Assembly (NCBI RefSeq): GCF_004010195.1
Contig: NC_057746.1
Span: 16,874,820 to 16,938,819, forward strand
DNA from: Chiloscyllium plagiosum
Taxonomy: Eukaryota
Length of the DNA stretch: 64,000 nt
Reading direction: 5' to 3'
Shown: piece by piece, positions 1 through 64,000 of the stretch
How the letters are laid out: each line of letters begins with the position of its first letter
How positions within the stretch are numbered: position 1 is the stretch's first letter
Notes under the pieces: generated by a model
Told to the model about the DNA's origin: nothing
What the model saw: only the letters and a program-made list of their open reading frames with translations
Databases searched by the model: none
Program-made: the position numbers and the translations under genes

Positions 1-8
1 AGGTAGGA
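1..8 (+). other. End of TM exon and splice donor of MHC class I gene A (rest of gene lies upstream of the window)
   Basis: AG|gtaggagtttatgaaaaagtggcagctcct aligns with gene B's TM donor and intron start AG|gtaggtgtgagtgagaaaatggcagctcct (minus strand from 55370). Confidence 0.75.
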
Positions 9-568
9 GTTTATGAAAAAGTGGCAGCTCCTCCCTGGGAATTCAGGGGGTGGAGAGCCTGAAGAGGGGTTTCCCACAGTAGGGTTCAGGGCCCAAGGTG
101 TGTGCGCACGCGTGTGTGTGCATGTGCGCGACAGATGGGGGAAGACCCTCTGTGTTTGGAGGTTGGTCTCAAGGCTTTACAGGAGCTCAGGCTGTGGGGA
201 GAAGGCCTCAGTTTGTGAAGCAAGATAGGAGATGGAACCCTGTTCCTTAGGGTAGGTAGGAGTACATGTAGGTTCTCTGGGTACATATGAGTGTAAAGTC
301 ATTTCAGATTGTGGATGACTGTCAGTTTGGTGTTGGATATTAGCGGCTCAGGGCAAATTTAATAATGAAGGACTGAGCCTGGATGTGAGCGTGGATCTTG
401 GGTACCGGTCAGGGTGAGAGCCTTGGGTAGGTGTCTCATTGGGAATAGTGGTCTCAAGAGGCTTCATGTCCATCGCTCCCTTTCTTTTGGAGTTTCCACC
501 TCTCTCTGTTCTGTGATTCAATGGCTCTTTTTTTGGGTCAATCACCTAAATATTCCTTGTTTTTGCAG

Positions 569-601
569 AGAAAGTGAAGAATGGCTACGATCCCACAAAC
601 A
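569..601 (+). CDS. MHC class I gene A, 33-nt cytoplasmic exon ((E)KVKNGYDPTN)
   Basis: ttttgcag acceptor, gtaagc donor, phase 1-1. Homologous to gene B exon 54919-54951 (GVKNGYNPAN). Carries the class I cytoplasmic tyrosine. Confidence 0.85.
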
Positions 602-934
602 GTAAGCTGATAATTTGGACATTTCTGGATCTCTATTATTGTGAAACTAACTCTTCTTTTTGTGTTAGATGGATATAATGGCTTGTTTCTATGTCTGTGT
701 GTTATACACTGTCTCCCTATATCTTTCTTTCTTTTCTGTCTGTTTTGATCTCTGTACCTGCTTCCATTGTGTCTCTGGTCTGGGTATATTTATCCACCTC
801 TCTGTGAGTATTTATCACACTTCTTTTTCCCCTCTGTCTGTTTCCCCTTCACACACTCCTTCTCTTTGTCTTGTGTTCTGTCACAGTATCTCTGATAATG
901 AACAGTTTTTTAATGCCTCTTTTTCCATTAACAG

Positions 935-975
935 CTGATGATAGGACACCCTCAGACGGTTCTACCAATACCTAA
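935..975 (+). CDS. MHC class I gene A, last coding cytoplasmic exon (TDDRTPSDGSTNT*)
   Basis: ttttccattaacag acceptor, phase 1, TAA at 973-975. Exon and flanks align with gene B exons 54216-54260 and 54498-54542. Confidence 0.75.
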
Positions 976-1244
976 GATACGAGTAGTGTTGGTCAAAAGT
1001 GAGAAGAATGTTGTAACTGGGAAATTGGAGCTGGTGTTAACTGCAATCCGAAGGGTGAACGCTGAGCTCTGTGACTGTCTCCCTGCTGTCAAAAAAGACC
1101 AGCTCATATGGTTCAACACTGAACTTTAAGACTTACCTTCTGGAAATAGTTGCTACAGTATGGGCCTGAGCGTTAAGATATATTGGAGGTGGGGTTTGGC
1201 ATAGAGAAATATCTCAAAACTACTTATTGTGGATAAGATAAAAT

Positions 1245-1385
1245 AAAAAAAACTGCAGATGCTGGAAATCTTGAATCAAAAGGAAGCAGAAATTGCTGGT
1301 AAAACTCCACAGGTCAGGTAGCAAGTGTGGAAAGAGAGCAGATTTAACGTTTTGGGTTCAGTGACCCTTCTTGGGAACTGAAGGT
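1245..1385 (+). mobile_element. Penelope-like pseudo-LTR fragment
   Basis: ctgcagatgctggaaatc...gctggtaaaactc...caggtcaggtagca...aacgttttgggttcagtgacccttc motif, related to other pLTR copies in the window. Confidence 0.6.
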
Positions 1386-2189
1386 TTTTAAAAATTCACT
1401 CATGATATGGTCATGCTGCTGGGCCAGCATTTCTTGCTGTCCTAGTTACCCTTGAAGGTGGCAGCAATTTACCTTCTTGAATTGTTGCAATCCATCTACT
1501 ATAGCTAAACCCCACAATGACCTTAGAAAAAGAGTTCCAGAACTCTGTTCCAGCATCACTGAAGGAACGGTAAAATATTTCCAAGGGTGATGAGTGGCTT
1601 GGAAGGAAACTTGCAGGTGGTGGTGTTCCCATGTATATGCTGCCCTTGTTCTTCCAGATGGAGATGGTCAGATGTTGGAAAGATATTGTCAAAAAATGGT
1701 TGGCAAATCTGTGCAGGTCACCTTGCATAAATAGTACACTGCTACTGTGCATCTGGTGGTGGAAGGAGTGAAAGTTTGTGGATGCAGTGCCAATCACAAG
1801 TAGCTTGGAAAAGATGTTGTATGTGCTGCATGCAGGGATAGGAGTGATGGATGGAGATGCAGAGAGAATGACCATTAGATTGACCGAGAAATGGATGATA
1901 ACATGTAAGAGAGAAAGAAAAATTGCTGGTTATGGGGAACATAAGTAGGTGAAAATGGGTTAGCTGTGCTGAAAGCAGACCATGCTGTGACAGGCTGGAT
2001 TATGTGAGTAGGAAAAGGACATCGAAGGTGCTCAGGTTCCAAAAAATGTTTGAACTCCTTTTTGAGTCCTGAAGACTACCTGGTTCCCAAGCCAAACCTA
2101 GGTTGTTCTGAGCCTCCTTCGAGTTTTTGGCAGACATGAGACAAAATGCTGACCAGGGAACACATTACCTCGACGCCAACGGTCTTTTT

Positions 2190-5057
2190 GCAGCAGAGAG
2201 CGGCGGGAGCTGAGCGGAAGTGAAGTCGGAGCTCAAAGCCGGTTGGGAAGGTAAGTGATTGTTTTTTGAGTGGAGAAGGAACCCGAGACTCTACACGTGT
2301 AGTGTCTCCCACCCTCTCTCCTCCTCTAACCTAAAAAAAAAGGACTCAGTCGGCTGAACAGGTAAGCTACTTAGTGTTCTTGTTTTGGACACTAAGTGTA
2401 GAGTTATGGCAGCGCAGGCAGTGGAATGTTCCTCCTGCAGGATGTTTGAGGTAGGGGTGACCACTGATGCTCCTGCTGACTTCACCTGCAGGAAGTGCAG
2501 CCAGCTCCAGCTCCTCACAGTTAGGGAACTGGAGCTGGAGTTGGATGAACTGGGAATTATTCGAGAGGGTGATATGTAGAAGCTACAGGGACATTATTAC
2601 GCCAGAGAACAGAGGTAGCTGGCTAACAGTTAGAGGTGAGAAGGGGAGGAAGCAGACAGTGCAGGGATCCCCTGTGGTCGTTCCCCTCAATAATAAGTAT
2701 ACCGCTTTGGATACTGTTAGGGGGGACGGCCTAGCAGTGGTAAGCTGCAGTGACTGGGTCTCTGGCACGAGGTCCGGCTCTGAGGCTCAGAAGGGAAAGG
2801 GGGCGAGGAGGAGAGTGCTAGTTGGAGGAGACTCTATAGTTAGAGGGACAGACAGGCGGTTCTGTGGACATTGGCGAGACTCTCGGTTGGTTTGTTGCCT
2901 CCCGGGTGCCAGGGTCCGAGACGTCTCTGACCGTGTCTTCAGAATCCTTAAGGGGGAGGGTGTGCAGACAGAAGTCGTGGTGCACATTGGCACCAATAAC
3001 ATAGGTAGGAAGAGGGGTGGGAAGGTCATTCAGGAGCTCGGAGTTAGGCTGGAAGCTAAAAGCTAGGACGGACAGAGTCGTCATCTCTGGGTTGTTGCCG
3101 GTGCCACGTGACAGTGAGGCAAGGAATAGGAAAAGAGTGCAGTTGAACATGTGGCTGCAAGGATGGTGTAGGAGGGAGGGCTTCCGGTATTTGGACAATT
3201 GGACTGCATTCTGGGGAAGGTGGGACCTGTACAAGCAGGACGGGTTGCACCTGAACCAGAAGGGCACCAATATCCTGGGAGGTAGGTTTGCTAGCACTCT
3301 TCGGGGGGGTTTAAACTAATTTGGCAGGGGGATGGGATCCGGACTTGTAGTCCAGCAAGTAGGTTAGCTGCTTTTCAGGATGTCCAAGAATGTAGGGAGG
3401 CTGTGGAGAAGGTAGCACTGACAGGGAATACTTGCGGACACGGAGATGGGTTCAAGTGTGTATACTTCAACGCAAGGAGTATCTGAAATAAGGTGGGTGA
3501 ACTTAAGGCGTGGATTGGTAGTTAGGACTACGATGTTGTGGCCATCACAGAAACATGGATAGTAGAGGGACAGGAATGGTTGTTGGTGGTTGCTGGTTAT
3601 AGATGTTTCAGTAAGATTAGGGAGGGTGGTAAAAAAGGAGCGGATGTGGGGTTGCTAATTAGAAATGGTATAATGGCTGCAGAAAGGCAGTTCGATGGGG
3701 ATCTGCCTTTGAAGGTAGTATGGGCTGAAGTCAGAAATAGGAAAGGAGCAGTCACCTTGTTGGGTGTTTACTATAGGCCCCCCAATAGCAGCAGAGATGT
3801 GGAGAAACAGATTGGGAAACAGATTTTGGAAAGGTGCAGAAGCCACAGGGTAGTAGTCATGGGCGATTTCAACTTCCCAAATATTGATTGGAAGCTCTTT
3901 AGATCAAGTAGATTGGACGGGGCAGTGTTTGTGCAGTGTGTCCAGGAAGCTTTTCTAACTCAGTATGTAGATTGTCCGACCAGAAGGGAGGCCATATTGG
4001 ATTTGGTACTCGGTAACGAACCGGGACAATTGATGGGCTTGTTAAGTGGGTGAGCATTTTGGTGGTGGTGACCACAATTCTGTGACTTTCACCTTGGTTT
4101 TGGAGAGAGATAGGCGCATGCAACAGGGTAGGTTTTACAATTGGGGGAAGGGTAAATACGATGCTGCAAGACAGGATCTGAGGAGCATAAGTTGGGAGCA
4201 TAGGCTGTCAGGGAAGGATGTCATTGAAATGTGGTACTTTTTCAAGGAACAGATACGATGTGTCCTTGATATGTATGTACCTATCAGGCAGGAAAGCGAT
4301 GGTCGTGTGAGGGAACCTTGGTTGACAAGGGAGGTTGAATGTCTAGTGAAGAGGAAGAAGGAAGCTTACATAAGATTGAGGAAACAAAGTTCTGACAGAG
4401 CTTTGGAGGGATACAGGATAGCCAGGAGGGAGGTGACGAAAGGGATTAGGAGAGCTAAGAGAGGGCATGAAAAATCTTTGGCGGGTAGGATCAAGGATAA
4501 CCCCAAGGCCTTTTATGCTTTTGTGAGAAACATGAGAATGACGAGAACGAGGGTAGGTCCGATCAAGGACAGTAGTGGGAGACTGTGTATTGAGTCGGAA
4601 AAGATAGGAGAGGTCTTGAATGAGTACTTTTCTTCAGTATTTACAAATGGGAGGGACCGTATTGTTGAAGAGAAGAGTATGAAATGGACTGGTAAGCTAG
4701 AGGAGATACTTGTTAGGAAGGAAGATGTGTTGGGCATTTTGAAAAACTTGATAGACTAGTCCCCCGGGCCTGATGGGATATATCCTAGGATTATGTGGGA
4801 AGCAAGAGAGGAAATTGCAGAGCCCTTGGCAATGATCTTTTCGTCTTCACTGTCAACGGGGGTGGTACGAGGGGACTGGAGAGTGGCGAATGTTGTGCCC
4901 CTGTTCAAAAAAGGGAATAGGGATAACCCCGGGAATTACAGGCCAGTTAGTCTTACTTCGGTGGTAGGCAAAGTAATGGAAAGGGTACTGAGGGATAGGA
5001 TTTATCATTATCTGGAAAGGCACTGCTTGATTAGGGACAGCCAGCACAGATTTGTGA
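2190..5057 (+). mobile_element. Near full-length CR1 LINE (5'UTR, ORF1 Zn-finger/leucine zipper/SGNH esterase, ORF2 AP endonuclease and start of RT), frameshifted, ends at gap
   Basis: ORF1 from ATG 2406: ECSSCRM...CRKC, LELELDEL, GDSIVR, VVVHIGTNN, DGLHLN. ORF2: AITETW, YYRPPNS, VMGDFNFPNIDW, LDLVL, DHN, WRVANVVPLFKKG, NYRPVSLTSVVGK. Confidence 0.95.
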
Positions 5058-5104
5058 NNNNNNNNNNNNNNNNNNNNNNNNNNNNNNNNNNNNNNNNNNN
5101 NNNN
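5058..5104. other. Assembly gap (N run)
   Basis: Run of N. Confidence 1.
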
Positions 5105-5434
5105 AACTATGGCATCATAGCAGAAGTATCTGTACAGATTCCAGCATTTGCAGTAATTTGCTCCTACGGAAAGCTTTACACATAAGTGTAACAGGGAATC
5201 TGGAAAACTTACAGCACATTGATCCTTATTTCTAAAGGTTTGGAGTATAAAAGTCAGGAAGTGTTACTGCTTTACTATCTATACAAGCTGCTAGCGGTGC
5301 CATTTCCAGGACATAATGGGCAATTTTGGTCTCATTGTTCAAGGAAATACATTATTTCACTGGTGGTAGTTCAGAGGAGTTCAATAGGATAATCCCTGGT
5401 CCAGAGGGATGATTTTAGAAACAAAGATGAAACT

Positions 5435-6015
5435 TTGTTCATTAGCAGAGGGATTGAATTCAAGAGTCGTGAAGTGATGTTGCAACTGTACAGGACTTTG
5501 GTTAGGCCACATTTGGAGTACTGTGTGCAGTTCTGGTCGCCTCACTTTAGGAAAGATGTGGAAGCTTTGGAGAGGGTGCAGAGGAGATTTACCAGGATGT
5601 TGCCTGGAATGGAGAATAGGTCGTATGAGGATAGGTTGAGAGTGCTAGGCCTTTTCTCATTGGAACGGTGAAGGATGAGGGGTGACTTGATAGAGGTTTA
5701 TACGATGATGAGGGGAATAGATAGAGTAGACAGTCAGAGACTTTTTCTCCGGGTACAACAGAGTGTTACAAGAGACATAAATTTAAGGTGAAGGGTGGAA
5801 GGTATAGGGGGATGTCAGGGGTAGGTTCTTTACCCAGAGCGTGGTGGGGGCATGGAATGCACTGCCTGTGGGAGTGGCAGAGTCAGAATCATTGGTGACA
5901 TTTAAGCGGCAATTGGATAGGTACATGAATAGGTGCTTAAGTTAGGACAAATGTTCGCCACAACATCGTGGGCCGATGGGCCTGTTTTGTGCTGTATTGT
6001 TCTATGTTCTATGTT
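5435..6015 (+). mobile_element. CR1 3' end (ORF2 C-terminus, 3'UTR, short tandem tail)
   Basis: LYRTLVRPHLEYCVQFWSP, ALERVQRRFTRM, LGLFSLER; tail ttctatgttctatg. Nearly identical to 17268-17682. Confidence 0.93.
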
Positions 6016-6680
6016 TTGTTAAACTGGCAGAAAACTGAAAGTCTGGAGACATTTTTACAGAGAGAATGCAGATGTTCCTCATCATCTTGGATGTAACCTC
6101 CAGTTGATTGCTTGAATTCCTTAAGTAAACTAATATTCCAAGAGTTCTCACTGAAGTTGGTTCTAAAGTTTAGCATTGCTGACCCAGGATTCTGAACTAG
6201 TGGGTGCTTGTGGAGTGCTGTCTGGGGTTGTATGATTTCACTGGTTGGGAAGTATCAGACTGGTGTGTTAATTCTAATTAGAGGCAGACCAATTTGAGAG
6301 TGAAACTAGGAAACGCTCCCAACCACACAGGATGGAAAATGGTTAGAATTCCGTTATCTAAAGGCAAAATCAACCATTAATAACTTATGTGAACAGAAAG
6401 CTACAAATCTCCAAATTAAGGGTCAGGTGGAAGCCTGTGAATGGTTGAGGTGGCATACCATCAATTATCTCATTGAAAAATGGAACAGAATTGTGGGGCT
6501 CAATGTCCTCACCATGTTCCTGTGCCTTTGTGGGTTTCACTGATCTTCTGGGGTGGATATGCTGAATTTTACTGCTGTTTGGGGAACTGTTATTTTGAGT
6601 TTCACTGCCTGGTGAACATGCAACAATTTTTTTTTAGGTTTTTTGTGCTCTGTAACTGTGTGTTTTGTTTCTGTTTCCAG

Positions 6681-7480
6681 TGACCTGTTATGTCCTTGCT
6701 TGTAATCCAGATTTCCATTGCTCTAAGGGACCTTTTTAAACTGATTCACATTGTTCCAGAACAAATCATCCAGATTAGTCAAGTGTTTACATTTTGTTCA
6801 GTTTAAATTCTTGACAAAATGTTTCATATGGTCAGAACTGAGTTGTACTAAGAAGATGTTGTGAAGTGGTGATACCACTGCCCTGTCAATCAAAAACCCC
6901 AGGCCAAAAGGTTTTGGTGCTAGTGGGTTTGAATCCCACTGTGGCAGATGGTGAAATTTTGAATTCATTAGAATCTGAAATTTAAAAGCTAGTGTAATGG
7001 TTACCATTTAACTTTGTTGTTAAAATTTCATCTGGTTCACTGTTCTTCAGCGAAGGCAATTTGCTGTCCATACCTTTGTCTGATATACATATCACTGCAG
7101 ATGTGATTCACTCTAAACTGTCCTCTGGGCAATTGGGAATTGGCAATAAATACTGGCATAGCCAGTGCTGCCAACATCCCATGTGAATAATTGATTTTTA
7201 TTTAAATGTGACAGCATTACTATTCCCATTAAGAAACTTCTCCATCTCCATCTGATAACACCCAGTGGCCATGCCGCAGGCACCATCATGTCAGTCGTTC
7301 AGCAAATAAACATGTGATCCCTTGGCCAGCCATTCATTGGTGGGATCGTCCCAGAGCTCACTTCAAGTATCCCTTCATCTTAAATGCTAAGTGACTTCAT
7401 TTTTTAAAAATGCCTTTGTTACACAGTAAAAGATTGGCTTCAATCACTCATTGCCTTACTGTGGTATGTACTGTCTAATG
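6681..7480 (+). other. Probable non-coding 3'UTR exon of MHC class I gene A (3' end uncertain; contains a SINE)
   Basis: tgtgctctgtaactg...ctgtttccag acceptor and downstream atttccattgct are shared with gene B (acceptor 53147-53148). AATAAA at 7305-7310. Confidence 0.5.
6860..7190 (+). mobile_element. tRNA-derived SINE with L2-like tail (SacSINE1/DeuSINE-like). Other copies: 14335-14600(-), 16800-17155(-), 24580-24952(+), 46710-46975(+), 52680-52957(-)
   Basis: B-box-like gggtttgaatccc, ggcagatggtgaaatttttgaattc core, aataaatactggcatagccag...catcccatgtgaat tail, repeated across the window. Confidence 0.7.
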
Positions 7481-7859
7481 GCAGTTGAAACAGACCTGAT
7501 TACAAATGGGAATGAAGTGTTGTACTGGCTTCATCTGAATAATTTTAGAAAACATTTTATAGTTGGAGATCAATATCTGGTTTCTCCTTTTCAATCTGGG
7601 ATCTGTTCAAGTAAGTTTTTTTTTATCTACAGAAACTTCCACTTCCCTTCTCTGTCCTTAATCCTTTGTTTGAAGAGACATCTTCTAGTTACGGAAAACA
7701 TTTGAGTCGTTTAAAGATTAAAATTACCAAGAATTATTGAATCACTGTAAAGCAATGCAACTTTTCTTTTTTATTCCTCTTTCGTATCTAAGATTTGTAC
7801 CGAAATACTTAAGATGGCACCATAAGAGGCATCATTGTAATCTTTTCACTGTACACTAG

Positions 7860-8160
7860 TAGATTAGATTCCCTACAGTGTGGAACCAGGCCTTTCGGCC
7901 TAACCTGTCCACACCGAACCTCCAAAGAGTAACTCAAACCAGACCCACTTCCCTCTGACTAATGCACCTGACATTATGGGTAATTTAGCATAACCAACTC
8001 ACCTGACCTGCACATCTTTGGACTGTGGGAGGAAACCAGAGCATCCGGAGGAAACCCAGGCAGACATGGGGAGAATGTGCAAGCTCCACACAAACAGTTA
8101 CCCAAGGCGAGAAACGAACCTGGGACCTTGGTGCTGTGAGGTGAGCCACTGTGCCGCCCT
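7860..8160 (-). mobile_element. HE1-type V-SINE
   Basis: tRNA-like head, V-domain tgtggagcttgcacattctccccatgtctgcctgggtttcctccgg, CR1-like tail ending (aatct)n. Confidence 0.9.
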
Positions 8161-9009
8161 GTACTTGTAAACATGACAATAAACAATATTATATTTTTGC
8201 AGAGATTTCAAAAAGGGAGGTACTGTTTGTCAAAGTTGCTCACATTCTTTGAGGAGGTATCAGACACTGATTGTGAATGTAAAGCATGTGGTTTTTAGAA
8301 AAATCTATGACAGCTACCATGTAGGTGACTATTAGAAAAGTTTTCAAAACAGGTAATTTGCATTGGATTTCACTCAAGATGGCCTTAACTGGAGCACAAT
8401 ATCTTCGTACCACTCCAACTCCACATTACATATTTAGAGCCAGAGTGCATTCAGCTGACAAGTAACCTTTGAGACTGTCCAGCTCTTCCTCCCTAAGCAG
8501 TGATTCTTTCCTCTGACATTTCCAGTATTTTAATGCAGAAGTCAGTCTCTCTGATTACTTGGATCAGTTATGATAGTATAAATGTTGCCTTCGTAGCTCA
8601 GGGGCAGGAGCAGAGAGGTCTGGATGTGTACACAATCCTTCCACATCCAGTTGAAATTGGTGATAGTAACAGGAGTAGTGCGCCCACACCTCATCTCATT
8701 CTAAATAAAACTACAGCAAAAGACCATTTGCATTCATCTTCAAGCTAATAAACCATCTCTGCCTCATTTATGCTCCCAGTATCACAGATGGTAGTCCTGG
8801 ACAATTTCAAATCAAGAAATGGCACTTCATGTAAGAAAGTAGTTAAGGATAAGAGAGAGAGTTAGTAAAACAGGACGCAGCATTTGATTGGAACTGGAAT
8901 TCCTTGACACAACTTGCAGTTCAATAAGGAAATTTTAATTGAGTCTGTACTGATTGATTCATCTTGGACATAGTTGTATCCATATCTACAAACTTTAAGA
9001 AGTCCCACC

Positions 9010-12000
9010 AGACCAAGAGCTGCTACTTTTTTTTGTTTTTGAGGTTTTTTAGGTGTTGGAGGCGATTTCCTCAAATTCCAGGAGCAGTAATTACTGTTTT
9101 ATAAACTGTTACATTGTTTTGGAACTTTGTTTTGATCTTTTGTCCCCCAATGACACTTTAAAAAGGAGGAAGACAGGCAAAAGCAATAACCACATGGTGA
9201 GAGAAAGAAACCTTTTACTGCTGTCTGACACAGCAGTGAATCCGCACAGTTACTGCCTTTGCTGTTTTGAGTTCAAGTATCTCTCTGCACTTGAGTGTGT
9301 CCAGGAAAAATTAACACACATTGAAATTCACGGCTGACCTTGGAGGGAACCTGTGTGAGACAGCTCACAGCACAGAAACAGCTAAGTGCACAGTTTTTGA
9401 GTGTAGCCTTGCTGTCAATGTACAATAATGAGTAGAGTGGATTCTTTCTTGATTCAATGTTTTACTGAGATCTGTCTCTTGATTAAATTTTTAAAATATA
9501 ACCAAAAAGTATTAATTTAGCCTGGAGCAGTTTTATTTTCGACCAGAAATTAGCACCACCTTTTTGGGTCTGCAGATTGTAAAGGAGCAAAGATGACTTT
9601 TTACTAGAGTGATGTGCTCTTCCTTTTGGATGTGGGACTTTCGGGAGTGTTTCCATGTTACTGATGATTATGTCTGCAGGAATTGTCTCTGTTTGCGAAT
9701 CATATCAGATCGCATGGATCGGTTGGAGTTGCAGTTAGAGGCAATAAGAAATTAACAGGAGCTAGTGGGTTGATGGACGGCAATTATAGTAAGAGAGAAA
9801 AGCTGCAGATACAGTCAGGTAGATGGGTTCCCTCCAGGAGAGGTAGGCAGGAGTGTCCAGTGGCTATCCCCATCTGAAACAAGTATGCTGATTTGGAAAA
9901 TGTAGGGGATGGTGAACTCTCAGGGAAATGTAGCATGAACAGCCAAGTTTCTGGTACCGAGAATAGCTCTAATACAATGAGGGATACGTCAGGTTCCAAG
10001 TGATTGACTGTGTGATGGGGACTTTCTAGTCAGAGGCACGGACAGATGTTTCTGTGGCCAGCAGCAAAAAAATCCAAATGATGCCAACCTAGTGCCAGAA
10101 TCAAGGATATCTCCGAGATGGTGCAGAATGTTCTCAAATCGGAGAGGTACAAGCAGGAGGTTGTTATACACATTGGAACTAATGACATAGGGAGGGAAAA
10201 GGATGAGATTCTGAAGGGATAATACAGGAAGTTGGACAGGAATTTAAAAAGGACGTCCTCAAATGTAGTAATGGATGACTTTCAATGCTACAAGCTAGTG
10301 AGGGTAGGAATAGGAGGATAGAGCAAACAATTACTTGACTGAGGAGCTGGTGCTGGGGAGAAGGGTTCACATTTTTGGATCATTGGAATCTCTTCTGGGG
10401 TAGAAGAGACCTAGACAAGAAGGATGGCTAGCACCTGAATTAGAAAGGGACTAATTATACTGGCAGGGAGATTTCCTAGAGCTGCTTGGGAGGATTTAAA
10501 CTAGTCAGGTAAGGGAGTGGGACCCAGGGAAATAGTGAGGAAAAAGATCAGGCTGAGACTGTTACAGTTCAGGAAAGGAGTGAGTCAAACAGTCAGGCCA
10601 TGCAGGAACAAAGCAGAGAACAAGGTAGGATGATAAATTAAACTTTATTTATTTCAATGCAAGAGGCCAAACAGGGAAGGTGGATGAACTCTGGTCATGG
10701 TGAGGAACATGGGACTGGGATATCATAGCAATTACAGAGACGTGGCTCAGGGATAGACAGGACTGGCAACTTAATGTTCCAGAATACATATGCTATAGGA
10801 TGGATATAAATTGGGGGGGGGGGGGGGTGCACAAGAGAGGAGGGGGAGTAGTCTTTTTAATAAGGGATAGCATTAAGGCTGCATTTAGGGAGGATATTCT
10901 TGGGAATATATCCAAGGAAATTATTTGGGTGCAACTGAGAAATAGGAAAGAGATGATCACATTTTTGGGATTGTATTATAGACACCTCAACAGTAGGCGG
11001 AAAATTGAGAAACAAATTTGTAAGGAGAATGCAGTTATCTGTAAGAATAGTAGGGTGGTTATGCTAGGGGCTTTTAAATTTCCAAACGTAGACTTAGACT
11101 GCCATAGCGTTAAGGGTTTTGTTAAGTGTGTCCAAGAAATATCTGATTCAGTATGTGGATGTACCAGTTAGAGAAGCTGCCAAACTTGATCTAAACACAG
11201 GGCATATGGCTGAAGTGTCAGTAGGGGAGCCCTTTGGGGCCAGTGACTATAATTTTATTAGTTTTAAACCAGTGATGGAAAAGGATAGACTAGATCTAAA
11301 AGTTGAAGTTCTAAATTGGAGGAAGGCTAATTTTGATGGTATTAAGCAAGAACTTTCAAAAGGGATGGCTGGAAAATGGGAAGCCTTCAAAAATGAGATA
11401 ACGAGAGTCCAGAGACAGTATATTCTTGTTCAGGTGAAAGGCAAGGCTGTAGGTTAGGGAATGCTGGAAGACCAGAGAAACTGAGATTTTAGTTAAGAAA
11501 AAAAAGGAGGCATATGTCAGGTATTGACAGCAGAGATTGAGTGAATCCTTTGAGTATGAAGGCAGTAGTAGCATACTTAAGAGGGAAATCAGGAGTGCAA
11601 ACAAGTGACATGAGATGATTTTGGTAAATATGGTTAAGGAGCATCCAGAGGGATTTTATAGATATATTAAAGACAAAAGGGTAACTAGGGACAAATAGGA
11701 CCCTTCAAAGATGAGCAAGTCAGCCTAAGTGTGGAGCCACAAGAGATGGGGGATAGTAAGCAAGCATTTTGAGTCAATGTTTACTGTGGAGAAGGACATG
11801 GAAGATAAAGAATGTGGGGAAATCAATGGTGGCATTTTGAAAAATGTCCATATTCCAGAAAAGGTGCTGAATGTCTTAAAATGCATAAAGGTGGATAAAT
11901 CCCCAGGACCTGAACAGGTGCACTCTAGAACTCTGTAGGACACGAGGGAAGTGATCGCAGGGCCTCTTGTGAGAAATTTGTATCATCAATAGTCACAGGT

Positions 12001-12495
12001 GAAGTGCTGGAAGACTGGAGGTTTGCTAACATGGTGCCACTATTTAAGAAAAGTGGTGAGGAAAAAGCAGAGAACAATAGACCAGTGAGCCTGACATTGG
12101 TGGGCAAGTTGTTGGAGGCAATCCTGAGGAACAGAATTTACATGCAATTGGAATAACATGGACTGATTAGGGATAGTCAGCATGGCTTTGTGCGTGGGAA
12201 ATAATGTCTCACAAACTTGACTGAGTTTTTTGAAGGAGTAATGAAAATGATTGAGAGAAGTGCGGTGGACAGATCTATATGGACTTCAGCAAGGCATTCG
12301 CCAAGGTTCCTCCTGGTAGACTGGTTATTAAGGTTAGATCTCATAAAATACAGGGAGAACTAGCCATTTGGATACAGAACTAGCTTGAAGGTAGAAGACA
12401 GTGTGGTGGTGATGGAGGGTTGCTTTTGAGACTGGAGGTCTGACCAGTGATGTGCTACAAGCCTTGGTGCTGGGTCCACTGCTTTTTGTCATCTA
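9010..12495 (+). mobile_element. Decayed CR1 LINE with long 5'UTR (family B), 3' truncated
   Basis: Colinear with 56330-60690. Esterase ORF1 remnants and endonuclease/RT remnants (DKSPGP, SQHGFVRGK) with many stops and frameshifts. Confidence 0.9.
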
Positions 12496-12499
12496 GATG

Positions 12500-13345
12500 A
12501 ATAGGGGGTTTTGAGAAGATTTGTAGCTCAGATTGAGATTCTGGATGTAAGTTTGCTCACTGACCTGGATGGTTCATTTTCAGATGTTTTGTCACCATAA
12601 TAGGTAACATCTTCAGTGAGCTAGCCTGCTTTCTATTTATATGTTTCGGTTTCCTTGGGTGGTTGATGTCATTTCCTGTTCTTTTTCTCAGGGAGTGGTA
12701 AATGGGGTCCAACTCAATGTGTTTGTTGATAAGAGTTCCAGTTGGAATGCTATGCTTCTAGAAATGGATTAGTGATGCTGGAAGGGCACAGCAGTTCAGG
12801 CAGCATCCAAGGAGCTTCGAAATCAACGTTTCGGGCAAATGCTCTTCATCAGGAATAAACGCAGTGAGCCTGAAGCGTGGAGAGATAAGCTAGAGGAGGG
12901 TGGGGATGGGGAGAAAGTAGCATGGAGTACAATAGGTGAGTGGGGGAGGAGATGAAGGTGATAGGTCAGGTAGGAGAGGGTGGAGTGAATAGGTGGAAAA
13001 GGAGATAGGCAGGTAGGACAAGTCCGGACAAGTCATGGGGATAGTGCTGAGCTGGAAGTTTGGAACTAGGGTGAGGTGGGGTAAGGGGAAATGAGGAAAC
13101 TGTTGAAGTCCACATTGATGCCCTAAGGTTGAAGTGTTCCGAGGCGGAAGATGAGGCGTTCTTCCTCCAGGCGTCTGGTGGTGAGGGAGCAACGGTTAAG
13201 GAGGCCCAGGACCTCCATGTCCTCGGCAGAGTGGGAGGGGGAGTTGAAATGTTGGGCCACAGGGCAGTGTGGTTGATTGGTGCAGGTGTCCCGGAGATAT
13301 TCCCTAAAGCGCTCTGGAGAAAGGAACATCTCCAGGACACCCACA
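12500..13345 (-). mobile_element. Penelope-like element fragments (GIY-YIG endonuclease C-terminus plus pLTR)
   Basis: Minus ORF PVAQHFNSPSHSAEDMEVLGL...RRLEEERLIFRLGTLQP, followed by pLTR with CTGATGA/GAAAC. Confidence 0.85.
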
Positions 13346-14724
13346 CCAATCAACTCCACCACCCCATGGCCGTAGGATATCTCAACATTGGAACTGGGTA
13401 GCAAAGATCACTGAACTGATTTTCCAGTTTTTTTTTCTCTACCTCTGCAAATAACATGTTTTCAATTTTTTTTGTTGATGTATATTTATAAGGGGGAATT
13501 TGTAAGGAGAGTAGAGTTTTTGTTAATAATTTTATAGGCTTACATCTATTTATCTGTAGCTATAGTCTAATTACTTATGCAAAAAGTATTATTATAAAAA
13601 CCTTGTCCATGCTTTCTATCAGTTGTGGTTTGAGGGTCAGGGACATTGGGTACTGTGTGTGGAGTGTCACAATACGCTGCATGTCAATCCTCTGTATTTC
13701 ATTTACATACACACCCCAGTCTGCCTGGATACCAACATTTCTCAGTCTCTTATCACTTATACTGTTTCTGGAGTATATTTTTGTGACTGATTATTTTTGC
13801 TGTCTGTTGCTGTCTATCAACCAAGCTAAAATCCATGCTAATATATTATCCTCAATCTCATAAGCCCTCGTTTTGTGGAAAAATACATAAAAGGAAACAG
13901 AAGGACATCAGGGTTTATGTGTGCATTGATCTTTGAAAGTGACAGCACATTTTGAGAAAGCATTTTGCAAAGCATTTGTGATCATAGAGGGATTTGGTAC
14001 AATACTACTTACCATGCAGTAAAAATATGACATCCACTGGTTCACCTTTATGTATCCTGATAGTTACAGCTTCAGATAACAGATTCGTCAAACATAATTT
14101 GCCTTCTTATGTTGACTTGCAGAATCAATTAAGTTATAGTGTTGCCTTTATCACTGTTTAGTTCCATTCTACTCTGGTTCTAATCCTTCCCATGGAATTG
14201 AAGTTAAGCTCACTTCTAATTTATTGGGTTCTTCAAAGTTTAGAACATAGAACATTACAGCACAGTACAGGCCCTTCGGCCCTCGATGTTGCACCGACCT
14301 TTTGTTGCATCATTTATATGATTATGGCTTTTTAAATTCATTCATGGGATGTGGGTGTCGCTGGCTAGGCTAGTATTTATTGCCAATCCCTAGTTGCGCA
14401 GAAGGCAGTGAAGAATCAACCACATTGCTGTCAAATTGGAGTCACATGTAAGCCAGATTGGGTAAGGATGGCAGTTTCCTTCCCTAAAGAACATTAGTGA
14501 ACCAGATAATTTTTCCAACAATGGTTTCATGGTCATCATTTGATTCTTAATTCCAGACTTTTTTTGTTGAATTCAATTTCTGTCATAATTCCTGGGTCTC
14601 TTGATCTCATACAACCTTTCTAGAAATTGAATGCATTGTCCTGCTTTCTCCCTAAATCCATAAATACTTTATTTAACTCCTTCGTGAAAATATAAATTCT
14701 TTTAGCTGCAATCGCTTTTTGTGA

Positions 14725-15470
14725 CAGAATTGGTGAGGACACTTTTGGATATACTGTACAGTTCTGGTCGCTCTGCTATAAGAAGGACATTGTTAAATTG
14801 CAGAGAGTTCAGAAAAGATTTACCAGGTTGTTGTTGGGACTGGTGGATTTGAGTTATAGGGAGAGGTTGGATAGGGTAGGACTTTTTTCATTGGAACATA
14901 GAGGGTTGAGGGGTGACCTTATAGAGATTTATAAAATCATGAGGGGCATAGATAAGGTGAATAGCAAAGGTCTTTTCCCTTTGGTGGGGGGAGTTCAAAA
15001 CAAGGGGGCATATTTTTAATGTGACAGGAGAAAGATTTGAAAGGAACATGAGGGTCAACTTTTTCACATAAAGGGTGGTCCCTATGTTAGATGAACTGCC
15101 AGGGGAATGATTGATGCAGATAGGGTTACAACATTTAAAGACATTTGAACAGTACATGAATAGGAAATGTTAGGAGAAAGTGAGGACTGCAGATGCTGGA
15201 GATCAGAGTCGAGAGTGTGGTGCTGGAAAAGCATAGCAGGTCAGGCAGCATCCGAGGAGCAGGAGAGTCGATGTTTCGGGCATAAGTCCTTCATTATGTC
15301 TGAAACACCAATTCTTCTGGTCTTTGGATGCTGCCTGACCTGCTGTGCTTTTCCAGCACCACACTCTCGAATAAAAAGGTTGCCAAACGCAGGCAAGTTT
15401 AAACTTGGTTGGCATGGACAAGTTGGACCAAAGGGTCCGTTTCCATGCTGTATGACTCTATGATTCTAAT
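14725..15470 (+). mobile_element. CR1 3' fragment with nested palindromic Penelope pLTR (15175-15370)
   Basis: LQRVQKRFTRLL...GLFSLEHRGLRGDLIEIYKIM; tail atgactctatgattct. Confidence 0.85.
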
Positions 15471-16456
15471 TCAACAGGCTCACCACTCTCAGGGTGAAGA
15501 AAATTCTCTTCATCGCATCCAAAATGGTCTACCTAGTTTCCTTGGACTGTAATCTCTGGTGCTGGATTCCCTGGTTACTGGAAACATCCTTTCTGCCTTT
15601 ACCCTAGTAAGTCATGTTAAAATTTTATAAGTTTCTATGAGATAACCTCTTCCCCCACAATTCTTCTAAGCTTCAGTGAATATAGTCCAACCGAGCCAGT
15701 CTGTCTTCATTTAAGTCAATCCTACCAACCCAGGCATCAGCCTGGTAAGACTTTTGTTGCACTCTTTCATAGCCACAAAATCCTTCCTGCGATAGGAGAC
15801 CAAAACTGCATACAAGACCATATACAACTGCAGAAAGACATCCCTACTCCTGTACATGAATTTTCTTGCTATAATGGCCAACATACCATTTGCCTTCTTC
15901 ACTGCCTGCTGCGCTGCCATGCTTTCAGTGACTAATGTACAAGGATACCCAGGTGGTGTTGCAACTTCCCCTTTACTAATTAATTGCCATTCCAGTGATA
16001 ATCTGCAGTCCTGCTTTTTCTCCCAAATTGGGTAACCTCACATTTATTTACATAAAACTTTGTTGGGCATACATTTGCTCTGCAAACCTCCTCCTCTATT
16101 TTTCTCATAAGCCTATTTACACAAATAGTGTAATCACAACCTTTTTACTTCCCAAAGCCAACCAAATGGATTTTCTCCTTACTCCAGTAAAAAAAATTAT
16201 TTCCCAACATTCAATTGTTCTCTAATCTGTTCTGCAAACACATTTTCCTATGTTTTCTTGGCTATCTTTTCTGAACATTTTCGGTATTCTAGAACTGAAT
16301 TTTACTGGACACCATATTCTCCTGGCCAATATGTTAGTCAGGAGGCTGCTGACAAGGTGTTCTCAGCCCTGCAGTCATTTAGGCCTGAGGGTTAGCTCAG
16401 GCCAAGATATTCACACTCATCTGAGGAGGACGGTTCACTTTATAAAGCTGCCATTC

Positions 16457-16484
16457 CTGAAGAAGGGCTCATGCCCGAAACGTC
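16457..16484 (+). ncRNA. Minimal hammerhead ribozyme core in a Penelope pLTR
   Basis: CTGAAGA-a-GGGC-tcat-GCCC-GAAA-C-GTC: CUGANGA box, stem II hairpin, GAAA box and GUC triplet. Confidence 0.7.
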
Positions 16485-17267
16485 GATTCTCCTGCTCCTT
16501 GGATGCTGCCTGACCTGCTGCGCTTTTCCAGCAACACATTTTCAGCTGCCAACCAATCAAATTGACTGGTAACTCTGTAGTCCCAGAAACACCAGTTTTA
16601 AACAGTGGTCACTGACTGGTAGACCCCATTGAGGGATGTGACAGTGCAGTGCCAGATATGAGACGCCAGTGAGCAAGTTCAATGGGGCATGATCTTGAGT
16701 CAGGCACAGGGGATTTTCAAAAGAATTTCACCATTAATTTGCCTTACAACAGCTTACTTAATTTTTATTTAGAAAACAAATGGGCTGCCTAATTCATTTT
16801 GTTCAGTCATGGGATGTGGGTATCACTGCCTTAGGCCAACATTTATTTCCCATGCCTAATTGCCCTTGAGTGGCTTGCTTGACTATTTCAGAAGACAGTT
16901 AAAAATCAACCATAATACTGTGGGTCTGGAGTTACCCATAGACCAGACCAGGTAAGGACAGCAGATTTCTGTCACAAAAGGTGGATTTTTATGACAATCA
17001 ACAGTGGTTACATGTTCGCCATTATGTTTACTTTTAATTCCAGATACAAATTTCAATATCTGGCATGGGGGGGGGGGATTTCAAACCCACATCCCCAGAG
17101 TATTTTTCAGGGCTCTAAATGACTAGCCCAATGGCATAACTACTATGCCACCACCTTACTTCCTCAGCTGCCCTCTCTTGCGAATAAAATGATGACAGGG
17201 TTGGAATGAAGCTCTGGCCATGTAAAGGCCTCAATATGCCACAAGGTTGAATGGACTGCCTGATGTT

Positions 17268-17682
17268 TGCCTGGAATGGAGAATAGGTCGTACGAGGATA
17301 GGTTGAGAGTGCTAGGCCTTTTCTCATTGGAACGGCGAAGGATGAGGGGTGACTTGATAGAGGTTTATAAGATGATCAGAGGAATAGATAGAGTAGACAG
17401 TCAGAGACTTTTTCCCCGGGTACAACAGAGTGTTACAAGGGGACATAAATTTAAGGTGAAGGGTGGAAGGTATAGGGGGAATGTCAGGGGTAGGTTCTTT
17501 ACCTAGAGAGTGGTGGGGCATGGAATGCGCTGCCTGTGGGAGTGGCAGAGTCAGAATCATTGGTGACCTTTAAACGGCAATTGGATAGGTACATAAATAG
17601 GTGCTTAAGCTAAGACAAATGTTCAGCACAACATCGTGGGCCGAAGGGCCTGCTCTGTGCTGTAATGTTCTATGTTCTATGT
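17268..17682 (+). mobile_element. 5'-truncated CR1 3' end
   Basis: LGLFSLERRRMRGDLIEVYKMIRG; tail atgttctatgttctatg. Confidence 0.9.
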
Positions 17683-17684
17683 TT

Positions 17685-19200
17685 AGAGTGCTCAGAGGAT
17701 GCTCTGATGTTCTGACAGATGTTCTCACAGACATCTTCAACATTTCCCTGAGCTGCACCATAGTTCCAACATGCTTTAAGGCTGATACCATTGTCCCTGT
17801 TCCGAAGACATCTTCAGCTTCCTGTCTCAACGACTCCCGCCCTGTTGCGCTTTACACCCATCATCAGGAAATGCTTCGAGAGGCTCGTGATGAGGCATAC
17901 TAACACCCTGCTACCCCCCTCACTGCACACTCTGCAGTTGTGTGTCGAACCAACCATTCAATGGATGATGCCATTTCTACCAACCTCTGTCTAGTCCTCA
18001 CCCACCTGGAGAAGAAGGACACCTCCATCAGACTACTGTTCACAGACTTCAGTTCAGCATTTATCACCATCATTCTTCAGCACCTGATTGGAAAACTGAG
18101 TCTGCTGGGCCTGAATACCTCCTCTGTAACTGGATCCTGGACTTCTTGAGTGGATGACCTCAGTCAGTGTGGATCGGGGACATCATCTCCAACACCATCA
18201 TGCTGAGCACGAGGCCCGCTCAGGGCTGTGTGCTCAATCCACTACTGTTAACCCTGCTGACAGAAAACTGTGCAGCGATGCACAGGTCAAATCACATAAT
18301 CAATATTGCTAATGAAATGACTGTAGTGGTTCGCATCAGCAGGAATGACAAGTCAGCATACAGCGAGGAGGTGCAACAGCTCACTGACTGGTGCAGAGCC
18401 AGCAACCTGTTTCTGAATGTGGATAAGATGAAAGAGATTGTTGACTTCAGGAGGGCATGGAGCGACCACTCTCTGCTGGACATCAACATCTCCCCCGTGG
18501 AGGTCGTAAAGAGCACCAAATTTGTTGATGCGTATCTGGCAGAGAATCTCACCTGGACCCTCAACAGCAGTTCCATATCCAAGAAAGCCCAGCAGCATCT
18601 CAACTTTCTGCACAGGTTGAGGAAAGCCCATGTCCCACACCCCATCCTCACCACATTCTACAAAGGGTTCATTGAGAGTGCCCTGAGCTGTTGCATTGTT
18701 CCCTGGTTTAGGAATTGCACCGTCTCAGATCATCAGACTCTCCAACGGATATTGAGGATAGCTGAGAAGATTGGGATCTCTCTTCCCTCCATTACAGACA
18801 TTTACTCCACACACTGCATCTGAAAGGCTACCACCATTGTGGAAGACCCCACACACCCTTCACTCAAACTCCTCCCCTTCTGCTATCTGGCAGAAGATAC
18901 CGGAGCATACAGTCTCTATGGCAGACTGTGCAACTGTTTCTTCCTCAAGCCATCAGGCTCCTAAATCTGACTCTTTCCAATCTGAAATTCTCGCATTGCT
19001 GCTAGAAAAATGTCTAATATCCATTAATCTTCTGTTACACACTGTAACTTGCATGTTTTGCACTTCTTATGCACTTTATTCACAAACTACACTTTACAAT
19101 TGTAGTTTGTGCTATCCATGTAGCACCTTCAGTACTGGAGGAATGGTGTCTCATTTTTACTGTATCAGTTGTTTGTGGTAGAAATGACAAAAAGCTACTC
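17685..19200 (+). mobile_element. Rex1/Babar-type non-LTR retrotransposon RT fragment (decayed)
   Basis: [65 protein letters not shown]. Confidence 0.85.
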
Positions 19201-20304
19201 TATTCTGTTCTACTGGAGCACAAATCCTATTGAAATGTTAGCATCCATAACCTTTGCCAGTGTCTGCAGAGATTTGTTGATGTCACAAAGACCAAATCGA
19301 ATTGGCTGAGGACTGGCAGCTGCGCTGCTGGGAACCATAGCAGGATACTACAGTGGGTGATCCATTTGACTCTTCTCACCATTGCTGGTTTGCTCGCCGA
19401 GCTGATGGCTTGTCGTGCAAATGTTTCATCAGCATGCTAGGTAACATCAGTACAACTTACATGAAGTGTCATTGTTCTACTCTGCTTAGTATTTATATGA
19501 TCCAGGAGGAAGTGAGGACTTTAGATACTGGTGGTCAGAGTCACGAGCATGGCGCTGGGAAAGCACAGCAGATCAGCCAGCATCTGAGGAGCAGGAGAAT
19601 TGACATTCCAGGCTTAAGCCCTCCCTGATGAAGAGCTAAAGCTCAAAACTTTGATTTCCCCTGCTCCTCGAATGATGGCTGACCTGCTGTGCTTTTTCCA
19701 GCACCACACTCTGGGCATTTATATGATTCTATCTATTAAGGTAGGTTGTGTCATTTCCAGTTGTGCTCTGCAGTGGTTTGAAAATGGGATCTATTTCTAC
19801 GTGCTAGTTTTTGGCAGTCCAGGTTGAAAACCAGACCTCTAGGAATCACTGTTAATGTCTCTGGTTAGCTTGTCCTATGATAGTTATGTTCTCCCAGCCA
19901 AAAAGATGGCCCTCCTTGTCTGTGTGTACTGAGATGAGGGAGAATTGGTCGTGTCATTTTGTTGCTATTTGGTGTTTGTGTATCCTAGTTTTCTTGCTGA
20001 AGATGGTTGCAAATGCTTCAACCTTGTCTTTTGAGCTGGGTTTCTCCACATTGTGCTAATTGTGGAGTCTTCTCCTCCAGTGAGTTGTTTAATTATCCAC
20101 CAATAGTCACAACCGAATTTATCAGGATTGCAAAGCATAATCTGATCCGTGGCTATGGGATTGCTGAATTGTGTCTATCACGCTGCTTCCAGTGATTTTT
20201 GTTCAGAATCTGTGACGTAGGTTCACCAGGTTGAGAGATTGTTGTTAGGTATGCCTAATGTAGCTTTTGGGATGACCTCCTTCATTCCTCATTGAGCCAG
20301 AGTT

Positions 20305-23300
20305 ACAGAACATAGAACAGTACAACACAGTTCAGACCCTTTGGCCCTCTATTATGCCGACCTTTTATCCTACTCTAAGATCAAACTAATCTACATACCC
20401 CTTCATTTTACTGTCATCCAACTCCCAATCCAAGAATCGCTTAACTGTCTCTAATGTATCTGACTTTACCACCACTACTGGCCGTGCATTCCACGCACCC
20501 ACCACTCTGTAAAGAGCCTACCTCTGACATCTCCCCTAAACCTTCCTCCAATCACTTTAAAATTATGCCCCCTTGCGGTAGCTATTTCCACCCTGGGAAA
20601 AAGTCTCTGGCTATCCACTCTATCTATGCCTCTCATCATCTTGTCCACCTCTATCAAGTCACCTCTCATCTATCTTCACTCCAATGAGAAAAGCCCTAGC
20701 TCTTTCAACCTTTCTTCATAAGACATGCCCTCCAGTCCAGGCAGCATCCTGGTAAATCTTTCTGTACCCCTTCTAAAGCTTCCATATCCTTCCTAATAAT
20801 GAGGTCAACAAAACTGAACACAATATTCCAAGTGTAGTCTAACCAGGGCTTTATAGAGCTGCAGCATAACCTTGCGGCTCTTAAATTCAAACCCCCTGTT
20901 AATAATAGCCACCATATGCCTTCTTAACAACCCTATCAAATTGGATGGCAACTTTGAGGGATCTATGGATGTGGACCCCAAGATCTCTGTTCCTCCACAC
21001 TGCCAAGAATCCTGCCTTGAACTCTAACCTGCATTCAAATTCCACCTTCAAAATGAATCACGTCACACTTTTCAAGGTGAACTCCATCTGCCAGTTCTCA
21101 GCCCAGCTCTGCATCCTGTCAATGTCCTGTTGCAACCTACAGCAGCCCTCCACATTTACCACAATTCCATCAACCTTCAAGTTATTGGCAAACTTACTAA
21201 ACCAACCTTCTGCTTAGATTAGATTAGATTCCCTACAGTACAGAAGCCGACCTCTCAGCCCAACAAGTCCACACAAACCCTCCGAAGAGTAACTCACCCA
21301 GACCCATTCACCACATTTACCCCTGACTAATTCACCTAACACTATGGGTAATTTAGTATGGCCAATTCACCTGACCTGCACATCTTTGGATTGTGGGAGG
21401 AAACCGGAGGAGCATCCGGAGGAAACCCACGCAGACACCGGGAGAACGTGTAAACTCCACACAGACAGACAGTCGCCCGAGGCTAGAATTGAACCCGGGT
21501 CCCTGGCACTGTGAAGCAGCAGTGCTAACCACTGAGCTACCGTGCCACCCCTAACTGCCTCACCTAAGTCATTTATAAAAAGTCTCAAGGAACAGAGGTC
21601 CTAGAACAGATCCCTGCAGAACATCACTGGTCACCGAGCTCCAGGCTGAATACTTTGCATCTACTGCAACCTTCTGTCTTCTATGGGCCCGCCAATTCTG
21701 TAGCCAGACAGCCAGATTTCCCTGTATCCCATGCCTCCTTACTTTCTGAATGAGTTTACCATGAGGAACCTTATCAAGAGTCTTGCTAAAATCCATCTAT
21801 TGCTCTACCTTAATCATTGTGTTTTGTCACATCCTCAAAGAATTCAATAAGGCTTGTGAGACATGGCCTGCCCCTCACAAAGCTATGCTGACTATCTCTA
21901 ATCAAACTATGCTTTTCCAAATCGTCATAAATCCTGCCTCTCAATACTCTCCAATAGTTTGCCCACCATCAGCATAAGACTGACTGGGTTGTAATTCCCA
22001 GGGTTATGTCTATTTACTTTCCCATCCTCCAATCATCTGGTACTACTCTAATGAACAGTGAGGACGCAATGATCATCACAAAAGGCACAGCAATTGCTTC
22101 CCATACTAACCTTGGGTATCTCTCATCTGCGTTGAAAAATGTGGTGCTGGAAAAACACAGCAGGCCAGGCAGCATCCGAGGAGCAGGAGAATCGATGTTT
22201 CGGGCATAAGCCCTTCTTCAGGAGTCGCGGAGGGAGTGGTCTCTCCTGAATGCTGATAGGGGTGGAGAGGGAAATATATCCCTGGTGGTGGGGTCTGTCT
22301 GGAGGTGGCGGAAATGACGGAGGATGATACCACGTATCCGGAGGTTGGTGGGGTGAAAGGTGAGGACCAGTGGGATTCTGACCTGGTGGCGATTGGAGGG
22401 GCGGGGTTCAAGGGCGGAGGTGCGGGAAGAGGTTCCTGAAGAAGGGCTTATGCCCGATTCTCCTGCTCCTCGGATGCTGCCTGGCCTGCTGTGTTTTTTC
22501 AGCACCACATTTTTCAACTCTGGTACTCCAGCATCTGCAGTCCTCACTTTCTCCTATCTCTCATCTAGTCCAGGGCACTTAACTAAACTCACGTGTTTCC
22601 AAATTTCCAGCACATCCTTCTCCTGAACATCAACCTGTTTGAGCATATCAGCCTGTTTCACACTGTCCTCTCAAATGACAAGGTCTCTCTCACTAATGAA
22701 TACTGAAGCAAAGTATTTGTTAAGGACTTCCCCTATCTCCTCTGACTCCAGGCATAGGTTCCTTCCACTATCCATGATTGGCCCTAGCCTCTTGTTCCTC
22801 ACATGTGTAGAACACCTTGGGGTTTTCCTTAAACCTACCCGCCCAGGTGCTTTCATGCTCCCTTCTCGCTCTAAGTCCATTTTTCAGGTCCTTCCTGGCT
22901 ACCTTGTAACCCTGTAGAGCTCTGTCTGATCCTTGCTACCTCAACCTTAAGTAAGCTTCCTTCTTACTGTTGACTAGATGTTCCACATTTTGTCATTCAA
23001 GGTTCCTTCTCTCTACCATCCATCCGTTGTCTCAGCGGGACAAGCCTATCCAGCAAGTGCTCCCAAAACAACCTCCACATTTCTGTCATGCATTTCCCTG
23101 AGCATTTCTGTTCCCAATTTATGCTCCACAGTTCCTGCATAAGAGTCATGAGATGAACAGCACGGAAACAAACACTTCGGTCCAACTCGTCCATGCTAAC
23201 TAGATATCCTAACCTAATCTGGTCCCATTTGCCATCACATGGTCCATATCCCTCTAAACCCTTCCTATTCATATACCCATCCAGATGCATTTTAAATGTT

Positions 23301-24440
23301 GTAATTGTTACCTATTTACTTGAGACTGCAGATTTTATTTATCAGAAATTTTTATGTAATTTATTTATTACATAAAAATCATGTTTTTTTTTAAAAAGGT
23401 ATTTAAATATAGGAGATGATTAGTGTATTCAGTATGGAAACAGACAGTTCGGTCCAACTCAAATGGCAACCAGGTTTCCCAAACTAAACTAATCCAATTT
23501 GCTTATGTTTAGCCCATATCTCTATAAACCATATTCCTCTAATCAGTGTACCTGCCAAATGTGTCTTAAATGTTGTAATTGCACCTGCTTTTACTACTTC
23601 CTCTGACAGTTCATTCTACATGTGAACTACCCTCTGTGTGAAATAGTGCCCCTTAGGTCCCTTTTAGATTTTTCCCTTCTCACCGTAAAATTATGTCCTC
23701 GAGTTTTAAACTCCCCTACCTGAGGGAAAAGACCTTTTGCTATTCACTTTATCAATGCCCCTCATGATTTTATAAACCTTTATAAGGTTACTCCTCAGCC
23801 TCCTAGGCTCCAACCAAAAACATTCCAGCATATTGCTGTGCATCTCTGACTCTATTCTGCCGCTCCTCATAACTCAAACCCTCCAGTCCTCGTAACAACC
23901 TTGTAAATCTTTTCTACACCCTCTTCAATTTAATAATTGCCTTCCTCAAGCAATGCAACCAGAACTGTGCACAGAATTCCAAAAGAAGCCTCATCATTGT
24001 CCTGTGCAGCCATAACATTAGGTCTCAACTCCTACACTCAATGCTTTGACCAATGACAGTATGCATGCTAAACTCCCTTTTCACCACTTTGTCTACCTGT
24101 GACGCCACTTTCATGGAACTATGTACCTAAACCCCTTGCTCTCTCTGTAGAACAGCATTCCGCAAGGCATTATCATTAACCATGTAAATCCTGCCCTTGT
24201 TTGTCTTATCAAAAAGCAAAACCTCATATTGTTTTGATTTAAACTCCATCTGCCACTCATTGGCCCAACTGATTTGGATACCATTGTATTCTTAGATAAC
24301 CTTCACTGTCCATTATAACACCAATTTTGGTAACATCCGCAAACATACTAACCATGCTTCCTTTATTCTCATCCAAATCATAAATATCTATAAAAATGAC
24401 AAACAACATGGACCCAAGGCCCTCTCTGGGACACCATTCT
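20305..24440 (-). mobile_element. Stack of minus-strand CR1 fragments with nested HE1 SINE (21215-21550) and Penelope (22130-22555)
   Basis: Minus ORFs [58 protein letters not shown]. Confidence 0.88.
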
Positions 24441-24952
24441 ACCGCTGATGGCAAAGAGAGCCTCAGTGGTGGCTATTTTGTTTTTCTCCACCTGTTTGAA
24501 ATCTAACCTTTTCAATAAAGTGGGAGTGCCAACAACAGTGGTGGGTATTCTCAATGGGAAGATAAGACTTCAAGAAAGGGAGGTGACAGCTTAGTAGTGT
24601 TATCGCTCGACTGTTAATCCAAACATGTGAATGTTCTGGGCACCTGAATTCGAATCCTGCCATGGCAAATGGTGGAATTTGAATTAGATTTTTAAAACAT
24701 CTAGAATTAAAAATCTAATGAGGACCATGAATCATTCCGTTGTCAATTGTTGGGAAATCCTATTTGGTTCACTAATGCCCTTTCGGGAAGGAAACTGGAA
24801 TACTTACCTGGTGTGACCTGCATGCGACTCCTGACGCACAGCAATGTGGTTGACTCTTACCTGGAGGAATGGCCAAAATACAATTTAACTAACAATTAGG
24901 AATGGGCATTGAATGCTGGCCTAGCCAGCAACACCATCATTCTGTGAATGAA

Positions 24953-25245
24953 TTAGATTCCCTACAGGATAGAAACAGGTCCTTCAGCCCAACACATCCA
25001 CACCAACCCTTCGAAGAGTAACCCACCAGACCCATTTCCCTCTGACTAATGCACCTAACACTATGGGCAATTTAGCCTGGCCAATTCACATGACCTGTAC
25101 ATCTTTAGATTGTGGGAGGAAACTGGAGCACCCAGAGGAAACCCATGCAGACACTGGGAGAATGTGCAAACTCCACACAATTGGAATCAAACCCAGGTCC
25201 CTGGTGCTGTGAGGCAGCAGTGCTAACCACTGAGCCACTGTGCCT
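24953..25245 (-). mobile_element. HE1-type V-SINE
   Basis: Same head, V-domain and tail as 7860-8160 and 40336-40662. Confidence 0.9.
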
Positions 25246-26706
25246 CCATTAAAAATCATGTAATAACTTTTACCAATTCTGTCACAGAATGTGCGTCAGG
25301 TAGATCAGCGAGGACAAAGTAAAGTAGTTTTTTTTCCCTTTCTTTGGTTCCCTCACCACCTCCCAGAGACCCAGACCAGCAACTATGTCCTTTATGATTT
25401 AGTCAGTGATGCTATTCTTGGTGATGGTCTTTAAAATTGCCTACTCAGGCTACATTCTGTGTTCTTGTCATCCTAAGTACATCTTCAAAGTAGCACTCAA
25501 CATTGAGGGGTATTGATTCATCAACTGATGGTTTGGGGAAGAGTTGTGTGGTAGTTTTGTCATCAGTAGGAGAGTTCCTTGCCCATATTTGACCTGATGC
25601 TGTGAGACTTCTTGGTTTCCTGATGACTCTTCAGTCTTCAATACTGAAGTTATTACAAATCTAGGTTATACAACCTGTTTTCATAATGTAGCCCAGTATC
25701 AGGCTGGTGAGTGTCCATTGTAGCCTCACCAAGGCCAATTTCCTTTTCCTAAGGAGCAGTTTTGTATAAACTGGACATAACTTTCAAGACTATGTATTCC
25801 AGTTCTCAAGATAAAGACCTTTACATCAATTTATTGCATTGTCCACCATCCTTTAAAGGTTTCCATTACACTCCGCAACTCCTTCTTTGCATTGTAAGAA
25901 TGTAAAAAATTAAAGCAGAAGTACATCCTTCAGCCCATCAAGCCTGGTTCCCCCATTCAGTTAGTGTGTTTGAGAGATTTAGTCTTGTCTCCATTCGTCT
26001 GTCTGTACACCTGAACTATTGATTCCCATGCAGATCAAAAATCTGCCTCACTCAGCTTTAAATGTTTTCATGTCCTTGAGAACATGAAGTATATTTCAAA
26101 GTGTGAAAAATGGTACATCCCTGTTGTTTAAAGAGATGACTTGTTGCATGTTAAAATGGTTGCTACAGATCACATGACTTAAGGTGCCCAAGGTTGGGGA
26201 AACTCTTCACAGTGGATTTGACAGAGACAGTTCCTCATCTGTCATTGTGTGGAGATACTGAAAAACCGTTCAAACAAGGAGAGCTTAGAAAACAGTCTCT
26301 GAGCCTGAGTCAGTAACAAAACAGACATCTCCGGACCTATTCTGCCAACAGAGGTGCTAAAACTATTGACCAGAAAAGGTATATTTAATGGATTTGACCA
26401 TGTAGATGGAAACTCGTCCATGACCATTAATAGTTTACTACTGACCATCCCATTATCCTGTTGATGACCAGTATCATGTAAATTGAAATTCCTTTGGATT
26501 TTCAGAGACTATTAATTATATACTCTGATCTTCTGTTATCACCAGCCTTGAAAATAATAGACTATTCAGGTTAATCACTAGATCTACCTTAAAATTAGAA
26601 CCTCAACCTCTGCTTCTGAAGGATCTGGAATTCAGGTGAAAAGCAAATTGTTCCTCTTTATACACACATTGTGAGAAACTGCCATTACATCTTGCTGCCT
26701 TCCCAC

Positions 26707-27378
26707 TGTGACAATACTATGACTTTAAGAGGTGGTTTTGTCCTGTTTGTTTTTTTAAAAAGAGAGATTTTAAGACAGAGGTGATGAGCTGTCTGTCAGG
26801 AAAACCAATAAAGTACACAACTTGTGAGATCTTGGCTTATTTCTAAGTTGGAACAATAGAAGCAGCCTGAATAGATGTGGTCAAGCTCTTGCAGAACCAG
26901 AATTTTTAAGTTTCTTAGCTTTTCAGTAGCAGATATTGTTGGGGTCTTAGCAGTGTTGGTTGCTGGAGCACGTTTCTCCCTGCTACACACTCTCTCAGGG
27001 TTATCTCGATTTGTTTTTCCTCCTGGGCTGCTACAGTTGCATGTAGGACAATCTGTTTCCTATATTTGCCTTTTGCCAAGGGTGTGTTGACGGAATGTTA
27101 CTATACTGGAACAGTTCCTGTACAGTCATAAAGTAATCTATTATTCTGTGAACTTTTCCAATACAAAATTAGAATAATTTAACTCTTTCTTTTGTTGTAT
27201 TTTAACTGTTTGAATAAATTGTGCTTCACTTAAAGTAGTTTGACTAATCGAATTGTAATCCTGACACACCTTACATTTACCTTTAAAATAAGACAAAATT
27301 AGGGTCTAGACTATCTTCTTAATATATTTTGAGGGGGTATTGTCTAGTCTATAACAAATTGGGGGCTCTTGTCATGAT
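26707..27378 (+). mobile_element. LTR (TG...CA, 26707-27356) followed by a degenerate tRNA-Pro-type primer binding site
   Basis: Starts tgtgaca, has an internal aataaa, ends ataaca. Followed by tgggggctcttgtcatgat, similar to the tRNA-Pro PBS TGGGGGCTCGTCCGGGAT. Confidence 0.65.
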
Positions 27379-29259
27379 CAAAATCTCTAATTCCAGGTTG
27401 ATTTGAGGATTATTGGACTCAAAGGAAGTGAGTGGAAAGTGTTAGTGTCTTTTATGAGGGATGTTGAATTATGTTGGTTTAAACAGGGTGAGCTTTGTGA
27501 TGGACAGCAATCCCAGTGTAGCCAAAGACTCAGGGAGAAAGAAAGAGAGGTCAGAGTAGGAACATCAACACAGAAGGGAACCTTGATACAGAGTCCAGGT
27601 CATTCCCTTTGACAACTCTCTCACCCCTGACTGTCCAACCTCCACCCGTACTCTCCAATCCTCGGATTCTTCCCTAAGATCCCCGTCACTCACCAACTCT
27701 CAGTTCTCTCTCTGTTTATACTTCAGGTATTTCCTCAGCCATTCAATATACCCCTCTTCCAAGTCGTGCTTCACCAATGCTTGGTCACCACATGTTGGTC
27801 CCATCTGTTTTTGATGCTTTCTGACCAAAGGAATGAGGTCACCCACAGCATGTGATCTTTACTGAAGCTGATAAAATCTTATCTATTCCATCCAAATTGA
27901 TAAAACCCACTCATCATTGTCCCTCAAGTCACCACCACTCACCATCTGCAATGTGTGAATTCCTGTCCATCAGAAACACAAACTGCCAATCACAGCCAGT
28001 CATCCATGTCCCTGTCAATTAGGAACACATTGTGGGTCTCACTACAGCACATGGACTGCAGTGGTTCAGGAAGGCAGCTCACCACCACCTTCTCAACGGC
28101 AGCAAGGGATAGGAAATAAATAAAATATTTGCGGAAGCTGGACATATGAAACAACAACTAAAATTGCTGGAGAAACTCAGCAGAGTTAATGTTTCAATTC
28201 TGGTTCACCTGTCAGCACTAATTGGCCCAGCCAATGACACCCACATCCTACAAGTATTTTTTAAAATTGTAATTCTGAGCCAGTCATCCCAGTCAAACAG
28301 AAACTCAAGCTGCCATTTAGAGTTATCGCTGTCAATCAGATTTGTAGCAGTGTGGAAATACCGAAGACAGTGAGTATATGAAAGAGTGAGAAACACCAGG
28401 ACATGAATCTCTAAATACGTATCACAAAACGCCAACAGAATTTCAACAGAGCACTCAAGGAGACATCTTTACACTGCATAGCAGTCTATTAAAGCCCAGG
28501 ATCCTGTCTGCCTTTCTTTCACCGCTTTCTGAACCTGTCCTGCCACCTTCAGTAATATTTGCTTTTATTTTAAAATCATCTTTTCTTTTTTCACCTCCCT
28601 GGTCAAATCCATTAAACGTGTCTTAGCTGCTGGATAATTTTATCAAACCTCTTAGCGTAACAAGTTCAGAGATGTCTGTTTTGTTACTGAGTCAGGTCCA
28701 GAGACTGGGATCTGTTTTCCTTTTAAATTTTTTTTCAGTATGCCCACAATAATGGGAAAGAAGCTGTCTCCCCCAAGTCCCTCTACAATCTGCTGCGTAA
28801 AGCTTCCACAAACTCTGTAAGCTTGTGCTCCGTGGCATTCTTTTTAAATTCAAAGCCTTTTGTTTTAAAAAAAGGAACACCTTTTTAACACCTTGTAATA
28901 TCCTTCATTTTCCATGGATATAACAATATTCAAAGCTGAATTAGATTTCTCACCAACATGGAGGTAAAGGTTCTTTAGTAAAGACAGATAAATGGAGATA
29001 ATGCCAAAAACCAACCAAAGGCTGATAGAATATTGATTTTTATCTTAAGGTCTGGAATACATGAGATTGAAGTCATGTCCAGTTACTGGTTAGGCCTCAG
29101 TTGAGTGAATGTGTTCAGTTCGAGGAACTGCACCTGAGGAAAGGGAAATTGCCTTTGGTGAGGGTGCTGTGCAGATTCACCACCCTGATACTAGGGCTAC
29201 ATTATGAAAACAGATTGTATACGCTAGGTTTGTACTTCGTTCAGTATTGAAGACTGAAG

Positions 29260-32198
29260 AGTCATCAGGACACTATGAAGTCTCATGGCATCAGGTCAAA
29301 CGTGGACAATGAACCCTCCTGCTGATTAGCACATACAGTCCCCCATCCACTCAGCTAATGAATAAATACTCCTTCATGTTGACACAACCGAAGAGGGAAG
29401 TACTTCAAGTTGTCCTCACTGATCTACCTGTAGCACGTTTATCTGTCCGTGACAGTATTGGTACGAATTATGATTACATAATCCAAGTGGAGGCAAAGTC
29501 CCATTTTCACATTGAGGATCCCCACCACTGTTGTGTGGCACAATCACTTTGCTGAATGGGTTAGATTTCAAACAGATCTGGGAAAACAAAGCTGGGCACT
29601 TATGAGGCACAGTGTGTCATCAGCGGCTGCAGAATTATATTGAAAACTACATTCTGTACCATCTGTAACCTCATGATTTATCACATCATACTTTACTTTT
29701 ACTTTCAATCTAGGGATCAACCATAATTTGATAAAACATATATAATTTGTTTTGGAGCATGGATTTCAAAATAGAGGTCCATAGGTATTGGTAATCTCTG
29801 TGCGGTGTTTCTATTACAAAAATGCAAAGACAGAGTCTTTCTGAAAAAGTGATTAAATTGAGCACTATCATATGTCAGGTGACTATAGACCCCTATGGTG
29901 CCAAAACTAAGAGGTTTATACTGTTGGGTTTATGACAGGTGAAGTAAACATGCAAGGCTGCTCCCTCTGTTTTTCAGTTTGATTCAGAACATACCAAGGT
30001 TGAGTTTAAAAGCTAGGATCATCTTGCTCATGGAAGCCCTCAGGGCAGATTAGGGAATAAGCCATCTCAGCAGAAAAGTTTGGTTTCTGAAACTTCCAAG
30101 CCAAGAGAGGCTGGTTAGAAATCACTAAGTTGTTAGAATTGAGATAGTTTAAACTTTCACATTTGTAAGACGTTCATGACAATAGTTTGGAAAGGACTTA
30201 ATGAATGGTCCCCACAGTCCACAACAATGAAACTGACAGGATTTGAGATAAGAGTGTAATCTTCTGTGGACCTGACTCTCTGCAATGGATGGTGTTAGGA
30301 AACAGGTTGAAACTTTGTTTTGCTGTATGTTTTGATAACTTCCCAACTGTCTTCTTTGTTTAGATGGATTGATTTTGTTTTAATTTTTATTGTCTAATAA
30401 ACTCCTGTTCTCTTGCTAAAGAAAATCTATATGCATATTTTAAATATGTCTGAGTGACAATCACCGCATAAACAAACTGCATTAATTTAACTAGGTCACT
30501 GTAGTCCCTTTTTTTCTAAAAATGAAAAGTGGTTTGATGTACTGTTTTTGCTTAAAATGAGATTTGGGGCTTCCTATGTTGGCGTCCATAATTCTCTGTT
30601 GTATTATAATTGTTGACATGTCTTGTACCTTTATTTTTTAAATTCAAATTCACATAAACAAACAGCATACAAAACACACAAGATCCATTTTATTCTGAGA
30701 TTTGACTTGTCCACTGGTAACATCATTTAGGTTACTAATACTGGTATAATGAAGAACACCAGGGGACGTGCCAGGAGTATCATCAGACAGATTTAAAAAT
30801 GAAGTGCCAAACTAGTGCAGCAACAACACAGGACTAATTCTATTTCATACAGTGGAAATAACTCATGATTGAAAGAATCAAGCAATCCCAAAACAATGGA
30901 TCAGTCAAAGCTCCACAATTCTCCATCATCCAAGCATGAATGTTGTTGGACAATTAAACAACTAACAGAAATATAAGGCTCCACAAATATTTCCATGTTC
31001 AATGACAGGGATGTCTAGTACAATAATGCTGAATAATTTATGCCCATTTTCAGCCAGAAGAGTTATAGAGTCAAAGAGATGTACAGCATGGAAACAGACC
31101 CTTTGGTCCAACCAGTCCATACTAACCAGATATCCCAACTCAATCAAGTCCCACCTGCCAGCACCTGGCCCAAATCCCTCCAAACCCTTCCTATTCATAT
31201 ACCCATTCAAATGCCTCTTAAATGTTGCAATTGTACCAGCCTCCACCACATCCTGTGGCAGCTGTGAGTGGCATCCAACTATGCCCCTCAGTATCTCAGA
31301 TGCCAATCTGAAATCAATTTGGTTCCGTCCTTGTGCCATCAAGAAATGGCTATGAATCTTGACAACATTCCAGTAATAATACTCACGACTTGTGCTCCAA
31401 AATAGCCACATCCTTTCCAAGCTCTTCTAGTACATAACACTGATATCTACCCAGCAATATGGAAGATTACCCAGATATATCCTGCACACAAAACACAGAA
31501 CAAACTCCACAAACAATTCCCATCACAGCAGTCTACTTTTAGTCATCCTCAAGGTGATAAAAGGGGCTGTTGACTGAGTTTTCAAGCTCAGCAGTAACTT
31601 GGCCAATGGCATTCAGTTTGAGTTTCATAGGACCACTCAGCTCTTATCTTATCACAACCTTAGTCCAAACATGTTCAAAAGAGCTGAATTTCACATATCA
31701 GATGATATAGAAGCCTTTGAGGTCAAAGCAGCATCTGATATTAAGAGGCCAAAGCAAGACTGGGGTCAATGGGAATCGGGGGAAATCTCACCACATTTGG
31801 AGTCATATTTAGCAGAGTGGAAGATGATTGTGGGTATTGGAGGCCAGTCTTTTCAGTCCCAGGACATCATTGTAAAGGTTTGTCATCTTCCAGCCCAACC
31901 ATCTCCAGCTGCTTCATCAATAACTTTCCATCCATCATTAGGTTAGAAGTGATGATGTATTCTGAATATTACACAATCTTCAACACTATTTGCAAGTCCT
32001 CAGATACTCAAGCAGTCTGTGTCAAAAGCAGCAAGACCTGGTTACCTGCAAATTGTGTAGTGCCAGTGACCACCTTAAAACCTCACACAACAGAGCAGTT
32101 AACTATCTCATCTTGATATTCAATAGCATTACCATCCTTCACTATCAACAGTCTGGGCATTAACCATTGACTAGAAACTGAATTGGATTAGTCATAGA
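29260..32198 (+). mobile_element. Highly decayed L2/CR1-group LINE, interrupted by an LTR-like block (~29730-30740) and a CR1 3' tail (31066-31262, minus)
   Basis: Colinear with 47570-49000; RT remnants (IYPAIWKITQIYPAHK, gcccaaccatctccagctgcttcatcaat). Confidence 0.65.
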
Positions 32199-33643
32199 AG
32201 CTTGTTATTTTTGTCAGTTTCTGTACATGAATTGCACACACAGTCTTTAAATTGTGCTGGTCTTTCAATTGTGGATGTGTCACCTGATACCAAAATGTTC
32301 ACATTGCATATGTGGAAAACTTCTGCACTGGTACACTTTGCGAAACGCCCTGCCAGTGAAGAACATAGGTAAAAACAATGACTGCAGATGGTGGAAACCA
32401 GACTCTAGATTAGAGTGGTGCTGGAAAAGCACAGCAGTTCAGGCAGCATCCGAGGAGCAGGCAAAAGGACGTTTCGGGCAAAAGCCCTTCCGAGGAGCAG
32501 TAAAATCGACGTTTCGGGCAAAAGCCCTTCATCAGGAATACCCCCAGTGAAGAACATATCAATGCCCAAAAGCACAATAAATATGACTGAATGGGATGGA
32601 ATCACATCAATGACCATACGGTGGGTATTGCACATATGCATTTTTCACACAAGTAATAAGTGCATTTTGGGTGTGTCAGCAAGCATTCTTCTTAAATGTG
32701 TGTGTGTACACTGTTGTTGGCTCTTCCTCTGGATGATGCTGCTTCTCCAGGGAATGTAATTCCCAAGTCAGTTATTGTTTCTGCAGGACCCGATTTTTGT
32801 TCCATTTCCATTTTGCCAGTTATGTACACCTCCAGGGCTGATGGTTTCTCTGTGGACTGTGTGAATGGTGTGTTCACATTTTCTTTAGCAATATGTAGTG
32901 AAGGATAGGATGCTCCAGTTGTATGGGAGTTGATCGCAATGGTGTATCTGCTTATTAACTTCAACAGGATACAATCAATGTTATAAAAAACTACAAATAG
33001 TAGAAATCAGAAACTTAAACAGAATTTATTGGGAAAGTTCAACAGGTCTTTCAGCATCTGTGAAGAAAAATCAGAGATAATGCTTTGGGTCCAGTGACTA
33101 ACTGAAGGCAATAATTGCTCTCTACAGGTCCCAAGTTGACATCTAAGCTGACTCTTGTTGAGAATGTTGAAGGTTTTTACCCTGATTGGCTCGCCAAAGC
33201 TCTGCTCTGGAAATGAGTTGACAGTCTTGTTAAAATGATATTTGGCTTTCTGCCATTTTATCATGATATTGACCTTCATATCTGTTACTATTTCTGTCTT
33301 CAGCATGTTTTTTTTGCCATCAGAAGAGCAGTTGTATGCGGTGACATTAGACTAGCACATTTCATGCTTTCAGTAGATATGTATTGTTATTTGAGGATTG
33401 TATAGGATTGCTTGATTTCTTTGATTTTCATTCCTTAGCTTTTCAATTTGATTAAGGGTAGTGTGAGGTTGATGTGTGTTGTGAATTTCCCAAACCTTCA
33501 GAGAGCGGCTGATTTCTTCACTCATGATATAAGAACCATAATTGCTCATCACAATGTTGGGAATGTAGTATTGACTAAAATGCTTTTTTTTTCAGGCATT
33601 CTATAATCTTGGTAGTCATCATCAAATCCAGTTGGTCCATCTC
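32192..33643 (-). pseudogene. Candidate large decayed exon of an unidentified gene
   Basis: Acceptor ttcttgtccactag at 33644-33645. After an A9 run, one frame stays open for ~370 codons with four stops (33370, 33352, 32692, 32602), excluding two Penelope insertions. Confidence 0.4.
32508..32535 (-). ncRNA. Minimal hammerhead ribozyme core in a Penelope pLTR insertion (32368-32543; TSD ccagtgaagaacata)
   Basis: Minus strand CTGATGA-a-GGGC-tttt-GCCC-GAAA-C-GTC. Confidence 0.72.
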
Positions 33644-34564
33644 CTAGTGGACAAGAACATTAGACTACAATAACAAGATAATCAGTTCCGCTGAGAAGTT
33701 TGAATCCAGCCATTTGATTGGTGAGCCTCGACAGTGAGACAATTGAAGAATAATCAATTAATCAATAGGTATTACAAAAGACTGTACATATAACCTATAC
33801 CACTCTGTAGTGTGTAATAATACATTTCGAGCTTTTACTCTGAAAAATGGTGATTCCCAAGAAAAGAAATAGGTAATGCTGAGTGAAAACCTTTGTAACT
33901 GGCCTTAATCTCATTAAATTGAGCTGATTAAAAAAAACTTTATTAAAATTATCTACAATGGTGAGATATGGAAACGTTCTGATGTATAATTATAAGAGAA
34001 AGTGTTCACAAACATGAGAAACTGTTATATGTCATAAACTAGTCAAATGAACAGTTAAGTTAGTCAATTAGTGTTCAACAGTTAGGCTAATTGGAGATAA
34101 TAAAATGAGTTAATGGTATATAATTAAGTTTTCAAAAAGACATTTTGTTGACTTATTTCACACTTCACTTCAGCCTAAAGTCATCAATGTCTGTTTAGTT
34201 GTCAAGTTATTTCCCTTTCTTTCTGTAACTTAGAAGTGTGTCTATCATATTAACTGCTTCTGCCTTTAATTGTTCAATAAATCTTTTCAATTTACCAACT
34301 ACAGTTTAGGCTCTTGCCTTACGGGTAATTCTTGTATGAATCTAAATAATTTAAAATCTTGGATTCATTAAAAGTTAAAATATCAAGTCAGATAATTTGT
34401 ACCTCTTGACATTCTAACAGTAGCATGTTAAAGGGTTAATGCCCCAGTATTCAGTCTGGCAACGGCCCTTCTTACCACATTACCTCTTGACTGAGGACTA
34501 ATGTCCCAGTGTGCCATCTTGTGTTGCCCCACTCTCCCCTGCAACCCCACACCCCATTATTCAC

Positions 34565-34792
34565 CTACAGAGAGCTCTCAAAACAGTCCAATCACCGTTA
34601 CTTCAGTTGAACGTTTAGGAAGAGAAATTGGTGACAAATAATTTTTTTGTCTTAGTCTATGAACTGTGTCCTGGACTGTTATTAAACCCTGTTCCTGTTC
34701 ACTCGGACTTCTTCATACTGATTGGTCCCAAAACAGCATTGATTCAACCAGAATAAAAAGGTTCTGAATCATCAGGCTCCAGCAGAATATAT
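34565..34792 (-). pseudogene. Candidate 228-nt exon (phase 1-1) of the unidentified gene
   Basis: ctgtttttag acceptor, G|gtgaat donor. Reads DIFCWSLMIQNLFILVESMLFWDQSV*RSPSEQEQGLITVQDTVHRLRQKNYLSPISLPKRSTEVTVIGLF*ELSV, with two TGA stops. Confidence 0.3.
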
Positions 34793-36230
34793 CTAAAAAC
34801 AGATTGAAAGCCAAACTTTCCCTAGTATTCTGTCAGATAAATACTTCCCCTTTCATATCCAGCTGTTAAGGAAAACAGCTGAGATGCAAGTTGCTTCTTT
34901 CTTCAGAAACTTTCCAGATGGGAAGGAATAATTCAGCCTCCAATCTGCTATGCCATTTAACAAGAAAATTAGTGATCTTCTGTATGCTCATATCTTTCAG
35001 AATCCAAAATAATAGATCAATATCAATTCCAAAGTTCCAATTGTTCAACATTCACAAACATTTGAAGGAGACTGTTTTAAATGTAACACACATTTGGTGT
35101 AGAAATGTGGCTCCAGACACTACCCCCACTGCACCAAGCAGAGACAAGGATGGAGAATCATCAATCAATTTCAGCCACAAGTGCTAACAGGATAATTCAT
35201 CTCAGTCTCTTCAGCAGGTGCCCATCATCACAGAATGAATTTTTAAAACGGTCGAATTCACTTCATGTGATATCGAGAAACAGTTGAAGTCAGAGGATAC
35301 AACAGCAAAAAGCTACCAGCCCTGACAACATTCAGGCAGCAACACTGAAGATTTGTGCTCCAGAACCTGTCATGCTCATAGTCAAGGATTACTAACGCTG
35401 GTATCTACACAGGAATGTGGAAAACTGCCCAAATATGTCCGGTGCTATTTCCTGACTATTCCTAAACAGCGGATTATGACCAGATTGGTCTACTCTGAAT
35501 TAACAGAAAGTGATAAGTGTCATTGACAGTGAATAATATGTATTCACTGAAGCTCAGCTTGGAGTTCACCGAGGCAACTTAATTCCTGGACATTAAGATT
35601 TTGTCTTCTTGAAGATGGTATTGCCTGCTTTTGTTTGGTAATAAGTTTTACTTAAGTATCCAATAACAAATTGAATCATTTCAATGAGCTGAGAAAAAAC
35701 AAATGGCAGGACTTAGACTGAAGGGCAACAAAGATTAAAAGGCCATCTGATATAAGATTATGAGAAGCATAGAGAGGGTAGATTGGAAAGTACAGTTTTC
35801 AATAGCAAAGGGGTCAACTGGGAGTATAGTTTTAAAATAAGAGGGAGAAGACTAGGAAGAGAGTTGCAAAGAGTTACTCAAAGAGCAGTAGGAGCCTCAA
35901 ACACTCTGCCTAAAAGGATCAGTGCATTAAAAACGCAAAGATTGAAGCAATGTTTAAATCTTCACTTGCAGTAGCCTCCATGGATGGAAAATGGAATTAA
36001 TGTAGTCAATTCTTTGTTGACTGGTGGAGACAAATTGGACCAAATGGCCACTTTCTGTGCTGTAAATGTGTATGAGTCAATCTCACTCATTAAGGTGACA
36101 TAACTGACATTTAATGGATATCCTTAAAATATTATTTCTATCACAATTAAAGCTAAAACATGCAAACTTGAAGAGTAACAAACTGGCTATTTATCTGAAA
36201 TAACTGCAACAGCTTCTTGACCACACAATG

Positions 36231-38116
36231 TTATTAGGGTAACAGCTGTCAGGGGATCTGTCTAGGGGATTTATAACCTCAGCATTATTAGTGTAACAGC
36301 TGTCTGTGAGGATTAGACTCTGGAATTCATATTTTCAGTATTATTGGGATAACATATGTCTGTGAGGATCAGTCTGTGGGATTTATATTCTCAGTATTAT
36401 TGGAGTGACAGCTGTCTGTGAGGATCATTCCCTGGGATTTATATTCTCAGTATTATTGGTTTAACAGCTATCTGTGAGGATCAGTCTGTGGGATTTAGAT
36501 TCAGTATTATTGGGGTAACAGCTGGCTGTGAGGATCATAGAGTCATAGAGATGTACAGCATGGAAACAGACCCTTCAGTCCAAACTGTCCACGCTGACCA
36601 GATATCCCAACCCAATCGATGCTCCAGGGAAAACAGCCCTAGCCTGTTCAGCCTCTCCCTGTCGCTCAGATCCTCCAATCCTGGCAACATCCTTGTAAAT
36701 CTTATCTGAACTCTTTCAAGTTTCACAACATCTTTCCGATAGGAAGAAGACCAGAATTGCACGCAATATTCCAATAGTGGCCTAACCAATGTCCTGTACA
36801 GCTGCAACATGACCTCCCAATCATGTATTCAATACTCTGACCAATAAAGGAAAGCATACCAAATGCCTTCTTCACTATCCTATCTACCTGCGACTTCACT
36901 TTCAAGGCTATATGAACCTGCACTCCAAGGTCTCTTTGTTCAGCAACACTCCCTAGGACCTTACCATTAAGTGTATATGGCCTGTTAAGATTATCTTTCC
37001 CAAAATGCAGCACCACGCATTTAGCTGAATTAAACTCCATCTGCCACTTCTCAGCCCATTGGCCCATCTGGTCCAGATCCTGTTGTAATCTGAGGTAACC
37101 CTCTTCGCTGTCCATTACACTTCCAAATTTGGCGTCATCTACAAACTTACTAACTGTACCTCTTATGCTCGCATCCAAATCATTTATGTAAATGACAAAA
37201 GGTAGAGGACCCAGCACCGATCCTTGTGACACTCCACTGGTCACAGGCCTCCAGTCTGAAAAACAATCCTCCACACCACCCTCTGTCTTCTATCTTTGAG
37301 CCAGTTCTGTATCCAAATGGCTAGTTCTCCCTGTATTCCATGGGATCTAATCTTGCTAATCAATCTCCCATGGGGAACCTTGTCGAACACCTTACTGAAG
37401 TCCATATAGATCACATCTACGGCTCTGTCCTCATCAATCTTCTTTGTTACTTCTTCAAAAAACTCAGTCAAGTTTGTGAGACATGATTTCCCACGCACAA
37501 AGCCATGTTGACTATCCCTAATCAGTCCTTGCCTTTCCAAATACATGTACATCCTGTCCCTCAGGATTCCCTCCAACAACTTGCCCACCACTGAGGTCAG
37601 GCTCACTGGTCTATAGTTCCCTGGCTTGTCTTTACCACCCTTCTTAAACTGTGACACCACGTTTGCCAACCTCCAGTCTTCCGGTACCTCACCTGTGACT
37701 ATCGATGAAACAAATATCTGAGCAAGAGGCCCAGCAATCACTTCTCTGGCTTCCCACAGAGTTCTCGGGTACACCTGATCAGGTCCCGGGAATTAATCCA
37801 CATTTAACCGTTTCAAGACATCCAGCACTTCCTCCTCTGTAATCTGGATCAGTCTGTGGGATTTATATTCTCAGTATTATTGGGGTGACAGTTGTCTGTG
37901 AGGATCAGTCTGTGGGGTTTATATTCTCAGTATTATTGGGGTAACAGCTCTCTGTGAGGATCAGTCTGTGGGGTTTATATTCTCAGTATTATTGGGGTAA
38001 CAGCTGTCTGTGAGGATCAGTCAGCGGGGTTTATATTCGCAGTATTATTGGGATAACAGCTGTCTGTGAGGATCAGTCAGTGGGGTTTATATTCTCAGTA
38101 TTATTAGGGTGACAGT
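36231..38116. repeat. 56-bp minisatellite (~10 copies) split by a CR1 insertion
   Basis: Unit ggatcagtctgtggggtttatattctcagtattattggggtaacagctgtctgtga at 36254, 36310, 36366, 36422, 36478, 37846, 37902, 37958, 38014, 38070. Confidence 0.95.
36538..37845 (-). mobile_element. 5'-truncated, fairly young CR1 (RT domain plus 3' tail) with an internal deletion
   Basis: WRLANVVSQFKKG, SQHGFVRGKSCLTNL, YMDFSKVFDKVPH, QGSVLGP, FVDDAK, LYRTLVRPLLEYC; (atgactct)n tail. Confidence 0.95.
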
Positions 38117-38208
38117 TGAGGCCGATGCTCGGTCTCTGTGGTTGTGGTTTATGTTCCTGGGTCTATTTGACTGGAAGGAGTTTAAACTCTCTCCGCGAAT
38201 ATCCCTAC

Positions 38209-38623
38209 CAGCTTCAGTATTCTCCCTGAAGGCCTGCACGTCCCCACCTCCGGGCCGACTCTCAGCCCGCTGGCTCGATGCTGATGGTGGCGAGGTGGCG
38301 AGGTGGGAGGAGGAGGAGGAGGAGGAGGAGGAGGAGGAGGAGGAGGCCGCCGGTTGCTCTCCGTCCACCCACCTCTCCCCATCCCCATCCCCATCCTCCC
38401 CCTCCTCTCCCCATCCCCATCCTCCCCCTCCTCCCGCTGCCGGCTCCGCCTCGGGCTCGAGGGGAATGGGGGCTCGCTCACCTCCTCGCGCGCTCTCTGG
38501 AAAGTTCCGGCGCTTTCTGCATTGGGGCGGTTGGCGGTTGGCGGTTCCCAGGAGGACCCGGATGGAGCGGCCGTTACTGCGGAGATACTGGTCCGGCGGG
38601 GACAGCCACCTCAACGGTGTGGA
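38209..38623 (-). CDS. Candidate coding exon 2 of the unidentified gene (alternative donors after 38482 and 38209, both phase 1)
   Basis: Strong acceptor tctctctctctctgtcgcctacag. Open frame STPLRWLSPPDQYLRSNG...CRKRRNFPESARG(...GEDGDGDGE...S13...RENTEA). Donors gtgagc and gtaggg. Confidence 0.45.
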
Positions 38624-38838
38624 CTGTAGGCGACAGAGAGAGAGAGACCTACCCAGGATCATGAAATGTGGAGTGTCGGGTCAGTGTGCGCTGAAGTTCA
38701 CATTATTTGGAGATGTCGATGTCGCATTGGGGTGTACAAAGTTTTTTTTATCAAAAAAACAAAAAAATCACAACAGCAGGTTATAATCTCACAGAGTTAA
38801 TTGGAAGTTTCGGAGTTTGACATCGTTCATTTTCTTAC

Positions 38839-38904
38839 GGCACTGGCCTCATGTTCCCTTTTCTTTCCTCTTGTGTCTTCAAGATCCGCCTCGACCGGGT
38901 TCAT
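38839..38904 (-). CDS. Candidate coding exon 1 of the unidentified gene (MNPVEADLEDTRGKKREHEASA)
   Basis: ATG at 38904 with G at -3, ~90 nt downstream of the ETS motif. Phase 0 gtaaga donor matches the next exon's phase 0. Confidence 0.4.
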
Positions 38905-39215
38905 GACCACCCCATCCGTGACTGTCCTTGGGGAAGATGCCGGTGATCTACCTCCCAGATCTGCAGGGGGGTGGAGGATGGGGTTGCGGCCCCGGAAGTC
39001 GTCTTTTTAGTTGTTTTTGGCTCATCCGTAGTTTAAGGACCGCGGGTGGGGAGGGGGCTCCAAGTCCGGATGGTGTGTGTGTGTGTGAGTGAGAGAGAGA
39101 GGGAGGGTAACCTGCACCGGGTCGGTGTTGCTCTGCATCTGCTGACAGCCTGCTCCTGGAGGGTGGACCTCGGCACGTGTGGAAAGCGCAATGGAAAGGG
39201 AGCATTGCTGAGTTA

Positions 39216-39520
39216 AGTTTAAAAATCACACAACACCAGGTTATAGTGATTTACACATGAAAGAAGTGAAACTATCACTGTATTCTAACAGCTGAAAGGC
39301 TTAACAGACAATCAATTTTTCAGTGTATAATTTCAGTTACATCACACTGTAAATTTTTGCGATAAATTCTGTGTTATGATCGAGCCCTCCACTATCACCT
39401 GATGAAGGAGCGTCGCTCTGAAAGCTAGTGTGCTTCCAATTAAACCTATTGGACTATAACCTGGTGTTGTGATTTTTAACTTTGTACACCCCAGTCCAAC
39501 ACCAGCATCTCCAAATCATG
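39216..39520 (-). mobile_element. Second Penelope-like family insertion with inverted partial pLTR and 12-bp TSD. Sister copies at 38705-38815 and 39822-39945
   Basis: TSD attgctgagtta at 39204-39215 and 39521-39532. Hammerhead-like CTGATGA-aggagcgtcgctct-GAAA at 39399-39423. Confidence 0.75.
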
Positions 39521-40090
39521 ATTGCTGAGTTAGTTAGTGCAGTGCAGCGCAGCTGGTAGCGAATGTGTTGGGGTTGAGGGGATCTCACTGAGACATCACC
39601 GATTTGGAGACTTCTGACTGGGATAAGGTGTGGGTGTGTAGGGGGAAGGGGGTAAATGGGGAGAACCTGCCACTCTCCTTTCATTGTACAAGTGTTTTGC
39701 AAAAAAAAAAGTTTTTTTTATCCTGATTTGAATATAGGTAACAGATACTGCCTAAGGCATCAAAGTCTCTGACCCAGACAAATCAGAATCTCTGCCTTTA
39801 CGACCCCTCTTGGAAAAAAATGATTTGGAGATGCCGGTGTTGGACTGCATATACAAAGTTAAAAATCACACAACTCCAGGCTATGCTCCAACTGGTTTGT
39901 TTAGAAGCACTAGCTTTCCAAGCCCTGCTCCTTCATCAGGTGGTTCTTAAAAGAGCCGTATCGTCACCTCCCCCTTCCCCCCCCCAAAAAAATGCACCAT
40001 GAATAACCAAAGATGGCTAAATTTTAAGACCCTTTAATCTTATACATTACATTGACAATAACCATGCAAACATGGACTACTACATTCCAG

Positions 40091-41375
40091 GCGAAAGTGA
40101 GGACTGCAGATGCTGGAAATTACACTCGAGAGTGTGGTGTTGGAAAAGCATAACAGATCAGGCAGCATCTGAGGAGCAGTAAAATTGACGTTTCGGACAA
40201 AAGTCCTCCATCAGGAATGAGGCTGGGAGCCTCGGGAGTTGTGAGATAAATGGGAGGGAGTGGGGCTGGGGGGAAGGTAGCTGAGAGTGCAGTAGGTGGA
40301 TGGAGGTGGGGGTAATGGTGATAGGTCAGAGGGGATTAGATTAGATTACATTAGATTAGATTACATTACTTTACAGTGTGGAAACAGGCCCTTCGGCCCA
40401 ACAAGTCCACACCGACCCGCCGAAGCGCAACCCACCTATACCCCTACATTTACCCCTTACCTAACACTACGGGCAATTTAGCATAGCCAATTCACCTGAC
40501 CTGCACATCTTTGGACTGTGGGAGGAAACCGGAGCACCCGGAGGAAACCCACGCAGACACGGGGAGAACGTGCAAACTCCACACAGTCAGTCGCCTGAGG
40601 CGGGAATTGAACCCAGGTCTCAGGCGCTGTGAGGCAGCAGTGCTAACCACTGTGCACCGTGCACAGTGGAGTGGAGGGTGGAGTGGATAGGTGAGAAGGA
40701 AGATGGACAGGACAGGTCATGAGGGTGATGCTGAGCTGGAAGGTTGGAACTGGGATAAGGTGGGGGAAAGGGAAATGAGGAAACTGATGAAATCCACATT
40801 GCCATGGGGTTGGAGGGTCCCAAGGCGGATGATGAGGCATTCTTCCTCTAGGCATCAGGTAGTAAGGGTTTGGCGGTAAACGTGGCCCAGGACCCGCACG
40901 TCCTCGGTGGAGTGGGTAGGGGAGTTGAAGTGTTTGGCCACAGAGCAGTGGATTTGGTTGATGCGTGTGTCCTGGAGATGTTCTCTGAAGCAATCTACGA
41001 GTAGGTGTCCTGTCTCCCCGATGTAGAGGAGACCACGTCAGGTGCAATGGACACAGTTGATGACATTGGTGGAGGTACAAGTAAATTTCTGTCAGATGTG
41101 GAAGAGTCCTTTGGGGCCTTGGACAGAGGTGAAGGCGGAGGTGTGGGTACACACTTTGCACTTCTTACAGTTTTGTACTTCCTGCAGTGGCAGGTGAAGG
41201 TGCTGGCTGGGGAGGGTGGGTTGGTGGAGGGTGTGGTTCTGACGACGGAGTCGCGGTGGGAATGGTCTCTCCAGAATCCTGGCAGGGAAAAATATATCTG
41301 CTGGTGAGGTCCATTTGTAGATATGGAGGCTTGGAACTGGGATAATGTTGGGGGAGGGGGAATGAGGAAACTGGT
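40091..41375 (-). mobile_element. Penelope-like element (GIY-YIG region plus pLTR) with nested HE1 SINE (40336-40662)
   Basis: Colinear with 12770-13345 and 22218-22430. The nested SINE has an (atcta)n tail and little divergence. Confidence 0.85.
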
Positions 41376-41379
41376 GAAC

Positions 41380-44300
41380 GTGGTGATCAGAGACTCTCTA
41401 TGCAGAGGCACAGACAGATGTTTCTGCAGCTGGCAACAGAAAATCAGAATGGTGTGTTGTCTCCCTGGTGCCAGGATGAAGGATGTCTCAGGGTGCAGAA
41501 TGTTCTCAAAGAGGAGAGGGACCAGCAGGAAGTCATTGTACACATTGGAATTAATGACATAGGAAGGGAACAAGATGCGATTCTGAAGGGAGAATACAAA
41601 ATGTTTGACACGAATTTAAAAAGGAGGTCATTGAGGGTAGTAATATCTGGATTACTCATGGTGCTATGAGCCAGTGAGGGCAGGAATAGGAGGATGGAGC
41701 AGATGAATGCATAGATGAGGAGCTGGTGCAGGGGAGAAAGGTTCACATTTTTGGATCATTGAAATCTCTTCTGGGGTAGAAGTGACCTGAACAAGAAGGA
41801 CAGAATGCACCTAAATTGGAAGGGGACTAATATACTGGCAGAGCTGCTTGGGAGGATTTCAACTAATAAGATGGAGGGGGTAGGACCAAGGGAAATAGTG
41901 AGAAAAGTGATCAATCTGAGACTGGTACGTGTTTTCCCCCACGATCCAACAGTAGAGCCTTCCTATGAAACCTTTCGTAAGCTGAAATAGCGTAAAGCGA
42001 AGAAACGTAAATTTATATGGGAAAATTTTCACCTTTTTCTTGTAAAAGCAAAATTTCTCTTTGATTTCTTTCGGTTGGCGAAAATAGGAACTAACATAAG
42101 TCTTTTGTAAAAAACGAAGTGGCATAAAGTGAACTTTCAAAAAGTGGGCAATACCTGTACAGTTGGGAAAGGGAAAGAGTCGAACAGTCAGGGCAGGCCG
42201 GAACAAAGCATAGAACAAGGTAAGACTGATTAATTAAACTGCATTTACTTCAATGCAAGACGCCTAATAGGAAGGCAAATGAACTCGCAATGGTTAGGAA
42301 CATGGGACTTCAATATCATGACAATTACAGAAATGTGGCTCACAGATGGACAGGACTCCCTGCTTAATGTTCCAGGATACAAATGTTATACGAAGGATAG
42401 AAAGGGGGGGGGGGAGCAAGAGAAAAGGGGGGGGGGGAGCAAGAGAGGAGGGATGTGGTATTTTTGACAAGGGGTAGTATTACTTCGGAACCATACTTAG
42501 GGAGGATATTCCTGGGAATATATTCGGGAAAGTTATTTGGGTGGAACTGAGAAATAAACAAGGGATGATCATCCTATAGGGAATGTCTTATAGATCCTCC
42601 AATAGTCAATAGTAAATTGAGAAATTAACTTGTAAGGAGGTTTCAGTTATCTGGAAAATTAATAGGGTGGTTATGGTAGGGGATTTTAATTTTCCAAACA
42701 TACACTCAGACTGCCATAGTATTAAGGGTTTAGATGGAAATGAATTTGAGTACAAGAAAAGTTTCTGATTCAGTAAGTGGAGGTACCTACTAGACAAGGT
42801 GTAAAACTTGATCTACTCTTGGGAAATAAGACAGGGCAGATGACTGAGATGTCAGTGGGAGAGCAGTTTGGGGCCAGCAACCATAATTCTATTAGTTTTA
42901 AAATAGTGTTGGAAAAGGATAGACTGGATCTAAAAGTTGAAGTTCTAAATTAGAGGAAGACTAATTTTGATGGTATTCAGCAAGAAATTTCAAAAGCTGA
43001 TTGGGGGCAAGTAACGGGATGGTTGCGAAATGGGAAGCCTTCAAAAATGAGATAACGAGAGTCCAGAGATAGTATATTCCTGTTAAGGTGAAAGGAAAGG
43101 CTGGTACCTGTGGTGAATGCTGGCTCACCAGAGAAACTGAGGATTTGGTTTAGAAAAAAAAAGGAAGCACATGTTGGGTATAGACAGCAGCGATTGAATG
43201 AATCCTTAAAATATAAAAGCATTAGGAGTAGACTTAAGAGGGAAATCAAGAGGGCAAAAAGAGGACATGAGAGAGCTTTGGCAAAAACGGTTAAGGAGAA
43301 ATCAAAGGGTCTTTATTGGTACATTAAGACCAAAAGGGTAACTAGGGAGAGAATAAGGCCCCTCAAAGATCAGCAAAGCAGTCTACGTGTGGAGTCGCAG
43401 GAGATGGGGGAGTAACTAAACAAGTATTTTGCATCAGTATTTACTGTTGAGAATGACCTGGAAGACAAAGAATGTGGGGAAATAGATGGTGAAATTTTGA
43501 AAAATGTCCATATCACTGAGAAGGTGGTATTGGATGTCTTGAAACACATAGAAGTGGATAAATCCCCAGGATCTGATCAAGTATACCCAAAAACTTAGTG
43601 AAAAGCTTGGGAAGTGATTGCTGGGCCCCTTGCTGAGATATTTTTGTCTTCGATACTCACTAGCAAAGTGCTAGAAGACTAGCGGCTGGGCTAATGTGGT
43701 GCCATTATTTAAGAAAGGCGGTAAGGAAAAGCTACAGAACTATAGACTGGTGAGCATGACAAAGGTGGTAGGCAGGTTATTGAATGGAATCTTGGGGGAC
43801 AGGATTTACGTGTATTTGGAAAGACCATTCAGTACTGATCAGGGATAACATGGTTTTCTGCATGGGAAAGCATGTCTCATGAACTTAATTGAGCTATTTG
43901 AAGAAGGACGAAGAGGATTGATGAGGGCAGAGTGGTAGACATGGTCTATGTGGGCTTCAGTTAGGCATTCGACAGCTTCCTCACGGGAGACTGGTTAGCA
44001 AGATTTGATCCCATTGAATACAGGGACAGCTAGGCATTTGGATGAAGAGTGCCTGGAAGGTAGAACAAAGTGGGTGGTAGTGGAGGGTTGCTTTTCAGAC
44101 TGGAGGCCTGTGACCAGTGGTGTGCTGCAAGGATCTGTGCTGGGTCCTCAACATTTCATCATTTATATAAATGATTTGGATGTAAACATAGGAGGCGTGG
44201 TTAGGAAATTGGAGGTGTAGTGGACAGTGAAGAAGGTTACCTCAGAGTACAAAGGGATCTTGATCAGATAGCCCAATGGGCTGAGGAGTGGCAGATGGAG

Positions 44301-45045
44301 TTAAATTTAGATAAATGCGAGGTGCTGCATTTTGGAAAAGTAAATCAGAGCAGGACGTGTACACTTAATGGTAAGGTCCTGGGGAATGATGCTGAGTGAA
44401 AGACCTTGTCATGCAGGTTCATAGTTCCTTGAAAGTAGAGTCACAGTTAGATAGGATAGTGAAGAAGTTTGGTATGCTTTCCTTTATTGGTCAGAGCATT
44501 CAGTATAGAAGTTGGGAGGTCATGTTCCAGCTGTACAGGACATTGGTGAGGTCACTTTTGGAATATTGCATGCAGTTCTCATCTCCTTCCTATCAGAAGG
44601 ATGTTGTGAAACTTGAAAGTGTTCATAAAAGATTTACAAGGATGTTGCCACGGTTCGAAAGTTTTAACTATAGGGAGAGGCTAATTTAAGTGGAGCATTG
44701 GATGCTGAGGGGTGATCTTATAGAGGTTTATAAAATCATGAGGGGCATGGACAGGGTAAATAGACAAGGTGTTTTCCGTCGGTTGGGGGAGTCCAGATCT
44801 AGAGGGCATAGGTTTAGGGGGGCATTTTAAGAGGCAACCTTTTCACACTGAGGGTGGTGCGTGTATGGAATGAGCTTCCAGAGGAAGTGGTGGAGACTGG
44901 TCTACTCAGAACATTTAAAAGCATCTGGATGGGTATTTGAGTGGGAAGGGTTTAGAGGGATATGGGACTAAATTAGGCTGGCTTGTCTGGTCGGCACAGA
45001 TAAGTGGGACCAAAGGTTTATTTCTGTGCTGTACGTGTCTATGAT
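41380..45045 (+). mobile_element. Decayed CR1 family B copy (ORF1 3' half, ORF2, 3' tail)
   Basis: [46 protein letters not shown]. Confidence 0.9.
41928..42157 (-). mobile_element. 230-bp Tc1/mariner-pogo (Tigger-like) MITE with TA target duplication
   Basis: TA at 41926-41927 and 42158-42159; imperfect TIRs (cgtgttttcccccac / caggtattgcccac). The sister CR1 copy shows the empty site gactagtacagttgg near 57857. Confidence 0.75.
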
Positions 45046-47569
45046 TGGATGAGTCCCTCATGGTCACCTCAGCCAATGCAGAAAAATGAATCCACACTGT
45101 TGATACCACTCTGAATTGCAACCAGCCAGGCATTTGAGCTCACTGACCAAAGCAGAGTGACTGCAGAGTGTACCTTGTTTCAGAAACACTGCAAGATCCT
45201 GCCCAGCATCATTTGACAGTACATAACCAACTTATAAAATCTCCCATCTCCAAGGAGCAGACTAATGGGAACACCACCATCTGCAAGTTCACCTTCATGT
45301 CTCTCAGCATCCTACCTTGGAACTGTATCACTGGTCCTTCACTGTCACTGGACTATAATCTGTGAACTCGCTCTATGTTGCAGGGAGAAACATGAAAGAG
45401 GAGTCCTAAGTTCTGTGTTCCATTGTACAAGTGACCTTTACTCAGAACTCCATTACCACAATTGTGGAAGAGGCCTGAGACCACCCTGAATCTGGCTTTC
45501 ACCTGGGGCTTAGTTGCCCTCTGAAATACAGCTCAGATCAGAAGTCAGTGACGCAATGGGTTCCCCAACTGAGTACAAATTTTTATGCCTTTAATGTTGC
45601 AACAATTACGTGCAAACTTTACATCATTGTTAGGCTCACCTTCTACCCTTTACTAAATAACAAACTTGGCACTGTGGCTAAAAGAGGCCTTACAAAAGTG
45701 CTCCGTACTAAAATGCTTATATGTTTTTAAAACTGCCTGTTTACACAAACGTGAATAACTTACGTATTGTATCTTCTGAAGGAGAATCTTATCCTGTATC
45801 TCTGTATGGAGACTGCAAGTCTAGCTTTGAACATCTGCTATATGTAACTGTCCACGCCTTTTGGCTATCATGTATTAACTAAAAAAGCACCAAGTGGCCA
45901 TCTTGTCAACTTTAGTCATGGTCTGCTACAACACTCTCCAACAACAGTGTGCCTGTTTATGCAAAAGGTGGACTGCAATGAATCAATATTCTTGCTCACC
46001 AATACTTTTTAAGGGTGCGTAACACTGTAACACTCAGATGTCATCAGCCAGTTAAAAAGGGGAAAAAGAGCAGTTTGTTGAATCCGCTACACTGGTACAA
46101 GAAAAGGCTGTTAAGCCCCTCTAATCTCTTGTGATGGAGTAGGAGGAGGATGTTTGGCCCCTTGAGTTTTTGACAGCATGCCATTCAGTTCTTCTGATCT
46201 GTGATGCTGGGTATTATAAGCAGAGAGGACAAATGTCTGCACTGCATATCAATTGACCTGGCTGCAAGATGAAAATCTCTATTGCCCCATGGGATCATGT
46301 GACTCTGCAAAGCCAGGAGTCAATGTATTGTTGCATTTCTAACAAAACATCTCCCTTTACAGTCAAAACTGTTGCTTGTATTTTCGCTTACATAATGAGT
46401 TGCCCAGTTTATCCATGATGGGCACGAATGACGGCATGCAACAGTAGTTCATTGTACGTGCTGGCATTCATCATTGGTTGTACTTCTGGGTGATGCTGCT
46501 TATCCTGGGAGTGTCATTCCCATGTCACTTGTAGTTTCTGCATGACGTATGTTCCATTTCCAATATTGGGGTTTTGTGGGCAATGGGGGCTGATGCTTGA
46601 TTTTTAGCATGTGCAGATGTTGTATTCACATCTTAATTAGTCAGCTGCTGTGATGGAACGGTCACTCCCTTTGTGCTGTGGATGCAATGGTATAACTGGT
46701 TTTATTTGGGGAGATGATGGTCTAGTGGCATTATCATTGAACTATTAATCTTGACATTCTGGTAATGTTCTGGGGACCTGGGTATGAATCCTGCCACGGC
46801 AGATGGAATTTGAATTCAATAGATATCTGGAATTAGGAATCTAACAACAACCATGAAGCCATTGCCGATTCTTGGGGGAAAAACTCATCTGGTTTACTAA
46901 TGTCCTTCAGGCAAAGGAAACTGCCATCTGGCCAGGCCCAGCTGTGACTCTCGACCCACAGCAATGTAATTGATACTTTGAGGCAAACACAAGAGACATT
47001 TTAAAATCAGTTTCTGCAAGTTTGGAAATCAGCGAAGAAAAATTATGCAGCCTTGAGACAATTGAAACAATTGAAACAACACTTTGAGACAATTGAAGAA
47101 TAAGGAAATAATCAATAGATATTAGTAAAGGCTGGACTTCAAATCTGTCACAGAAAGTATGTAATGTTTTATTATAACATTGTTGTAAATGTACATTGTA
47201 AGTTTTTATTCAGCAAAATGGTATTCTAAGCAAAGTGATAACAAATACGGAGACAAAACCTTCATCACTGTCCTTGATGCTGTATAGGCTCAGTAAATTG
47301 GGAAACAAATTACTGCAGAATACTTCAATAAAGCATTCTGATGATTTCTGAAGTACTGCTGTAGGGTAAAATGATCACAAACATGAGAAAGTGCTTTCTG
47401 TGTCAGACATCACAATTAAACACACAGTTAAGTTAATCAATGAGTATACCCAGTTCGGCTGATTGGAATAATAAATTTTAAGTTAATGACATAAAAAAGA
47501 AGTTTTGAAAATGCATTGTGTTAACCAATTATCCAGCGCTGGGCAAAAGATAATTTCATAATTCAGAGT

Positions 47570-49000
47570 CTGCAGCACAGTCTGTAAGATGTGGCCCAGC
47601 ATATCCATTCAACCATTACCTTCAAGCTGGTGGATCAACCCTGGTTCAATGGAGAGTGCAAGAGGACATACCAGGAGCAGTGTCTAGTAGACCTGAAATG
47701 AGGTGTCAACCTGGTGAAGCCACTAAACAGGACTATTTGCATAAGCAGCAAATGATAGACAGAACTCAGCAATCTCGCAAACATTGGATCAAATCTGAAC
47801 TCTGCAGTCTGCTACATCAAATCATGAATGGTAGTGGTCAATTAAATAACTCATAGAGGACACGTCTCCACAAATATCCCCACCCTCAATGAGCAATGAG
47901 TAAGGATGAAGCTTTTGCAGCAATCTTCAGCCGGAAGTGCTGAGTGGATGATCCATCTCTGCCTCTGCCAGTAGTCCCCAGCATTGTGGGTACCAGTCTT
48001 CAGCCAATTCGATTCACTCCACATGATATCAAAAAAACAATTGGAGACAACGGATACTGCAAAGGCTACGGGCCCTGGGAACGTTCCAGCAATACTATTG
48101 GAGACTTGTGCTCCAGTACAGCTGCAACACTGGCATCTGCCTGACAATGTGGAAAATTGCCTGGGTATGTCTTGTACATAAAAAGCAGGAAAAATCCAAT
48201 CTGGCCAATTACTGCCCCATTCAGTCTACTGTTGATCATCAGTAAAGTGATGGAAGGTGTTCTCAGGAATAACTTGCTCAGTAATGCCCAGTTTGGATTC
48301 CAGCAGGATGGCTCACTGCTGAGCTCACTACAGCCTTGGTTCAAAATGAACAAAACTACTGAATTCCAGATGTGAGGTGAGAATGACAGCCCTTGACATC
48401 AAGGCCGCATTTGACCAAGTGTGGCATCAAGGAGCCCAAGCAAAACTGGAATCAATGAGTTACACGGGCACACTCTCCCATGGTTGGCATTGTATTGTAG
48501 GAAGATGATTGTGGTCACTTCAGCTCCAGGGATCTCTACAGGAATTTGTCAGGGTTGTATCCTGTGCCCAACAATCTTCAGATGCTTCATCAATGACTTT
48601 CCCCACCACCCTCAATCATAAGGTCAGAAATGAGAATGTTTGTTGATGAATGCAAAATGTTCAGCACCATTCACGACTACTCAGGTACTGAAGCAATCAT
48701 GTTTAAATACAAAGAGTTCAAGTTAACAGCCAGGCTTGCTCTGACAAGTGACAAGGAACAATCGTGCCAAACAAATGCTAGGCTTTAACTATCACTAATG
48801 AGAAACAATCTAACCAATGCCCCCTTGATTTTCAGTGGTGTTAGCATCACTGAATCTCCCATTATCTACATCCTGAGGGTTATTATTTAACCAGAAACTC
48901 AACTGGACTCACATCACAAACACTGGCTACAAGAGCAGGTCAGAGGCTAGAAATACTGCGGCGTGTAACTTGCCTCCTGACTTCTCAAAGCCTGTCCAGT
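47570..49000 (+). mobile_element. Decayed L2/CR1-group LINE ORF2
   Basis: DTAKATGPGNVPAILLETCAP, PFSLLLIISKVMEG, AQFGFQQ, ALDIKAAFDQVWH, QGCILCPTIFRCFIND. Confidence 0.8.
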
Positions 49001-50370
49001 ATCTGCCCCCAATCAACTTTTGAAAGTTGTTGCCTAATACCATCAAAGTTGGCCTTCCTCCGATTTAGAAATTCAACTGTTACATCTATTCTTTTCCATC
49101 ATTATTTTAAATGAATAGAATTATGCTCGCTGGCTCCCTCACTTACACCTCAATCACCTTCCCTACCTTATCTCCCAAGAGTAGAGTTTTGCACCTTCTG
49201 TAGTAGGTACATCCACATACTGAATCAGAAGATGTTTTTATACATGCTTAGTAAATTTCTCTCCATCTCAACCTCTCATCACTATGGCAGTCCCAGTCCA
49301 TGTTTGGAAAGTTAAAATCCCCATCAGAATCACCCCATTATTCTTACAGATAATTGAGATGTCCCTACAAATTTGTTTTTCAATTTCCCACTGACTACTG
49401 GCAGGGTCTATAATATAATCCCAATAAGGCAATCATCCCTTTCTTATTTCTCAGTTCCATAGAAAAAACCTCCCTGGATGTGTCCTCCCCAAATACAGCC
49501 ATAATGCTATCCCTTATCCAAAATGCCTCTCCTCCTCCTCTCTTGCCTCCATTTCTACATTCCTATGACATTTGCATCCTGGAACATTAAGTTGCCAGTC
49601 CTACCTATCCCTTGCCTACACATCTGTAATTGCTGGGATATCCCAGTCCCATGTTCCTAACCGTGCCCTGAGTTCATCTGCCTGTTAAGTCTCTTGCATT
49701 GAAATAAATGCAGTTAATCAGTCCTATTTTGTTCTTTGCTTCATTCCTGCCTGTCCTGACTGTTTGATTTGCTCCTTTTATCAACTGTATCAGTCTCAGA
49801 TTGATCTCTTTCCTCACTATGTACCCACCTTCTCACCTCTCCCTCCCCCCAACCCCAAACCTTACGAGTTTACATCCCCCCGAGCAGCTCTAGGAAATCT
49901 CCCTGCCAGTAGATTAGTCCCTTTTCAGTTCAGGTGCAATCCGTCCTTGTACAGGTCACATTTACTCCAGAAAAGATTCCAATGATCCAAAAAATGTGAA
50001 CCCTTCTCCCCTGCACCAGCTCCTCAGCCACTCATTCATCTGCTCTATCCTCCTATTCCTGCCCTCACTAGCTCATAGCACCAGGAGTAATCCAGATATT
50101 ATTACACTTGAGGTCCTCCTTTTTAAATTCCTGTGTAACTTTCTATGTTGTCCCTTCAGAATCTCATCTTTTCCCCTTCCTCTGTCACTAGATCCAATGT
50201 GTACAACGACTTCCTGCTTCCTCTCCCCTTTGACTATATTCTGCACCCTCTCTGAGATATCCTTGATCCTGGCACCAGGGAGGTAACACAGCATTCTGCT
50301 TTTTTACTGCTGGCCACAGAAGTGTCTGTTTGTGCCTCTGACTAGAGAGTCCTCTATCACAATTGATTGC
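49000..50370 (-). mobile_element. CR1 family B fragment (ORF1 esterase to endonuclease)
   Basis: Minus ORF YLPGARIKDISERVQNIVKGE...VVVHIGSSD...IISGLL. Confidence 0.85.
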
Positions 50371-51709
50371 CTGGTAGCTGATTCCTCAAAGAATTCCAGC
50401 AGATTTGTCAGACATGACCTCCCCTTGATATAAAAAAAACATGCTGACTTTACTTATTTTAAACCATACACTTGCAAGCATTCAGAAATCATATCCTTCA
50501 CAATGGACTACAAAATCTTACCCACGACCAAGGTAAGGTGAATCTGCCTAAAATTTTCCATCTATTGCCTTACTCCCTTTTTAAACAGGGGTGTCATGAC
50601 TGGATTTTCCAGTCCTCAGGAACTCCCCCCTGATTTTAGCGATTCTTGAAAGATCACCACTAGCACCTCCAATGTCTCTTCAGCTATCTCCTCGAGAACT
50701 CTGATCCATGTGATTTATCCACCTTCAGGTCATTTAGTTTTTCTAGCACCAGGACTCAAGTGACAAAGTTACAGGGAGAGGTTAGACAAGCTCAGACATT
50801 TTTCTTTAGAGTGTAGGAGACTGAGGAGAGATCTTATACAAGTGTATAAGATCATGAGAAGCACAGATAGGGTGAATGCACTCAGTCTTTCTCCTAGGTT
50901 TGGAGACCCGCGGACTATAAGACATCAGTTTAGCATAATGGGGAAAGAAGAAATGGGATCCTGAGGGACAACTTGTTTTTATATACAGAGGGTGGTATGC
51001 ATATGGAATGAGCTACTAGTGGAAGTGTTGAGGCATGTATATTAACAACATTTAAAAGGCATTTGGACAAATACATGGATAGGGAAAGGTTCCGAAAGAT
51101 ATGGGCCAAGTGCAGGGAAATGGGGTTAGCGTGGATGGACTTTTTGGTCAGTATGGATCAGTTTGAGTTGAAGGGCCTGTCTCCATACTGCCGGACTCTA
51201 TAATGTCAACATTTATATTATCAAAACTAAGTAACCGGAGAGACTCACTTCTCTATGAAACTACTGGAGCTGGCAGAGTCAGGATCCACTGCTTGGAGAG
51301 GTGCTGGGCAGGGTCTTGAAGATGACATCTTGTCAGCCCTCTATATTCCAGCTCTGAACTCACAATGAGGGACTGGAATGGTACAAGGACATTATGTTCC
51401 AGTTAAGGCTCTTTGGTCTGAAAACCCACGCAAATTTCATATTTTAACTTCTCTAGTAATCACCTATGTGGTCATTTGTGAAATGTGTTTCTAAAGTCTA
51501 CGTACTCTACATCCACCATATTTCCCTGTCATTGTGTCTGTCCCCTCCTCAAAAGAACATTAGCCGTTTTGACAACATGTATCGCCACATTTTCAATCCC
51601 TTCTGTTTTTAATTATTAATTCATGATCATTTTATCCTTAAGACACTCAAAATTGTTGTTCCCCACATCAGAAGGATATGTCTTGAAAGAAGGACTGAAG
51701 ATAGAGACA

Positions 51710-53146
51710 GGAAGTGGGAAAATAAATTCATTTATTGTTGCAGCTTCAGCATAGACGTTACTGTCATGGATTCCAGATTGAGGATATTTGGTTTATCCTT
51801 TTCAACAGATAAACCTAAATGGTCATAAAATGCTAACTTTAGCAGGGTTTGGGGTTGACTGTGAAAGCAGGTGACCTGCAGTGTGAGAACAAAAAGGATA
51901 AACAGCTCAGTATAATCTCTGACTCCAAGAGAGAAGGACAGAAAACAGTGGTGCCTTGAATCTAAGACAGGAGAGCTGCAGACTGTGATTTCCCCTCTTT
52001 AATGAAGATTTGCACCAGAAAGTTTACAAATTGATAAGAGTGTGAAGATGGAAACAGCTGAAGTCAGAGAGCCTGACGCTACAGCATGACCTGGGCAGGA
52101 GATGGATTCACAACATCTCTTGCCATTGAACAGATTATACTACTATCTAGATTAGAGTGGTGCTGGCAAAGCACAGCAGCTCAGGCAGTTTCGAAGGAGC
52201 AGAAAAATTGATGTTTTGGGCAAAAGCCCTTCACCAGGAATGACCTTCATTCCTGATGAAGGGCTTTTGCCTGAAATGTTGACTTTCCTGCTCCTCGGAT
52301 GCTGCCTGACCTGCTGTCCTTTTCCAGCACCACTCTAATCTAGACTCTGATTTCCAGCATCTGCAGTCCTCACTTTTGCCCAGAATATACTACTGTATGG
52401 CAATGATTGCCTTCAATCAATCAGTCTCTAGTCTCAATGTGTAACAAGGACATAAAAAATGGTATTTAAGATGCAGGCATATTCGAACTGATTTCTGGGA
52501 CGTTCCCACTGACAAAAGGCTGATGAAGGGACCATGTGTACGTGCTGAATTGACTGACAGTATAGTGCATGGGGCATGACCAATGGGTGTTGTCCTGTAG
52601 AGAAGAAGTTTCTGCTCAGGAAAAATAATCCCACTATCCAACATTAAAAGTTGTTTCCTGAGATTTGGTCATCACCAGCAATACCAGCATTTGCTGTCCA
52701 GAGGGCAGTTAAGAGTTAACTTGCTCTGCAGTGACTTGTAGACCAGACCAGGTCAGGATTTCTATCCTGGAAGGGCATTAGTGAACCAGATGGCTTTTTA
52801 CAACAAACAATAATGGTTACAATTAGGCTCGCTCTTAACTCTAAATTTGACTGAATTCACTTTTCACCTCTGCCACAGTGGGATTTGAACCTGTGACCCC
52901 ACTGCATTAACGTGGAATTCTGAACTGTTAGGGCAGTGACCTTACCACTGCGCCACCAACTTGCCCAAATGTGGCACTCTCCTTATCACATCAAACATTG
53001 TAGATTCTTGACACAATTAACAAAATGCAAACATTTCATTAATCGAGATCATCGATGCAAAATCGCTCCAGAAATTGAAACAGATCAAGTTACAGGATTA
53101 TTCACAGCAATGGAAATATGGCTTCCAGCGATATCATCAGAGGCCA
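51710..53146 (-). other. Probable 3'UTR exon of MHC class I gene B (3' end uncertain)
   Basis: Acceptor tttctttctcttccacag at 53147-53148, homologous to gene A 6680. Minus-strand AATAAA at 51731-51736. Confidence 0.5.
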
Positions 53147-54215
53147 CTGTGGAAGAGAAAGAAACAGTTACAGAGCACAGGAAACCCAGAAGCATCCCCA
53201 CCAACATCAGCGGCAAAACCCAAAACTCCATTCCCCAAACATTACTAAAATCCACTTCTCAGAGCAGCAGAGGAAGATGAAGCTGTTCAGCCCCTCAATC
53301 ATGTTCCACAATTCAATGAGATCATGGGGATCTGTTACATCAATCCATTTCCCCCACCTTCCATCTGTCCTTTAGTAAGCAGATTTATAGATTTCTGTTC
53401 AAAGTTATCAACTTTGCTTCAATTTTGCAATAACTGTCTCTTGTGGAAGAAAGTTTGAACCATTTCCCACCCTATGTGGGGAAAAATTTTTCTTGTGTCA
53501 TTCTTGATACATCTGGTTCTAATTAGGCTGTTGCCTTCCCTCCTCCCTCACAATTCCGAGTCTTCTCGATCAGTGCAAACAGTTTCCCTCTGTCAACTGT
53601 ATCCACTTCTCTTAATAGATTAAAAATCTGCATCAATCAGCCCCTAACTTTCTACATTTCAGGGAAAAACCCTGACTTGTTCAATCTTTTTGCAATTTGA
53701 CCCTTGAAGTCCAGGTTTCATTCAGGTCCATCCACACTGCACTCCCTCCAAGATCCTAAACCTCATGATCTGGTCTCCTTAATTGCTCAGTTCTCCATCA
53801 GATCCAGACCCCACCCAACACACAGCATTCCACAAACACCTAGTAATTCAGAATCTTGGGAGAGCAGCACTAAACTGCAGGAAACAACTGCAGTGAGAAC
53901 TCTCAGAACATTGACTCCCTTAAGGAGGTTGAGTAACTGTCAGGAGGCCATATCCAGGATGAGATGTCTCTGTAACCCAAACCCCCATCACTCAAAAGGT
54001 ATCATAAGTCTCAGATCTGTACAGGAGAAGCATCTCCAGATGATCAGTCTGAAAGCTCAATGTCGAATTGCATAAGCTGGTCATCACACATGCAGAGAAA
54101 AACAGAGAGAGAGAGACTGAGCTCAGAGTCCACCCTCCAGATCATACAGATAACACCAGCCCCAATATCTCAATTAGAATGATCTACTCCCAACATTGAC
54201 AAACAGTATTCATAC

Positions 54216-54260
54216 CTCAAGTACTAACAGAACTGTCTGAGGATATCATTTCATCAGAAG
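54216..54260 (-). pseudogene. MHC class I gene B cytoplasmic exon, second 45-nt copy (ASDEMISSDSSVST*)
   Basis: tctttccattatcag acceptor, TGA at 54217-54219, gtatga donor. Confidence 0.75.
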
Positions 54261-54497
54261 CTGATAATGGAAAGACAGGCATTAAAAACTGTTCATTATC
54301 AGAGTAAGGGAAAAAAATGAGAAAGAGAGAGCACACATGTGAAAAGAAGAATTGACAGAGAAAGAAAGAGAAAGAGAGAGAAACACACACAGACACACAG
54401 AGAGACAGAGAGAAAGAGACCTCAGAGTCAACCTCTGGATTGCGCAGTTAACACCAACTCAATATCTGTTCCCATTATTGAACAACATTATTTTTAC

Positions 54498-54542
54498 CTG
54501 AGATATTGGTAGAACGGACTGAGGATGATCTTTTGTTGCAAA
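54498..54542 (-). pseudogene. MHC class I gene B cytoplasmic exon, first 45-nt copy (ICNKRSSSVRSTNIS)
   Basis: cttcttccattaacag acceptor, gtaaaa donor, phase 1-1, open frame. Confidence 0.7.
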
Positions 54543-54918
54543 CTGTTAATGGAAGAAGCATTAAAAACCATTCAATATCACAGTGAAACAGAGACAGACA
54601 GGACGAGATGAAGCTCAAGAGGGATAGCAAGAAATGAGAGACAGAAAGACAGAGTGTTAGGCTCATGGAGAAAAGGATGGTGACAAATACACGCATACAC
54701 AGATGGTGAGATATACACAGACAGGCTGAGACACAATGGAGACTGGTACAGCAAGCAAAATGAAAGTAGAAGAGAAAGAAATTCATTGCAAGACAAAGTG
54801 TAACGCGAAAAAATCACAAAGATAGGGAGAGACACAAGTTGTGGAGTATTTCGGACAGAAAAAAAAGAGTAAGTCTCACAGTAACAGAGATCCAGAGATA
54901 TCTGAATTATCAGCTTAC

Positions 54919-54951
54919 TGTTTGCAGGATTATAGCCATTCTTCACTCCCT
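54919..54951 (-). pseudogene. MHC class I gene B 33-nt cytoplasmic exon (EGVKNGYNPAN)
   Basis: ccttgttttatag acceptor, gtaagc donor; GYNPA tyrosine motif as recalled from shark class I tails. Confidence 0.85.
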
Positions 54952-55368
54952 CTATAAAACAAGGAATGCTCAGTGATTGAAAAGAAATAGAATCACTGTT
55001 TAGAGAGGTGGGAACTCCAAATGAAAGGGAGAGATGAATGTGAATCCAGTTGAGATGCCACTCCCAACACCAACCAGAGGCCTCATTCCTTACCCAGACT
55101 CAGCCTCTCCTACCCACATTTCACTGAGCTTCTGATGCTCAACACTGAACTGAGAGCCAGTCCCAATCTGAACTGTCTGACTTTACACTCACAATGTGAG
55201 ACTCTGAACCCTGAGAAAGAGGGTATCATCTCAGACTCAGTGACCCTGAGACAAATCCCTACCTGGACCACCTGCACATAAGCTGGCCTCTTCACCCCAC
55301 TATGAGAAACCCCTCCTCAGACTCTTCGACTCCCAGTTAGGAGCTGCCATTTTCTCACTCACACCTAC

Positions 55369-55473
55369 CTTGCTTCTTGTAAATGACGACATCCACAACA
55401 GCGAGAAAGATGAGCCCGAGGACTCCAAATTAAATCCCGACAGTAACAGAAACCTGGGAGTGAGACTTTGGGA
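55369..55473 (-). pseudogene. MHC class I gene B connecting peptide/TM exon with in-frame TAA
   Basis: 105 nt, phase 1-1, long pyrimidine acceptor and gtaggt donor. Reads VPKSHSQVSVTVGI*FGVLGLIFLAVVDVVIYKKQ; TAA at 55430-55432. Confidence 0.85.
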
Positions 55474-56329
55474 CTGTCACACAGAGAAAGAGAGAGGGGA
55501 GACAGAGAAGAGATGCAACCTGTTAATCCTTTCCTGATACTAGCACACAAGCATGTCTGATACCATCATTGTAAATCTTCTCTGCACCTTCTCCAGTGCC
55601 TCATTATCCTTTGTAGGACATGGATACTTGTCTGCAGTACTCTGCATTATGGCATTACCAAATAAAGAGAGAATTAAAAGGTTCAATGGGATACTGTAAA
55701 CCTCCCTGTCGAAAGCCAAGCCAACCCTCTGTTTGTTTGTTTTTAAAATGGTCTTGCTTTCTTGTGCCAGAATATTTAGAAACTGGTATGTTTGCACTCC
55801 ATGATTTATTTGTTGCTGTAGATCATTTGACAATTATTTGCTCTTTTTAAAAACTTGTTAATGTTCCCCTATAAACTCTTACTGTCCTCCTGACTATTGA
55901 CTATCTCCCAACTTGCACTCATTCACAACTTTGCGAATTATGTTTCTGATCACCAGAATCGCTAACTGATTGGAATATTATATGTTAGCAGACTTGACCA
56001 GACCATTTGATGCATTAGCCTCTACTTCTTGGGATTTTGGATCTCAATTTCCTGTCTTCTATCACTAAAAATTGACTAAAACGTCCTATCTGTACTGTCT
56101 CTCTTCTCACAGAGAACATCTCAGATTCAAGTCTCATTTTCCTGAGACTCCATGGTGTTGCTGTTTCTTAATAAAAATTAATTTTAAGATTTTATTTTTT
56201 AAAAAATGATATTCAGGGACGTGAGCAGGAAGCAGGAGATGGCATTGAGTCAATAATGCTCATTCAGACATCTGGTAAAGCTTGGGATTCTGGGTAATCC
56301 ATGCTGGAGATGGGAAAATGTTATGGCCG

Positions 56330-59300
56330 CAAGAGCTACTCCTTTTTTGAGGTATTTTAGGTGATGGAGGTGATTTCCTCGAATTCCAGGAGCAACAATT
56401 ACTGTTTTATAAGCTGTTGCATTGTTTTGGGACTCTGGGGGACAAGAAGATCAAACTGATTTAAAAAGAAGGAAGACAGATAAAGGCAGTGACCACATGG
56501 TCAGAGAAAGAAACCTATACTGCTATCTGACACAGCAGTGAATCTGCACAGTTACTGCCTTTGCTGTTTGAGTTCAAGTATCACTGGACATCAGGGTGTG
56601 TCTAGGAAAAATTAACAAACAGCAAAATTCACAGCTGACTTTGGAGAAATCTGTGTGAGAGAGCTCACAGTGCAGAAACAGTTAAGTGAATGGTTTTAAG
56701 TGTAGCCTTGCTGTAAAGCTACAACAGTGACAGAGTGGGTTCTTTCTTGATTCACTGAGATCAGTCTCTTGATTAAATCATGAAAATATATGCCGTAAGT
56801 ACTAAGTTAACCTGGATCAGTGTTTTTTTAAGAGCAATAAGACAATGCTAGTTTCTGAGTCTGTAAATTGTGAAGGAGCAAAGATGACTTTTAGTAGAGT
56901 CATGTATTCTTCCTGTTGGATGTGGGAGTTGAGGGAGAGTTTCCATGTTACTGATGATCATGTCTGCAGGAAGTGTCTTTAATTGCAGTGGATTGGTTGG
57001 AGATCCATGTATCGTTTGAAGTGGCATTAGAGGCAATAAGGAATTTATAAGAGCAAGGGGGTGTGATGGATGGCAGGTTGTAGGAAGGGAGAAAAGCCTC
57101 AGATACAGTCAGGTAAATGGGTAGAAGATGAGGCGGATAGTGCAGAAGTCTCCTGTGGCTGTCCCCATCTCAAACAATTATGCTGGTTTGGAAAATGTAG
57201 AGGGTGATGGACCCTCAGTGGAATGTAGCATAAACAGCCAGGTTTCTGGTACCGAGAATAGCTCTAATGTAACGTGGGATACGTCAGATTCCAAGTGATT
57301 GATTGTGACAGGGACTCTCTATCAGAGGCACAGTCAGACATTTCTGCAGACGGCAGTGAAAAGTCAGAATGGTGTGTTGCCTCCCTGCGGCCAGGATCAA
57401 AGATATTACAGAGAGGGTGCAGAATGTTCTCAAAAAACAGGGGGACCAGCAGGAAGTCATTGTACACACCGGAACTAACGACATAGGAAGGAAATCAAGA
57501 TGAGATTCTGAAGTGAGAATAGAGAAAGTTAGGCAGGAACTTAAAAAGGAGGTCCTCAAGGGTAATATTATCTAGATTACTCCTGGTGCTATGAGCTATT
57601 GAGGGTAGGAATTGGAGAACAGAGCAGATGAATGAGTGGCTGACAAGCTGGTGTAGGGGAGGAGGGTTCATATTTTTGGATTATTGGAATCTCTTCTGGA
57701 GTAGAAGTCACCTGGACAAGAAGGACTGATTGCACCTGAATTGGAAGAGGACTAATATACTGGCAGGAAGATTTGCTAGAGCTGATCGGGAGGATTTAAA
57801 CTAGTAAGATAGGAAAGTGGGACCCAGGGAAATAGTGAGGAAAGAGATCAATCTAAGACTAGTACAGTTGGCAAAGGGAGCAAGTCAAACAGGGCAGGTG
57901 GGAACAAAACAGAGAACAAGGTAGGACTGATAAATGCATTTATTTCAATGCAAGAGGCCTAACAGGGAAGGCAAATAGACTCAGGGCATGGTTAGGAACA
58001 TGGGACTGGGATGTCAAAGCAACTACAGAAACATGGTTCAGGGATGGGCAGGACTGGCAGCTTAATGTTCCAGGATACAAATGCCACAGGTAGGATATAA
58101 AGGTGGCCTAAGAGAGGAGAGGGGATGGCATTTTTGACAAGGGATATCATTATGACTGTATTTAGGAAGGATATTCCTGGGAATACACGCAGGGATATTA
58201 TTTGACTGGAACTGAGAAATAAGAAAGGGATGATCACCTGATTGGGATTATATTATTGACCCAACGAGTAGTCAGCGGGAAACTGAGAAACAAATTTGGA
58301 AGGAGATCTCAGTTATTTGTAAGAATAATAGGGTGATTATGGGAGAAGGTTTTAACTTTCCAAACATAGACTGAGACTGCTATAATGTTAAGGGTTTAGA
58401 TGAAGAGGAATTTGTTAAGTGCGTACAAGAAAACTTTCTGATTCAGTATGTGGATGTACCTACTAGAGAAGGTGCAAAACTTGATCAACTCTTGGGAAAT
58501 AAGGCATGACAGGTGACTGAGGTGTCAGTGGGGCAGCATGTTGGGACCAGTGACCACAATTCTATTTGTTTTAAACTAGTGAGGGAAAAGAATAGACCAG
58601 AACTAACAGTTGAAGTTCTAAATTGGAGGAAGTCCAATTTTGACAGTATTCAGCAAGAACTTTCAAAAGCTGCTTGGGGGGCAGAAGCTCGTGGGTAAAG
58701 GTATGGCTGGAAAATGGGAAGTTTTTAAAATGAAATAACGAGAATCCAGAGAAAGTATATTCCTGTTAGGGTGAATGCCAAGGCTGGATGACTTGAGAAA
58801 TTGAGGTTTTGGTTAAGAAAAAGAAGGAAGCATATGTCAGATATAGACAGGAATGATTGAGTGAAGAGTATAAAAGCAGTGGGAGTATACCTAAGAGGGA
58901 AATCAGGAGGCAAAAAAGAGGACATGAGATAGCTTTGACAAATAGGGTTAAGGAGAATTGAAAGGGATTTGATAATTAAATTCAGGACAAAAGGCTAACT
59001 ATGGAGAGAACAGGGCCCCTCAAAGATCAGTAAGGCAGCCAATATGTGGAACTGCAGGAGATGGGGGAAGATACTAAATAAGTATTTTGCACCAGTGTTT
59101 ACTGTGGAGAAGGACATGGGTCTATAAATTGTGAAGGAGCAAAGATGACTTTTAGTAGAGTCATGTGTTCTTCCTGTTGGATGTTGGAGTTGAGGGAGAG
59201 TTTCCATGTTACTGATGATTATGTCTGCAGGAAGTGTCTTTAATTGCAATGGATTGGTTAGAGATCCATGAGTCGGTTGGACTGGCAATAAGAGGCAATA

Positions 59301-60690
59301 AAGGAATTTACAGGAGCAAGGGGGTGTGATGAATTGCAGTTATGGGAAGGGAGAAAACCCACAGATACAGTCAGGTAGATGAGTTAACTCCAGGATGTAG
59401 AATGTGGGGAAGTAGATGGTGGATGCATAATAGGTGGATAAATCCCCAGGACCTAATCAAGTGTCCCCCAAAACACTGTGAGAAGTTAGGGAAATGATTA
59501 CTGGGCCCCTTGCTGATATATTTGTATCATCAATAGTCACAGGTGAGGTGCTAGAAGACCGGAGTTTGGCTAATGTGGTGCCACTATTTGAGATAGGTGG
59601 TGAGGAAAAACCAGGGAACTATAGACTAGTGAGCCTGGCATCAGTGGTGGGCAGGTTGTTGGAGGGAATCCTGAGGGACAGGATTTACATGTATTTGGAA
59701 AGGCAAGGACTGATTAGGAAGGGTCAACATGGCTTTGTGCGTGGGAAATCATGTCTCATGAACTTGATTGAATTTTTTGAAGAAGTAAAGAGGAAATTTA
59801 TGAAGGAGGAGTGGTGGATATGATCTATATGGACTTCAGTAAGGCATTCGGCTGGTTAGCAAGATTAGATCTCAGAAAACAGGGAGAACTAGCCATTTGG
59901 ACACAGAACTGGCTCAAAGATAGAACACAGAGAGTGGTGATGGAGGGTTGCTTTTCAAGCTGGAGGCCTATGACTGGTGGTGTACCACTAGGATCAGTGC
60001 TGATTTTCATCATTTATAAAAATAATTTGGATGTGAACATAAGAGGTATAAATAGTAAGTTTGCAGATGACACCAAATTTGAAGATGTAGTGGACAGTGA
60101 AGAAGGTTACTTCAGATTACAATGAAATCTTGAACAGATGGTCCAATGGGCTGAGTGGTACATGCAGTTAAATTTAGATAAGTGTGAGATGCTGCATTTT
60201 GGAAAGGCAAATCAGAGCAGGATTTATACACTTAATAATTAGGTCCTGAGGAGTGTTGCTGAACAAAGAGACCTTGGGGTGCAGGTTCATAATTCCTTGA
60301 AAGTGGAGTCTCAGGTAGATAAGACATGAAGAAGGCATTTGGTATGCTTTCGTTATTGGTCAGAACATTACGTACAGGAGTTTAGAGGTCGTGTTGTGGC
60401 TGTACAAGACATTGCTTGGGCCATTTTTGGAGTAATGTGTGCAATTCTGGTCTCCTCCCTATCGGAAGGATGTTGTGAAACTTGAAAGGGTCCAGAAAAG
60501 ATTTATAATGATGTTGCCAGGATTGTAGGAGTTGAGCTATCAGTGGAGGCTGAATAGGCTGGGGCTATTTTCCCTGGTTCATCAGAGGCTGAGTGGTGAC
60601 CTTATAAAATCATGACAGGCATGGATAGAATAAACAGACAAGGTATTTTTGCTGGGATGGGGGACTCCAGAACTAAAGGGCATAGGTGAG
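56330..60690 (+). mobile_element. Near full-length decayed CR1 family B copy in the alpha3-TM intron of gene B (antisense to the gene)
   Basis: 5' end matches 9010 onward. RT motifs NYRLVSLASVVGRLLE, QHGFVRGKSCLMNL, YMDFSKAF, FADDTK. Confidence 0.92.
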
Positions 60691-61641
60691 AGGGGAATGG
60701 ACAGCTTGATGAAGGGCTTTTGCCCATAACTTCAATTCTCCCACTCATCGGATGCTGCCTGACCTGCTGTGCTTTGCCAGCACCACACTCTCAACACCTT
60801 ATTCTTAATTTAACTAAATTTAACTAGACTGGGCTATAATTCCTGGATATACTGGATGGTGTTTAACTGTAATAGCCAAGGACACATGGGGACTGGGCAG
60901 GCTTTAATATTCCAGAATTCACTGAACCGTCTAGCTCCAAAATATCTCAAGGCTTCTATTTTTCTTTTTTTAATTCACTCTTACCGGCTGGGCCAGCAAT
61001 TATTGCCAGTCCCCAGTTGCTTGGGAAGGTGGCAGTGAGCTGCTTCTTGAACTGCTGCAGTCCGTGTAAGGAAACCCATAATTTTGTGTCAAAAAGAGAC
61101 TATGATTTTGATCTTGTGACACTGAAAGAATGGCAAGATATTTCCAGGTCAGGACTGTGAGTGGCTTGGAGGGGAACTTACAGGTGGTGGTGTTCCCCTG
61201 TATCTACCACCCTTGTCCTTCCAGGTGGAAGTCATTGTGGGTTTGGAAGGTGCTGTCCGTGGGGCTCTGGTGAATTTGGTGAACTGAGAGGAGATAGTAG
61301 CTCCTGTCAAACTGTAATGTCAAATGATAAAATGTATGTTCTCATCTTGTAATATTCCTGCATATTCCAGGTGTTGGGGTAGCATTATACTCCAGGATAC
61401 ATTGTGTGACACTCTCCTGAAGTATCCCAGGATATACAGGATACCTTGGTACTGTAGAGTCCCAGGATGTATGCCTCAATTACTAATCTCCATAAGTGGC
61501 ATAGCACTTTGACATATTAACAATTATTGTTTTCTCTTTCTCTATCCTGGACTGTTCTGGTGAAGCAGCTCAGCACTGACTCTCCCTCCTGCAATCCTGA
61601 TCTGAGTCTGGTTCCTCTCTAACAGTGAGAATCAGTCTTAC

Positions 61642-61905
61642 CATAAATCACCACCAGCTTCTCCTCCAATCCGCTGTGCTCCACCTGACAAGAATACTCA
61701 GCCTGATCCTCCGGATCAAACTCTATCCATTTCCAGATCTGATAGGTCCTGTCATGATTGGGTAAGATCCCAGTGGACAGGGTCTCATCAATCAACAGTC
61801 CATCCCTCCACAAAATCATCTCGATGGCTTTTGGGTAAAACCCAGTGACGAGACAGGACAGCCAGTTAGAATTACCCAGACGGGTAAAGGACACAATGGG
61901 TGCAA
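61642..61905 (-). pseudogene. MHC class I gene B alpha3 (C1-set Ig) exon, intact frame
   Basis: 264 nt, phase 1-1, ctctctccctcag/gtaaga. Reads VAPIVSFTRLGNSNWLSCLVTGFYPKAIEMILWRDG...ILPNHDRTYQI...YSCQVEHSGLEEKLVVIY. Confidence 0.95.
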
Positions 61906-62077
61906 CTGAGGGAGAGAGAAAGAGGAGTCAGTGCAGGGAGCTCGAGATGAAAAGAAACCTCGAGGTACAGAGTCCAGGACACTACACCCTTCACTGACTC
62001 TCAAACTACCTGTACTCACTGTCTCTCAATGCCACCACCTCCCCTACACCACTTTACATCCTTCCCAACCCACTCAC

Positions 62078-62276
62078 CGACTTTCAGTTCCCTCTGTCCA
62101 TATTCCAGGTATTTCTTCAGCCACTCGACACACTTCTCCTCGAGGTAATGCTTCCACCTCTGCTTGTCCACCACAAACTGGTCCCATTTGTTTTTGATAC
62201 TTTCCGCCTAGGGGACTGGGGTCACCCACACCATGTGATCCTTATCGAAGCTCATCAAAGCTCGTCCATCCCATCC
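62078..62276 (-). pseudogene. MHC class I gene B alpha2 exon, 3' two-thirds only, with in-frame TAG
   Basis: GWDGRALMSFDKDHMVWVTPVP*AESIKNKWDQFVVDKQRWKHYLEEKCVEWLKKYLEYGQRELKV then gtgagt donor; TAG at 62208-62210. Confidence 0.92.
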
Positions 62277-62317
62277 TAATGTGGAGATAATGAAACAGCC
62301 AAAAAAATATTGTTTAT

Positions 62318-62543
62318 NNNNNNNNNNNNNNNNNNNNNNNNNNNNNNNNNNNNNNNNNNNNNNNNNNNNNNNNNNNNNNNNNNNNNNNNNNNNNNNNNNN
62401 NNNNNNNNNNNNNNNNNNNNNNNNNNNNNNNNNNNNNNNNNNNNNNNNNNNNNNNNNNNNNNNNNNNNNNNNNNNNNNNNNNNNNNNNNNNNNNNNNNNN
62501 NNNNNNNNNNNNNNNNNNNNNNNNNNNNNNNNNNNNNNNNNNN
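62318..62543. other. Assembly gap (N run)
   Basis: Run of N. Confidence 1.
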
Positions 62544-63049
62544 TTTCTCCCACCCCCAACTGTCCTTGACAATGTGGCAGCAAGCTGTCGTTTTGGACCA
62601 ATTCAGTCTGTGTGGTGTAGTTACACACATAATGCTGGTCCCAGGTGATAATGTCAATTAACTCCTTTAATTCCAAACTTTGCTAAATTGTGGGAAACCA
62701 GATCAATGATGTAAACCTTTTACTGGAATATTTGTAAACGTTGTATTCCAATTCTGACGCTAACTATACTGAAGCCACTGTTTAATGATCTTTCTACCCC
62801 TCAAGTCATCATTGTGCAACTTTTCAGTGTAGGTACCCAAAATGAGTGGGATTAGATTCTCTACTGGCTGAAAGTTTGAAGTGCTCATTGCCTGAACATT
62901 ATGTGGTGTAGATGTTACCAGCTGCATATTCGTCCCAGCCTGAGTGGTGAAAGACGAGGATGGGATCCTGAGCTTTATTAAGACAGGTATTTCCCAATAG
63001 GTTTGAACTGAATTTCCATCTGAATGGTAATCTCAGTTTTCTCAGAAGA

Positions 63050-64000
63050 GAACCTTGATTAAAGCCTTTGCGGAACATATGAAGAATTGGTCTCAGTGTG
63101 AACGTCCACGTGACAAATCCTGTACCAAACTGGTCCAGATGAACTTCCAATCTATCCTTCCATTAACACCAACAGAAGAATTCTCCCAAATGTGGAAGAC
63201 TTCCCCTACCTGGGAGGCTACATCTCATCTAAGACTGACATCAGTGCTGAGATTCAACATCCCATCCAACCTCTGAGGGCTATCTTCCAATTCCTAAGGA
63301 TGAGAGTCTTTGATGACCAGGATATCAGTGCTGATACCTGGTTCCTCATATATAAAGGAGAAAGTGAGGACTGCCGATACTGGAGATCAGAGCTGAAAAA
63401 TGTGTTGCTGGAAAAGCGCAGCAGGTCAGGCAGCATCAAAGGAACAGGAGAATCGACATTTCGGGCATAAGCCCTTCTTCAGGATTGATTCCTGAAGAAG
63501 GGCTTATGCCCAAAACGTCAATTCTCCTGCTCCTTTGATGCTGCCTGACTTGCTGCGCTTTCCCAGCAACACATTTTTTCAGCTCCTCATATATAAGGCA
63601 GGCATTCTACTTTTCCACATGACTCCAAAACTTTGGACTATATACAGATCACACCTCAAAAACACTTGACAAATCCCATCAAGATTGTTCAAGACAGATA
63701 CTCTGCATCAACTGGGAGCACAAATGTGCTAATATCAACATCCTATTGTGCCAGCATCGAGGCCACTATAATCTGAAACCAACTCTGGCATCCTAAGCAC
63801 ATGGCCAGGCAGAGTTCCTATTGCCAAAAGAAATCATCATCACCCACTTAAGAATGCTTTTGAATAAGAGGCAAAGGAAGCATTTCAAAGACACGCTGAA
63901 GTCTTTGCTCAAGAAATGCAACATAGATATCTTTGCATTGAAGCCCCTCACTCAGAAAAAACGATTTTGGAGGAAACTAACTTTGGAGTGATTTGTACCA
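63050..64000 (+). mobile_element. Decayed RTE-clade LINE 3' region with nested palindromic Penelope pLTR (63356-63583)
   Basis: VEDFPYLGGYISSKTDISAEIQHPIQ...LRMRVFDDQDI. The nested insert is flanked by TSD tcctcatatataa. Confidence 0.75.

What the first reader, a model, noticed from the sequence alone, without database searches (positions are those of the whole stretch)
32192..39000. Unidentified multi-exon gene running from a CpG island, sandwiched between the class I genes
Seen on the minus strand, in order: ETS motif (38992); ATG 38904; exon to 38839 (phase 0); exon 38623-38482 or -38209 (0 to 1); exon 34792-34565 (1 to 1); large exon from 33643 (phase 1, GDGPTGFDDDYQDYRMPEKK). All have canonical GT/AG sites and compatible phases. 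The 5' exons are open, with KKR/RKRR basic patches, GE/GD repeats and poly-Ser. The 3' exons carry stops, a frameshift at an A9 run and two Penelope insertions. I do not recognise the protein. Inference: a lineage-restricted gene that has become a pseudogene or lncRNA while keeping an unmethylated promoter. This is the best candidate for something undescribed here.
Basis: inference. Interest (0 to 1): 0.7.

Follow-up and report, generated by a model that had tools for sequence, protein, structure and literature searches.

The report
Stray ABCF1 promoter makes chimeric RNA
This is not a lost protein gene but a patchwork of three dead pieces in a shark MHC class I cluster (a copied first exon and promoter of the housekeeping gene ABCF1, the leader exon of a broken class I gene, and a decayed retrotransposon integrase), from which the copied promoter likely still drives a spliced, likely non-coding RNA.

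Summary
The splice-like sites and the CpG island are real, but the exons do not come from one gene. Exon 2 is a decayed duplicate of the 5' UTR, exon 1 and start of intron 1 of ABCF1. The intact ABCF1 lies 3.08 Mb away on the same contig and shares a 56-bp minisatellite found only at these two places; the copy lacks the ATG and the donor. Exon 3 is the promoter and leader exon of a third, broken class I gene whose alpha1 stub and alpha2 lie at 28.4-27.7 kb. The large exon is an LTR-retrotransposon integrase remnant (144 matches in the genome), read off-frame. One contig of a probable RNA run joins 38482 to 33726 across a GT-AG intron. It works like human HCP5 and chimeric pseudogenes. Unexplained: an 82-base block is 81/82 identical to ABCF1 intron 1 while the exon is 75% alike. 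The scan's notes show nothing like it on other DNA.

The parts
38810..39210 (.).
   Evidence: No paralogue in G000 beyond microsatellite hits or in the fetched loci; no junction for it among those listed
38691..38807 (.). High-copy repeat fragment
   Evidence: Most of the 49 matches, at 72-80% identity
38482..38679 (-). First observed exon of the spliced transcript (5' end unknown); donor GT at 38481 lies in the old ABCF1 5' UTR
   Evidence: X1 record 3; site context; alignment to parent
38470..38580 (-). Duplicate of the ABCF1 5' UTR / core promoter
   Evidence: 69 of 91 aligned bases, above 200 of 200 shuffles
38266..38467 (-). Dead duplicate of ABCF1 exon 1: ATT at the start position, G/A-rich and TCC expansions, CT in place of the donor GT
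   Evidence: 84 of 112 aligned bases, above 200 of 200 shuffles; best peptide match is whale-shark ABCF1, score 80.5 against shuffle maximum 55.5; parent named
38119..38265 (-). Duplicate of the start of ABCF1 intron 1; 38119-38200 is 81 of 82 identical to the parent
37846..38118 (.). 56-bp minisatellite of ABCF1 intron 1, proximal block
   Evidence: Found only here and in ABCF1 intron 1; units 52-55 of 56 alike to the parent's unit
36538..37845 (-). Truncated LINE inserted into the minisatellite, flanked by a 5-base direct repeat
   Evidence: RVT_1 at E 1.9e-15 and 6.6e-13; ends and best long relatives 87-92%
36231..36537 (.). Same minisatellite, distal block; end of the ABCF1-derived segment
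   Evidence: no similarity beyond 36230 (62 of 200 shuffles reach the score)
34565..34792 (-).
   Evidence: All 7 other matches in G000 lie in this class I cluster; 7 of 7 paralogous leaders keep ATG in the alignment
33701..34460 (-). Class I intron-1-like sequence holding the acceptor actually used (exon starts at 33726)
32621..33726 (-). Second observed exon (3' end unknown)
   Evidence: X1 records 3 and 2 at depth 12.3 and 13.7; X4 pieces 33344-33605 and 32680-32851 with no differences
32195..33697 (-). Decayed LTR-retrotransposon remnant (integrase core and C-terminal part, Ty3/Gypsy-type domain set), broken by stops and frameshifts
   Evidence: 144 matches in G000; Pol protein P0041 matches 33582-33166 at E 1.5e-9 and 31 of 35 copy loci; Pfam on P0041 and copies
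32985..33099 (.). High-copy repeat fragment nested in the remnant
32366..32550 (.). High-copy repeat end with a 40-bp tandem duplication, nested in the remnant
28345..28409 (-). Stub of the class I pseudogene's alpha1 exon
27687..27948 (-). Broken alpha2 exon of the class I pseudogene; no alpha3 or TM exon found behind it
   Evidence: 76% to a neighbouring alpha2; PF00129 at E 0.0012, below cut-off

Best explanation
The stretch is a patchwork of a dead duplicate of the ABCF1 promoter and first exon, the leader exon of a class I pseudogene and a retrotransposon integrase remnant, and the copied CpG-island promoter likely still fires and makes a spliced RNA that is likely non-coding and likely a by-product. 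Steps: (1, shown) about 1.1 kb of the ABCF1 5' end sits 1.6 kb upstream of a class I leader, 3.08 Mb from ABCF1. (2, shown) The copy has lost ATG and donor, and a LINE split its minisatellite. (3, inferred) The island stayed unmethylated and active because such a promoter works on its own. (4, shown in one contig) A donor in the old 5' UTR joins a cryptic acceptor in class I intron 1, skipping the dead leader and running into the integrase remnant. (5, inferred) No protein is kept.
For: Parent: the only non-repeat paralogue of the island opens with an ATG exon that matches the N-terminus of named shark ABCF1 proteins. A shark ABCF1 gives 23 HSPs in order behind it, and a downstream exon hits human ABCF1 5zxd at E 9.5e-23. 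ABCF1 exon 2 is single-copy and no other ABCF1 exon is found in 384 kb around the window. Leader. Integrase. RNA: X1 record 3, 957 bases, joins 33725 to 38481, which is a 4755-base GT-AG intron on the minus strand; its depth of 12.3 compares with 2.9-6.4 for listed intronic pieces and 0.18 for the bin holding exon 3. Non-coding: the longest ATG frames of the spliced form are 99, 80 and 59 codons. X1 differs by +2 at 38634 and -7 at 38526 inside the 80-codon frame. No homologous protein was found for the open frame among 106 candidates.
Against: The junction rests on one contig of one run whose RNA status is a guess, from an organism label other than that of the best DNA holders. X4 shows both exons but no listed junction; X20 gave 0 reads (no test); X6 gave only short pieces; 4 of 24 runs were laid and 760 joints were hidden. 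Neither start nor end of the RNA is known, so the promoter is inferred; the contig reaches 38679, upstream of the ABCF1-derived part. The 81/82 block and the kept CpGs may mean selection rather than a by-product. The window's own integrase frames hit no Pfam family. Of 10 hits scanned from the 25 in the representatives search, 7 were WD40 proteins, 1 Cna_B, 1 had no family and 1 was a Pol; I read the WD40 hits as summed weak repeats (single-stretch E 0.12 or worse).
Confidence: 0.78

Rival explanations
1. The duplicated ABCF1 island or its RNA was kept by selection as a regulator (enhancer-like element or lncRNA) of the neighbouring class I genes.
For: 81 of 82 bases identical to ABCF1 intron 1 beside a 75% exon; CpGs kept; the copy keeps states shared with whale and zebra shark ABCF1 that this genome's ABCF1 lacks, so it is old; duplicated elements can be rewired to new targets (10.64898/2025.12.03.692127, abstract).
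Against: A gene-conversion tract next to a minisatellite explains the block without selection; indel variation inside the exon; exon 2 is transposon debris; no functional data.
Confidence: 0.12
2. Promoter capture: the ABCF1 copy once spliced onto the class I leader (acceptor 34792) and drove a non-classical class I gene from a housekeeping promoter before that gene died.
For: Same strand, 1.6 kb upstream of the leader; a pyrimidine-rich AG at 34793; the motifs upstream of the CCAAT box are altered in this copy (their class I promoter role is recalled).
Against: The observed transcript skips the exon (depth 0.18 in X1, 0 in X4); 2 of 7 paralogous leaders have an AG within two columns of that place, so the site need not be new; the order of events is unknown.
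Confidence: 0.05
3. One reading: one lineage-restricted protein gene that decayed.
For: Canonical sites and compatible phases; exon 1 plus long exon 2 are open for 160 codons; exon 1 has no paralogue.
Against: Three exons have three separate origins; 36 stops; the basic, acidic and poly-Ser patches come from ABCF1 exon 1 and simple-repeat growth in GC-rich DNA; no homologue; the observed splice differs.
Confidence: 0.02
4. The locus is silent and the joined contig is an assembly chimera or a DNA deletion allele.
For: Single contig, run only guessed to be RNA, joined form not checked in DNA runs.
Confidence: 0.04

Closest known systems
Human HCP5 lncRNA (Kulski 2019, PMC6562477; abstract and section 2.1 read)
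   Same: A two-exon non-coding RNA among class I duplication blocks, made of a borrowed promoter exon spliced to a retroelement remnant, beside a fragmentary class I pseudogene.
   Different: [quoted passage not shown] Here the promoter comes from ABCF1, the class I leader is skipped, and the integrase remnant is read in sense. Independent origin; no function shown here.
Chimeric pseudogenes from segmental duplication (Jadhav et al. 2026, PMC13122177; abstract and one Results section read)
   Same: Pieces of two genes fused within an intron; the 5' parent's CpG-island promoter and first exon co-opted to drive a transcript.
   Different: Those cases are human, from duplications over 5 kb, and some keep coding potential. 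Here about 1.1 kb was copied, the 3' gene's exons are not in the observed RNA, and no frame survives.
ABCF1 (shark proteins P0017, P0023, P0027; human 5zxd)
   Same: 5' UTR, exon 1, start of intron 1 and the intron minisatellite.
   Different: No ATG, no donor, none of the other exons.
Elasmobranch MHC class Ib cluster (Verissimo et al. 2023, PMC10751288; six passages read)
   Same: A multicopy class I cluster on the MHC chromosome; an earlier scan note calls the neighbour UBA.
   Different: The gene inside this finding is a fragment without alpha3 or TM; its lineage was not tested here.
Ty3/Gypsy-type LTR-retrotransposon Pol (P0041; PF17917, PF17921, PF00665)
   Same: Integrase core and C-terminal part; RNase H upstream in other copies.
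   Different: Only a broken remnant of about 1.5 kb; no RT or gag found here; family not named.

Membership tests
ABCF1 partial duplicate | Homology to the ABCF1 5' UTR, exon 1 and intron 1 above chance | tested here: met
   69/91, 84/112 and 134/148 aligned bases, each above 200 of 200 shuffles
ABCF1 partial duplicate | The paralogous locus is the intact ABCF1 gene | tested here: met
Functional ABCF1 gene | Start codon, exon-1 donor and ABC-domain exons | tested here: not met
   ATT and CT at those places; no other exon in 384 kb; exon 2 single-copy
MHC class I pseudogene | Leader, alpha1 and alpha2 exons in order, disabled | tested here: met
   neighbouring alpha1 hits class I structures
MHC class I pseudogene | alpha3 and TM exons | tested here: not met
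   None found behind alpha2 in the window
UBA lineage | Groups with UBA sequences in a tree | not tested
   Label from scan note e1-9836454 about the neighbour only
LTR-retrotransposon Pol remnant | Dispersed copies and similarity to RNase H / H2C2 / rve proteins | tested here: met
   144 matches; P0041 at E 1.5e-9 on the window and 31 of 35 copy loci; Pfam hits in 3 of 21 frames from 7 copies, one above cut-off
Ty3/Gypsy clade | RT phylogeny and LTR structure | not tested
   Assigned from domain set and order only (recalled knowledge)
Spliced lncRNA | Spliced transcript over 200 bases | tested here: met
   One 957-base contig with a GT-AG joint; RNA status of the run is a guess
Spliced lncRNA | No conserved reading frame | tested here: met
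   Frames of 99 codons or less, frame-breaking indels, no homologue
Spliced lncRNA | Defined start, end and function | not testable with these tools
   Contigs show no ends; raw-read run gave 0 reads
HCP5 | Class I promoter plus leader as exon 1, antisense ERV16 as exon 2 | tested here: not met
   ABCF1-derived first exon, leader skipped, sense integrase remnant
Unmethylated CpG-island promoter | High GC and CpG o/e, no excess of CpG decay | tested here: met
   methylation itself not measured

The most novel reading that the evidence does not exclude
An old duplicate of the ABCF1 housekeeping promoter was domesticated inside the shark non-classical class I cluster and is kept in step with its parent across 3 Mb, by ectopic conversion or shared selection on an 82-base intronic element. 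It would regulate the neighbouring class I genes through itself or its RNA: a shark counterpart of HCP5 that arose independently.
Probability: 0.12. Interest if true: 0.65.

Novelty: new member of a known kind. Interest (0 to 1): 0.3.

Why it matters
It removes a false novel gene and shows how one arises: a housekeeping promoter copied into a class I duplication block turns pseudogene and transposon debris into a spliced transcript, as known from the human MHC. It adds an unnoticed class I pseudogene to the cluster and gives a datable marker for rearrangement of the carpet-shark MHC. The near-identical intronic block offers a simple test of conversion against selection between loci 3 Mb apart.

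Tried and rejected
Protein search with the integrase-frame piece: none of 78 candidates passed. WD40 hits in the representatives search were rejected as summed repeats. PF12848 search of G000 found 2 matches on another contig and not this ABCF1. No RNA holder is listed as RNA on record. X20 gave no reads, which is no test. X6's depth over exons 3 and 4 was not used, because its longest listed pieces are 133 bases or less and all lie in the LINE. Similarity upstream of 38600 or beyond 36230 to the ABCF1 locus is at shuffle level. The idea that the ETS motif of the old 5' UTR was lost in the copy was dropped, since whale-shark ABCF1 reads like the copy there. The shared contig end at 38679 in X1 and X4 may be a plus-strand donor, a variant or an assembly break; left open. 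Paper searches for ABCF1 with shark or cartilaginous fish and MHC listed 8 and 2 papers, none on this duplicate by title or abstract start; ABCF1 does not occur in the main text of PMC10751288 (figures and supplements not seen). Further searches. Scan notes by words and by sequence gave nothing alike.
Full report
Observation. The island is real: GC 0.63 and CpG o/e 0.65 over 38119-38700, against 0.43 and 0.24 for the window. Class I genes end on both sides, one on + at the window start and one on - at 54-62 kb; six loci with alpha3 exons lie in the 384 kb examined. The joined model has 36 stops, the first at codon 96 or 187, and splice-like sites are common here: 27 acceptor-like and 35 donor-like in 7.1 kb.

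Exon 2 is a dead copy of the ABCF1 5' end. A genome search with the island gave one non-repeat paralogue, 3.08 Mb away on the same contig and strand. It opens with a 39-codon ATG exon that matches the N-termini of named shark ABCF1 proteins. A shark ABCF1 gives 23 HSPs in order behind it, and a downstream exon hits human ABCF1, 5zxd, at E 9.5e-23. The window matches the parent's 5' UTR (69 of 91 aligned bases), exon 1 (84 of 112) and intron start (134 of 148), each above 200 of 200 shuffles; flanks on either side are at shuffle level. A 56-bp minisatellite occurs only here and in ABCF1 intron 1. Here it is split by a LINE. The copy has ATT at the start position and CT at the donor. ABCF1 exon 2 is single-copy.

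Age. Of eight ABCF1 N-termini compared, the copy is closest to the whale-shark one (score 80.5, shuffle maximum 55.5), ahead of its own parent (69, reached by the best shuffle). It shares WVDGE, PPSASSQ and a 5' UTR state with whale shark. I infer that the duplication predates these changes in this lineage's ABCF1. Of 38 aligned parent CpGs, 21 are kept and only 5 read TG or CA; in the LINE against a relative, 12 of 20 changed CpGs do. This fits an island that stayed unmethylated (inference). Against this age, 38119-38200 is 81 of 82 identical to the parent, and the nearest minisatellite units are 52-55 of 56 alike. Conversion or selection could explain it; I could not tell them apart.

Exon 3 is a class I leader. 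All 7 other matches to 34150-35100 lie in this cluster, upstream of class I exons. In the alignment 7 of 7 paralogues keep the ATG and a hydrophobic leader ending at the same donor; the window copy has GTG, an 18-base deletion and a stop. A conserved CCAAT lies inside the proposed exon, so most of it is likely promoter (motif role recalled). An alpha1 stub and a broken alpha2 follow at 28.4 and 27.9 kb; no alpha3 or TM was found. A neighbour's alpha1 hits class I structures. A scan note calls the neighbour UBA (not checked); PMC10751288 describes a multicopy UBA cluster (passages).

Exon 4 is retrotransposon debris. The DNA has 2189 first-look candidates, and one frame has 144 matches in the genome, nearly all with stops. 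A Pol protein with RT_RNaseH, Integrase_H2C2 and rve matches 33582-33166 at E 1.5e-9 and hits 31 of 35 copy loci. Pfam hits appear in 3 of 21 frames from 7 copies, and in none of the window's three frames. The A9 frameshift lies inside this remnant. The other representative hits were mostly WD40 repeats (7 of 10 scanned), which I reject. The Ty3/Gypsy label rests on the domain set (recalled).

Transcription. Of 24 runs listed, 4 were laid. X1 record 3 (957 bases, depth 12.3) covers 32963-33725 and continues without a gap into 38481-38679. With one base of slack this is a 4755-base intron with GT at 38481 and AG at 33727 on the minus strand. A second contig extends cover to 32621. X4 has pieces in both exons but no listed joint; X6 has only short pieces; X20 has no reads. 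The spliced form has ATG frames of 99, 80 and 59 codons. No protein homologue was found. Limits: one contig, RNA status guessed, 760 joints hidden, ends unknown.

Mechanism. Shown: the three sources, the lost ATG and donor, the LINE insertion, one spliced junction. Inferred: the copied island works as an orphan promoter, splicing found a new donor in the old 5' UTR and a cryptic acceptor in class I intron 1, and the RNA is a by-product.

Comparison. It works like HCP5, a borrowed promoter exon spliced to a retroelement among class I duplication blocks (PMC6562477, abstract and section 2.1), but fails HCP5's defining features. It also resembles chimeric pseudogenes driven by the 5' parent's promoter (PMC13122177, abstract and one section). 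Rewiring of duplicated elements is described in 10.64898/2025.12.03.692127 (abstract only). Two searches for ABCF1 in shark MHC papers found no report of this copy (listings only); supplements and figures were not seen and genome annotations may list it as an lncRNA.

Verdict. A new member of a known kind, interest 0.3. The anatomy is firm (about 0.95); the orphan-promoter by-product reading as a whole stands at 0.78.

Noticed in passing
   Followed up: yes
window 38119-38200 against G000:C37:19992110-19992191: 81 of 82 bases identical to ABCF1 intron 1 although the adjacent exon copy is 75% alike: conversion tract or conserved element.
   Followed up: partly
window 38679: Contigs of two runs both stop matching here, one with 14 unplaced letters; the plus strand reads like a donor at this base, so a divergent transcript is possible.
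   Followed up: no
window 46474-48700: A second remnant resembling parts of 30797-35366 (65-71%), likely another decayed class I flank or intron.
   Followed up: no
G000:C37:16722300-16727000 and 16860700-16865900: Two class I genes each have two leader-like exons in tandem upstream of alpha1.
   Followed up: no
G000:C37:19990530-19992109: The ABCF1 intron-1 minisatellite has 28 units; the 15 nearest the exon are identical and the distal ones are decayed.
   Followed up: partly
window 62071-62277 and G000:C37:16971448-16971747: The flanking class I gene on the minus strand has an in-frame stop in alpha2, and no alpha1 exon was found for it (part of the region reads N); the last gene of the cluster has a frameshifted alpha3. 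Both may be pseudogenes.
   Followed up: no
G000:C37:16820686-16821225: An alpha2 remnant directly followed by a TM exon, with no alpha3 between.
   Followed up: no
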